From Guillardia theta CCMP2712 (Eukaryota; Protista; Cryptophyta), in the NCBI RefSeq assembly GCF_000315625.1, contig NW_005434671.1:348590-412589 (forward strand): a stretch of DNA of 64,000 nt, in the 5' to 3' direction. The notes beneath the pieces are model-generated. The model made no database searches, had not been told where the DNA came from, and worked only from the letters and a program-made list of their open reading frames with translations. Below are positions 1 through 64,000 of the stretch, piece by piece. Within the stretch, counting starts at the first letter, position 1; the number at the start of each line of letters is the position of its first letter. The position numbers and the translations under genes were made by a program.

Positions 1-113
1 CACTGACTGGTCGGGGCAGAGCAGCGCAGCAGGAACGAGTAGCGGGAGGGGAGGGAGAGGCCCCGAGAGATCACGTGCTCGAGATCAGCTCGCAGATTTT
101 TCTTCCCCCGCAG

Positions 114-248
114 GCCGAGGAGGTGGAGGGTCTGGCGGGTGCGCCAGGGACGGAGGTCAGCTCAGACGTACAGCCGGAGGAAGTGAAGCAGGGGGAGGAG
201 GAAGCAACTATCCTGCCGGGGGGCGTGAAGGACAGTGCCGCACCTTGA
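114..248 (+). CDS. Probable terminal exon of a gene starting upstream of the window (AEEVEGLAGAPG...DSAAP*)
   Basis: Pyrimidine tract plus CAG acceptor at 111-113, then a 45-codon open frame ending in TGA at 246-248, then an AT-rich 3' region. Confidence 0.5.
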   Translation, partial: AEEVEGLAGAPGTEVSSDVQPEEVKQGEEEATILPGGVKDSAAP

Positions 249-701
249 GAATTATGAAACTTCGGTAACTGTTAAATTGAGTGATCAAGAAAGTTTTGAA
301 TAAACTCAAAAATATCAAAAACCGTGACAAGGGGAATGTAGTTGACTCTCCATCTCGATCTCCGCGTCTACTCACGAGTCAGACTAGGCTTGACTATCAT
401 TATCAGGCTGGGACAGAAACCGTTCAGTGAACGCCCATCCGACCGGCAGACTCCGGTTGGCCTGCCCCCCTGCTGCTCCTCGGGGCCCGGGCACAGTGAC
501 ACGACTGAAAGACCAGCCAGGCTGACTCAGTGACACACGAGGCTTGGAGCAGCCTGCAGCGGCATGCGACACGACCGTCGGACACTGACGGTGCCGGTCC
601 GATCGCGTGCCATCGGACTCTCAGTCACAGTCAAAATGACTCGGAAGGGGAATATTACATCTGTAACTGCTCTGTAACGGATTCGGAAGTCGAAGGGCCC
701 A

Positions 702-3700
702 ATGGCAGTGAGCGAGAAGTCGGAAGCGATGAGGAGCAAGGCGAGCGATCAGGTGGATATGGCGAGAGTCATCGCGATGAGGAGGATAAGTGAATGAACA
801 TATGCTCAAACAATCTTCAGTTGCATTAGGCGTCATGCCGTCGCAGCTTTTCAAGTTCACATGTAGCGTATCTTTTTGAATTGTACACAAGGATTGGGTT
901 CGCTGGGCGTAGAGTCTGATCAGGCTTGTACATATTACCATCAGCACAGGAGATCGCGGGTCTGTTTGCTTCTAGAATCAAATTGTGCCCCTCGCTGTGA
1001 AGAAAGCATAATGAAAAAGACAGTCAGATCGAAAAGCACCAGGGCCTCCAGGCGTCCAAGCATCTGGCATGGCGGCCTGAGACCTCAGAGATGGTTCACG
1101 TTAAGTGACGAGGATGCATCTATCAGGCACAAGTCTCTCTTAGAGACAGCGAATGTATGAACCTTGCTGGGATATCTAAAAGTTGGTAACTGACCATCAT
1201 CTGGGTTTTCAGGTCGTGAAGCGAGTGTATGAGCAAGGATTGAGTTCAGCTCTGCAGGCAGCAAGCATGCTGAACTTCAACGGGTGCTCGATGGACTCGA
1301 TGTTTGAGTGTGTCTTCAAGCTCGTCATCACCACCTCGGGGCTTCGCTTTGATCGAGAAGTGCAAGACGCGTTGATCGCGTCGATAGCCAAAGACCTGAG
1401 CTCATCAACCCATGGCGCGACGCATGAGGGGCCGCAACCCCCCGTCGATGTCCTGCCTGCTGATGTACAGGTCTTCTCGGTAGAAGAGAAACTTCACCAC
1501 GACGATCGTCACTCGTCTAGGATATGCGCGTCTGTGAGCATTGTGGCGTTCTGCAAGGAAGATGCCCTGGGGATTCAAACTCGATTACAGGCGATGCTGA
1601 TAAAGCATCAAGATCGTTGGGTTTGGTTGTCTTTGAAATCTACATTCGAGGAGCTTTTCTTTGCTGTCGAAGACATGGGTCAAGGAACATCTTTGACGGA
1701 AGTGGAGGTGTCAGGCCTGCCTGTGTTGGAGGAGATGGCAACGCCAGTGGTGAAGAGAGCATGCGCGCATGCCGACCTCAACCTTGTGGATCCTTGTGAA
1801 GATGCGCAGCAGGAGAGGACCGTACTACTCGTTGGGGGAAGAAACCCTTGCAAGAATGACTTGTTCAAGTGGCTTGCTGGGATGAACCCGTCGGACTCGT
1901 TCCTCCATGACCAACTCAACAGCGACCACAAGTTCACCATTGCCTGCGAGTCAACGGACCCGCTCCTGTTTCGAGCTCCCAAGATCGCGCATGCGATCAC
2001 AAAATTTCATGCTGAGTGCAAGGCGCTCGAGGTGGCGCACCTGGACAACCTCATTGCAATGATAGCAGACAAGGTCAAGGTCGGGGGGTATCAATCGACC
2101 ATGCGAGCAGCTGAGTTCATCAAACTCGTCACGACCGTGGGATTCGGAGAAGATGCCCTTGTTGACGGGGTCTTGACGTCTGAAGAAGAGCAGTTTCTTG
2201 TCAAGACTCTTGCGCTGAACGACGACGAGCAGCTCTTGCTCTGTGAGATCGAAGATTGCCTCCTGACCTTGCGGACACAACTCGCTGATACGTCGAGCGA
2301 GATGTCAGGGAAAGGAGGAGGAGGAGGAGGGGCGAGAGGAGGACACGCGCAGTCCTCAGTCTTTGGTGAGCATGAGGAGCTGGATATCGACAGGCTGAAC
2401 ATGCAGGCAAAGAAGATCGAAGAGGACATGAAGAGAGATCAGAAGAAGGTCAAGGACAAGGAGGCAGAGGTGAAGGCGCGACAGGCGGCGGAGAAACTGA
2501 AGAAGAAGTACTTGGCGATGGCGAGCGCCGCTGCAGAGAAGCTCAATGCTGCTCAGGCGACCATGAAGGCGAATCAGGAGATTCTAGAGGCAAAGAATGC
2601 AAACGACAAGGCTGTGAAGAAAGCTCAAAGCAACCTGATCACCGTCGAGAAGACCATCGCGATGGCTAAGAAGCAACTTGCCGAGGCCAACAAGCAGCAT
2701 GATGCTGTTGTATCTGCTATGAACGCCATGAGTGAATTCCGGGCGTTGGGAGGAGGAGAAGGTAAGAGGTATGAGAGCGAAAAGCAGGTGGTAGACGAAA
2801 TCCATTGGATGCTGCGCTCGGGCATCCTCGATAGCCTCTCCTCTTGCTTCAAGGATGCCCAATCGGAGGAAGGGACGAGACTCTCCATCCGGCACTGCGT
2901 GGAGGCGATGAGAAAGGCGTTCGAGGATCGCGGAGTTTCGATCCCCTCCTACTGGCTAGGGAGGATGCTGGCGAGCTTTGACTGGGAAGGCGACGGATTT
3001 CTGGACAAGGCCGAGCTCCTGGAACACTTCGATACCAGCGACTTTGCGTCGAGGAGGAGGAGGGTTGCGTCTCTGTGCGGGCTGCCCTGCATGGCGATGT
3101 ACAACGGAGGAGGAAGAGTGTTCATGCTCAGCCCCGAGGAGAGCAAGATCTGGAGGGCAAACCCGCAGCAGGATGCAACGGCGGCAAATCAGTTGTACGA
3201 GGCGACCATAGTGAAGGAGTTTGCAAACAACAAGATCGGCGTCAAATTCTCCCACCGCAGGGAGTCACCTGCGCCAGCGCAGGCAGTGCAGGAGCGAATC
3301 CTTTACAAGCAGTTCAGCGACTTTCCCGGCGAAGATTTCTTCCTACTGCAGACCTGCCGCCCGGAGGAAGTGATGCTGCGCACGGTGAAGAGAGGAGCCA
3401 ACGCCCTCATGCTCCTGACGCACTCGGAGCTGCACAGCAAGCAGACGGAGCTGGTGAGCATGCTGCAGCGGGAGCTTGTGAAGAAGACTCTGCTGTCGGG
3501 GAGGAAGGAGAACGACGTGCTCAGCATGCAGATCCTCGAGGCCCTGGCGACAGCAGACAGGGAGAAGATTGTGTCGAGCATGCTGACGTTCTGGAACGTC
3601 AACTGCAGGGGGAGCAGCGTTGGTGGGGCAGCCGGCGACGAGAGGAGGGTGAAGGAGGTGGAGGAGAGGAAGAAGATGATCGCTTCTCTCACCGAGGGCA

Positions 3701-6202
3701 GCGACGAAGCGCTCAAGTCCATCCTCCAGACGAGCTCGCAAGTCCCTCTGACCCGCTTCATGGCTGGCAGCGTCTGCCTGTCCTTCAACAGCCTCCCTCA
3801 GCACTGTCGCCCGACCCTCGTGCAGGCCCCAGAGCTGATTGCTGGCAGCCAGGTGCGGGAGGACTCGAGCATGGACATCCTGCAGACTATCCGGAACTTC
3901 TTCCCGGACCCGAGCTCGTCCGAGAGCCTGGAGCAGCAGATCAGGAAGAAATTCCAGGAGGCAGACGCTGACCGCTCAGGGACGCTGGAGAAGGAGGAGG
4001 TGAAGACTCTGATAGAGAGGACGGTGAACAGGAGTAAAGAGAGAATCCGCCCGTCGCAGCTCGACATGTTCATCGAGCTCATCGACCAGGACGAGAGCGG
4101 GACCATCGAGATGGAGGAGCTGGTGAACGCTGTCAAACCAAGGGGGGGCGACTGCCCTTACGATCAAGGGGGAATGATGGAGGCCATGGCGGAGAAAGTG
4201 ACGACGATTCTCCTGCTGGTGGACCCGATCCACACGCGGTTCAACTCGTGGGAGAAGGAGGTGTTCAAAAGGATGTGGAGCAAGCACAGGAGCAAGTGCG
4301 TCCTTGCCACGTTCGTCACTGCAGAGCACCAGGAGGCAGTGAAGACGGTCGGAGGGCTGAAGGAGAAGATAGCGGCAACGGCACAGGACCTCGCCAAGTT
4401 CGTCGGAGACGAGGAGGTGGAGGAGGAGGTGAACAGGAACGTGTTCGGGGTGGGAAGCGTCCTGGACCACCATGGCGACGTCTCTTCGTCCCACCTCGAT
4501 CGCTCCAAGTGGAAGTTCTTGAGCAGCGGACTGAACAAGCTGGTCATCCGAACGATGCTGAGGGAGGAGGAGGACGCGCGAGCGATGGTTGAACTCCTTG
4601 CCGGCTCTCTCCGAGTAGTCTCGCTGTGGATCAGGAAAGTCTGCGAGTCGGGAGAGGTGGCGAGTCAGCGGCCGCAGACAGCGAGCAATCAGCTTGCAAG
4701 GGCTGCGCGGCATGTAGAGGAGTGCAGCGAGCACGTTCTCAACAACTGCAAGGTGATGTTGTCTTATGCAAGACTGTCTGCTGTGAAGAGCGTGAGGGTT
4801 TGACTGTGTGCCTGTCGCTGGTGGAACATGTTGAGATGAGAATGTTTAGATGAGACATGCTGTGATGAGAAGTTTGAGATGATATATGTTGAGATGAAAC
4901 ATGTTGAGAAGAGATGTTTGTTCTGTTTGCAGTGAGGAAGTCTCCAAACATCTCCGTGAGATCTTCGCCTGACTTGCACTGGGCAGGAGCTGTTCTCCCG
5001 CATCAAGTACTTCGATTTCTCCGAGGAAGTCCAGCGGCTGCTGCAAGTCAGCAAGAAGGCAAAGAAAGTCTCGTCCCTGCTCCTCAAGAGCCTCCACATC
5101 GACCGCTCCTCCCTGCTGCTGGAGGACGGCGGGCAGGACTGGGTGTCAGTGAGGAAGGCAGTGGAGGACATGGAGATCTTTACGTGGAGGAGCAGAGACT
5201 TTATCGAGGAGTGGGAGCGATCGATCGCAAGCGACCCGCTCGTCCCCCTTGAGACCACCAGGAGGATCGCCCGTCCTGCTCTCCTCGGCGTTCGAAGCTT
5301 TGCCGACCTGGTTGACATGGATCGCTTCAAGCTGCAGGAGCTGCTGCAGGAGCAGGAAGAGCAGGAAGTCACCCTCAGGTTTCCCTTCCTCTTCCATGTC
5401 AATGCTGTCCGGTCCAAGTTCTGGGAGGTGGAGACGTCGCTCTATGCTCGCAACCTCTTCCTCCTCACCCGCGAGCGTTTCCTCTGCCTCGATGACGTCA
5501 AGCTCATGCATGCTGTCTTAGAGGGTAAGTCTCTTCACCCACCTTCCCCTCCCTCCGTCCCCTCCGTCCCCTCCGTCCTCTGTCCCTCCCTCCTAGCCGC
5601 CCCTCTACTGTCCCTCCCTCTTAGCCGCCCCTCTACTGTCCCTCCCTCCTTCCACTCGCCCTCGCGCTTCTTTACGTTCTCGCAGGCTACGTCAAGGTCA
5701 AGTCTCACAGCAAGTCGCTCCTCCTCGATGGTCTCTTCCTCCTCACTGACGGTCTGCGACCCAACCGCAGCCTTCAAATCGTTCCCGTCCGCGAGCAGAC
5801 AATCATTCAGTGAGCCTTTCCTGCAGCAACCTCCTCCTCCTCCTCCTCCTCCTCCTCCTCCTCCTCCTCCTCGTGCCTCCCCCAACCTCCCACCCCTCTC
5901 TCACTCCTGTGCAGGACAAGTGTCGAGAGGAAGCATAAGGAGGTGACGCACTTCTACTTTTCTGACTTGGAGCCAAGCGAGGACGCGAGAGCTTCTGTCC
6001 GCTGCGGCAAGATTGCAGCCAACACGGTATATGATCCCTACCACCCCTCATCTCCCTCCTCATACCTCCCTGTCCTCCACTTCTTACTCCCTTCTATCCT
6101 CCTCCTCCTCCCCCTCCTCACGTTTCATTTCACATCTCCTCCTGCTCTCCTCTACCCTCCTGCTCCTCCTGCTCCCCCTCGTCATCCTCCTGCTCCTCCT
6201 CT

Positions 6203-6257
<55 letters not shown>

Positions 6258-6371
6258 CCTCCTCCTCCTCCTCACTGCTCGCAGGTTGCTGCCATGGTTG
6301 TCTTCCTGCGGCAGGAAATCCTCGAGACTCTCGGATGGATCCCTGACTCTTCAGACTCGGACGAGGCCTGA
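702..6371 (+). CDS. Large multi-exon protein with EF-hands, coiled coil and a degenerate EHD/dynamin-like G domain
   Basis: Core ORF 1183-4803. EF loops DWEGDGFLDKAE (~2980), DADRSGTLEKEE (~3964) and DQDESGTIEMEE (~4084). Lys/Glu/Ala coiled coil at ~2400-2730. GT donor at 4753 and AG at ~4986 continue the frame (ELFSRIKYFDF...LMHAVLEG), with further exons to the TGA at 6371. The 5' exons and start are approximate. Confidence 0.65.
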
Positions 6372-6707
6372 GATCTCGTCCTCCTGCCTCTCCTCTCTCC
6401 TCTCTCCTTGACTTAGCTGGCTCCTCTACCCTCTCCCTCCCTCCTTGAGCCTCTCCTTTGCCTCCTCCCACCTCCTTCATCCTACATGTCAAGCGCGTTC
6501 TTCTCTCCCCTCCCTCTCAACTCACCCACCTTCCCTGTTCTCCCTTTGTTTTCCCGTCTGCTCTCGCTGCACATAAAATTTCCAGCCAATTTAATTCGAT
6601 GCAAATGTCTTGAAATGAAAAATGCACAGAAAAGAAGAGAAACCTTCCACTTCCCATCTTTTCGTTTCTGTTGTTGTGTCCCCTCCCTCCTCTGCTTTCC
6701 TCTCCTC

Positions 6708-9700
6708 TCAGTTCGTCAGCGAGGCCTTCTCTGTAATGCTCTGCACCACAGCCATGAGCTTCTCTCCCACGTCGGCGAAATTCTTTCCAGCCGCTTTGCT
6801 CACTCGCTGCCAGACTTCTCCGTGCCGAGGGTTCGCATCCTTGCATCTGCATCCTCCCAATCAACTTCCACAGCCCCAACCCCCCTCATACCCTCGTCCT
6901 CCCCGCCCTCGCTTCCCTTCCCTTCCCGTCTCCTTCCCCTGCCTCTCTCCCTCTCCTCACCTTCTGATGACTTCTGCTCTCGTTTCGTCTGTTCCATGTT
7001 GCTGCTCCAGCCGAAACCTGCAACAGGAGATGAGAGGGAGGGAGGGAATGGAAGATGGGGAGGAGGAGGAGAAGCCGAGGACACAGGAAGGAAGGCTGGT
7101 CACCAGTGGGCCCAAGCATCGCCGAAGTCTGGGTTTAGAGTGCAGGCACGATTGAACCAAGTGCGAGCCTGAAGGAAGGAAGGAGGAGGAGGAGGAAGGA
7201 GGAGGAGGAGGAGGAGGAGGAGGGACTGTTTAGTACTCAGTAACCTTGAATGAGGAGCTTCACCTTTTCGAGCTTTCTATCGGCATGGAAGAGACGAGCG
7301 ATGGTACAGATGACGAACGTGTCGTTCTCGCAGTGTTTGATGGCATCCACACTGAAGGCTCCACATCAGCCTCTTCCTCCTCCTCTTTCCTCCCCTTCCT
7401 CCCTCCCCTCCCCCTTCCTCCTCCTCCTCCTCCTCCCCATTCCTCCTCCTCCTCCCACTTCCTCCTCCCTACTCCTCCTCCTCTTCACCTCTTCGCCTTC
7501 CTCTGCTGTCGAGGTTCCATGAGGATAGCTTCTGACCACAAGATTCCACTGTTGGGACATTCCTACCCACCCGTCACAGATCATCACTACCCCCTTCCCC
7601 TCCATTTCCTTCTCTTCTCTCGCTTCTACCAGCATCCCCCCGCAACCCCCGACCCCCCTCAATTTTCCTTTTCCCCTTCTGTCCGCTCCTCTCCCAAGCA
7701 CCTCCTTCCCATCTTGTTCCTACCTGAAGAGCTTGCGCAAGACGGGTCGCTGCCAACTTTCTGTTGTCTGGCAGCGCTGCTTCCATGCGAATAGTTTCGA
7801 GCCAGAGGTGCTGATCCTGCTCCCAGATAAGGAGGAGGAGGAGGAGGAGGAGGAGGAGGAGGAGGAGGAGGAGGATATCAGACCTTGGGGTTCTTGAGCC
7901 TTGCCTTTTCCAACAACGATCTTGCTTTCGTGAGCTGTTCATCCGAATGGTTAGCATCTGGTCTTACCTAACCCCCCCTTGTCGCAGCGACTCTCTCCCC
8001 TTCTCACCTGGTTGGAATCTCGCTCGAAGTGAACGGCGACGATCCACAGCGCGACGCTGCTGGGGCACTTGCTGGTTCCTTGCAGATAAGCATCGCGAGC
8101 CTCGTCCGGCAGGCCCATCGATTGCTTGATCTGAGAAGAGACGTCAATGCTCGAACTCAGAGGAGAGGTGGAGGAGGGAGGGAGAGAGGAGGAGATCAGT
8201 GAAGAGGAGGAGGTCCAACTTGTATCAGGATCATCCACAGCTTGGCAAACGTCGGGTACTTCTCGAGGGCCTGCGTGAGAAGTTCGCATGCGGCCTCCAT
8301 GTTGCCCTGGTCTCTCTCCAGCATAACGCTCTTCATCCACACTCGCTCCGTTCCGGCTTGCATCCTCGCTTTCTCCAGCAGGGTCCGGGCACGCTGGTGG
8401 CATCACGTCAGGTCCCGACATCCACGGCCTCCTCCTCCTCCTCCTCCTTGTCTTCCTCTACCGCCGCCGCCGCTATCACCACCACCTCATCCTCCTCATC
8501 CTCTTCCACCACCACCGCCATCACCTCCTCCTCCTCCTCCTCCCACCTGGATCTCGTTGTTGTCGTTCTCAAGCTTCACCGCAGCGAGCCAGATCTCTTC
8601 GTTGTCGGGGTTGATCTTGAAAGCCTCGCCGAGGATGACGCGCGCGCCTGCACATCCCGTTAGTCCTGGCAGAGCCATCAAGCTCTCCCTTGCCGTCCAA
8701 GTCGCCGTTGACCCATTTCTCCTTGGCACCCATCAACCAAAGCGGCCAGGCCTTGGGGCAGAAGGTTGTCGCCTGCTCCAGCATTCAGCCAGCACCGCAG
8801 CACCGCAAACTGGGAGTGCCTTCTTGAGCAGCTGGTCCAGCGCTTCGGGGGTTCCATGCTTCTTCTCCAAGTTGGCTGCTGCCATCCATATCTGAGCAAA
8901 AAGAGCGTGAGCGAGCACCTGCTGATGGAGGAGAGAGGGATAGGTCCAAAAGGGAGAAGAAACTATGTTGAGAAGAGAAGCGGAAGGAGGGATGGGGAAG
9001 GAGGAGGAAGAGGAGGAGACCTTCTTCTTGGTGTTGAAATACTGCAGGAGGCTAGAGTATAGGGTTCTAGCGCAGTGAACCGCTCCTCGCTCCAGGAGGG
9101 CTTCAGCCTCCGCCTCCCACACTCGCCTCCTCTCATGAGGCAACACGTTCACGTCCGCGCTGACTTTGATGAGACCCTCGGCAACCACCTGAAGGCATCG
9201 CGACGTCAGGGAAAGGGAGGCCGCCATGGTCGCTTACCGGGTATCCCCCTTTCTCCGCCTTCTCCGCCTCTTGCTGCCAGAAGTCTCTGTCATCTGACAC
9301 CTGAAGCGCATGTCAGCCTCGAGCTCTCGCGCTCCCTCGTCCTCTGCACCTTCAGCTTCATGTCTGCAAACTGCCTCATCGCGCGCTCAAGAATCTTGGG
9401 AACGTTCTGAAGAGGAAGGTCGCATGAGGAGAGTCAATATTCTGCTCAGGAAATCAATGGAACGAGCAAGACCTGCCCATTTCCGTTGGCCTCCTCAAGC
9501 TTTGCTGCAGTGAACCAGATCTGCGGTTCCGAGGGGACCTTCTTGCGCGCATTGTTCAACACCTTCCTTGCCTGTGATCTGCTGTCAGAAAAGGACACTT
9601 TTCATGCATCAGCATCATCGTTCTTGTCATCACCTCCTGATACTCTTCCAGCCTTGCCAGGGCCAACCACAAGTCCACACTTAGCGGGCAGCAACCGTCC

Positions 9701-12279
9701 TCGACTGCCCTTGTCAACAGGACTCGTGCTGCATCCTGCGCATGGACCATCGTCAGACAGCAGCTGGAGCTGATGTTCAACTTTCCTTGTCCTCCAACTC
9801 TACAGCAGCTTTCCACAACCTCTCCGAATCTGGAATCAATTCCAACGCTCTTCGCAGAACTCTCCTCTGACGATTCCGTCATTCTGGAAGCACTATCAAA
9901 TGAAGCTCCTTGCCTTTCCCTTCGCCTCTTGCTCGAGTTCGGCTGCTCGCATCCACAATGAGACCTGAAGAGTAAGCAATCAGTGTAAGGAGGTTAGTAG
10001 AGCGAGATACCTTAGTCGGCAGATGATGAACTGCTTGAGCAATGATTTTCTTTGCCTGAAGTGCGAAAGGTCAAACAAGATACATGAGCAACTTTGATGA
10101 GCAGACTTGTTCTGGAGGATGAATGCTTGCCGCTTCCAACCAGATATCTTCATTCAAGGGAACCGCCTCGCATCCCTGTGGGACTTGTCAACAACTCAAT
10201 CCAGACGGCCATAGGAGGCATTACCTGCATAATCAAGTTTCTTGCTTGAGAAACCTTTCCTGCGATGACCTGGTGGTTGCAAAGTGAGGCTAAGATCACT
10301 CGTAGGCAATTCTCTTACTTCCAATCGAGAAGCTGCGATCCAAGCTGGAGCATGCTTTGGATTGGATGTGATGGCAGACTTGAGCAGAAGCCTTGCTTGC
10401 TTGATGTCAGCTACGTCCGCAGCCTATACGAAATCAGTAAACATCGAGATTTCAAAACATGGTGAACCTGATTGCGGATCTGAGAATTGAGATCCGTCAA
10501 GTATCCCTTGGGATCAACAACAGTCTGTCCCGACACAGAGTCCGAAACTCTTCGCATGGATATCAGGAGAATATTGCTTTCAGTCAGACGTCACCTGTCC
10601 AACTTCAATTGCAGGTATGTATTACGACCCTCTCCGACTTTGTTCAAATCCGTGAACTGCGATTGTGTGCCTGCCCCATCAAACCGCCGTTATTGACTAC
10701 TCCCGATAAAGTAGAAAGGTGATGAGTCAGCGTCACCTGATACTGTAGTGATCCCTCCAAGTACTTGCTGTCTTGTATCGAGTTCATTGTGGCTTCCTGC
10801 TTGCTCTGCCTGTGCTTGCGCTAGCAATGAATCAGGCGCTGGCATGAATCTGCCTCATAGTCAAGGTTTGCTGACAATGAGACCAATATCAACCTGTCCT
10901 TCATGGTATCGACTCTCCTCTTCTTGTGTGAAATATCGTTGGCATCAGGAATGGAAACCCAGTCTTCTCTAGAAAGAGATTGCAGATCTGAAGATATATC
11001 CAGTATCAGGACCCTTCTTCAACTTTACACCAAGGCAATATTGCAGGTTGCATCCATTCAGACATGTCTGTTGCGGTCAATTTCTCCACATCTTGTATCG
11101 CGCATGTCACCAACATCTCAAAGCTCAATTCAATCCAATCCGATCATGGATAGCATCGAAGAGCTTCAAAAGACATGGTCCCTTGCCGATACAAAATACG
11201 AATACTCAATCCCTTATCTGCTCTTGTGACATCATTCGGACAAGGGGCACAGATTCTCTTGAGAAACAGGAGAACTATCCATCGATGCTCACCTCGCTTG
11301 ATGTCTGCAAACTGGGAATGGAGGGTTGGAAGCTTTGCACGATATTTCCTGAGCTCTTCTTTTTCACGAGCTTCTCTCCTCTCCTTTCTACGTCTGAGTA
11401 CGTGATGACTTAATACCAGCTCTTGTGCAGTCACAGCAAACAAACCCATCCATCCTTTGGTCCACTGCGTCCCAGACTGCATCGGCTTCTTGATCGTCCT
11501 GGCAGGCAGATCCGTCATCCATAAGAGCATGGCACCCAGGAATTGAGATGCAAAGCACGACAACTCCCGGAAAGATGAAGTAGAGCATCGGCAAGCGAAG
11601 AGGAGGGAGCAACGAAGGCAAGCAAGGAAAGACGAGGAGCAAGAGAAGCAATGCATGCCACAGGTGAGAGCAAACGCAGTAAACAACAACAAGAAAAATG
11701 CGCGCGAAGAGCAATCACCTGTTCGTACGGGGTGTCGCTGAAAAGAGCGCCCCCGTATCCATAGAATTCGTTGTAGTTTGAATCTCCAAGATCCTCCTCC
11801 TTCTCGCCTGCTACGTCATCCTTGCCACCGAATCCTGCAGTTCCACGACCAGCTCCAGGAACGTAGCCCTACACGATCATAAGTCTCCAGGGCCGACCAG
11901 GAGAACCCATCTCTTCACCTCAGGTGCCTGCCCGAAACTAACGACGTTTCTTTGCTGCTGGGCTGTGGCTGCCTGATCTTGCTCAGGCGCAGAGTATCGA
12001 GCAGGACCGATATCGGATCGGGTAGTGAAGCCGGTGGCACCACGACCAAGACCTGCACACACATCAGACAACTAGCTACCGAGAGCCCCGCTGCTGAGCA
12101 GGTGCAAACAAGCACGGGAGCTACATCGTGTGTCCTCGGGTCCTCCCTTGCTGCAATCGAAGCAGGAGGAGGGCACCGAGGCACCTCACAAGCGTCTGCT
12201 GCCTCTGCATACCTGGCACGTAGTTCGTGGGCACTCCCGCCCTCGTCAGCGCCATGCGCTTCGCCTGCAGGGACGACAT
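6708..12279 (-). CDS. PRP6: Pre-mRNA splicing factor PRP6 (U5-102K, HAT/TPR repeats), many introns
   Basis: N-terminus ...NYVPG|[67 protein letters not shown]-terminal [20 protein letters not shown] and [12 protein letters not shown]. Stop at 6708-6710. Confidence 0.96.
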
Positions 12280-12566
12280 TCTAGCTCGCGCGCTGCTTGC
12301 AGAAGCACATCCACATCCCCGCTCATACCGATCATGAGACCGACCCCCCACGGGGGTGGAACTGCTATATTCGATCTGACAGACGGGCCAACCCCTAGTG
12401 TGGGAATTAACTGGTACAAATATTTAGTTAAATACCCCCCCCTCCTTTCCTCATCGCGCCTCCATGCAGAGCGTTCGGGGCACTATGGCGGGGGATTTAG
12501 GGGGTGCTGCATGCCATGGCAGGGTGTCACGAGAAAATTCAAATCAAATTTTTGGCGGGCAAAGCT

Positions 12567-15500
12567 ATGTTGTCCCACACCATGGGCAGGCCGAGGCTTC
12601 CAGCGAAGAAAATATGCTCATCATGCCACAGACGACGAGAAATGACCAGCATTCGAAAGTGGCATGGTGTGTCTATGTGCACAACTTGTGTTGCAAGGTT
12701 GAAAAAACACAAGGATTGCAATGATCTTGAGCAGATCTTGCTCTCTCAATGGGATGATGCCTTGGTTTTCAAGCTGTTGGATTTCTTGCAATGCCATGGC
12801 CATGCAACTTTATCTGTGGAGTGTGAAGACGAGAATCTTTTAGTTTCAGCGACCCATTACCTCAAGTGGAGTCTTCGTTCTGTATCCTTGTATGAAGTCC
12901 AGAACAAACTAAAGGTCCTCGGAGATGTCTATGGGCCTACATCAGAAGGATTTTCGAGATGTTTTCTCCAGCACTACATGCAGGTTTTCGAACAACAAGC
13001 ATCTGGCAAATCACATGGAGGCACAAAGGCCATTTATGAGCACTTGAATCGACTTCGTACACGTATTGGCAACATTCACAGGAAGAATCGAAACCTTCTT
13101 TCTCGCATGGAAGAATGGTCTACTGCTCACTTCGAGAATTTGAATTCATTGCAAACTACTATACACGATTACTTTGTGAAGTAAGTCTGAGATGTTGCTT
13201 TCTTTCCATGCCAGTGACCTGACGATCATTGTACAGGTATGCAAGAATGTCGGATGAACATGTTGACACAAGTGAGAGTCTTCCAAACAAACATGCCAAG
13301 GCGCAATCCGAACTGTTCATTCAGACAGTCCTTGAAACTTTTAGAACCCTTGACAGCCACACCCGATGTGACATGATTAGAAGGATTATGAGTGAACACG
13401 ACTCTCTGTGTCAAACACATGACAAGAATACAGAGCATGAGCTATCTGCGATATGTAAATTCGAAAATGCTGTTTCAAATCTGCATGCTGCTGGATTGCC
13501 GGATATACTTTCGGAGTTAGTAATCTTTGCCAGAAACGACATCCAAGCTTTCAAAAGCACACATAGAATCATGCCTTACCTCGTCATGGATTGGTGTCAT
13601 CAGAGCTTCAGAGCGAAAGATTCGAGGGGCATGAGATTCTCTCCGGAGGTTTTGAGTTTCGCATCAACAATTCTCAATGTTTGCGACGGGAGTACGTTCC
13701 GTTTACTGTCAGGGCCAGGGAACAAGTATACGAGAAACTTCCATTCTGATCAGGCTTTGCATAACTTGCCTCTACCGTCCATATCTACTCTTCATAAGCT
13801 GCAGAGTGCAGACATGAAGACACGTGATCTAAACAAGTCAAGAATCTGCAGCGAGGTTTTGCATGATTACGGTGAAATGAATTTTAACCTTGTAGAAGGT
13901 ATTCATGTGTTGGCGATGGACAAGACGATGATCAATGCTGGGTTTTGTAAACAGTTCGAAGACTGCGAAGCAGATTTAGGTGGAGTCACGGGGAAAACAA
14001 TGGATTTGTGTGAACGGCTTGAGATGCGACAGAGACGGTTGGCACGGCTTTGTTTGGAGGGAACAACCGCTGAATCGATTCAGGAGCATGTGATAGGCTT
14101 ATTGAAAACTGACTTGGATCACATCAATGAAAGGAAATCAACGACTGAACGGGACTACAAGAAAATTCGTGATAAGTATGTTGCAAAAATGATTAGCAAC
14201 AACGCAGATACGAGAAGGAATGTCTCTAATGAAGTCAGGTTTACGCCACATCAATTGTACATGGCCGGGGTCATTGAGGGATGTAGTCAGATCCAAACTC
14301 AAGTGCCGCAACTGATTGATCGTCTGAACAACTACATCAGTACCGCCACACCAAGCGAGGACGAGCGGCGTTCAATTCAAGATGAATTAAATGTATACAA
14401 TGACTTGTACTACAAGACGGCGATCGCCGAACTAGCAGAAGATGCAATATGTGTGGTTGCACAGGATGGACAAAAGCATATGCCTCCTGCGCCTGTTTAC
14501 ATCGGCTTTGCCCATAAAAGTTTGTGTTCCAAAGATGGAAAGGATATTTTTTTAGCTGTCACCAATGAAGCTTGGAAGAGAGGCGTGAACTTCAATGTGT
14601 GGTCTTTCGATGGGGAGTTCGCCTGTATATATCGTTATTTCTACCAAGACAAGCCAAGTACATTCATTCAGGAAGTGAAAGCCATTAACAAGACTGCAAC
14701 CAGTATGGAATATAGACATTTATGTACATCTATTTCAGCATACATTTCGGGGATATTCAAGTTCGAACCTCCAATTTCAGAGCACGACATTGAGAGTGAG
14801 TGCACATTGGACCATCCAGATGAGTACGATGGTGATGATTTGTCGTCATTGCCCATCACACCTCAGCAAGGAATTGTACACATGGATGTTGCTGAGATGA
14901 GAGAAATTAAACAGTTTGTTTTGCAGTTACGACAGAACCAGGCCATATGGCAAGTTCAGAAGGAGAAGACGCTACGATGCCACACGAGGAAGAGGCCCAG
15001 AGCGACCCTGAAAGAGATGTTTTGCAGGTTTCAAATATTTTGCAGACGGTACGGATATGAAGAAGTTCTTTCATTGGCCAAGCACAATGAAGAGGGGGGG
15101 GAAACATTCACTCCTTGGGAGATGGAGCGAAGAATAGCTGATGGACTAAATGACTTTGATGAACACAAGATCCGCTTTAAATTCGACGAATGGTTATCCA
15201 ATCCCGTCCTCTCTCCAATTACGAACAAGTTGTTGTTTTTCTCGCCGTGCATCAATCACTTGTTGAAGAATGTCAGGCATTCCATTGGATCAGGGAAGTC
15301 TCAATCGTCTTCTACGGAAGCCCAGATATGGCATAAAGCTTACAGTGATATCGCCAAGAAGAATCCTGCTTGGATGACTCAGATGGAAGTCGACGGGACC
15401 GCCGATCCACAATCGGTGGATATCATGCTGAAGATGTTCAGTGACAAGGCCATCAGTCTACTAAAGGCAGAAGGACATGAAGCGACAGCAAGAATGGCAG

Positions 15501-16108
15501 AGGCTATGTCTGGCCTGCACAAAGCATTCGATGAAAGAGGGCTGAAAGTTTCAGAGAGGATACGTCTCGTTCAAGAGGGTCGAAGATGGCTATTGGAAGG
15601 CATCGACTGGACCAGTGTCAGCCAAAAACATGTCAAGGGACTATCATCTGTAACATTTGAAGGCTTCATAGTTGCAATTGATACTCATCTGCAAGTACAA
15701 CAGTATGTGAGGGATAAGAATCATGCGCTGGGTGATAGAGACTATGACTTCAATTCACGAACTCTCTGCACGGATAGTGTAGAGAATCTGTGGTCGTTGA
15801 TCGGCCATCTGAACAAGAAGGATTTTCTGAGAAAATTCAATCAGGCATGCATAGAATTATCTAAAAAGGTGGATCCAAACCTGCCTTTTGTATACGAGCA
15901 TTCGAAGAAGCGAATTGTCCTGAGCAAACCGCACGACCGTGAAGCTTTCAATGCACGGGATGGATCTGATAATGATGTGGAGCCACACAATAGTACGCAG
16001 AAGAACAATCGAAAGCGAGTATATGCTAAATCAGGGCAATGGGATGAAGGATTAACAGGTAATATGCAACGGTTCCGGGGATTGCGTAGCATTGCTGGCT
16101 GCAAGTAG
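12567..16108 (+). CDS. P-element/THAP9-superfamily DDE transposase-like protein, two exons (12567-13180, 13237-16108), ~1160 aa
   Basis: GTAAGT...TACAG intron 13181-13236 joins the two ORFs in frame. Motifs in P-transposase order: GMRFSPEVLSFA, LPSISTL, VLAMDKTMI (D1), WSFDGEF (D2), CINHLLKNVRH, DPQSVDIMLKMFS, ATARMAEAMSGLHKAFDERG, TLCTDSVENLWS (E). N-terminal CSSC...CTTC zinc finger. The start could also be 12516 or 12582. Confidence 0.8.
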
Positions 16109-16379
16109 AAAAAAGTACGTATTGTGGAAAATATTAAACACTGCTACGATGCAATTCAAATGATTGATACCATGATATAGATTTTACAATTTCCTGATAG
16201 GCTATGGTGGTTTCACGATTGTCATCATTGCACAGGCTGAATTAATCATCCTTAAACCTGGTCGCCGCCTTGCTGCCATTGCGATTTCCTGCAAACTCAC
16301 CCACCCCCTCCTGAAAAGGTACCCCCAAAATATCATACAAAAATACCGGTACTAGACCATTTTATTGGGAGTTCCTCCC

Positions 16380-17260
16380 CCGTGCCGACCCCCCAGCCGA
16401 CCCCCAGCCGACCCCCCTCAGCGACCCCCGGCCCGCCGGGCCGCGGCAGGACTCCCGGGACCCCGGGCCCTCAGCCCTGGACCGTACAACCTTGAACGGT
16501 CACCTCGGACCGGCGGACCGCTGGACCGATCGGCCGCGTAGTCAGACTCGCCAGGCCGGCCAACCCGCCGTGGGTGCCTATCATACTAGGATAGTATCAG
16601 TGCCACCGTGTGCCGGCAGAGCTGGCTAATTGACAGTGATGATCATCGGATGTTTGTGTGCCAATTGTGCCGGTAAATTACTGGCTAATTGATAGCCGAT
16701 TTCAGGTTTGATGATGTTTGTGTTAATTGCTGGCTAATTGATAGCCGATTTCAGGTTTGATGATGTTTGTGTGCCAATTGTGCCGGTAAATTACTGGCTA
16801 ATTGATAGCCGATTTCAGGCCTGATGATGTTTGTGTGCCAATTGTGCCGCCGCCGGGTAAATTACTGGCTAATTGATAGCCGATTTCAGGTTTGTGCCGC
16901 TTCCGTCGGACTCCCGGGAGCCGCGCGCCCGGCCCGCCGCGGCCGGAGGCCCGGCGCCGGGCCACTGATCATTGCTCAGTGCGGCTGCCCGGTACTAGGC
17001 TAGCTGGCAGTTAGTACTGCTCGTACTGATTTTTAACTTAACTTTGAGTAAACTTGGGAAGCAGTTAGTACTACAATGATGATGCCGTGCCCGAACCGTG
17101 CCGTGCATCGAACGGTGTGCCGCGCCGTGCGGCCCGGCGGCCGGGCCGCACTCAGGCTGCACAGTGGCGTGCCCCCGGCGGCCCGCATCTCAGTCCTGAA
17201 TTTGAAAGTACCGTGACCGCCGCTGAGACTCTCAGTACTAGTATTTGAAATTGGAACTGG
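16380..17260. repeat. GC-rich non-coding repeat element (CCGG/ACTCAG/CAGTG words) enclosing a minisatellite
   Basis: Same word composition as 342-620 and 44150-44630. Shares CTCGTACTGAT(T/C)TTT(A/G)ACTTAACTT (17020 vs 44531). GGACTCCCGGGA is repeated at ~16449 and ~16908. Confidence 0.55.
16622..16897. repeat. Minisatellite, 5 copies of a 49-71 bp unit containing the hairpin GGCTA-ATTGA-TAGCC
   Basis: CTGGCTAATTGA starts at 16622, 16681, 16730, 16794 and 16865. Unit CTGGCTAATTGATAGCCGATTTCAGGTTTGATGATGTTTGTGTGCCAATTGTGCCGGTAAATTA. The first copy is degenerate. Confidence 0.92.
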
Positions 17261-17329
17261 GAAATTGGTTAGGTTCTGTTTCAACAGTCGGAAGGCAAAA
17301 CGTTATAGAAGCCAGGAAATACGAAGGCA

Positions 17330-17771
17330 CAACAATGCGAAACGCTTACAGTTTGCTTGGAGCACATGTATGTGGGCCCGTACAACACACCCGTAACCAA
17401 GTACAGTAGTGTTAGTACCATTTTTGATAAATAGTATTATAGTTTTCGTACTTCCCCGAACAGTAGTAGCGCTTAAACCCTTTCCCTATTGTTCTATTTC
17501 TGGTACCAGTAGTCTATCTAGCTGTACCGTGCTAGGGCGGGTCAACTCGAGGGTCCCACAACAATGCGAAACGATGCTTGTTCCTTTGTGTTAAGAGGGA
17601 TGAGGGGTAGTAGGTTCCAGGGTAAGGTGGGAGGTAGGGTGGTGTGAAGGAAAGGAGGGGATGAGGGACACGCGAGCACATGAACTGGCCAGGAACAGAA
17701 ATGAACGGCAACAATCTGAAACGACGTGGATTGCCTTGCAAAAGTGTTTTGCCCCGCAACAATACCAATCG
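17330..17771 (+). repeat. Four dispersed direct copies of the CAACAATnnGAAnCG half-site
   Basis: CAACAATGCGAAACG at 17330 and 17559, CAACAATCTGAAACG at 17709, degenerate CAACAATACCAATCG at 17757. Confidence 0.75.
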
Positions 17772-18039
17772 ACGCAATTCCTGAAGATTTGAGGAGATGC
17801 GGGCACACAGAAGATGTAGAAGGCGGGCCCGGGAAGGATCCATGGAAGAAAGTACGGTTGACTGTCACTTTGTATTGAATTTGTTGAATTAACTTAATTA
17901 TCTATACTAAATTTGTAAGTTGTATTGTATCTTGATACTAGTAAAATTATTATTAAAGAAACAGTAGGAAAAAACTAACTGTGAAATAAAGTCAACATGA
18001 TTGCTCCTGGTACCGGACGGTTACATCGGCAAAGGTGCA

Positions 18040-18600
18040 TGATGAGGTAGGGGTGGTCACCTCATAGTCAATGGTGGGTACCTTTGTGGGATATGATGGG
18101 GTAGATGATCGAAAATCTGGTCTAAAAAGTAACTATCGAGGGTGGGGTGCATCGGTTACGATCGGTACGGACGGATGTGGGTGGGGTGGGGGAATACGTT
18201 CAGAGGAAGGTGGTGGTACAAATATTGTGGGGTGGGTCCCTAAGAAGTAGATTCCCCCAAGGGGTGCGGATTGAGGACTTATTAATCGTGGGGTACCTTT
18301 ATAGGAAAAGTAGGGGTCTGTGCGGGTACATTCGATGAACACAGGGGTGTATCCGGAACGGGGTATACACATGGTGGGTAAAGGCCCATGGGGGTCGGTC
18401 AAATGGAGGCGCAATGGATTTTCTACCAGTACCGGTTATATCCCTCCCGAAAATGACCATCCGAAGGGGGTATGTGGTATGAGCAAGGGAACCTCGGGCA
18501 CCGGGGTAGTTGGTACCTGTAAGTTAGTTTCGGGAAGGTGGGGTGGGGTACTGTGGTAGGGTGGGGTCGGTGGTGTCGGTAGTACATTCCAAGAAGAGGG
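18040..18600 (+). promoter_or_regulatory. GGGTA/GGGGT-rich putative promoter upstream of the PPP phosphatase
   Basis: Many GGGTA/GGGGT words on the sense strand immediately 5' of the gene. The same pattern occurs before other genes in the window. Confidence 0.5.
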
Positions 18601-18835
18601 AAACTCACATGGCGGCGAGTATGAGAGCGAAGAGGAAGCAGTGAGAGAGGTTGGGGCCTCTCACCTTCACAACAGACCCTCGTCCTTCTCTGGTCTCGCC
18701 TTAGCTACAGTGCAGCTGCTCGACAGCAGCTCTTTGGCTGGTGGGGTTGTTCGACGGATCCTGGGAACCTGGGGCAATCCACTCCCAGCAAACTGCTCTG
18801 ACCTTTCCCTTTCTTGGACGCAGGAAGGTGGTAGC

Positions 18836-21112
18836 ATGAACGAATCTATATCATCTCGTGCACCATTCGAATGCGTCTGTGGCTTCACGGCTGGGACAAG
18901 CTTTGCATGGGAGAAGCACCTGGCTCTCAGAAATACCCCGTATTCAGCTGTCAAACACACCCGTGTTATCCGAGGCGGCCAGGAAAGTGCGAAGAAGCTG
19001 TCAAACTCCACGGAGTCACCTCATAAATCTCTGAATGGTTCCCACGACGATGGCCATATTCTAGGTGGTTACCCCACGCCGAAAGGTTGTGATTGTATGC
19101 TGTGTTTGAAGCCGACATCAGTTATACCAGTGATCACGACCGTTCATTTCCTGTATGCTAGAGACGAATAAGCTTATGTTGATCTATGTTGATCGGTATA
19201 GTCCCATGAGTGAACGAAGCTGCTTGTGTTCGCAAAGGGATAATGAATGCGGATGTTGCGGGCCGCTGAACACCAGCTGACAATCTGATGATGTTGATGT
19301 GTTAGATGAGGTCTTTGCATCTACTGACATGTTCCTCACCCTTAGCGCTCTTTCGGGATCGCAGCAACCATTCTTTGGAGACGCCGACAAGGACTCAAGT
19401 CTCATCTCCCAAGAGTCCGATACTAAACGGGCTCCACCTGGACGAAGCGGCTTCGAGCGGTGACATGGACAGAGTTGCGAGGTTGGCGGTAGAAATTCTC
19501 CGCCTTGCGCAACAAGGGGACAGTCACGGGGTCCTGGATCTTATCACTGATAAGAGGAAGAGTGACGTTGAGAAGAACCATCATTCGTCTCATCACGCGA
19601 AATCGAAGGACATCCGTTTCTCTGCCAACATCACAGCCGTGCACCACGATGTGCATGGTGTGACCCTCGAGCAGGTGATGCCGTCGGTGCTTGAAGTTGG
19701 CTCAACTGACATGGAGGCAGGTTGCCACGGGGTTGAAGAACTCGAGGAATACAGAGAGCATGGGATCCAAGGATGCCCTGCGTCTTCTTGCAATCACGGA
19801 GCCTTTGTTGGAAGCGTCCTCTACGTCGAGCACTCCCGCGCAGTTTGGCGTTGACGTTGGTGTGCTGAAGCGGACCATCATAGCCGTCGCTCAGTGTGCC
19901 TCGAGGTTTGCTGCATGTTTGCCTTGATAGGGAGCCTGCGCTGAGACTGAAGTTCACAGGATCACTGCTGGGGAACCGCGGATCTTGGAAACCCGCTCTC
20001 CGGTCTATGTCCTCGGAGACGTGCATGGTAACTTGAACGATCTGGAGTTCTTCAGGAAGTCCTTCTGGCCACTGGGACCGGAAGTGACGGCAGGAGACTT
20101 CTTGTTCCTCGGAGACTTCGTGGACCGCGGCAGAGACTCGATTGCAGTTGTGTCCTACATAATGAGCATGAAGGTCCTGCATCCCAACAAGTGGTGGATG
20201 ATCCGGGGGAACCACGAGACGCGCGAGGTCAATGGCAACATGGAGCACTACATGGAGGGGAGCTTCCTTTCGCAATGCATCGCCCTCTTTGGAGACACGG
20301 ACGGGTACGCAGTCTGGGAAGCAGTGAACAACTTCTTCGACACCCTCCCGCTGGCTGCGACCATCGATGGTAAGTCCCTCACCTCGGAGCGTACCCGGGG
20401 CCCCTTGTGGTGACTTTTGCTCTTGCTAGATACCATCTTCTGTGTCCATGGAGGGATCCCACGAGAGCTCTGCCGGAGAGGCTCCAGCCTCGACCTCATC
20501 CGCAACGTCGAGTGTCCTCTCCGATCCGTGCAGACCAACGAGGTTGTCTACGAGATGCTGTGGTCTGATCCGTCCTTGCCCGAGCAGGAGCAGAACGACG
20601 AGCTGGACGACTCGGGCTTTGGAGTCAGCGCCAGGGGCTGCACCTGCTTCGGGGAAAAGTCGATCGACCTCTTCCTCGACATCCACCGGTTCAAGCACGT
20701 CTTCCGGGGCCACGAGGCGCAGCAGTCTGGGGTAGGAGTGAGCAAGAGCGCCCGGCTTACCACCATCTTTTCCACCTCCAAGGATCACTTCTCCGCTGAC
20801 GTGACGGCGACCTGCGGCTGTGTGCTGGTGGATCACGACACCATCCACCCTATCGTCCGAGCCCTTCCCACCGCCGGCCTCAAGCCCACGTATGCGGGGC
20901 AGTCGGTGGAGGCACAGGAGGCTCAGTTCGCGCACGTGGAGCCGTCGCATCGGGGACATGGCTCGCACAGCATCGCCTCCCTGTCGCTGAGGGATGCGGA
21001 CTCGTCGAGGGGATGGAGCTACCAAGGGGAGCAGAAGTACAAGAGAGCTTGGGAGACGACCAGCATCTCCTCGAGCCCGAATCGTTACGCGCTGAGAGCG
21101 GGGAGCCCTTGA
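18836..21112 (+). CDS. PPP-family Ser/Thr protein phosphatase with long N-terminal extension, multi-exon
   Basis: GDVHG, GDFVDRG, RGNHE, CVHGG, LWSDP, RG...FG, FRGHE. Intron GTAAG at ~20370 to TAG at ~20429. The start may lie further upstream (ATG at ~18609). Confidence 0.92.
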
Positions 21113-21504
21113 AGTTTTAACGTGCTGATTCCGACACGCTCGAAAGAGATCGGAGTGAGGGAGGAGTGAGGGTGGGGGGGCGGAGCAGACTATCTTCCTC
21201 CTACATCCTCTTCATTTTTGTTTGTTAAAGATTCTGATTAAACCATCTGATGAAACATCGCACTTTCCTACTTCTCTCTCTCTCCTCTCCTGTCTTCTTT
21301 CCTTCTCTCTCCTCTCCTGTCTTCTGTCCGAGGCTTCTCCTCTCCTGTCTTCTTTCCTTCTCTCTCCTCTCCTGTCTTCTTTCCTTCTCTTTTCTCCTCC
21401 CTTTCTCCCCCCGCCTTCCGCCCTGGCAGTTTGCCATACCCTGTCCGCGAAGAGTTTTGTCTGTTTTTTGGATTTTTACTCCCCTCCCCCCCCCGCAACC
21501 CTCA

Positions 21505-21677
21505 CTCCTCCCTCGCTCCCTCGCTCCCTCGCTCCCTCGCTCCCTCGCTCCCTCGCTCCCTCGCTCCCTCGCTCCCTCCCTCGCTCCCTCCCTCGCTCCC
21601 TCCCTCTCTGCTTGCACGCCACTGACTATCCCTCGATGAAGGGGACTGGCTGATCTCTCTCTCTTCTCTTCTCTCTC

Positions 21678-21708
<31 letters not shown>

Positions 21709-21854
21709 CCCCCTCTCCCTCTCTTTCTCCCCTCCCTCCCTCCCTCCCTCTAAANNNNNNNNNNNNNNNNNNNNNNNNNNNNNNNNNNNNNNNNNNNNNN
21801 NNNNNNNNNNNNNNNNNNNNNNNNNNNNNNNNNNNNNNNNNNNNNNNNNNNNNN

Positions 21855-21889
<35 letters not shown>

Positions 21890-21960
21890 CTCTCTCTCTC
21901 CTCTCCCCCTCCTCTCCCTCTCCTTTCTCCCTCCCTCCCTCCCTCCCTCTCATCTCCCTC
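21505..21960. repeat. (CTCCCTCG)n / (CT)n microsatellites around a 100-N gap (21755-21854)
   Basis: Seen directly. Confidence 0.9.
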
Positions 21961-21988
21961 CCTCCCCGTGCTGTCTTGAAAGGGGAGC

Positions 21989-23617
21989 ATGAGCTTGCAG
22001 CAGATCCTTCGCGAGCGAGACCTGGCAGGGAGAGTCTGGCCGGCAGATCGAGTCGTGATGGGCTCACGGGTAACCCTCGTGCTCCTGCTCCTCCTCGTGC
22101 TCCTGCTCCTCCTGCTCCTCCTCTGCTCCTGCTCCTCCTCCTCCTGCTCCTGCTGCTCGTTGACATTTCTCCTCCTCAACAGACTTGCAAGGCCCTCAGC
22201 AAGTTCTTCGCAGACGAGTGCTGGAGCAACATGCTGGTCTCCCTGCGAGCCAAGAAGAACGCGACGAGAGGAGCGCTCATGACAATGACCTTCCTTCCCT
22301 TCCGTTCCCTCGGCATCGCCGTCTCCTTCACGCGTCTCGCGAATTCCAAGTGGTTGCACCCATTCCAGGCTGCGGTGAAAGCGGCATCGAGCAAGGGGTG
22401 GAAGGGGGTGGTGGAGGTGCATGCTGACTTCACGGGCCTGGAGGACAGGCCGATGTCGGTCCTCACCGCCGTCCTCTCCTCCTTCCCCTGCTCTCTCACT
22501 GTGCTCAACCTCAGCTGGAACCAAATCTCCGACGGCGGGCTGCAGGAGCTCGACCACGTGCTGGCGTGCAACTCCAGCCTGCAGCAGCTGCAGCTGGGAG
22601 GATGCGGGCTGGGAGCTGAGGGAGTCAAGGGCCTTGCAGGCATCCTGAGGAGCGCGAGCTCCCTTGCGCATGTAGACCTGCACCACAACCTCATCGGGCC
22701 GAGCAGCATCAGGGTCATCGGGGAGGCGCTGGCGAGCAGAAGCATGCTGCTGTCGCTGGATGTGAGCGAGAACATGATTGGGTCCTGGGGGGTCGGCGAC
22801 CTTTTCTCTTTTCTCCCTTGCTCCGTGACAAGGCTCAACCTGTGGAACAACCGGATCCATGCCGAGGGTTGCCGGAGGCTGGCCGGGGCCCTCCCGCGCC
22901 TGGAGAGCCTGCAGTCCCTGACACTGAGGAGTAACGACATCAAGGACGCGGGTTGCAGCCTGGTGGTGAGCAGCCTGTCGAGGGGGATCAGGCACCTTGA
23001 CCTGCGGGAGAACATGATCACGGAGGAGGGAGCCAAGGCCATCGCAGAGAACCTGCCGAGCATGCGGAAGCTTTCCTGCCTGATGCTCGACACCAACCTC
23101 ATCGGCGATGACGGGGCCAAGCACCTGGTCCTGTCCCTGCCCTCCTGTTACAGTAAGTCCCTCATCCTCAGGATCACACAGCAGCATCTTTCATGTGCTG
23201 TGCTGTGCTGTGCTGTGCTGTGCTGTGCTGTGCTGTGCTGTGCTGTGCTGTGCTGTGCTGTGCTGTGCTGTGCTGTGCTGTGCTGTGCTGTGCTGTGCTG
23301 TGCTGTGCTGTGCTGTGCTGTGCTGTGCCGCACTTCCCTGCCTGCGTCTTCCTCTTCTCTGTCTCAGCGGCTGTCTACGTTCACCTCGATGGTTCCCACG
23401 TCCCATCGCACTCATCAACTTCTCTGGTTAATAGTCTTGACACATCACCACAGACCTCACAGACTTTCACTTCAGCAACAACGGGATCAGCAACCACCTC
23501 CACCGGATGCTCAAGGTCTCCATACAGGACAAGTGCAAGCTGCACGTCTGGGAGTTTGAGGAGCTCTTTGGTTTCAAGCACTCCTCCAACAACAACTTGC
23601 AGGACATCGTCATCTGA
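21989..23617 (+). CDS. RNI-like leucine-rich repeat protein (3 exons: 21989-22069, 22183-23152, 23454-23617)
   Basis: Repeats LTVLNLSWNQISDGG, LAHVDLHHNLIGPSS, LDVSENMIGSWG, LNLWNNRIHAEG, LTLRSNDIKDAG, LDLRENMITEEG, LMLDTNLIGDDG. GT-AG introns restore the frame. Confidence 0.85.
23194..23327. repeat. (TGCTG)n pentanucleotide microsatellite inside the LRR gene intron
   Basis: Seen directly. It generates spurious CCAVL/STAQH ORF repeats. Confidence 0.95.
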
Positions 23618-23903
23618 TGTTCCTGATGTTGAAGCTGTACGATAATCTCCGTCCCCCTTGCCCCCTCCCTATCCTCCCCCCCGGCCCCCTTGCCCCCCAG
23701 CCCCCTTGCCTCTCCCCCCCCCTTCCCGGCCCCTCCCTCCCTCCTCCTCCTCCTCCTCCTCCTCCTCCTCCTCCTCCTCCTCCTCCTTGCTGCTCCCTCT
23801 CCATTTCTCCTCTCTCATCTCCTGTCCTCCCCTACCTCCTCCTCCCCTTTCATTCCTACCTTCCTCCACTTCAACTTCCTCCTCGTGTTCATCCTCCCTC
23901 TAC

Positions 23904-24150
23904 AAGCTCACATGCAGCGGCAGGCAGCGAAGCTGGAGCAGGAGACAACAATCAACGAAGAATTCCGTCTGGTCCTCACGAAGAGTAGCAGACTTGCGCG
24001 CGTCTCCTTCCTGTCCCGCCCTTCTCCCCACGAGGAGCTCGAGATCGGGCACGTCCTCCTCGACCTCTCAGACCTTGTGGTCCAAACCTCCGGCTCCCGT
24101 CAGGGCTGGTTCCATGTTAACAGAGGGCAGGCAAGACAGGGCGAGCCGGG
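23904..24150 (+). other. Orphan exon encoding a C2-domain-like fragment next to the 100-N gap (24213-24312)
   Basis: INEEFRLVL...RVSFLSR...EIGHVLLDLSDLV...RQGWFHV, ending at a GTAAG donor at 24151. No flanking exons are visible. Confidence 0.5.
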
Positions 24151-24477
24151 GTAAGCATCTCTCCTAAGCATCTCTCCTCTCCTCTCCTCTCCTCTCCTCT
24201 CCTCTCCTCTCCNNNNNNNNNNNNNNNNNNNNNNNNNNNNNNNNNNNNNNNNNNNNNNNNNNNNNNNNNNNNNNNNNNNNNNNNNNNNNNNNNNNNNNNN
24301 NNNNNNNNNNNNGCCCCTCCCTACTCCTCCCCCGGCCCCTTGCCCCCAGCCCCTTGCCTCTCCCCCCCCCTTCCGGCCCCACTTTCTCCATATCCCATCG
24401 TCCCTCCTTCCCTTCCTTCCTCCCTCGCTCCCTTCCTCCTTGAGTACTGAGCAGCAATGGATGTAGATTATATACAT

Positions 24478-27460
24478 TCACGAAACGTCATCGAATGCCA
24501 GGAGGGCGAAGCTATGGAGCCAGTGTGACCTGCCAAGCTCGCCAGTCAACACAAGTAGGAGAGCAAGTGCTACTGTCTGCTTTCCTCCCATCCCTCCCCT
24601 CCCCCTCCTCCTCCCCATCCTTCCCTCCATTTCGTCCAACCCGCCTGCTCTGTCCTCACCCCACGTAGCTCGGCGACAACCACTCCGCCAGCTGCACGTG
24701 CTCATCTGCTGACTCGCGCATCCGCGCGATGACTGGAGGAGCATATCAGATCTCCGAGTCAAGACGTCAAGCTCGACCTTGCGCCTCCACCGTCTTTGCT
24801 CCCTCGCACGACTTGGCGATGCCTCGAAGGTTCCAGGCCTGCCATGCTCGGGTTTCAGACGGTAGGAGAAGCTTCGTCTCGATTGCCTTGCTCAGCAACA
24901 GGCCGTCGAGGTGGCACAATCTTGCATCCTCTCTGTGATTCGCGTTAGAGGCGAATGGAAGGGAAGTGGAAGAAGAGGGAGATAGCGAGGCAGGGGCGGG
25001 AGGTCAGAAAAATTCAAGACGGAGGAGCAGAGGAGCGATGAAGAATAAGAGGTTCGAGGCTGATGAGCCAGAGGGAGGTGAAGGAGGGGGAAACGATCGC
25101 GAGTGCAGATGGAAGGAGAACCAGGGAGCTCAGAGGGAGAGGTCAAAGGGTGAGTCCAGAGTGGGTGAAGCTTTTCAGAAGCGTCGCACCGATCAGCAAC
25201 AACTGGGGGTCGAAGGATGCTGCAATCGCTGCTCGAGTCCATGAGAGAAGGGAGAAATTTTCTGCATGGGCCTTTGAGATCATGTTTTCAATGCACACGA
25301 TCTCCATCACCAAATTGGTTATCGTAATCATCAGCATATTTGACATCATCATCATCATCATCATCACCACCACCACCTCCTCCTCCTCCTCCTCCAATAT
25401 ATACACCATCTTCATCATGATCATCATAACACGGCACTTCCAACAACTAATCAATTACCAACATATTTCCAGAAACCACTCACAGTCACCTCGCCCATTC
25501 GACAAACTCCTCGTTGGGGAGGAGGCGCCTCATCATGTCCATCTCGCACAGCCCAGGGGAACTGAACAATATCGACATGCCGACATCAGGGTCAAGTCGA
25601 CTGATTGCAAAGGCGATACAGGAAGTCTTCGGCTGACGGCTCGAAATTGGGGTTGTAGTCCTCGTCGGCTGAGAAGATCCTCATGCAGGCTGCCAGGAGA
25701 AGATAGTGTCAGAGTTGCAGAGCTTTTAGAAGTTTAAGGAATCTTCTCTACAGCAAACAAGGCAGAGGCGTTTTACTTGTTCTGATTGCTTCCTCGAACA
25801 AATCGTCTCCAACAGCCCTTGCCTGCAAACCGCCATAAGCAATCTTTGAAACTTATCAAAGAACGGACTACGTAGTCAAGGCAGAGAATCAGGGAGAAGG
25901 CCGTTTGTGAGTGAACTCCGCTGCCTGCATAGTTTGGTCAGCACGCCAGGCATGAAGTGCTTGTCACGGTGCGGAGCGTAGGAGGAGGAAGAAGGGGGGC
26001 GGGAGGGGAAGGCAGAACGTTTGAACAGAATACTCACGGACTGGGTGCTTCAACTTTGGGAGATAGTCGAGCAGGAGCGATCTGATCTTCTCGGTCAATG
26101 GCTTCAACGCCTGCAGCGATGGAGTTTCAGCGCAGACGTGTGGGAGAAGGATAAAGGCAGGAGGAGCAAGTGAGTCGTGTGAAAGAGCATGTCTCTGATC
26201 GCTGCGGAGACAGACAAGAGGAGGTAACATGAAAGAGACTTCTGCACAAGGAGCACACGCAAGAGTCTTTCACATGCTCTACAGCCTTGACGCCTCCAAC
26301 CTGCCCACCTCCCCTCAGATCAAACATCACCTCTGCTGTCACCTCTCCCTCACCTCCCCGTCCCTGATTGGCACCAGAGCTGATTCTCCTGCAAGATGGT
26401 TGAGCGGCGGTTCCTCAGCAGCAGTGAAAGAAACCAGCAAGTTTCAGCAGCCAGCCCCACCCATAAGGTCGTCTGCAGCTGAATAGTGAATCCAACCAAA
26501 GGTGTCGGGACCGAGGACGAGCAGGAGAAGCCGCAGGAGCGGGAAACTGAGAGGAGCAGGGGAAAGAGGAAGGCAAGCAGAGAGAGGGGGAAGAGGAAGG
26601 GGAAGCAAGAGGGGGAAGAGGAAGGGGAAGAATGAGGGTCAAGAGGAAGGGGAAGAAAGAGAGGGAAGAGGAAGGGGAAGAAAGAGGGTCAAGAGGAAGG
26701 GGAAGAATGAGGGGGAAGAGGAAGGGACTCACTCGAAGGTTGAAGAGCCCTCACGATCAAAGTATCGTGATTCCTGCTAGGCATAAGGGCCGAAGAATCC
26801 TTCTGGGTGAAACCTGTTTGCATCCTTCGACGGTGATGCTGTTTAGGAGAGTACGTGAGACCTTTCCTGCAGGGAGAACAGCAAGGTTGAGAATTCGACA
26901 ATGAGCTGCTCTGCATGCACAGCATCTCACCAACGTCCACTTCATTGCCGTGCCGTCTTAGAATCCGCAGAAGGCACCTAGAGCACTGAATCGCCATGGT
27001 TCGCTAGAGCTCCAAGAAGCCCTCTCACCAGTGGCTGTGGACTGCACTATGCCAGTCGTAGTTGCCGCAAAACACAGGATGCAGAGCTTCCGGCGACTTC
27101 AACGGCCCGTCTACCGAACAAGTCACGCTGGTGCCGAACGCAACACGCTAACCAACCAGGCTGCAGCCAGAGATGGTCTACCTGAGAAGCCATGAGCACT
27201 ACAGTATTGCTTCCTGTTCAAACACCTTATGCGGATACTGTAGCCTCAGTCCTGATAGCGCCTGCCAAGCGATAAGTCATTGAGCTGGAATTGTTTTGAT
27301 GTGTATTAACCTGCTCCGCCATGGGCTTTGCCCAGTCTGAGCTGGCCTGCATGGAAGTATGCATTCTTTTGACAATAAATGGTGGTAAAAAGCTCAAGAC
27401 TTGGCAAGGAGCAACGAGCAGGGCAATTATGGGAAAAAACGCCCTTCTGATCCTCGACAT
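24478..27460 (-). CDS. DUF2891-family protein with N-terminal signal peptide, about 12 or more exons
   Basis: Spliced motifs LHPVFCGNYDWHSAVHSHWCLLRIL, RPYGWGWLLKLA, YLPKLKHPVR, GVHSQTAFSL, EPSAEDFLSPGLCEMDMMRRLL, HLDGLLLSKA and HWLHSFALLA match the DUF2891 pattern as I recall it. Confidence 0.85.
26589..26727. repeat. Intronic ~25-bp purine-rich minisatellite (AAGAGGAAGGGGAAGAAAGAGGGTC-like, ~5.5 copies)
   Basis: Seen directly. Confidence 0.85.
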
Positions 27461-27693
27461 TCCTTCTCACCACGAACTTGTTAGCTCAGAACATACAAAG
27501 AAATAGCGCTGATCAACTAAGAGGAGCGCTACATCAACCCGAATCCTCCCCCACTCTTGTTCTTCCCTCCCACCAACCCTCTCTTCCTCTGTCTACTGCT
27601 CCCTCGCACCTCCTATGCTTCCTCCCTCGCTCACCCCCCTCTACCCCATCTTGCTTGCCCCGCTTCCCCCTAATTTTTCAGGATCCGTGAAAA

Positions 27694-28925
27694 GCAACGT
27701 TTCATATTGTTGCTCTTGCATTAAACCTTATTGGTCCAAAACCTTGATCGATCCTCAAAATTTCAGACTTTACAGTACAATTTCCTCTGTTAATTTGAAT
27801 ATAAGAGATAAGCTAGGTAAACATTTGCATGAATAGGCAAATTTGCTGGTGAAGTTGAATTTAATTCGAAATTTTTTTTTGTGTACGTCTTCGTTAGTCT
27901 CGATTTGTTGATACGGGAGGTGATACGGAGGGGCAACAATGCGAAACGTTCTGTGTTTTGGAAACTTATGCAGAAGTGAAACAATGCAACGCTTCATATT
28001 GTTGCGCTCGCAAGCGCAGAACTTTGAACGACCCGGGCATCGTCAACCTCGTCGAGAAGCACAGCGACGACGTCAAGTGATATACGGAGGGGCAACAATG
28101 CGAAACGTTCTATGTTTCAGAAGTAAAACAAAATGCAACGCTTCATATTGTTGCGCTCGCAAGCACTTCCGATTATCGTCAACCTCATTCGAGAAGCACA
28201 GCGACGACGTCAAGTGATATACGGAGGGGCAACAATGCGAAACGTTCTATGTTTCAGAAGTAAAACAAATTGCAACGCTTCATATTGTTGCGCTCGCAAG
28301 CACGCTCGCAAGCACTTGGTTCTCGTCAACCTCATCGAGAAGCACAGCGACGAACGTCAAGTTTGTTGATACGGAGGGGCAACAATGCGAAACGTTCTGT
28401 GTTCAAAATGAAGAAAAAAACACAATGCTTCACATTGTTGCGCTCGAAGGTTTGTGTTCGTGGAGAACGCCGCGCTCGTCGTTGGAGAACGCCGCTCTTG
28501 TCGTGTTCGTGGTTGATACGGAGGGGCAACAATGTGAATCGTTTTATGTCTATTAATCAAATAACCCAACGTTTCGTATTGTTGTGTTTGCAATGCACCT
28601 GGCAGGACATCGACGACGTCAAGCTGCTGCTGCTCTTGGAGACGAGCCACGTCAAAACCTCGCTGCGCTCCCGTGTGTCTCGATGATAGGGGGCAACAAT
28701 GCGAAGCGCTCTATGTTTTAAATAATAGAATATGCAACGATTCGCATTGTTGTGCATCGAATTAACGCACCTCGATAACGACCGGTCGGCGATACGGAGG
28801 GGCAACAATTCGAAGCGTTATATGTTTTTGAATCTTATTATGATAAATCGCATCCTTTCGTATTGTTGTCGACCCCGTTCCCGGCCTTTATAGTATATCG
28901 CAATGCTTGGCATTGTTGCCCCCTC
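27694..28925. repeat. Array of 7 inverted-repeat (hairpin) units plus 2 solo half-sites
   Basis: Left arms (GATACGGAGGGG)CAACAAT.. at 27934, 28093, 28230, 28380, 28527, 28694 and 28803. Inverted right arms ..ATTGTTG lie 28-41 bp later. Solo right arms at ~27698 and ~28904. Confidence 0.93.
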
Positions 28926-29431
28926 GTGCCATGCCATGCGCAACAACTGGCTACCCTACCCTAGCATTTTCCATATTCATTCTGTAGTGCATGAGGGTGG
29001 GTTATCTCGGGCTAATGTCTAGGAGTGAGGGCGATGAACAGGTTACTGTGTGAAGGGTATGAGGGGTATGAGGTAGGGGTATTGGGCTGAATGAGGGGCA
29101 CCGGAGTCGAGGATGTAAATGAAGCGAAGTTTCTTAGAATGATGACAGGACAAACAAGGACCGGGAGGCAGGAGAGGTTGAGATGGTGTGGGAGGGGAGG
29201 AGAGAGTCTGAGACGCGGGGTAGACTATCCACGAGCCAGTCCCTTCTTGATTCTGCTCCTGTGGCGTCCGCACAATGGGTGGACTGTGAGCTGTTTTTGT
29301 TGATGGGATTCGAAGAGTCGAGCAAGGCTGGGGTGTGTGTGAGAGAGGGGATGTGTGTGTGTGTAGGGGGGGGGGGGGGAGACGGAGAGAGAGAGGACGG
29401 AGGAGACGGAGAGAGAGAAAGAAAGAGACAG

Positions 29432-29435
<4 letters not shown>

Positions 29436-29508
<73 letters not shown>
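29436..29508. repeat. (AG)n microsatellite
   Basis: Seen directly. Confidence 0.95.
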
Positions 29509-29511
<3 letters not shown>

Positions 29512-30188
29512 AAATAGAAACTTCACCTTCACAAGAATGATTGAACAATTCGTACTCCAAATCAGCTGAACATTATGATACAAGAATTGGCTATGAGTGT
29601 GTTCTTTGAGGAATCATTAGCCATGTATGATTGTTGCTTAGCGACGAATGCAGCCCGATTGAAAACAACGTTACATCCATGCTCTTCTTACAATGATGCT
29701 CCTTGATCGCCTTGTTCTGATGATTGGGCGCGTTCTAGATGCTCCCCTGGGATCACACAACTTTCAAAGCAGCAGCTCTCCTCATGATCGGTATCTTCCT
29801 TCTCACGTCATTCCTGGAGGTACTCTGCTCCCCCCCCTCCCCCCCTTGTCATGCCTGATCATTCGTCACCGCAGTCTTCCCTTCCTCTCCCAGGGCGCGG
29901 GAATGCAGCAAGCAGGGCTCGTTCCGTCCGATCTCATCAGAAGGGTCTGCAGGACAGTCTCAACGCCACCCATGCAGAGGTTGGGAAGGGAGGAAACAGC
30001 ACCAGAACCACATAATTGCTCCATGTACATTTAAGCGAACAAGGGCGCAGCGAGCCAGCGGTCGGAGGGAGCGTTCGCCGGCGATGCGTGCCAACATTTT
30101 CTTTCAACGTTGGATTTTGGCGATGCAATCTTGTCTCGATCTGTACCTGTAAATTGAAATGTACATGCTCCCTCTCAATGCTCCCCCC

Positions 30189-31724
30189 TCAGCCGTTCCT
30201 GCTCGTGGTGATGCTGTTGAAGTAGCCCATCTCGTTCCTAGCGTAGATCCTCTTCAGCCGAGCCGTGTGCCCAAGGACCTGGTTTGGCTCCTCGAGGCTG
30301 GAGGGAGGGAGGATACCGTTCATCCTCAACTCCCTGGTCACGAATGAGTCTCGGAAGGACAGCCGACTCCTCTGCTTCTCGTCAGCACCATCCCATCTGT
30401 CCTCGGGGATCCGGTCGTCCGTTCCCTCCTTCCCGTTCCCCATGTGCACTTCTCCAGTCTGCCTGCCGAAGCTCGTCCATTCTCGGACTGTCGAAAAGTT
30501 GAGCAGGACGCCGTCTTGGTGGTTCGCCTCTGCCTGCTGCGCTGGCTCTGGCAGCGCAAGGTCCGGCAGCCCTGAGCCACTCACGCCGGACTCGTGCGAT
30601 TCACCTGGAGAGCCAGTGGGAGGCAGGAAGGGGTGGGGCTGACTCGGAGGCCCTACAGCACGCAGGAAAGCATGCTCATCTGCAGCGTGAAAAGTCATGA
30701 ACTCAGTAAAATTTTGCCCGTTCCGTTCTCCTCCCTGCACGTTTGGGCAGAGTCAGTGAGTGCAGGCTTCATTGCAAGAACAGAAAAGCACAGTCCTTAC
30801 CCCCAAATCATGCTGGCAAAGCTCATATTGTCCGAATCGCCCTGTCCTGTAGCAATGCTCAACAGCAGGGTTGACATCCCAGCAAACTTTGCTGATGGTC
30901 TGGGAGCAAAAAGTCAATCAAGGAGGGGACAAAGCATGAAGAAAGACTCACTCCGTTGTTCAGCACCTTCACGATTGTTCCAACGCCTCCTCCTGATATG
31001 TTGAGCAGCCTTTCATCGAAAGCTTTTGATCCTTCCGATGACAGAGTCACCCTCATCCCCTTGAACGCCTTCACTGAGATTCCAACGATCCTCTGCGCCA
31101 TCCTGTCCGTCATCGACATGGAGTCATACCATGTATCCCCCTGCTCCACCAGCTGAACCATCCATTCCGACTTGGGCCGTTGAGGAGCGTCGCCTGGCAT
31201 GGCCCCGTTCTGGGATGCCTCTTTCGCTGCTTCGCGGGGCCTCTGAGTCCCTTGCGAGTCGCTGTGGACGTCCTGCTGCAAGCCAGCGGCCGAGGCATGG
31301 GAGCTTCCACGGACCTCAGCTGGAGAAGATCTATCAGAGCCCTCGTGGTCCTCCCGTCGGGGGAAGAGAGGCTCTGTGTCAATGTGGAATGGGGTGGGGA
31401 AGGGCGTGCCGCATTGGGCGACGGAGTTGCGCTGGGGAGTGGTGCTGTCGAAGAGAGTCTCGACTGTCAGGGTGAAGGGCTTCTTCTTCCTTGCTGGCGC
31501 CGGCCTCCTCCTCGAGTTCCGCAGCCAGCTACGCAGGGAGGCGAGTAAGGAGCGGAGGGGATGTGGCATGTGACTTGGGCTTACCTGGCCAGCGGACAAC
31601 ACGAGCTCCTCCTCACAACGGATGGGGGGTCTGCTTGCTGATCTGCCTCAGTGCCCTCGGTCCTGGCTACGTCCGCATCCTGTGCTGCTGGTTGTTCAAC
31701 ATCTGGAACTACCTCTTCCGACAT
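30189..31724 (-). CDS. Hypothetical multi-exon protein with a Mib/HERC2-like SH3-fold domain
   Basis: MSEEVVPDVEQP start. GMRVTLS...GGGVGTIVKVLNNG|TISKVCWDVNPAVEHCYRTGRFGQYEL resembles the Mib_herc2 pattern G-RV...GTI...V-WD...Y--G--G-YDL. The 3' end is uncertain. Confidence 0.55.
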
Positions 31725-32830
31725 CGATGTCGATGTCCGCGCTAGGAGGTGGTGTACATTTTCCTGATGTTGCCTGTGGCAACAAACGTGAGCAGGAGTG
31801 GAAACAACAAATCTTGACAGCAGCAAGTTAATTGTACATTCAAATCCATCATGCCAAGTCAATTGTTCACTCAAAACCGTCATGTCAGTATATTGCGAGT
31901 CTTCAGTGTTCACGAGTCATGGGCTTGCAAGACATCAGACAAATCTTACTTCTTTCCCTTCATCTCGTTCCTCTCTTCTCTTGCCTTCCTCCTCCTCCCT
32001 CCTCCCTTCTCCCTCCTCCCTCCCTCCCTCTTGCCCCGTCTGCCCCCTGCCTACCCGCATGCATGTCAGCCGCGCCCATCAAGGATTTGAAAGCTGTGGG
32101 GAGTGGTGTACCCCACCTTTGATGTTCAACTTGATGATTTAAGGAGGGGTGGGGTATCGGGGTGGCGCGCGTGGCTGGCCTGATCGAATTCTGCTCTTCA
32201 ACAAGTTGACCGTTTCATGCTCCTTCCAGTCTGTCCCTCCTGCTCTTGATCCTACACTCTCGCCATGCCACAGCGAGCATTCCTCCTTGGTCAACGACGA
32301 GGCTCACCGCCAACATTGAGAGCGCTCGGGATGATCATCTGGCAGATACGTGCAAGTCTTGTTCGAGCCATGAAGTCGTGATGAGGGCTAGGATATCCTA
32401 GCAAGCAACAATGAGGGCTAGCCTGTATTTTGTTTCACTGCGGCAGGAGGAAGCAATCAGGTAGCGAGTGTACGAGAATAGATTTTTGGAGTTGATCATC
32501 CAAACAGCCAAGTGAATTTCGATCACAAACCTAGGTTTTATACTCGAATTGTTTGGCGTTACTCCCTGTGAGCAAAGACGACAAGGTGGGACAACCTTTC
32601 ATTTCAGTACCTCCCCCGATGGTGTAATTCTGTTTTGAAGATCCTTTTTCTCCTTATCTGTTTCTATGCGTAAGTGTTACACCCAAAATCAGCTTTTCTG
32701 TGATCTCCGAAGTGAAGCAGAATCCAACATTCGTCTTATGTAGTACAAAACTTGTCCCTTTATTCACAAAATACAACTGAGGAACAATGCAAAAGTTACA
32801 AGAGACAGACGAGTAGAAGCATCCATGAGT

Positions 32831-34939
32831 TTAGTCCACCTCCTCCATCTTGGATCCCTCACCGGAATCATTGGTCTCCTCAAGCTCGGGGACAGGCTCC
32901 TCCTCTTCATCCTCGTCGATGCTGAGACCAAGCTTGATCATGCGGTGGAGGCGACCAGCGAAGGTGTTGGGCTCCTCCAAGGTGAAGCCAGAGACCAAGA
33001 GAGCAGTGTCAAACAAGAGCCAGATGAGATCCTTGACGGTCTTGTCGCCGCGGTCAACATCCGACTTCTTGACGAGCTCCTTGATGATGGGGTGCTCGGG
33101 GTTGACCTCCATGGTCTTCTTGGAGGTCATGTAGGTAGACATGGAGTTGTCACGAAGAGCCTGGGCCTTCATGATGCGCTCCATGTTGGCAGACCACCCG
33201 TACTCGCCAGTCACCAAGCAGCAAGGAGCAGAGACAAGGCGGTCGGACACGACGACCTTCTCGACCTTGTCATCCAAGGTCTCCTTGATGAGCTTGCAGA
33301 GCCCCTCGGTCTTGGCCTTGAGCTCCTCTCTGGCCTTCTTCTCGTCCTCGGACTCCTCAAGCTTGAGTCCCTCCTTGGTGACGCAAACGAGCTTCTTGCC
33401 GTCATAGTCCTTCATCTGCTGAACCATGTACTCGTCGATAGGATCAGTCATGAAGAGAACCTCGAAGCCCTTCTTCTTGAGGCGCTCAAGGAAGGGAGCG
33501 TTCTCAACAGCCTTCTTGCTCTCTCCAGTGATGAAGTAGATGTTCTGCTGCTCCTCCTTCATGTTGCTGACATAGTCCTTCAGGCTGATCATCTCATCAC
33601 CAGACTTGGTGGTAGTGAAGCGAAGGAGGTCCGCAAGCTTGGCACGATTGGTGCTGTCCTCATGGATACCGAGCTTGAGATTCTTGCCAAACTGCTCGTA
33701 GAACTTCTTGTAGTCCTCAGCGTTCTCAGCAATCTCCTGAAACATCTCGATGGCCTTTTTGACGAGGTTCTTCTTGATCACCTTCAAGATCTTGTTCTGC
33801 TGGAGCATCTCACGAGAGATGTTAAGAGGGAGATCCTCGGAGTCGACGACACCCTTGACGAAGCTCAACCACTCAGGGCAAAGCTCGTCGCAGTTGTCGG
33901 AGATGAACACACGGCGAACGTACAGCTTAATGTTGTTCTGCTTCTTCTTCTTCTCGAACATGTCGAAGGGAGCACGGCGGGGAACGAAGAGGATGGACTT
34001 GAACTCAAGCTGTCCCTCAACGTTGAAGTGCTTGACTGCCAAATGATCCTCCCAATCGTTGGTGAGGGCCTTGTAAAAGGCGGCATAATCCTCCTTGGGA
34101 ATGTCCTCAGGATTGCGAGTCCAGATGGGCTTCTGCTTGTTGACAAGTTCCCATTCGTGGGAGACCTCCTTGACCTTCTTCTTCTTCTTGTCCTTCTTCT
34201 CGGCATCCTCGTCGACCTCCTCGATCTTGGGCTCGTCACCCTCGGGCTTGTCCTCCTCCTTCTTCTCCTCCTCCTCGTCGTCCTCGACCTCCTTCTCGGT
34301 GGTCTTCTCGATCCACAAGCTGATGGGATAGTTGATGAACTCGCTGTGCTTCTTCACGAGATCCTTGATGCGGCGCTCCTCGAGGAACTCGAGCTGATCC
34401 TCCTTGAGGAAGAGCTGGATCTTGGTTCCACGTCCCAGGTTCTCTCCGCTGGTGTCGGGGCGCACAGTGAAGGATCCGCCAGCAGCAGACTCCCAGATGT
34501 ACTGCTCGTCGTCATTGTTCTTGGAGGTGACAACCACCTTGTCCGCAACGAGGTAGGCAGAGTAGAAACCAACACCGAACTGTCCGATCATGCTCACATC
34601 AGCACCAGCCTGAACAGCCTCCATGAAGGCCTTGGTGCCGGACTGGGCGATGGTTCCGAGGTTGTTCACCATGTCGGCCTTGGTCATGCCGATACCAGAG
34701 TCGATGATGGTGAGGGTGTTGTTGGTCTTGTCGGGGATAAGGTGGATGTACATCTCCGGCTGGCTGTCCAAGACAGCTTTGTCGGTGAGGGACTGATATC
34801 TGATCTTGTCAAGGGCATCACTAGCGTTGGAGATGAGCTCACGAAGAAAGATCTCCTTGTTGGAGTAGAAGGTGTTGATGATAAGAGAAAGGAGCTGGTT
34901 GATTTCAGCCTGGAACGCGAATGTCTCAACGTCTGCCAT
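32831..34939 (-). CDS. HSP90: Cytosolic heat-shock protein 90, intronless
   Basis: [76 protein letters not shown]-terminal MEEVD. Confidence 0.99.
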
Positions 34940-34979
34940 GTTTCCCGCTTTGACAGTGGGTCGAGCCCCCCACAAATTT

Positions 34980-35700
34980 ATTTACCTTTCCCCTACCTCC
35001 ACCCCCCTCTTGTCTCTGACCCTACCCTATTCGATTGCCTCTTGATCAAATAGATTGAAATTTTTGAAATAACGGTTCTCAAACACATTTTATTAATTAT
35101 TTAATTTCAAATTTGCATAAGGTATATTCAATACAAACTTTGAGTACCCTACCCTTCAGACTTCATTCACTACCCCTACCACTTTTCTTACCATCCATCC
35201 ATGGAACTTCCTCACGACGACTCGAGAACTTTCTTTTGTACTTCTACAAGTTAAAAACATTTTTACTACGGTAACTGAGAACTATTACCAATGAATTCAA
35301 ACATTTAGTACTTTGATTTTATTAAAAGGTTGAAATGGTACAATTACAATATCAACCCCTAGTGTTCTATTGTAAAAACAAAATCAACATTGATAAAAAG
35401 TGCCATCAAACATGCAGGGTGGGTGTTCCTAAACTTTCCTAGGCCCGTTATGATTGGGTGGGTACAAAATGGGAAAAATACGGGTACTTGTTCTAGAGTG
35501 GGGTGGTCATCAGGTGGAGTCGCTCTGGTGGGTGAAGTTCTTCATGTGGGTGGGGTATGGTGCCGGTGGCAGTCGATTTGAGGGGTAGGGTATTTCATTA
35601 CCCCTGGTATCCATATCATTTTATGCTCACAATAAGTGGTTGGGTCATGGTTATATGTATGATCACCTTGATTGGGGGGTAGGGGGTGGACAGGCGCACC
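34980..35700. promoter_or_regulatory. Divergent HSP90 / ATP sulfurylase promoter with mirror TACCC | GGGTA polarity
   Basis: TACCC words on the left half, GGGTA/GGGTG words on the right half, AT-rich centre. Confidence 0.6.
35220..35234. promoter_or_regulatory. Candidate heat-shock element upstream of HSP90
   Basis: aCTCgaGAActTTCt fits alternating nGAAn units, about 280 bp upstream of the HSP90 ATG. Confidence 0.55.
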
Positions 35701-38064
35701 ATGCTGACGAGAGCAGTGAAGAATGTGGCGGGGACGCGTGGGGGGGAGAGGATGTTGGCAGTCTCTGCGTTGTTCTCGTCAGAAACTGCTCATGCTGCTC
35801 AGAGCGGGAAGGGATTGAACATGCGAAGAAGCTTCAGAAGCTCGGCATGCAGTGGATCCCCTGCCATGTTTCAGAGACCCTTCCCCAGCTCGATGAGAGG
35901 GACGGGCCAAGAGTCCGCAATCCGCTCAATCCAACATGCCTTGAGCATGCGTATCGGTGCAAGATCCATGTCTGGTGGAGGAGGCAAACCCCATGGCGGT
36001 ACTCTTGTGAACAGGATGCTACAGAACGAGTCGGAAAAATCAGCGATCCTCGGCAAGGCAAACGTGCCTCCCATGGAACTCACAGAGCGCCAAGTGTGCG
36101 ACGTAGAGTTGATATGCTCTGGGGCGTTTTCGCCATTGGAGGGGTTTATGGATGAGGCTACATGGTAAACTCACCTTTGCGATTGTTTGCTTTGTGGTGG
36201 GGACTGAATGAATCCTGCAGGCAGCACGTCCTAACGAACATGAGACTTCCTGGATCGAACCTGCTGTTTGGTCTGCCGGTGGTACTTGATACAGCGAGAG
36301 AGGACTTGCAAAAGGTAGATCCATCACGATCTACATGCCGAAGGAAAGATGTTCCATGATATGACCCATATTCAACAGGGGGCTGTGGTCCCTCTTACAT
36401 TCCACGGAACCACTGTGGCTGTGATGGAGGTGGACTCGTCATGGGTGCCGAACAAAGTCTTCGAGTGCAAGGAGTGAGTATGATGATGAATCAATGCCAA
36501 CCTTGCTCTTGACGATGTTGCCGATCAGGTCCTATGGCTTCACGACGCTTGAACACCCAGGTTGCCATGACACTGCTGCTTCAGCAGTCTGTTCGTACAT
36601 GAGCCTCTTATGCAAATCACCTTAGGTGTAAGGTTGATTGCTTGGGAGAGAAGTCATCGATACATCGGAGGAAAGATTCACGGTATTTCAAGCGTGGCTG
36701 TTTCGTTTCATCCTCAGCCGAAGTTGCCATGATGCACGGTCAGGCTTGGAGTACCCCAAGCGTTATTATCCTGTTGTCACTCCTCAACAGCTAAGGGCGA
36801 AGTTGCCGGTGGACAAGGTTGGTCAAGGAGGAGAAGTATGCACATGCCGAATCATTTTGACAGGACGTCGTAGCCTTCCAGTGTCGCAACCCCATTCACA
36901 GGTGAGAGGCTGGACTGTCACTGGAGCTGCTGCAGCGGAGAGGACGAACTCTCATCTGTACCTTGCACAGAGCTCACTATGAGCTGTTCATGAGATCCTT
37001 GGATGCTCCCAACGTGGTAGGATAGACCGGCATCCCAATCGACGCTCTTGCCGCTCATTTAATTTCCGCAGCGCCCGGGCTCTGTGGTCCTCGTTCACCC
37101 TACCTGCGGCCCGACGCAGGAGGATGACATCGATGGGATTACGAGGTCCGGCTCTGCGTGCATCCTTGTTGATCGTGGAGCTAATGAAAATTTCCTTCAG
37201 GTACAAGACGTACGAGGTTCTAAAGAAGGAGATCAGCGACACCAGAGTGGTCAGTGTTGCCTCCATGGGTTGCAACTGGCGCTTACAGTCAGTCAGCACT
37301 GGGCATACCTTCCATACTCCATGCACATGGCCGGCCCCCGTGAAGCAATCCAACACATGTGAAGAGCTTGATGCTTGCGGCTTGCAGGAGAGCTGAACGG
37401 GCGCAGGATTCTGAGAAAGAACTACGGGTGCACTCACTTTATCGTGGGGAGAGGTGACTTGCGATTCTGCTCCCGGGCCCTGTGATGACTCGGTGGTTCA
37501 GACATGGCAGGATGCAAGAGCAGCTTGTCCTCTACAGATTTCTATGGGGTATATGATGCCCAGGCATACTACAGCGATCTCTGTACCTCCGAGGTGCTGA
37601 CGAGCATGGCAGGACATGGCCAAGAAGCATGCTGCTGAGCTAGAGATGCAGGTATGGAAACTAGACAGTGACAGCATTCTTCAGCATTCTTGACATGACT
37701 CGATGCATTCAAGATTGTTCCTTCCCTGGACATTTTGTACACTGCTGAGAAGGTCGGTTGTTACAATGGTTTATTAGTTGATGTTGCATGACAATGCATG
37801 ACCTTCAGGGCTACATCACTGTCGATGAGGCGAAGAAACTCGATCTGAAGCCGCTGAAACTTTCGGGTACTGAGTTCCGCAAAATGTGATTCCAACTTGA
37901 GAATCCAACGTCAAGCTGAGCATCCCAACAGGTTGAGATCAGGCAAGGACATCCCTGAATGGTTTGCCTTCAAATCCGTGGGTCTAACCCTGTCAATTTG
38001 CTCCAGCTGACTTGTCCCTATCTGCCAACAGGTTGTCGCGGTGCTGCGTGAGAACATGAAGTGA
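35701..38064 (+). CDS. sat: ATP sulfurylase (sulfate adenylyltransferase), ~18 short introns, N-terminal presequence
   Basis: PHGGTLVN, CDVELICSGAFSPLEGFM, FGLPVVLD, VVAFQCRNPIHRAHYEL, VLVHPTCGPTQEDDI, AYLPYSMHMAGPREAIQHM, RKNYGCTHFIVGRDMAG, FYGVYDAQ, LSGTEFRKML, IPEWFAFKSVV. Confidence 0.96.
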
Positions 38065-38235
38065 TGTTTGCCGGAGCTGTCAGACTCAGTTAGCTCCCTT
38101 CGACTTCAATAGGTGACGCAATAAGGTTCTGAAATCTCAGAACATTTCTTAATAAGACTGCACAAAGATTTACACGTGACCTGATTCAAATGTCCTGGCT
38201 GAATGGAAAGCGGCCGGTACGGTGTGAGTTTGCTT

Positions 38236-39540
38236 TCATACTGCCTCCTCAGTGGGTCCGTGTGGCGGCCAAATCATTCCGAGAGTCATCTCGCCCTCCT
38301 CCTCGTATTGCGGAGGTGTATCATTCCTGGTCAGTTGAGAGGAAATCCCGTCCTCCTGCATGTTGTTGGCAGTCGATAGATCCAACGGGTGCTTCCGAGC
38401 TATTTCTTCCGAGAGCCGTCGATTCCTCATTTCTTTGGAGTCGGTGACTTCCATCGACTCGAAGACTCTCTTCTAAAGACAAACGTGAGCACAAAGACCT
38501 CCCACCTCTCCAGCTGTCACCTGGAGCTTGAGGAACTCCACGTTGGCGATGCGGTAGAGCTTGCGCGCTCTTGCTCGGATGTGACCTGCGGCGATGGAAA
38601 GGCCGATTACAATTTTCCTGCACATCATCGTTGTAGACGACAAACTTACCAAGATTCTCTTCGCTATCGTAAGACTTTGACGGAGAATCACTCATGCTCA
38701 TGTCTTGGCTGGCGATCTCTGTGCAAAAGTAGAAGAGCAAGGCTGCGTTCAGCTTTGTTGTAGCCATGGCTGAGAAATCCGGTCGAAAAATCGAACAAGG
38801 GCGCCTTATCGAGTCTCACTTGGATTCAAATCAATAATCTTTCGCATTCAATCCGTTATCACGCTGCGTCTTCTCTCACATTTCACTGGCTCCTCTGTTC
38901 CTATTTGGATTCATTTATACATGGAGACCCTGGGAGTCGAATTCAGTCTTTGACCACCTTTTACAATGTGAATACACAAGGATCTTCTCGTATAACATAA
39001 GTCTCTTGTTGTTGAAAATTGAAAGCAGGGAGAGAGCTTGTCTAATATGGAAAATACAGCAAGTAGGCTGTGGTATCCTACATTGAAGAAACTGGATGAA
39101 GCGCGGATATCAAAGAGCAGCAATTCGTACCCTTGGACTATCATAAACAGATCTTACAAATTCCTAATGCATTCTTACACTGTCTACATTAATGATGACT
39201 TCGTTTCAACTATAGGAGCTTTCTAGGTCTTGTGGTGACGAATCCTGGTTCGGACAACCGATGTATATTTGAAGTATCAATGGCTACAAAATACTGCCGG
39301 GTGCTCATTACGATAAAACATGCAAGTCCCTGATTTAAATAATGCATGCACATTTCTCTCGCCAAATAGTTCTTCTTCTTGGGCATTAATGCTCTCGATC
39401 GACTCTGCGCTCAATGATCCTGCGTCATGAAAGATCCTACGACGACATTTGCACATCTCCTCTACAAGACGATCTCACCACTGAATTGATGACGTTCTAC
39501 TCCATCTGTAGTCCCTAAGGTGTCCACACATGCACACTCT
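38236..39540 (-). CDS. Hypothetical multi-exon gene (structure uncertain)
   Basis: Several GT..AG pairs on the minus strand. Coding-like segments KIVIGLSIAAGHIRARARKLYRIANVEFLKLQ and MEVTDSKEMRNRRLSEEIARKHP...EEAV*. ACCC-rich region upstream at ~39650. Confidence 0.4.
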
Positions 39541-40498
39541 GCTCCTCCTTCTCCATCCCCTCCTCCTGCTACCTCTCGAATCCTCGTGATCCTCCGCACG
39601 TCTAGTCGCGCATGTGGTCGCAAATATTTACTACTACGCCGTTCTATCCCACCCCACCCTAACCATATGGTTCCGTTCATCTCTATTTCCGGGGTAGGGG
39701 TCATCAACATCGGATGGTAGATGAACAAGAGGGGTACTCAAGACTGAAACGAGGAGGTAGGGGTCATGTTTGACTGGCTGTTTCGAATCGCGTAATTTAT
39801 GTGAATCGTTGTGATCTTAGCAAAAGGAGATCTTGATCTCGGGAAACGAGATTTGAAGCCCGCAGAGGCAAGCTTGGGGTACTCAGAGAGCAGGGGTGTA
39901 CAACTGCTTGACCGGTATATCTCCCAGGAATTGATTGGGTGCAATGACTGAATATTGTATCCTAAGCGGGTAGGGGTAGTTATCAGTGGGGTGGGGTGAA
40001 AGTCGGCGATGTCCTTTCCTGCTCCAGGGACACAAGTTTTTACAGAACATGAGTAAAGTTATAAAGCAATGTGTATCAGATAGAATATAGTCAATATATT
40101 TCCTCAATCATTTTATAGAATCAATAGCATAATCTGTATGCAAAATTATTAATTAAACAAATGACAGTAGCAAAAACTTCCATACCAGGACTACTTTTAA
40201 CTTCTTGTACATGTCGCACACGCTTCCGAGGCGGGTTCAAAATGATCTGAGGCGAGCCTGTACATAAATTCAAGGCGCGAACTTTGAAAATATGGCGGAA
40301 GGCAACAGGTAGAGTAAGAGGGGAGGAGAGGGTGCGAGCGAGGAGGCTGTGGGGGGAGGAGAACGTTCACTACTTGGTGCATATCATTGCTTGCAATCAG
40401 TGGCAGAAACAGAAAACTTGAGGCGTTAGATGGGGGACAATCAGTAGAAATCACACAGGGTATGTACATCGTCAAGCAGGGAGCAAGGCAACGTTGCG

Positions 40499-41736
40499 AT
40501 GTTTGATGGATTCGGACGTTTTTCACTTTCGGGAAGCGTTGCTGATTGTACTGACCATCTCTCTGACAGCTCGATGGATTCATCCTATGAGGCTCTGGAA
40601 GACGAAGACGAGTGGAGAAGGCAAGAGGAGAAGATCAGGGACTCCCTGCGGAGGAGGCGCCAGAGGATCGAGAGGATTGAGCAGGAGCTGAACCACGTCC
40701 AAAGCCTCTCACCAGCAGAGGTCAAGGAGTATGCCTCTGTGGCAAGATATGGAGTGGATGGCATACGAGCAGCAGCCGAAACCATCCAAGGTGCATGGAG
40801 GACTGTGCGGAGGCAGACGGAAAAGCGCTCTGGAACTCTGCAGAGAAAGCACATGGCGGCGAGAAGGATACAGTTGTTCATGAAGCACGTTTCGAATCTC
40901 AACCAGAAGAGGTGGATATCCAGGATCTGTGGCCTGATACTGACAAAGATTGGCTTCAGGACTGACTTCATCTCTCTTGAAAGTGTCATGATCGAACCGG
41001 AAGTGGTGCCCGGTACTGAATCTGGGGAATGCCTCTGTCCTGATATCCTTGCAAGAGTCTCGGCGTGGTCAGTTGGACCTGTGGGAGCTTCCTGATGAAG
41101 ATCGGGTGAGAAATCTGCAGAACAAGATCAACTCCGAGTTGGAGGCAGCTCGTACCCGCAGGGAACGGTTGACACAGACAAATCTTACTAGCCTTGTCTT
41201 GACCCTTGTCTTTTCCATCAGTTCAAGGACTGAGGAGGAGTTGAAGGATCTGGAAAAGATGGCGAAAGCAAGGATCAAGGAGTATGACAGCTCTGGGAAG
41301 GTGTCAAGGTGAGTTCAAACACTATCTATGTCTGTGCTCCTCTTACGGACGGTTCAAGGACGGAGACCAAGGATCGCAACAAGTTACGAGAATACATCTC
41401 GAGCACGCTAGCTTCAATGTGGAGCATCAGAAGTATTGATGACATCTCAGAATCCAGGGAAATGAGGGCATTCGAACGGTTAGTCTTGGATTGTGAACTT
41501 CCTTTTTCCCTTCTGGGTTTATTTGCTTTGTTGTTCCTTTCCTTCTTTTTCAATTTGATTGCTATCTTTACATAATGTTCGCAGAGGATTGCTGTATGGA
41601 AGTGAATCAGACAAAGATTACAAAGAGCTTATCATGAAGGTAGCCATGGAGGAACACCAAGAAGCCATGCAAGCTGTTCAGAAGCGTGAGATAGGAATGT
41701 ACTAAATTTTAGATGTGGTGTACTGTGCCAGGATGA
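40499..41736 (+). CDS. IQ calmodulin-binding motif / coiled-coil protein (resembles the IQCB1/NPHP5 C-terminal region)
   Basis: AAETIQGAWR and AARRIQLFMK IQ motifs, coiled coil RRQEEKIRDSLRRRRQRIERIEQEL, short GT-AG introns. The 3' end is approximate. Confidence 0.6.
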
Positions 41737-41825
41737 AGATGTTCGAATCAATGCTTTTGCAGTTCAATGTTTATTTACTGGAAATGATAGGAACTTGTTA
41801 AAGGATGTGAAAGAATGCGGATCGT

Positions 41826-42685
41826 TCAGGGAAAGTAAGCCAAGAACTTCTCAAAGTCAGCGAGAGACTGCTTGAACCATTTGTCGGATGCTGCGACACG
41901 CTTGGGGCTTCGCTCGACTCCTTCCTTCAATCGGAGAGCAGTCTCAAGCTCAACCAAGTCCTGCAAGTGAGGATAAGTTGAGGCAAATCACAAAGTTTCC
42001 CTGTACTGACCTGGATGATGTTGCGGGAAAGACGGTCAGTCTTGATCTGTGTGTCCTCGTCGAAGGCGGCGAGGCCAAGCTTGTTGAGATCGTCACGGAG
42101 CTTGACGATGTTGAACGCCTTGACTTGCTCACTGAGCTGAGCATTCTTGTCGCTCTTGAACTGCTTAGAGAGCTCAAAGAGCTTGTCACGGTTGCTGCGA
42201 AGGTCCTTGAGGTTCGCCTGGATCTCAGGGGTGGAGATGGCCTGGGCGTTGACCTCAACCTTGCCAGCATCACGAGACGCGTCATTCTTATCGTATCCGG
42301 GATTTCTAGTCACTGCAAAGAGCACGCCGAGGAGACCGACAGAGATGGCTCCTCCGAAGGCATAGGCTTCTCTCCTGGTCAGCCCTCCAAAGCCTTCACC
42401 TCCTGCCATGGCGGCATTGTAAACCTTAGGGGTAGGAGTGTTGGCAGATTCGACGAAGCCCTGACGCTCAAACAGGGTTGGCTCGTTCTTGTAATCAGGA
42501 GGAAGAGGTTTGTCGGGGGTAGGAATGAGGGGCTTGTACTCGACATCGTCGTTGTTCTGCATGCGGAGAGAGAGCGGCCTGTGGCAAACTGGCGCCTTGT
42601 TAACCCTGGCGATGCCAGCAAGAGGGGCGGGGCTGAAGGCATAAGCCGATCCGATGCACGCTACTGCAAACAAAGCTTTCCTCAT
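41826..42685 (-). CDS. Plastid-targeted thylakoid protein: one TM helix plus PsbQ-like helical bundle (candidate cryptophyte PsaQ-type subunit); intron 41961-42010
   Basis: Bipartite presequence MRKALFAVACIGSAYA|FSPAP...LRMQ, LTRRE plus hydrophobic helix, amphipathic C-terminal helices ending ...FEKFLAYFP*. Codon usage looks like that of a highly expressed gene. Confidence 0.7.
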
Positions 42686-43399
42686 TTTGACCTGAACCAC
42701 ATCGTCAACATCAAGGATTTTCAACAATGAATGATTCAAGAAGTCAGCAGAGCAGGAGACTCTCGATATATGAAGTCTAATGCATCCTCTATCCAACTAC
42801 AAAAGTCCTGGAGAATCTGTTCACAGCCATTGGTGGGTCGAAGTTTGGATATGTAGCGTCTGCTTTTCGGTTGGCAAAAAGAAAACAGAGAATGCTTGAC
42901 TGCAAGACTCTTCTAAATTGATACAAAACCAGAATCACCCGAAAATTGAACCAGATGACTTTGAATGCTAAGATATTCCTTGATATAAAGAACAACTATA
43001 ACTCAAGCTATTTGAGCACCAACCGGGCCAGAAAAGCCAGCCAAGGCCATTTCCTTCCTTGTACAACTCGGCCATTTCCAAAAACAAGTTAGGAGAGATT
43101 CTCTAGGCTAGTCTGGACAGTGTTTTCAATAGCAGCGTCCCCGTCTCAGGGTTAGCAAGTCCAATCCAACCGTCCTTACTAGCTGACATCCCTTCCCTAG
43201 CAAATACGCATCTTCAATGTAAGCTCTCAAGACCCTCTTCTTCTTGTCTGCGATTATGTAATATCATCGACGTGTGCAGTCTTGTGATAGGCCTGTTGCT
43301 ATCATCCGCCTGTCTTGCCTCTCATCGTCTCCTATGGCGACCTTCCACGTTTCATTGCGCCGTCTCTAGCATCGCTCACTCTCCGCGTCTTAGATCCTC

Positions 43400-44115
43400 C
43401 ACCCCTTATATCCCCACCCCTCCCCCCCTTTTGTGCCGCCTACCCGTTCAATGGACAAGATCATGAACCCCTACCCCCAATGGTTTATAAGTACCCGTAC
43501 ACTTAATAGTGCACTACCCTAGTGCTTTACTTCCTCAAAGAAACAATTACTGCCACCTACCCACTCGAAATCCAGCACCCTACCTCCTGCACTACCATAA
43601 CGTTGGAATGGAACAACCCACCTTCGGCCACACTACACCCTCCAAAGATCTGGAAGTACCCACCCTTTTTACCGGCCTCCTTTTGCTTTTTGAGATACCC
43701 CTGCTTATTACCATGAAAGAACCCCACTCTGATAGGTCCATTGAGGATCCCTGGACCCCCACCCACATTTCGACTTAAGTCTGTCAGCGGACTACCCTAC
43801 CCAATCTCTGCGAGACAATTACCCCATGCAATTATGTCATTTGATGTTATAAATGGTAGGGTACCTGCAGGGAAAGAGCAATGGGTTTGGTTAGGGTTGG
43901 GTGGAAATGGAAGGGTGGCGGGTAATTCTTTTGGTACCAAAGCTGGGAGGAAGGGGGAGGATGCTGGTATAAAGAAGGGGTGATGACAAAAAAGGGGGTT
44001 AGAAAACCCAGAGGGGTGCATCTGGGGGTGACTAAGGTGGTAGGGTGGTGTCCGCTGACCTACATGACAGGGGTGGAATTACTCACGGGGGTGCTTTGAT
44101 GGGGTGGTTGGGGGA
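43400..44115. promoter_or_regulatory. Mirror TACCC | GGGTA intergenic region (divergent promoter)
   Basis: TACCC-rich 43400-43830 and GGGT-rich 43855-44115, between divergent genes. Confidence 0.55.
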
Positions 44116-44149
44116 TCGTAATGAAATTAAAACTCTAAAAGTGCCTCGA

Positions 44150-44635
44150 CACTGACACTGGTGACGGCGCGGCCCGGCCCGGCGCGCCGGGCGCTTCCGG
44201 ACGGCCCGGGGGGGCGGCCTGCCGGCCGGGACTCCAGCCCGGGCCGGCCCGCCACCGCGAGTCAGAGTCCGGCGGCTCGGTCGGAGTGATTTCCGTCATC
44301 AATGCCATGATGTCAAATCATCAGTGATTGACCTCGGATCCGGCGGCTCCGATTCAACCGAGTCCGATTAACTCAGGCAGTGTCCGGTCGCTTGCAAGTT
44401 GATTCAGTGAACTTGAAGCCTCGCCCGGCCTCTCAGTCTGGCGATGAGTTAATCAGAGTCAGGCTCGCCGATTAGCCAGTGCCGCGCGACTCAGTGTCAG
44501 GGTCAAGCCTCCTCGACTCTCCTGATTGTCCTCGTACTGATCTTTGACTTAACTTCCCCCGGGCCCCGGCCTTGTGCGCGCAGTCACCGCCGGTGCTGAC
44601 TCCAGTCCCGGCGGCCCCGGCCGGGCGCCGGAAAC
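44150..44635. repeat. GC-rich non-coding repeat element related to 16380-17260
   Basis: CCGG/ACTCAG/GAGTC words and a 25-nt motif shared with 17020 (2 mismatches). Confidence 0.55.
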
Positions 44636-44863
44636 TTCAAAGATGTAATAGCAATACCTGAGATGTATTAGCAATACTTGGAACCAGGTCCACCCGGTGT
44701 ATTGCGAAGGATTGAGCAAGGAGAGGAGGAGAAGGGAGGAGGAGGCGAAGCTGATTGCAAAGCGGTTCAAGTGAATATATGCATGCTGGCATTGCTGTTA
44801 TTGAGATGATGCACACTTGGAGGGCGGCGAGGACGAGCAGGTGACTCTCTGGTTTGCGAAAAC

Positions 44864-47797
44864 ATGTCGAGATTGATGAAGATCATGAGCGTGAGGAGGG
44901 CCTCCAACATCATTTCAGTTCGCTCGAAGCTTGCATGGCTAGCGTGCGATTGGAACAGGAAGGAGCTGAGGCTGTACCATGACGATGGCCGCCTGCTGAG
45001 CGCTGGAATGAAGACGATTCATGCAAGGCAGCGCTCAGACAAGTCTCTCCTCAAGGTTGAGATCATCGGTGCCAAGGAGCTGACATCCACAAAAGTATGG
45101 AACCAGTGCAACCCGCAGTGCATCCTTGCCATGGGCAAAACGGAGGCGTCGACAAGCGAGATATGGTCTGAAAGTGCTCCTGTGAGAACCTCTGCGATGG
45201 AGGGCAGGGTGTGAGCTGCTGGTGCTTGACACCTGCTAACAGTTGTGGGGCGAAGAGTTCTACTTCCAGATCAATCCGTCAGCGACGTTGGAGATACAGG
45301 TTTGTCAGTGCTCTGATCCCGATGAAGCCAGTCAAACTTCCCTGCTGCCAGGTGCTCTCCAAGCAGACTTTCTTCACAGAGTACCTAGGACGCGTCAGGA
45401 TCCCCGTGAGCTCAATCTTCTCTGGATTGGAGAGAGCTGCGATGCTGGGCATGAAGAACTGGGAGGTCTACTTCGTCCTCCTCAGCAACGAGTGGTCCTC
45501 CGAACCCTACAAGCCCGGTAGCCACCTCCCATGGTTCGAGGACGGGGCTCCGAGCATGGACCGCAGGTGAAGAAGTGGAAGAAGCGGGAAGTCGACCTTA
45601 CATTTGATGTCGTCACACAGCATGGAGCAGGAGGCGGAGGGGTCCTCTGCTGAGGATAGCCCCTTCGGAATGTACGGCTATCGCCACATGCCGCTACCTC
45701 GGTCTTAGCCCGCCATGTCATCCGAGCAGGAGTGACGGTCGCCCGCAGGATCCGAGGGAGGCTGTTTGTGACCTTCAGCCTCGTGGAACGTGGAGAGCCG
45801 GGTAGGATCGAGCAGTTTGAGTGCGCGAGGAAGGACGTGGCGGAGGACGCAGGAAAGGCTAAGGGCAAGACGAACAAGTCGGGAACGATAAGGGTGATCC
45901 CTCAGGTGATTGAGCGACCAGAAGAAGGAGAAAGGGCGGGGATGGAGTAGGAAAAAGGGAAGGGAATGAGTAGGGTGGGGGGGGGGGGNNNNNNNNNNNN
46001 NNNNNNNNNNNNNNNNNNNNNNNNNNNNNNNNNNNNNNNNNNNNNNNNNNNNNNNNNNNNNNNNNNNNNNNNNNNNNNNNNNNNNNNNATAACACTCAGT
46101 CTCCCGAGGAGGTCAGCCCAAGAACACACCTCGCACTCCCTCCCCCCAGCCAAGGCTAAGATGCATGAAGACTCCTTGCGATTCCTGGGGGCGGGGGGGG
46201 GATGCAGTATGGGAAGGGGAAGGGGGAGACTCATACATACTTGACAGCCCAAGACCAACACTGAGAGTGCCTGCATGATCAAAGCAAACATGAGGGCAAA
46301 GGAAGAGAAATGGCAGGTAACGAACAGGAACTTGTTCCGGTCCATCCACACTTCCTCCGCTCATCCGCTCATCATCGCTCTTCAGTGATGTTTCCCTCCC
46401 CCCCCTCCTTCCCTGCCCTCTGTCTCTCCCTCCTCGCCCTCCCTGCTTCCCTGCAACATTTCACCTCCTTTTACATCTTTGCCCGTCAACACGCCTCCCA
46501 CTTGCCCGCCGCTCTTGCTTCCAACACCTGCTCTAGGAATCGCAAGGAGTCTTCCGCATCCTAGCCTTGGATGGGGGAGGAGTGCGAGGAGTGTTCTCGG
46601 CTGCCCTCCTCGCAAGACTGTGTGCCATCCATCCTCAGCTTCTGGACGAGGTAGCCTCCTCTTCTCTCGCTCGTTGCTCCTCTCCAGCCTGCTGAGGTCC
46701 CCGCGCAGGTGGACGTGATCTGCGGGACCTCTACAGGAGGGCTCATCGCACTCCTCCTCGGTCTCGGCTACACAGCAGAGGAGGTCACCTGTATCTACCA
46801 GTATCATCTCCCCACCATCTTCTCGACCAACCCGGCGAGGAGGTGAGCTTTGCCTCAGCTGCCTCTCAGTCCCTGCCTCGTCCCCGGCCTGCTGTGTCGA
46901 TATCCTCGTCACCTTCCGTTCGACTCTCCTCTCATTCGGTGAGCAGGTATTCGCCCTTCTGCTCCTCCTACAGGAAGGAGAACCTCTCCAAGGTACGCGT
47001 TGAGTTGTTCCCCTCCCCTCCCTCCCTCCCTCCCTCCCTCCCTCCCTCCCTCCCTCCCTCCTCCACCTAAACGAGGGCGGCAGGTGATCGAGATCTACTG
47101 CGAGGACAAGTGCTTCCGCGACCTCCAGCGCCACCTCGTCATCACCAGCTTCATGGTGGACAGTAGCAAGTCCTCTCCTCCTCCCCAGCTCAACAACCAC
47201 CTCGACCCTGCCATCGAGCACGCCTGGGGCTCGAGCGACGGCAGCTGGCATCCGGCAGTCTTCAGCAACATCCCTCAGACGGTCAAGGGCACCAGGGCCC
47301 CGGACCTCGACCTTCCCGTCCTCCAGGCCGGGCTCAGGACGACAGCTGCCCCGACGCTCTTCCCCTTGCACGACGGCTACACGGACGGCGCGGTGTACGC
47401 CAACAACCCCTCGCTAGTGGGGCTGGCCAAGATCAAGGCACACTTTCCTCGCATCAAGTCCAGAGACTTCCGCATCCTCTCCGTTGGGACAGGACGCTTT
47501 CCCTACCGTGCTGAGGTCCCTGGGGATGGCAACGCGGACTGGGGGATCCGACAGTGGGCTCCGCACCTGCTGGACATGCTCAACGACGCCTCCTCTGTGA
47601 ACGTGGACATGAACATGCGGCTTATCCTCGGGCAGAACTACCATCGGCTCGACCCTCGCCTGCCATGGCGCATCTCCATCGACAACCTAGACGCCATCGA
47701 GGAACTGGTGCTCCTGGCGCGGCAGGCGGACCTGACGGGGGTGAGCGACTTTATCAGGGATCGCTGGCTCAATCCTTCGCCTCCTCCGATCGTGTGA
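44864..47797 (+). CDS. C2-domain + patatin-like phospholipase, multi-exon, spans the 100-N gap (45989-46088)
   Basis: C2: LKVEIIGAKEL...NPQCIL...WGEEFYF...YLGRVRIPVS. Patatin: RILALDGGGVRG, GTSTGG, TAAPTLFP, DGAVYANNP, ILSVGTG. Confidence 0.88.
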
Positions 47798-48254
47798 GGA
47801 GGGAGAATGGGAAGGGGATGCAGCAGGGAGGCAGGTACGGGGAGGGGGCAAAGAGGAAGGACGGTTCTAGCAGAGGTCAGATCTCATGGCTGGTGCAGGA
47901 GCCAAGCTTGAGCTTGTTCATGGAAAGAATAGATGGGTAGAATGTCATGAAGGGAATTGGAATCAGAACGAGTCGAAGAAAGTCTTCCTCTCCCGTTGCT
48001 TCCAGTTAGCTATCAAGTACTCTTTGCCTGCCACAAGACGTCAGAGTCACTCGCGACCACATTCTATCCTCGTTGTCATCAACGTAGTCTTGATCAGAAC
48101 CTAGTCCTCTTCCCCCTCCCTCCCTTTTTCCCTCCACAACCACCACTAGATTCTCCTCCTCCTCATCATGATCATGATCATGATCATCATCATCATCATC
48201 ATCATCATTTCCCCTATCATCCCCCCCACAAGCACATCTTCGTCTCCACAAAAA

Positions 48255-49424
48255 TCAGCGTCTCCACATAATCGTTTTGATGACAAGTTCGTCATTCTCA
48301 CCCGACATGGCCTTGGCAATCACTTTGTACTCCGACACCATCTGCCATGTCCGATGCTTCTGACCTGCCGCAAGAGATCGTGTGCTCGTAATGACGTTCA
48401 GCCCCTTCCATTCCTCGGGGCAGGACGATTCTGCTACTTTGAGCAGGTGCAGCACAGAAGACGGGAACCCCCATCCTCTCATCGACAGGTCCACGTTCAA
48501 TGTGCCGTTGACCGCCCGTATTTCCTCCTCGCTCACACCCACCACAAACTTCTCCGCTACCTCCGTCCTCGCCTTCGCTGCAGGATACTCTGCCACCAGC
48601 TCCCAGCGGCGGAACCTCTGCAAGATGGCATAACAAGCCATGTGCTGACTGCAAGAGTCCACCACCACACAGTAGTCGTCCTTCTTTGGATCCTGCCTTG
48701 CCCCGTCGAAGATGAAGTCCCAGCAATAGTTGGGCTTGTGCGCACAGCAGCTCCACCGCGATATGCAGTCCTTCCACTGCTTCTCCGGAACGCAGTAGTC
48801 ACCATTGCCGAAGAACCTCTCGTCCTTGAAGTGCATCCACAGGGACCCCAGAGGGCACAGGCAGCCGTCGCAGTCGTCCCGTCGCAGGAAGCTCTGCTCC
48901 GAGGTCCCGCGCGAGCACACGTGCAGCGACGCCTCCCCAAAGACGATCGACGACGACTCGTTGGCCTTGACGTACCCCTCCTTCCCCAGGGGCGGGTGCA
49001 TCTCATCGAAGTATTTCCCCCTCAGGCAGATCTTGGGCGACTGGTACTCTGGCCTGCAGATCGCCTCGGGGTCGTTGAGGATGATTATCCCCACAAAGGC
49101 GACGACGCAGCCGGCAAACATGGAGATGAGGGCAGTGAGCGACAGCAGCACCTTCCCCTTCCCGTTGCATTTCGATTTCTGCCTCCTCTCTGCCTCGGAG
49201 ACCAGCCGGCATTCGACTCCCTGTATCCTCCTGCACGTGTTTCTCAGGTGCGCCGCCCGCTCGAGCTTCCCTTTCACGCTGTCTATCTCCATTCGTAGAA
49301 CATTAACCTTCTTCTCCAACGCCTGGTTTTTCTCCTCGAGGGCCCTCTCCTCGCTCTCCTGGAGCAAGTCGCTGGCAGCCCCCACCAGATGTCCTTCAGA
49401 CAGTGAAGAGCTGAAGTCTGCCAT
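48255..49424 (-). CDS. Hypothetical type II membrane protein: N-terminal coiled coil, one TM, Cys-rich luminal region
   Basis: 389-aa ORF with EERALEEKNQALEKKVNVLRMEIDSVKGKLE, TM VLLSLTALISMFAGCVVAFVGIIIL and many Cys. Confidence 0.7.
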   Translation of the reverse strand: MADFSSSLSEGHLVGAASDLLQESEERALEEKNQALEKKVNVLRMEIDSVKGKLERAAHLRNTCRRIQGVECRLVSEAERRQKSKCNGKGKVLLSLTALISMFAGCVVAFVGIIILNDPEAICRPEYQSPKICLRGKYFDEMHPPLGKEGYVKANESSSIVFGEASLHVCSRGTSEQSFLRRDDCDGCLCPLGSLWMHFKDERFFGNGDYCVPEKQWKDCISRWSCCAHKPNYCWDFIFDGARQDPKKDDYCVVVDSCSQHMACYAILQRFRRWELVAEYPAAKARTEVAEKFVVGVSEEEIRAVNGTLNVDLSMRGWGFPSSVLHLLKVAESSCPEEWKGLNVITSTRSLAAGQKHRTWQMVSEYKVIAKAMSGENDELVIKTIMWRR

Positions 49425-50644
49425 ACCTACTCCACATGATAAAGGTCAGCGGGGCAACGCCGGCCCGGGCCAGCAAATGTCCCTGAACCCTCACAGAGCA
49501 TTGGAGAATTCCTTCTTGCAGGAGGGCTCAATCCTGCATGCTCCTTTCCTTCCTCTCTCACATCCTATCTTTATGTCGACTTTCCTCTTCCTATCTGAAC
49601 CAAGTCCACTCCCAAACATCTGCCCCACCTGCTACTCCATGCGCCCCTTTCATTACACGGTGCGGGGGGGCATACTGTTCTGATTTACACCTTGAGAGCA
49701 TTGTACCACTTTCCCTTGATGCTTACCATGCTCGACCTCACTGTCCTCAAGGTAATCTCTGTACATTAGCGACATCGGTATCCCTCCTGTACGCTCCTCA
49801 ATCCTCCTGTCAACCTCGTACCCATCATCTTTCCTGCCTGTGTCTGTACCTTCTTGTCTACATTCCGGCCTTCCTGTCACTCTCTCCCTCTCTCTTCTCT
49901 ACCTCTTAGCATTCCTCTTCTCTTCTTCCGACAAGCCCCTCACCTACTCCTTCCCCCTTCTCCTTCCCCGTTCTCCTTCCCTCCCAGTTTTCCCAATGTC
50001 CTTCATATTTCGTGACATCCTGGGGTACCCACCCCTACCCATGGCCCCAACATATTTGCGATGCACCCGTTCCAATGTTTCTTCACCGGTACTTGACATA
50101 TGTTTTAGTACCGGTGTTTATCGTAGTGTGTAAACCCACCCTTAGTATGAAAATGTACAAAACCATCGACCACCCCTACAAACGACTACCCCTACCTGTG
50201 ATTGCAATTAGGTTGACTACCCCACCCACCTTTATCTGCACTGGTAACAAAAATATTGCCTCCAACCCGTACCATAAACTTGATCCACCCCCCTCTTGTA
50301 CTACTGTGCCCCATATGTCAAGGACCCCTCCTCCTCCCACTTCCCTTTTTTTTATTTGTTTTTTGGTTTTGTTTTATTCTTTTTTTGTTTCCCCGATGGA
50401 TTGCAAAATGCACGGAGATGGAGGGCAAGGCAGGGCAGGGCAGGGGCAGAGAGGCAGAGGGCAGGGAGAACCTCCTCCATCTCTAGCAGCTAGATATGGA
50501 GGAGGAGGTAGAGAGTGAGGAGGGAGTAGAGGGGTTGGAAGGAGGAGTGAGCGAGGATGTTCGACAATCGAAGGCTGATCGTTGTGGCAGGAAACCATGT
50601 AGAAGATTGAAGTACGATTCTGGAGGGGGTGGGAGTATCGAATC

Positions 50645-53617
50645 ATGAAACGATCTCCATCCTTTCTGCTCCTCTTGCTGTTGTCATGCGGCAAGAAATC
50701 CTGCTGCTACAGTAGCTCCCTCGCCTCAGTCCAGCAGCAGCAGCAGGATCAGGAATTTTCTGTGCAGATGCTCCTTGCACAGCCGCTCTCCTGCTCTTCC
50801 CTGGGATACAGGCAGGCTGAGGGAGGAAGGTTCCGCCTGAGATTTCTCGCCCGCTGCCACTACAGGAGGCAGGAGGAATCAAAGCTGGTGATGGAGGCGT
50901 TTGTCAACGCTGCCTTCCTCTTCAGCGAGCAAGTTGAGCTCTGTCGGGGAGGGAGCGGAAGGTTCCATCCCCACGAGATGACGAGGGTCGTGAACTGGTC
51001 TTCGGTGTTTGCGGGGAGGGAGAGGCATGTGCTGATGGTCAAGGTATGGCATGGCCCCACCCTCCTCGCGCAAGACTTCGTCCAGTTCTCAGGCTACGAC
51101 TGCCTCCTGTGGCAGACGAGCTTCCCTCCTGCTAGGTGGAGCTCAGCTGGAAGAGTTGTGCTCTTTGAGAACGCGACGGCCAAAGAGGTCTTCTCCGACG
51201 GGAGGAGGATTGAGATGTGGATCAGCAGCGGGGGAGGAGGAGGAGGAGGGTTGACGCGTGTGAACGTCTCTGTATGGGAGCTGAAGAGGAGGAGGTGCAT
51301 GTACATAGCGCTGGCGGCTCCCTTCGTACTCGATGCCACGTTCCTGCAGAGGGAGGAGGAGGACGAGGAGCAGGAGGAGCACAGGGAGGGGCAGGGGATA
51401 TTGTCGCCATTGAAAGCTTCCCTGGACCTGTGCGGCTTCGAGCCAGAACATCTCAGCTACCCGCTCAGTGTCTTTGTCCTGTCGGTTTCCTGCTCTCCGA
51501 ACTGCACGAGGAGGGCCCGCTCGCACCTGGACGAGCTGCGGAAGTCAGCCCTCGTGGAGGACAGCAACTTGCTCGCAGACTTCTCCTTGTGGATCCGGAC
51601 TCGCTGTCCTTGGAGGGAGAAGGCCTGCCGAGGAGACGAGCGAGGCATCTGGGCGATGAGAGGAAGGAGGGTGTCGGGGTACACGTGGAGGAGCACTACG
51701 ACGCTTCCCTTGCTCGCCATGTACAGGCTGGACGAGGAGGAGGAGAAGTGGGAGGAGGCAGGCAGAGTGGGCTGGTCGCAGCTCGTGTACGGGCAGAGCA
51801 TGGTCTGGCAGCTATGGGGCAACAAGTTGAAGCAAGCTGTGCTTGGCGTGCAGCATTTCCTCTCTCCTCTGGTGTCCGACACCAACGAAATGTTCGAGTG
51901 GGAGCCTCTCACCTGCCGCCTACTCCCACTCCACGTCATTGCTCGTAGGTTCTTAAACCTGACTCCTGAGAAAAAGCAGGAGGTAGGAGCACAGCACCAG
52001 CACCAGCACCAGCAGCAAGGCCAAAGGCTGGACGGGGAGGAGGAGGAGGAGGGAAGGATCGTGAGGATCGGTCTTGCGGGGACATCGAGGGTTCGAGGGG
52101 TCTTCTACGCTTTGCAGGAGGCGATCACGGGGCGGAAGGTGTGGAGAGAGAAGAAGTTGAACCCCTTCTCCTACCAGGACCCGCGCTCAGGGCTCTTCCT
52201 CGACTACTTCCCCCTCCAGGGCTCGGAGTTCCATCAGTTCTTCCATCAGAAAGGCATCAGGAACGTCAGGGCAGGGAAGCTCCGGTGCAAGGCGTCCTCG
52301 ATTGCCCTCGTTGAGTGGCTACTACTGAAGGGATACTGCAGAGCTCCATGCTCATCAGCGTCATCATCATCATCATCACCATCATCATCACCATCATCAC
52401 CACCATCTTCTTCTTCTTCTTCTTCTTCTTCTTCTTCTTCTTCTTCTTCTTCTTCTTCTTCTTCTTCTTCTTCTTCTTCTTCTTCTTCTTCTTCTTCTTC
52501 TTTTTCTCCCTTAGATCTGCCATCCACCTCCTGCAAGGACAAGGAAGTGCTCGTGATGTCCGTGGGGCTGTACGAGGTGCTGTGGGGTCAGTACCACCTC
52601 CTGGAAGAGTGTCTGTATCATTTCTTCTCCACCCTTCATCCCCCCTGCCACAACTCCTCCACCCTCCTCGTCTTCAAGACGGAGGAAGCAGCGCCTGCCA
52701 AGAGGGAGGATCAGCTCGAGCTGTGGCAAGCCAAGGTCCAACTCGTGAACAGCATCGGGAGGCGGCTGGCCCGCAGCTTCGGGGTTGTCCTCCTCGACGC
52801 TCACCTCCTCTCCCTCTCCCGCTCCGACGCCACACAGGACGGGTCGCACTACTGGAGGTTCCACATGCTCGACGCCGACGAGCTCAAGAAGTTCTCCATG
52901 GTGGACTTGGGCAACGAGACAGTCGATCCAGGTGCGGAGAGGATAGTACCTTCCCCTCCACATCCCATCCCCCTTCTCTTCCTCCTCCTTTGCCTCCCCC
53001 TCCTTTGCCTCCTCCTCTTGCTTCTTCACTCCTTCCTTCTCCTCTGCAAGACCTTCTCGCATTTCTCCCCCTCCAGTCGCCTCCTCGTTCTCAGACTGGC
53101 AGCAGATCGATACGGTCATAGGTTCATCGAGAACTCTGTGACCAAGACGTTGGCGAGCTCAATCCTCCACCTTGCGATTCATCACAGGAGGGGAGGAAGA
53201 GAAGGTGTTCTTCATTATCGCAACACAACTGCCTCCTCCTCCTCCTCCTCCTCCTCCTCCTCCTCCTCCTCCTCCTCCTCCTCCTCCGCCTCCTCCTCCT
53301 CCGCCTCCTCCTCCTCCTCTTTCCTTTCCTCACCATCTCCTGCGGGCTGCCACCTCCGTCTTCTAAGATCGCAGAGCTGCATGTCGGCTCTTCGAAGTTT
53401 CCTCTTTCCCTCCTACAAGTGGAACGCATCAAGTGCCATCAAGGAAGGAGAGGAGGAGGAGCTCGAACAGCATGCGGCCTATCGGTGCTCCTCCTGTGTC
53501 CTCCATTATTGGAAACCTCTTTCCAGGAAGAGAGTCTGCAGGTCTTGTCCTCAAAGCTTCCCCATCCTCCTCCTTACTCGTTTCCGCTGTTTTCCTCCTC
53601 CTTATTCCTTATTCTGA
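50645..53617 (+). CDS. Secretory-pathway TBL/PC-esterase (SGNH-like O-acyltransferase/esterase) related protein
   Basis: Signal peptide MKRSPSFLLLLLLSC. FEWEPLTCRL (TBL W-P--C-L), IGLAGTSRVR (GDS-like), DGSHY (DxxH). Poly-Ser tracts. Likely intron ~52932-53104. Confidence 0.65.
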   Translation: MKRSPSFLLLLLLSCGKKSCCYSSSLASVQQQQQDQEFSVQMLLAQPLSCSSLGYRQAEGGRFRLRFLARCHYRRQEESKLVMEAFVNAAFLFSEQVELCRGGSGRFHPHEMTRVVNWSSVFAGRERHVLMVKVWHGPTLLAQDFVQFSGYDCLLWQTSFPPARWSSAGRVVLFENATAKEVFSDGRRIEMWISSGGGGGGGLTRVNVSVWELKRRRCMYIALAAPFVLDATFLQREEEDEEQEEHREGQGILSPLKASLDLCGFEPEHLSYPLSVFVLSVSCSPNCTRRARSHLDELRKSALVEDSNLLADFSLWIRTRCPWREKACRGDERGIWAMRGRRVSGYTWRSTTTLPLLAMYRLDEEEEKWEEAGRVGWSQLVYGQSMVWQLWGNKLKQAVLGVQHFLSPLVSDTNEMFEWEPLTCRLLPLHVIARRFLNLTPEKKQEVGAQHQHQHQQQGQRLDGEEEEEGRIVRIGLAGTSRVRGVFYALQEAITGRKVWREKKLNPFSYQDPRSGLFLDYFPLQGSEFHQFFHQKGIRNVRAGKLRCKASSIALVEWLLLKGYCRAPCSSASSSSSSPSSSPSSPPSSSSSSSSSSSSSSSSSSSSSSSSSSSSSSSSFSPLDLPSTSCKDKEVLVMSVGLYEVLWGQYHLLEECLYHFFSTLHPPCHNSSTLLVFKTEEAAPAKREDQLELWQAKVQLVNSIGRRLARSFGVVLLDAHLLSLSRSDATQDGSHYWRFHMLDADELKKFSMVDLGNETVDPGAERIVPSPPHPIPLLFLLLCLPLLCLLLLLLHSFLLLCKTFSHFSPSSRLLVLRLAADRYGHRFIENSVTKTLASSILHLAIHHRRGGREGVLHYRNTTASSSSSSSSSSSSSSSSSSASSSSASSSSSFLSSPSPAGCHLRLLRSQSCMSALRSFLFPSYKWNASSAIKEGEEEELEQHAAYRCSSCVLHYWKPLSRKRVCRSCPQSFPILLLTRFRCFPPPYSLF
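52361..52501. repeat. (TCA)n + (TCT)n trinucleotide repeat, in frame as poly-Ser
   Basis: Seen directly. Confidence 0.95.
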
Positions 53618-54510
53618 TCTTCTTTTCCATCGCTCCACTATCTCTTCCGTTCATTCCTCTTCTTCCTCCCCTCTTCTCCTCCTTCTCTCCTTCGTCCTCT
53701 CTTGCATTCTAATGTAGGATCTCAGCCTTCTCCGAGGATCGCACATTTACTTCTACGGGGTCGGGGAGACTCGCCAGCTTGCCGCTCTCCTCGTGTCCTG
53801 GCTGCAGCACAATCGCTCGATGCCTGTCCTTGCAGACGGTTTCGATGCAGCTGCATGCAAGGGAAGGGCAAACGTGTCATGGAGGCCCCTCACTCCCTCA
53901 AGTCACTTCGACTTCCCCGTCGAACAGGTCCGGCTCCTTCCTCCTCCTCCTCCTCCTCCTCCTCCTCCTCCTCCTCCTCCTCCTCCTCCTCCTCCTCCTC
54001 CTCCTCCTCCTCCTCCTCACGCCATCGCCAGCATGACATCCACATTCTCCACCCGTATGACCCGGGCTCCCTCCATGAGGCAGCCATGGCTCATCTCCTC
54101 CAGCGATTCGCCTCCGGCCAGTCTGATGTAATCTGGCATCGCCGACCTCCTGCCAGCGATCGAATGCTGGAAAGTGATCACATGGGAACCTACAAGATGC
54201 TCTTCGCTCCTCCCGTCCTCCGACTTTCTCCCCAGCTTGCCTCCTCCTCGGTCTCCCTTGCACCTTCCACCTACATCCTAGTGACAAGGTCCTCAGGTAC
54301 ATCAAGAATGTCTCCTCCTCCTCCACTACTTGACCTTTCGCGGGAACATCGCACGACAACGTCTGAAGCGCTGGCGCTCCAACCAGAATGCGAATCGAAC
54401 GGGTTCACTTGAAACTCTTTCTTTATGACAGAACCAAAATGCGTTGACTTGCAACAATCAACCCTCGTTCTATTTCTTCTTACTTACAACTGGCGTAAAC
54501 TCCCGAGACT

Positions 54511-56702
<2,192 letters not shown>

Positions 56703-57009
56703 ACTACCTGCAGGGCAGGGTCAGCAAAATTTGCTACCAGCCATTAGTACGAGATCGTAAACTTTGCTGCCCAAATCAGCTTTGTGTACCAACAAAACAA
56801 ATACTCTATTTGTATGAATGATTCAATATAAGTACAAATATGGTACAGTAAAGACTAAAATATAAATTATTGTTCACAAATAAACATAGCTCTAATATGT
56901 AAATATACTTTTATCTTCTACTGATCCTTTTTTTAAAATAATTATATAGATGAATGGTATAAATAACAAATTGTTTTAAACGAGAGGGCTCAACTATACT
57001 GGGGTCGCA

Positions 57010-57540
57010 AGGGACCCACCGGTAATATTTGCATTATCACCCCAACTTGCATGCTACCCCCTTTTTTCTCTTTCAGAAGTACCCACCCCCTCTACAAGTT
57101 GTGATCCCTACCTCCTACACTGGAATTCCAACTAGCAGTCAACGTGCAATTGCTACCCCACCCTTAATATTCCCAAAAACTTCGAATTAAGTCTTGGGGG
57201 TGGGTCCGGTCTGTCCGAAGGTGGTTAGGCGTATACCACCCACCCCTATCTCATCTGGCAAAAAGAGTCACGAAGGGTCAGGGGTCATGGGGGGGATGAG
57301 GGCAACACCAGTGCTGTGGGCGTGGCAAGGCGTGGGGGCTGCTGGGTGAGCGAGGGGTCTGCACTTTTACCTAGTGAGCGGGGGGATGTGCCACCCCCCA
57401 CCCCCCACTCTATCATTCATTACTACAACATCATACGGTCAACTGAGGGGTAGGGGTAGACATTTTCGATTTGCGGTTTGATGACAGTACCCCCATAGGG
57501 TGAGGAATGATGGGGGTAGGGGTCAGGGGTCAAGGTGTCA
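57010..57540. promoter_or_regulatory. Mirror TACCC | GGGTA/GGGGTC region upstream of malic enzyme
   Basis: TACCC words 57010-57250 and GGGGT words 57270-57540. Confidence 0.5.
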
Positions 57541-57949
57541 GCTTCCGAAAGTCGGTCATGAGCTGTAATTCCGTAAGATCGAACACATCCTAAAAAGGAA
57601 ATGGATCGGAAACAGCGAAGCAGCAGACGAGGAAGAATGCGTGTGGGAGTGAAGACAAGTCAAGTCTGAGTAGCAACTCAATCCTTTTGAAGTGGCAAGA
57701 TGCTTCGGGCACACAGAAACACTAACGGGCTGTGTGTGGTAGTCTGTCTGACGGATTCATGAAATTCTACTCAATCCCTCAGAGAGAGATTCCGCTCACT
57801 GGTTGGTTGTCTGCATGGAATCATCTTATTTCATGTATTCTGTTGATTTTTTCCTGTAAACTCTTTATTTTTTCGTTTTCTCTTCTTGAACTTATGAACT
57901 TTTATGTCCAATGTGTTTTTGCGAAAAGTTGATTTGACGCGCGAGGCTT

Positions 57950-59300
57950 CGATTCGTGGTTCTTTCCGACCCCAGCCACTTGCTTCCCTCTTTATTCTAC
58001 AGTTTAGGTAAAGAAAGTTCTTGTACTATCATGTCATCAAACTCTGAAAGCTCGCTAGCATGTCTCTCCTGCGAAACACAGGTTATCAAACAACTTAACT
58101 AGATCAATTATCACCTTGAGATCGACAACTTCAAAATTTCTTCTGCAATTTTCCTCCAGAAACCGCATAGCATCAGTGTTGTGACTGTCTTGCGCGAGGA
58201 ATACTCTAGTTTTTGCATCCATGAATCTGTTCCAACATGTCACTTGCTAGCTAGTTCTTGCCCCACAGGGCATGATGGAACCTCTTCAAAGTTTGCACAA
58301 TGGACTCCACTGCCGATTCATGATAGACGATGTCGGAACAAATTATCACCTGTCAAACGGTCATATCTTGCATGAAGTTCGAACGGAACCACACATCAGG
58401 TGCGATGTTTTCCAGAGTATCCATGATGTGATCTTCATCCGTTGATTTCCCCCACTCGAGCGTTTTCACAACAACGTTGCGGCCGCGACAATTGATTTTG
58501 GATGCAACATGGAGCCTGGGGAGAACTTGCTTCAAGTCGGTCATGATCATCGTTTCACAGTCAAGCCTACAAGGTACGACATTCAGCAAGACTCCTGAAG
58601 GCATCCCACAGGACAAACCTCGAGCAGATGCATCCCAGCAGCCCTGTACCAGAGCCAAGTTCAAGAATATTCTTCCCCTGTACGATACTCGGGTTTGAAC
58701 AGAAAAGCCGCGCCAAGGCCATGGTTCCATCCTGTTGCCGAAATAACTTGAAAGACAAGTAGGAAAGAACGAAATGAATACCCACACTGTGATGCCAGTG
58801 TCAGCAGGATCATTTTCTATTCTTGAAGTTTCTTCCTGCATCTTTTTCTTTTCTATCTCGTACGGGAAAAATATCTCTTCATCCGCGTCGTCAAAAACTC
58901 TTGGCGACATTAGGCACTATAGTATCATCAAACATCAGGCTCACATGTTTCGCTTAGACAAGACGTCTTCAAAAGCTTTGGATGAAGGATACTGTTCTAC
59001 AGTAATCGTGGATCCGTCGGGAAGTTTAAAGCGCAGGGGCTTCTGGAACCTATCCTGCCAAGAAGCGTACGACCTCCGCCTGTGGCAACCCCCATGAATC
59101 GTTCTCAAGGACGAAAACAAAATCTGGCACCATGTGCTCACGTGACTTGAAAATGGTGCTCCGACGAGACCGCAGTCCACCCTCCCTACGTTCCTAGCTC
59201 AGCTGCGTGCTAGCGCAAGATGCGACCGTACCGCTTGCAGGGCCGGCGCTGAAGATAAGATGCATCGCAATGAGACTCACGAGAGAAGGAGGAGGCTGAG
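57950..59300 (-). CDS. Family-16 (METTL21/22-like) SAM-dependent lysine methyltransferase, multi-exon; ends approximate
   Basis: DTGITVW|DGTMALARLF, VQGKNILELGSGTGLLG, MTDLKQVLPRL, KTLEWG. Confidence 0.85.
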
Positions 59301-59893
59301 TGCGGTGTCGACGTGCTTCATGCATCGTCTGCATGATCGTCCGCGTTTTCGCTCTTCCTATCATCACCATCCCCCGTCCTTCCTCCTCCTCATTGCGTCC
59401 AGAGCGAACATGATGCCATGTCCGCCAGGCGTGCACCCCCACCCCTTGCTTTAATTTTATACCCCTACCGAAATCAGAAAGATTGGACCCCTACCATCAA
59501 TTTTCCCTGCGAATTGAAAATGAAATGACCGGTATGCTACTAAGGTAACCCAACCATACTCGCTATCACCCCTCTCCGAATTCAATGTCCTACTATTTTT
59601 CTCTCCAAGGCTGATGGGAAAACTCCTACCGCACGTGAAGGCTCCTCCTCCTTTTGCATTGCCTTCTCCTCTATCCCCCCCGTTCAGCTCCCCTCGCTCC
59701 TGTCTCCTGCTCTTCTTACCTCTCTTCCTCTCTCTTTCTATCTTGCAGGCCTTACATCTACAGCTGCCACAGGCTGGAGCTGGTGACTTGCTGCCTCCTT
59801 CCTGCCCAAATCCTCTTGGCTCCTTGGTGGGCATTGTAGAGCGCAGGGCTGGGAGGCTTACTGGCGTATGAAACTTCCCTGAAGCTGTGAAAC

Positions 59894-62800
59894 ATGGAGG
59901 TCAAGGATCTTGAGTACACTTCGGGTGTTGGTATCAAGGCAGTCTCCTTCGGCTACTTCAAGCCTGAGGAGCAGCGAGCGCTGAGCGTGAAGCGGATCAC
60001 GAGATCCGTTACTTTTGACAGGCTCGGGCGGTCACAGCGAGAGGGACTTTACGATCCTTCTCTTGGCCCCATCGACCCCTTGGAGAGATGCGAGACATGC
60101 TCGCAATCCTACGATGACTGTCCAGGGCATTACGGGCACATCGATCTATCCCTTCCCACGTTCCACCCCCTCCTGTTCAACGAGCTCTACAAGCTTCTCC
60201 GATGCTGCTGCTTTCAATGCAACTCACTGAGGATGAACGAGGAGCAGGTTGCATTCTTCACCTGCGTCCTGTCTAAGATCAGAGAGGGGAAGCTCGCAGA
60301 GGCCAGTGACTTCCTCTTGTCGGAGTCCTCGCTGGTTGTGGACTCGTTCAATCCGATGGAGCTGGATCATAACATTATCAAGCTGGCCAAGAAGGAGATT
60401 CAGTGCAAAGATTTCAAGTTTGAGAGCAAGACGCAGCATCAGCAGGAGCTCTGGAACCTTGCTTGCTCCATGTTCACGAGCGCCATCCCGAAGAAATGTG
60501 CACATTGCAGTGCTGCGTCGTCGACTCTCAAGAAAGACGGATACATCCGAATCCTGAAGAAGCCTCTGTCGAAGCGGCAGAGAGTACATTCGTCCAAGGC
60601 CGTGAAGAAGGGCAAGGGCGATGTCAAGGAGAAGGGGAAGGAGACGAAGGGCAAGAGAAAGTCGATGGAGCTGATCTCTGAGGAGGCGGAGGAGGATGAG
60701 GAGGATGAGGAGGAGGCGGAGGATGATATGTCGGATGACAACGATGGGGATGGTGAGGACCTGGATGAAGACGACGACGACGATGACGAAGAGGAGAACG
60801 AGGACGCGAACACCAAGTCCAAGCACGGCAAGTCCTCGCAGAAGGAGGAGGGGATCATGCATTCCGAGGTGAAAGAGAGGAACTCCAAGGCAAAGAAATC
60901 AGCCTCCGAGCTCCCGGTAAACATCACCCCCCTCAAGGCCTTCAATCTCGTCCAGAGAATTTTCCGTCGCAACTCCGCATTCTTCGACCTGCTGTACGGG
61001 TCGCACGCCAACGGCAAGCTGTCGTGCGATGCCAACATGTTCTTCTTGCAGACCCTTCTCGTAGCTCCCAACCGGTTCCGTCCCCCCATCCACCTGGGGG
61101 AGCAGCAGTTTGAACACCCTCTCAATGTGTGCCTCAAGAGCATCATGGTGGAGAACGAGCAGATCCTGGAGCTGCTGGACAGCAACAACGGAAACAAGAC
61201 AAGCTCTTCCCTTGACAGCGAGGTGCTGCTCAGGAAGTGGAGCAGGATGCAGAATTTTGTTAACCAGATGATCGACTCGACCAAGGCAGAAAAGGCGCAG
61301 GAGGGTGTCAAGGGCGTGAGGCAGGAGCTGGAGCGCAAGGAGGGGCTGATGAGGATGAACATGATGGGCAAGCGAGTGAACTTCGCCTGCCGTAGTGTCA
61401 TCTCCCCCGATCCCTTCATGACGACAGGACAGGTGACTTGCGGCCCCTCCTGCTGTCCGTAGCTCGTCCATCTGCTCCTCTCCTCCATCCCGCTCCCTTC
61501 TGCCACCCCTTCCTCACTTCCACACTCACTTGTTCGCTCTCTTCCTCTTCTCTCCCTCCCCGTCTATGTGCTGACTAGGACGTACAGGTTGGTATCCCTG
61601 AGGTCTTCGCGAAGCGACTCTCGTGGCCGGAGCCTGTCAATCAGTATAACGTGAAGCGGCTGCGGCAAGCGGTGCTCAACGGGCCTCACGTATGGCCGGG
61701 GGCAAACTACGTGATCGACGAGCGAGGAAACAAGATCGACTTGTCCAAGAAGCAGGCGCAGTTCCGAACAGCCATGGCGAAGCAGCTGGAGAAGAAGGAC
61801 GCGAGGGGTCAGTGCTGGAAGGTGGGGAGGCACCTCAACGACGGCGACTACGTCCTGGTCAACAGGCAGCCGACGCTGCACAAGGCGAGCTTGATGGCGC
61901 ACCAGGTGAAGGTGAACCAGGGGCAGCGGGTGATCAGGATGCACTATGCCAACTGCAAGAGCTACAACGCTGACTTCGACGGGGACGAGATCAACGTTCA
62001 CTTCCCCCAGGATCAGTTCGGCCGTGCGGAGGCGGCGTGCATCGTCAAGAACGACCTGCAGTACATCGTGCCGACCGACGGGAGCCCGATCCGAGGTCTT
62101 ATCCAGGACCACGTCATCGCCGGCGTCCAGATCTGCCAGCTGAACAGGATGTTCAGCCAGGAGGAGTACCACGAGCTGGTGTTCCTTATGCTCTCCAACC
62201 TCACCAGCGAGCTCGGTCTGCCCAACAACGAGATCCTCACGGTCCCTCCCTTCCTCCTCAAGCCCGTCAGGAGATGGTCAGGGAAGCAGCTCATCACCAC
62301 GATCCTCGTCAACCTGCTGCACGACGTTCCTCCCATTAACCTCGAGTCGCCCTGCAAGGTCAAGGGCAACATGTACAAGCAGCACACGCACGAGGGGAAG
62401 CTGGTGATCCGGGGCAACGAGCTCCTCACCGGCGTCCTTGACAAGAATCACATCGGCGCCTCCGCCTACGGCTTAGTTCATGCTGTCTTCGAGGCCCACG
62501 GAGCTGAGAAGGCCGGCCTCCTCCTCACGATCCTCGGCCGCCTCTTCACTCACTTCCAGCAGGTCCCCTCCCTCCTCCTCTCCCTCCTCCTTCCCTTGCT
62601 CGCTCCTTCCCCCCTCCTTTCCCCTTTCGCACTGTCAACTGTCCTCCCGTTCAACCCCATTCCTCGTCCTCTTCCCCTCCCCCCTCCCTCTTCTCTCCTG
62701 CTCTGACTTCGCCTACAGACTCATCGCGCCTTCACCTGCGGCGTTGAGGACCTCATGGTGACGGAGGAAGGAGACGCCAAGAGGGCGCAGGTCCTCGATA

Positions 62801-64000
62801 CGGCAAACTGGAGGACCCTCGACTCCTCCGCCAAGTTTGCAGAGATCAACTTCGAGGACGACTGCTCCAAGGCGACGGGCAAGGAGCTGGAGAGGAGGAG
62901 GAGGGCCGTGCACGCTGCGCTAGCTCACCTGCTGTTCGAGGAGAAGGGGAGGAAGCTCAACGATCAGCGCATCTCGCAGGCCCTCGCGACCGTCACCTCG
63001 GGAGTGATCGACGCGATCCTGCCGGGGGGCCAGCTGATTCCCTTCCCCGAGAACAACTTCGAGATGATGACGGCGACGGGCGCCAAGGGCTCCAAGGTGA
63101 ACATGTCGCAGATCTGCTGCCTGCTCGGTCAGCAGCAGCTCGAGGGCCAGCGTGTGCCGGTGATGGCGAGCGGGAAGACACTGCCATGCTTCCAGCCGCT
63201 GGAGACAGACGCGAGGGCAGGCGGGTTCGTGGGCGACCGATTTTTGACAGGCATCCGACCACAGGTGAGAGAGAAAGGGAGGAGGAGAGGGAGAGGGAGA
63301 GGGGAAAAGCTGTTCGTTCCCTGCTATCTTTCTCCATCCTAGACATCACTACGAGAATCTCTTCCCAGCACTTCCACCTGCACTACTCGCTCCTTGTCCA
63401 TCCTCATCGCCTTGGCCTCTCCTCCCCACTTGGTCCTCGTGCTCACCGCCATGACTCATGTCTCTTGCAGGAGTACTTCTTCCACTGCATGGCAGGACGA
63501 GAGGGTCTGGTTGACACAGCAGTCAAGACCTCGAGGTCTGGTTACCTCCAGCGATGCCTAATGAAGCACCTCGAGTCCCTTACGGTACTCTCCTCCCCCC
63601 TTCCCTCCTCCCCCCTTCCTCCCTCCCCTTCCCCCCTCCCCCCCTTCCCTCCTTCCCTCCTGCCCCTCCCCCTCCCCCCTTCCTCCTCCTCCTCCTTCTA
63701 CTCCTACTCCTACTCCTACTCCTACTCCTACTCCTACTCCTGCTCTTAATCCGTCTGCTCCTCCTCCTACACCTGCTCCTACTCTTACTCCGTCTGTTCC
63801 TCCTCCTACTCCTACTCCTGCTCCTACTCCTGCTCCTACTCCGTCTGTTCCTCCTCGTCCTCATCCTCCTCCTTCTCTGCTTCTTCCTTCCTCCTCATCT
63901 CCCCTCACTCTCCTCGCAGGTGGCATACGATCGCACTGTGCGAGACAACGATGGAGGAGTCATTCAGTTCCTGTACGGTGAAGACGGCATCGACCCAGTT
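59894..64000 (+). CDS. RPA1: RNA polymerase I largest subunit (5' part; runs off the window)
   Basis: [13 protein letters not shown]...[106 protein letters not shown]. Confidence 0.97.

Follow-up and report, generated by a model that had tools for sequence, protein, structure and literature searches.

The 64-kb window (the whole stretch of DNA that was analysed) is Guillardia theta nuclear DNA. RNA and DNA reads were aligned over 25500–31400 (5,901 letters), and two of the runs were recognised as RNA because their contigs are spliced. The left gene lies on the minus strand, contains 14 CT..AC introns and begins with an ATG at about 27460; the 5′ end of its transcript contigs is at 27465, and its product has a signal-peptide-like start. 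The right transcript runs on the plus strand from about 29521, just past a GA microsatellite, and carries a GT..AG intron at 29818–29872. These opposed spliced transcripts place an array of paired inverted repeats (27697–28919) in the 2-kb spacer of two divergently transcribed genes, on their promoter side. The array is flanked by a C-rich tract (27466–27696; minus strand, on which it is G-rich) that adjoins the start of the left gene, and by a G-rich tract with GGGGTR motifs and the GA microsatellite (28931–29520, plus strand) upstream of the right spliced transcript. Both tracts are G-rich on the sense strand of their own gene, and GGGGTR motifs split 4:0 in the right tract and 0:2 in the left one.

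RNA contig depth was 0 across 27470–28454, while both neighbouring genes were covered. Within the array, contig cover came from one contig only, which matched about 38 nt up to 28492 and was then unlike the window. One or two raw RNA reads fell on 28455–28848, which may reflect weak transcription.

Architecture of the array

The window was searched with the half-site CAACAATRYGAADCG, allowing at most two mismatches. This gave 21 matches against 0.76 expected, a number reached in none of 100 shuffles. Sixteen matches lay at 27698–28918 and four at 17330–17771; the remaining one, at 54383 with two mismatches, is probably due to chance. A pattern search over 27697–28919 reproduced the layout given in the preliminary description, namely seven hairpin units and two solo arms that together make 16 half-sites. 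The spacers described for units 1–7 (41, 31, 31, 31, 28, 29 and 36 bp) agreed exactly, as did the unit periods on remeasurement (159, 137, 150, 147, 167 and 109). CAACAAT, which had been called invariant, was present in 16/16 arms of the array, and the leader said to persist, GATACGGAGGGG or a near variant, stood ahead of 7/7 left arms.

The array opens with a solo right-type half-site (27697–27713, minus strand, on which it reads CAACAATATGAAACG), located upstream of the left gene, about 240 bp from its ATG. It is followed by an AT-rich first linker of about 210 bp (27714–27921) with no homologue in the window. All seven units lie on the plus strand and consist of leader, left arm, loop and right arm; without the leader, a unit extends from GCAACAAT through ATTGTTG(C/T). 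Unit 1 occupies 27922–28005 with its leader GATACGGAGGGG (27933–28005 without) and has a 41-nt loop. Three units with 31-nt loops come next: unit 2 (28081–28154 with leader, 28092–28154 without), which is a recent duplicate of unit 3 (28218–28291, 28229–28291), and unit 4 (28368–28441, 28379–28441), the best folder on the minus strand (z −6.7). Within linker 4 (28442–28514) there is an internal duplication of 22 bp as well as a stretch of about 38 nt (approximately 28455–28492) common to an expressed gene elsewhere in the genome. Unit 5 (28515–28585 with leader, 28526–28585 without; 28-nt loop) forms a weak hairpin, unit 6 (28682–28753, 28693–28753; 29-nt loop) carries the leader variant GATGATAGGGGG, and unit 7 (28791–28869, 28802–28869; 36-nt loop) forms the weakest hairpin. 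Both capping half-sites that had been described as solo were present, but the last is not a plain solo site: it is an inverted left-type half-site on the minus strand (28903–28919; 28902–28930 with its own leader) that pairs with 28794–28819, making a 26-nt inverted repeat (81%) with the left arm of unit 7.

The consensus arm is (G)CAACAAT-NN-GAA-N-CG-TT, about 17 bp long or about 28 bp including flanks, and occurs in two inverted copies per unit with a variable spacer of 28–50 bp between paired arms. Twelve core positions were invariant or nearly so across the 16 sites. GAA was kept in 15–16/16 array arms, CG in 14–15/16 and the following two T in 14/16 and 16/16; by position, G10, A11, A12, C14 and G15 were each present in 14–16/16. 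Left-type arms carry the leader GATACGGAGGGG and the tail TTCTATGTTT, and right-type arms carry the flank GCGCTCGCAAG and an inner TGCAACG. The left and right arms are two distinct subtypes, so each unit is polar.

Duplication history of the units

Linkers 1–3 had been regarded as recent tandem duplicates, and Tandem Repeats Finder bore this out (period 137–150, 83–85% matches), recognising the array only in units 1–4. The later linkers had been called largely unrelated. They were indeed near shuffle level, but linker 5 keeps GACGACGTCAAG of linkers 1–3, which indicates that the older units were probably born by the same duplication. An ACGTCA/CRE-like 12-mer is retained in linkers 1–3 and 5.

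The patch of about 38 nt in linker 4 is at least 95% identical to a transcribed gene elsewhere, and its loose end at 28492 was seen in an RNA run and a DNA run. Linkers 1–3 and 5 are open and GC3-rich in one plus-strand frame, and linker 4 is so on the minus strand, which suggests that they include patches of coding DNA. The linker 4 patch indicates that some of the linker diversity arose by replacement rather than slow decay, and this tempers the case for long purifying selection on the arms at this locus. Self-BLAST of 26000–30500 against the window returned microsatellite matches only and no in-window source of the linkers, and the translated array ORF at 28270–28686 had no match in a protein search even at E ≤ 10. 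The array probably grew by tandem duplication of a unit of about 140–150 bp (right arm, linker, leader, left arm and loop), with units 5–7 old and units 1–4 young; the linkers would have changed afterwards by indels and at least one patch captured from another gene.

Conservation, covariation and folding

To compare arms with linkers, mean identities were taken over units 4–7. The left 15-mer (0.88), right 15-mer (0.80) and leader (0.88) were well kept, whereas loops (0.63 versus 0.55 in shuffles) and linkers (0.48 versus 0.44) were close to shuffle level. The arms therefore did not diverge at the rate of the linkers. The conservation profile was saddle-shaped, with arms above loops and the left arm (0.92) above the right arm (0.85). 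The earlier suggestion of iterated protein-binding sites, hr-like repeats or mini-MITEs was in the right neighbourhood. Selection had been proposed to act on both the arms and their geometry; the first part was supported and the second was not, since arm centre-to-centre distances varied from 43 to 56 bp in the array and from 43 to 65 bp in other lineages, with no helical phasing. The idea that the 31- and 41-bp spacers differ by one helical turn was also dropped, as one insertion in unit 1 accounts for the 10 bp and the remaining spacings are unphased.

These identities bear on the reading of the array as a neutral minisatellite, in which a chance palindrome was multiplied by slippage without constraint. 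Units 1–4 are clearly recent tandem duplicates and linker 5 retains the 12-mer of linkers 1–3, both of which speak for this reading. However, the arms stayed at 0.80–0.88 while loops and linkers fell to about shuffle level, the arm occurs in 5–6 other lineages and never in prokaryotes, and further copies exist in the G. theta genome (both described below). The retention of the arms and their recurrence in other organisms thus argue that the array is not a neutral minisatellite, a reading that is largely refuted and that we hold to be very improbable.

Covariation was assessed on an alignment of 16 hairpins from six lineages, six from the array and ten from the other lineages. The stem covariation score was at shuffle level (0.094 versus 0.091), with 205/500 shuffles scoring as high, and paired cells made up 79.1% of the alignment compared with 78.0% after shuffling. 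The variable arm positions 8, 9 and 13 were unpaired in 9/16, 5/16 and 11/16 hairpins, respectively. Fold z-scores ranged from −0.6 (unit 7, minus strand) to −6.7 (unit 4, minus strand) with modest minimum free energies, and the stronger folding strand was the minus strand for units 1–4 and the plus strand for units 5–7. Unit 5 scored −2.4 on the plus strand and −1.7 on the minus strand, and unit 7 scored −1.8 on the plus strand. No Rfam family was matched at the gathering score, and at E ≤ 10 only sub-threshold miRNA models appeared, the best at 27.8 bits against a gathering score of 99. Invariant letters beside freely varying, non-compensating positions point to a sequence-specific protein site on DNA rather than a structured RNA.

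The preliminary description had also raised a polycistronic hairpin-RNA precursor, miRNA-like or siRNA, whose mature product would be the better-kept left arm. The saddle-shaped profile with its higher left arm, the good folding of several units (z −4.6 to −6.7), the weak Rfam miRNA-model matches and the one or two raw reads on the array are what such a precursor would be expected to show, and clusters of the animal mir-430 and plant MIR395 types share with the array tandem hairpins, conserved arms and diverged loops and linkers. The array differs from those clusters in that covariation and a transcript are absent, stability is uneven and the strand is inconsistent: units 5 and 7 fold about as well as shuffles, and the better strand flips among units. 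In addition, the stems are about 15–17 bp with fixed mismatches around loops of 28–41 nt, contig depth is 0 over most of the array with neighbours covered, and elsewhere the arm stands single or as direct repeats. We therefore consider a hairpin-RNA precursor very unlikely, though marginally less so than the minisatellite.

A second cluster of half-sites

A looser cluster of four half-sites, all on the plus strand, lies at 17318–17771, and the first of them has a left-type leader. These half-sites (17330–17771) are 1.2–1.7 kb downstream of a 959-aa ORF (13229–16108) that had been called a P-like transposase and proposed to act on them. The ORF shares 99% identity with GUITHDRAFT_113559 of Guillardia theta CCMP2712. 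It matched no Pfam family at E ≤ 0.001, THAP and Tnp_P_element domains included, and no PDB relative at E ≤ 1, and its homologues were only G. theta proteins without Pfam domains.

We then compared the ORF with its other copies. The copy on JH993032.1 shares only 13466–16385 of the window, a 2.9-kb block at 99.1% whose ends are sharp and do not form inverted repeats. The half-sites begin at 17330, about 950 bp beyond this block, and none was found within 10 kb of the JH993032.1 copy (22.5 kb) or of a 57% paralogue (21.9 kb). The end of the block and the half-site-free copies make the neighbourhood of ORF and half-sites look coincidental. That the arms are binding sites of this neighbouring "P-element-like" transposase is suggested by the short distance between them; given the ORF without a Pfam or PDB match, the block that ends short of the half-sites without terminal inverted repeats, and the copies lacking half-sites, we find it scarcely credible.

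Occurrence of the paired arms in other genomes

The paired arms were sought with an exact pattern that required both arms 20–50 nt apart. In IMG/VR and in bacterial and archaeal genomes totalling 596 Gb, the latter serving as an empirical control, the pattern had no match. It occurred at 14 metagenome loci from lakes and seas, in 5–6 groups, where our own estimate of the chance expectation was about 1. Because the invariant arm positions were fixed in the scan, conservation at those positions in the metagenomes is by construction, and the set is biased to exact arms. All 14 loci extend the palindrome by C-G at both sides, beyond the demands of the pattern. Judged by 14 metagenome loci against none in the prokaryote genomes and IMG/VR, the metagenome matches are neither chance nor prokaryotic. 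In most lineages a second short motif, CGAAC, 3–5 nt, CCCG, adjoins the arm.

Group B loci (L002, L003/L009, L010 and L014) are eukaryote-like, with microsatellites and without dense ORFs. They share one element of about 250 bp, present at four or more loci with unrelated flanks and built like the beginning of the G. theta array: a solo right arm and an 85-bp linker, then a single left-loop-right unit or two of them. In its left arm, GGGCG CAACAATCCGAAACG CTCC, the likeness to the left arm in G. theta goes beyond the fixed positions. The right-arm flank of the element, CGAAC..ACCCG, equals the flank beside a second copy of the unit 7 left arm in a G. theta DNA contig. G. theta DNA contigs join unit 6/7 sequence to flanks from outside the window (loose ends at 28734 and 28802), and since the CGAAC..ACCCG flank is absent from the window, further copies must lie elsewhere in G. 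theta. In group A (L001/5/6 and L008/13) the element exceeds 600 bp and has two different left flanks, one of which, abutting the element, is a histone-fold, H4-like ORF truncated at about codon 20; at another locus one right flank has a copia RNase H-like motif, as read from the ORF translation.

Two further types of genome (L011 and L012) are mutually unrelated, virus-like, gene-dense and intronless, with almost no Pfam or PHROG matches, and the domains that do match are of eukaryotic type. The L011 genome encodes a zf-MYND domain (1e-20) and a weak, sub-threshold VapE-like helicase match, and the L012 type encodes a U-box protein. The L012 type was found in 61 blocks of the metagenome collection, on contigs of 23–27 kb and once 50–200 kb. 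In searches with their proteins, the L011 helicase-like protein had few relatives (2, then 6), a 695-aa protein of the L012 type had none in IMG/VR, and three virus-like ORFs had no usable protein-atlas match. For a relative with 38% identity to the L011 helicase, a 12-kb piece of its contig lacked the arm, which counts against the mobile-repeat reading given below.

In the L012 type the arm occupies two intergenic regions. The first, close to the end in several independent contigs, holds the palindrome and a direct copy, and the second holds two 58-bp direct repeats, 120–190 bp upstream of an ATG and about 70–130 bp upstream of a TTTAAAT box, in contigs whose gene starts are uncertain. L011 has, among iterons of 25 bp, the palindrome as well as two 96-bp direct repeats that precede the MYND gene by 117–213 bp. 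The half-site is also found singly and as direct repeats away from the array, and its local duplication recurs in every lineage seen.

These upstream positions bear on the main rival reading, a selected host cis-regulatory or origin module that is truly hr-like. The arm would be an upstream element with a direction, serving a DNA-binding protein that belongs to the host or is shared with viruses, the inverted pairs would serve both divergent genes, multiplicity would be selected as in enhancers or iterons, and dispersal would be a by-product of promoter duplication rather than transposition. The array between head-to-head genes and the direct copies upstream of the L012-type ATG, its TTTAAAT box and the L011 MYND gene are consistent with such a module. 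So are the GGGGTR tracts polarised to each gene, the four plus-strand sites of the second cluster with their plus-polarised tract, the tandem duplication of the site in all lineages and the CRE-like 12-mer kept in linkers 1–3 and 5. Against it, the 64-kb window has the motif in only two of its intergenic regions, 44 kb of G. theta DNA from elsewhere lacks it, and the gene starts in the virus-like contigs are uncertain. Moreover, what moves in groups A and B is a block of 250 to more than 600 bp whose flanks are unrelated, and in one case a histone gene is disrupted. We regard a selected module of this kind as rather unlikely, yet the strongest competitor. It does not exclude a mobile repeat, because mobile elements are known spreaders of binding sites.

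Discussion

Our leading reading, on which our confidence is evenly poised, is that the array is a dispersed, probably mobile palindromic repeat with putative protein-binding arms that has been tandemly expanded here. The family would be non-coding and palindromic and would belong to cryptophyte-type eukaryotes, and the array would be a locally expanded copy. Dispersed copies, as expected of a MITE, were found in the two clusters of the window, the junctions in the DNA run, group B at at least four loci and group A at at least two. Mobility itself is something we infer from the differing flanks only, because neither a transposase nor a target-site duplication, an empty site or clean terminal inverted repeats turned up. 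Specifically, no consistent target-site duplication was seen at the array ends or at the group A and group B junctions, a weak negative given how few and diverged the copies are, and no partner transposase was associated in the window or in the metagenome loci. A possible terminal inverted repeat of 9–14 bp around the group B element is weak and comes from reading the alignment.

Similar to MITEs, the G. theta family is short, non-coding and palindromic, with conserved ends, a variable interior and unrelated flanks, and it shares with them promoter-side positions, occurrence in virus-like genomes and tandem expansion. In contrast to MITEs, the arrays and group B elements have one and the same arm, directly oriented, at both ends, and the core is common to lineages of 45–65% GC, which is unusual for a MITE family. 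The subterminal transposase-binding repeats of hAT, CACTA and P elements also comprise many copies of a short motif in both orientations within a few hundred bp. The array differs from these in having no element body or termini, in a motif of at least 15–17 bp, and in that the sole nearby transposase-like ORF is not associated with it.

Several other identities were considered and set aside. A snoRNA cluster was dropped because conserved C/D boxes are absent. For Introner-type introns, chance alone would supply the leader GT and right-flank AG, unit 6 lacks the AG, the coding-like frame of linker 4 is on the other strand, and no spliced RNA was seen. The arm shows what we take to be partial resemblances to the RFX X-box, SOX AACAAT, THAP GGGCA and the Stowaway end CTCCCTCCGT, none of which suits all units. 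An integron-attC-like or CRISPR-like arrangement of repeats and captured spacers was rejected because of the shortness of the linkers, the duplicate origin of three of them and the lack of a nearby recombinase or nuclease.

A dimeric activator binds the palindrome halves of baculovirus hrs, whose repeats serve as enhancers and origins. The array resembles hrs in its tandem direct repeats, each with an imperfect palindrome whose arms are conserved and the rest variable. The arm family likewise occupies several places in intergenic DNA, with two sites in each virus-like genome. It differs in lying in a cellular algal chromosome between spliced genes, in its long and variable arm spacing (28–50 bp) and in the absence of sequence similarity to hrs.

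Under the mobile-repeat reading, a trans-acting protein would read the arm sequence on DNA. This binder may be a transposase or recombinase, or a regulator common to virus-like elements. If active in the spacer at all, the array would be a homotypic cluster of 16 binding sites, like a viral hr or enhancer-origin repeat. A bolder proposal is that the arm is the site of one conserved DNA-binding protein common to cryptophyte-type algae and virus-like genomes, and that host arrays serve as enhancers, origins or infection-responsive switches. The arrays would then be cellular counterparts of hrs in bidirectional promoters, seeded by viruses or swapped with them. We offer this shared-protein proposal as speculative and consider it improbable.

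To our knowledge, little is known of cryptophyte cis-elements, origins and DNA transposon ends. The arm is long, near-invariant and common to a model alga, uncultured eukaryotes and two virus-like genomes but not prokaryotes, and it is therefore a ready bait for its binder. Should the binder prove to be a transposase, the family would be a mobile element of an unusual, palindromic kind whose arrays form in promoters. Should it instead regulate genes or initiate replication, the arrays would be the first hr-like elements known from the nucleus of an alga and would link control of host and viral genes. In both cases the array would be neither an RNA gene nor part of a P-element system.

Coding-like sequence within the array linkers

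We examined the linkers, the stretches between successive units of the palindromic array. In linker 4 (28442-28514), a patch of ~38 nt at ~28455-28492 was also present, at ≥95% identity, in an expressed gene at a different place in the genome. The same contig, run-on sequence included, was recovered from one run of RNA and from another of DNA. Read on the minus strand, this patch gave ..FSNDERGVLHEH.., and it looks like coding DNA captured within the array. Linkers 1-3 and 5 (28005-28092, 28154-28229, 28291-28379 and 28585-28693, respectively) were open on the plus strand and GC3-rich (0.66-0.83), with ..DDVK common to their plus-strand translations. Each of these four linkers also carried ACGTCA, which resembles the core of a CRE or of the plant histone hexamer. 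They may represent either an old coding patch or a second binding site.

A spliced transcript to the right of the array

A spliced plus-strand transcript with high coverage was detected at 29521-30246, with a GT..AG intron at 29818-29872. It contained no convincing ORF and overlapped the 3' end of a minus-strand ORF (30189-30740). This transcript may be a non-coding RNA whose transcription is driven from the side of the array.

The 2.9-kb block and other repeats in the window

The 959-aa ORF that the preliminary description had read as a P-element-like transposase is contained in a 2.9-kb block (13466-16385) with 99.1% identity to a copy on JH993032.1 (GUITHDRAFT_113559). The boundaries of the block were sharp, and no inverted ends were present at them. 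The 959-aa protein had no match in Pfam or PDB, had a paralogue at 57%, and was found in an MMETSP transcriptome. The ORF is a repeated, expressed gene. The sequence immediately past the right end of the block (16676-16894 and 16384-16530) contains a 49/64-bp tandem repeat, present in 2-2.5 copies with 88-97% matches, as well as short repeats rich in GC. Elsewhere in the window (23194-23328 and ~24230-24330), a perfect (TGTGC)x27 microsatellite occurs within long ORFs, as does an N run, an assembly gap seen as X in the ORF translations.

Related elements in eukaryote-type metagenome loci

In lake-metagenome contigs of uncultured eukaryotes, including L001 (956-1276) and L008 (1181-1519), one copy of a related palindromic element adjoined a histone-H4-like ORF that had lost its N-terminal tail and carried a 1-nt deletion, and a different copy of this element adjoined a copia-type RNase H fragment. 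At locus L010, two inverted copies of a ~65-bp sequence (2026-2090 and 2535-2597) bracketed the group B element, and a third copy lay nearby (~1600-1637); this sequence is a further repeat family around the array.

Virus-like genomes bearing the arm, and a related contig

The L012-type genome, one of two virus-like types bearing the arm, was found in 61 blocks of the collection, with contigs of 23-27 kb and, once, 50-200 kb. Its contigs (L018-L023) were gene-dense, had 61% GC and lacked introns, and several independent assemblies ended ~100-500 bp apart, just past the palindrome. The encoded proteins included one of 2,117 aa, one with a U-box and a third, of 695 aa, that is multi-pass membrane-like; almost no other product of this genome was recognisable. 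A 36.8-kb contig (L024) encoded a 38% relative of the helicase-like protein of the other type, L011. Two more proteins encoded on it were a 739-aa protein with a MYND finger and one of 6,100 aa or more. This contig adds a further member to an uncharacterised lineage whose domains are of eukaryotic type.
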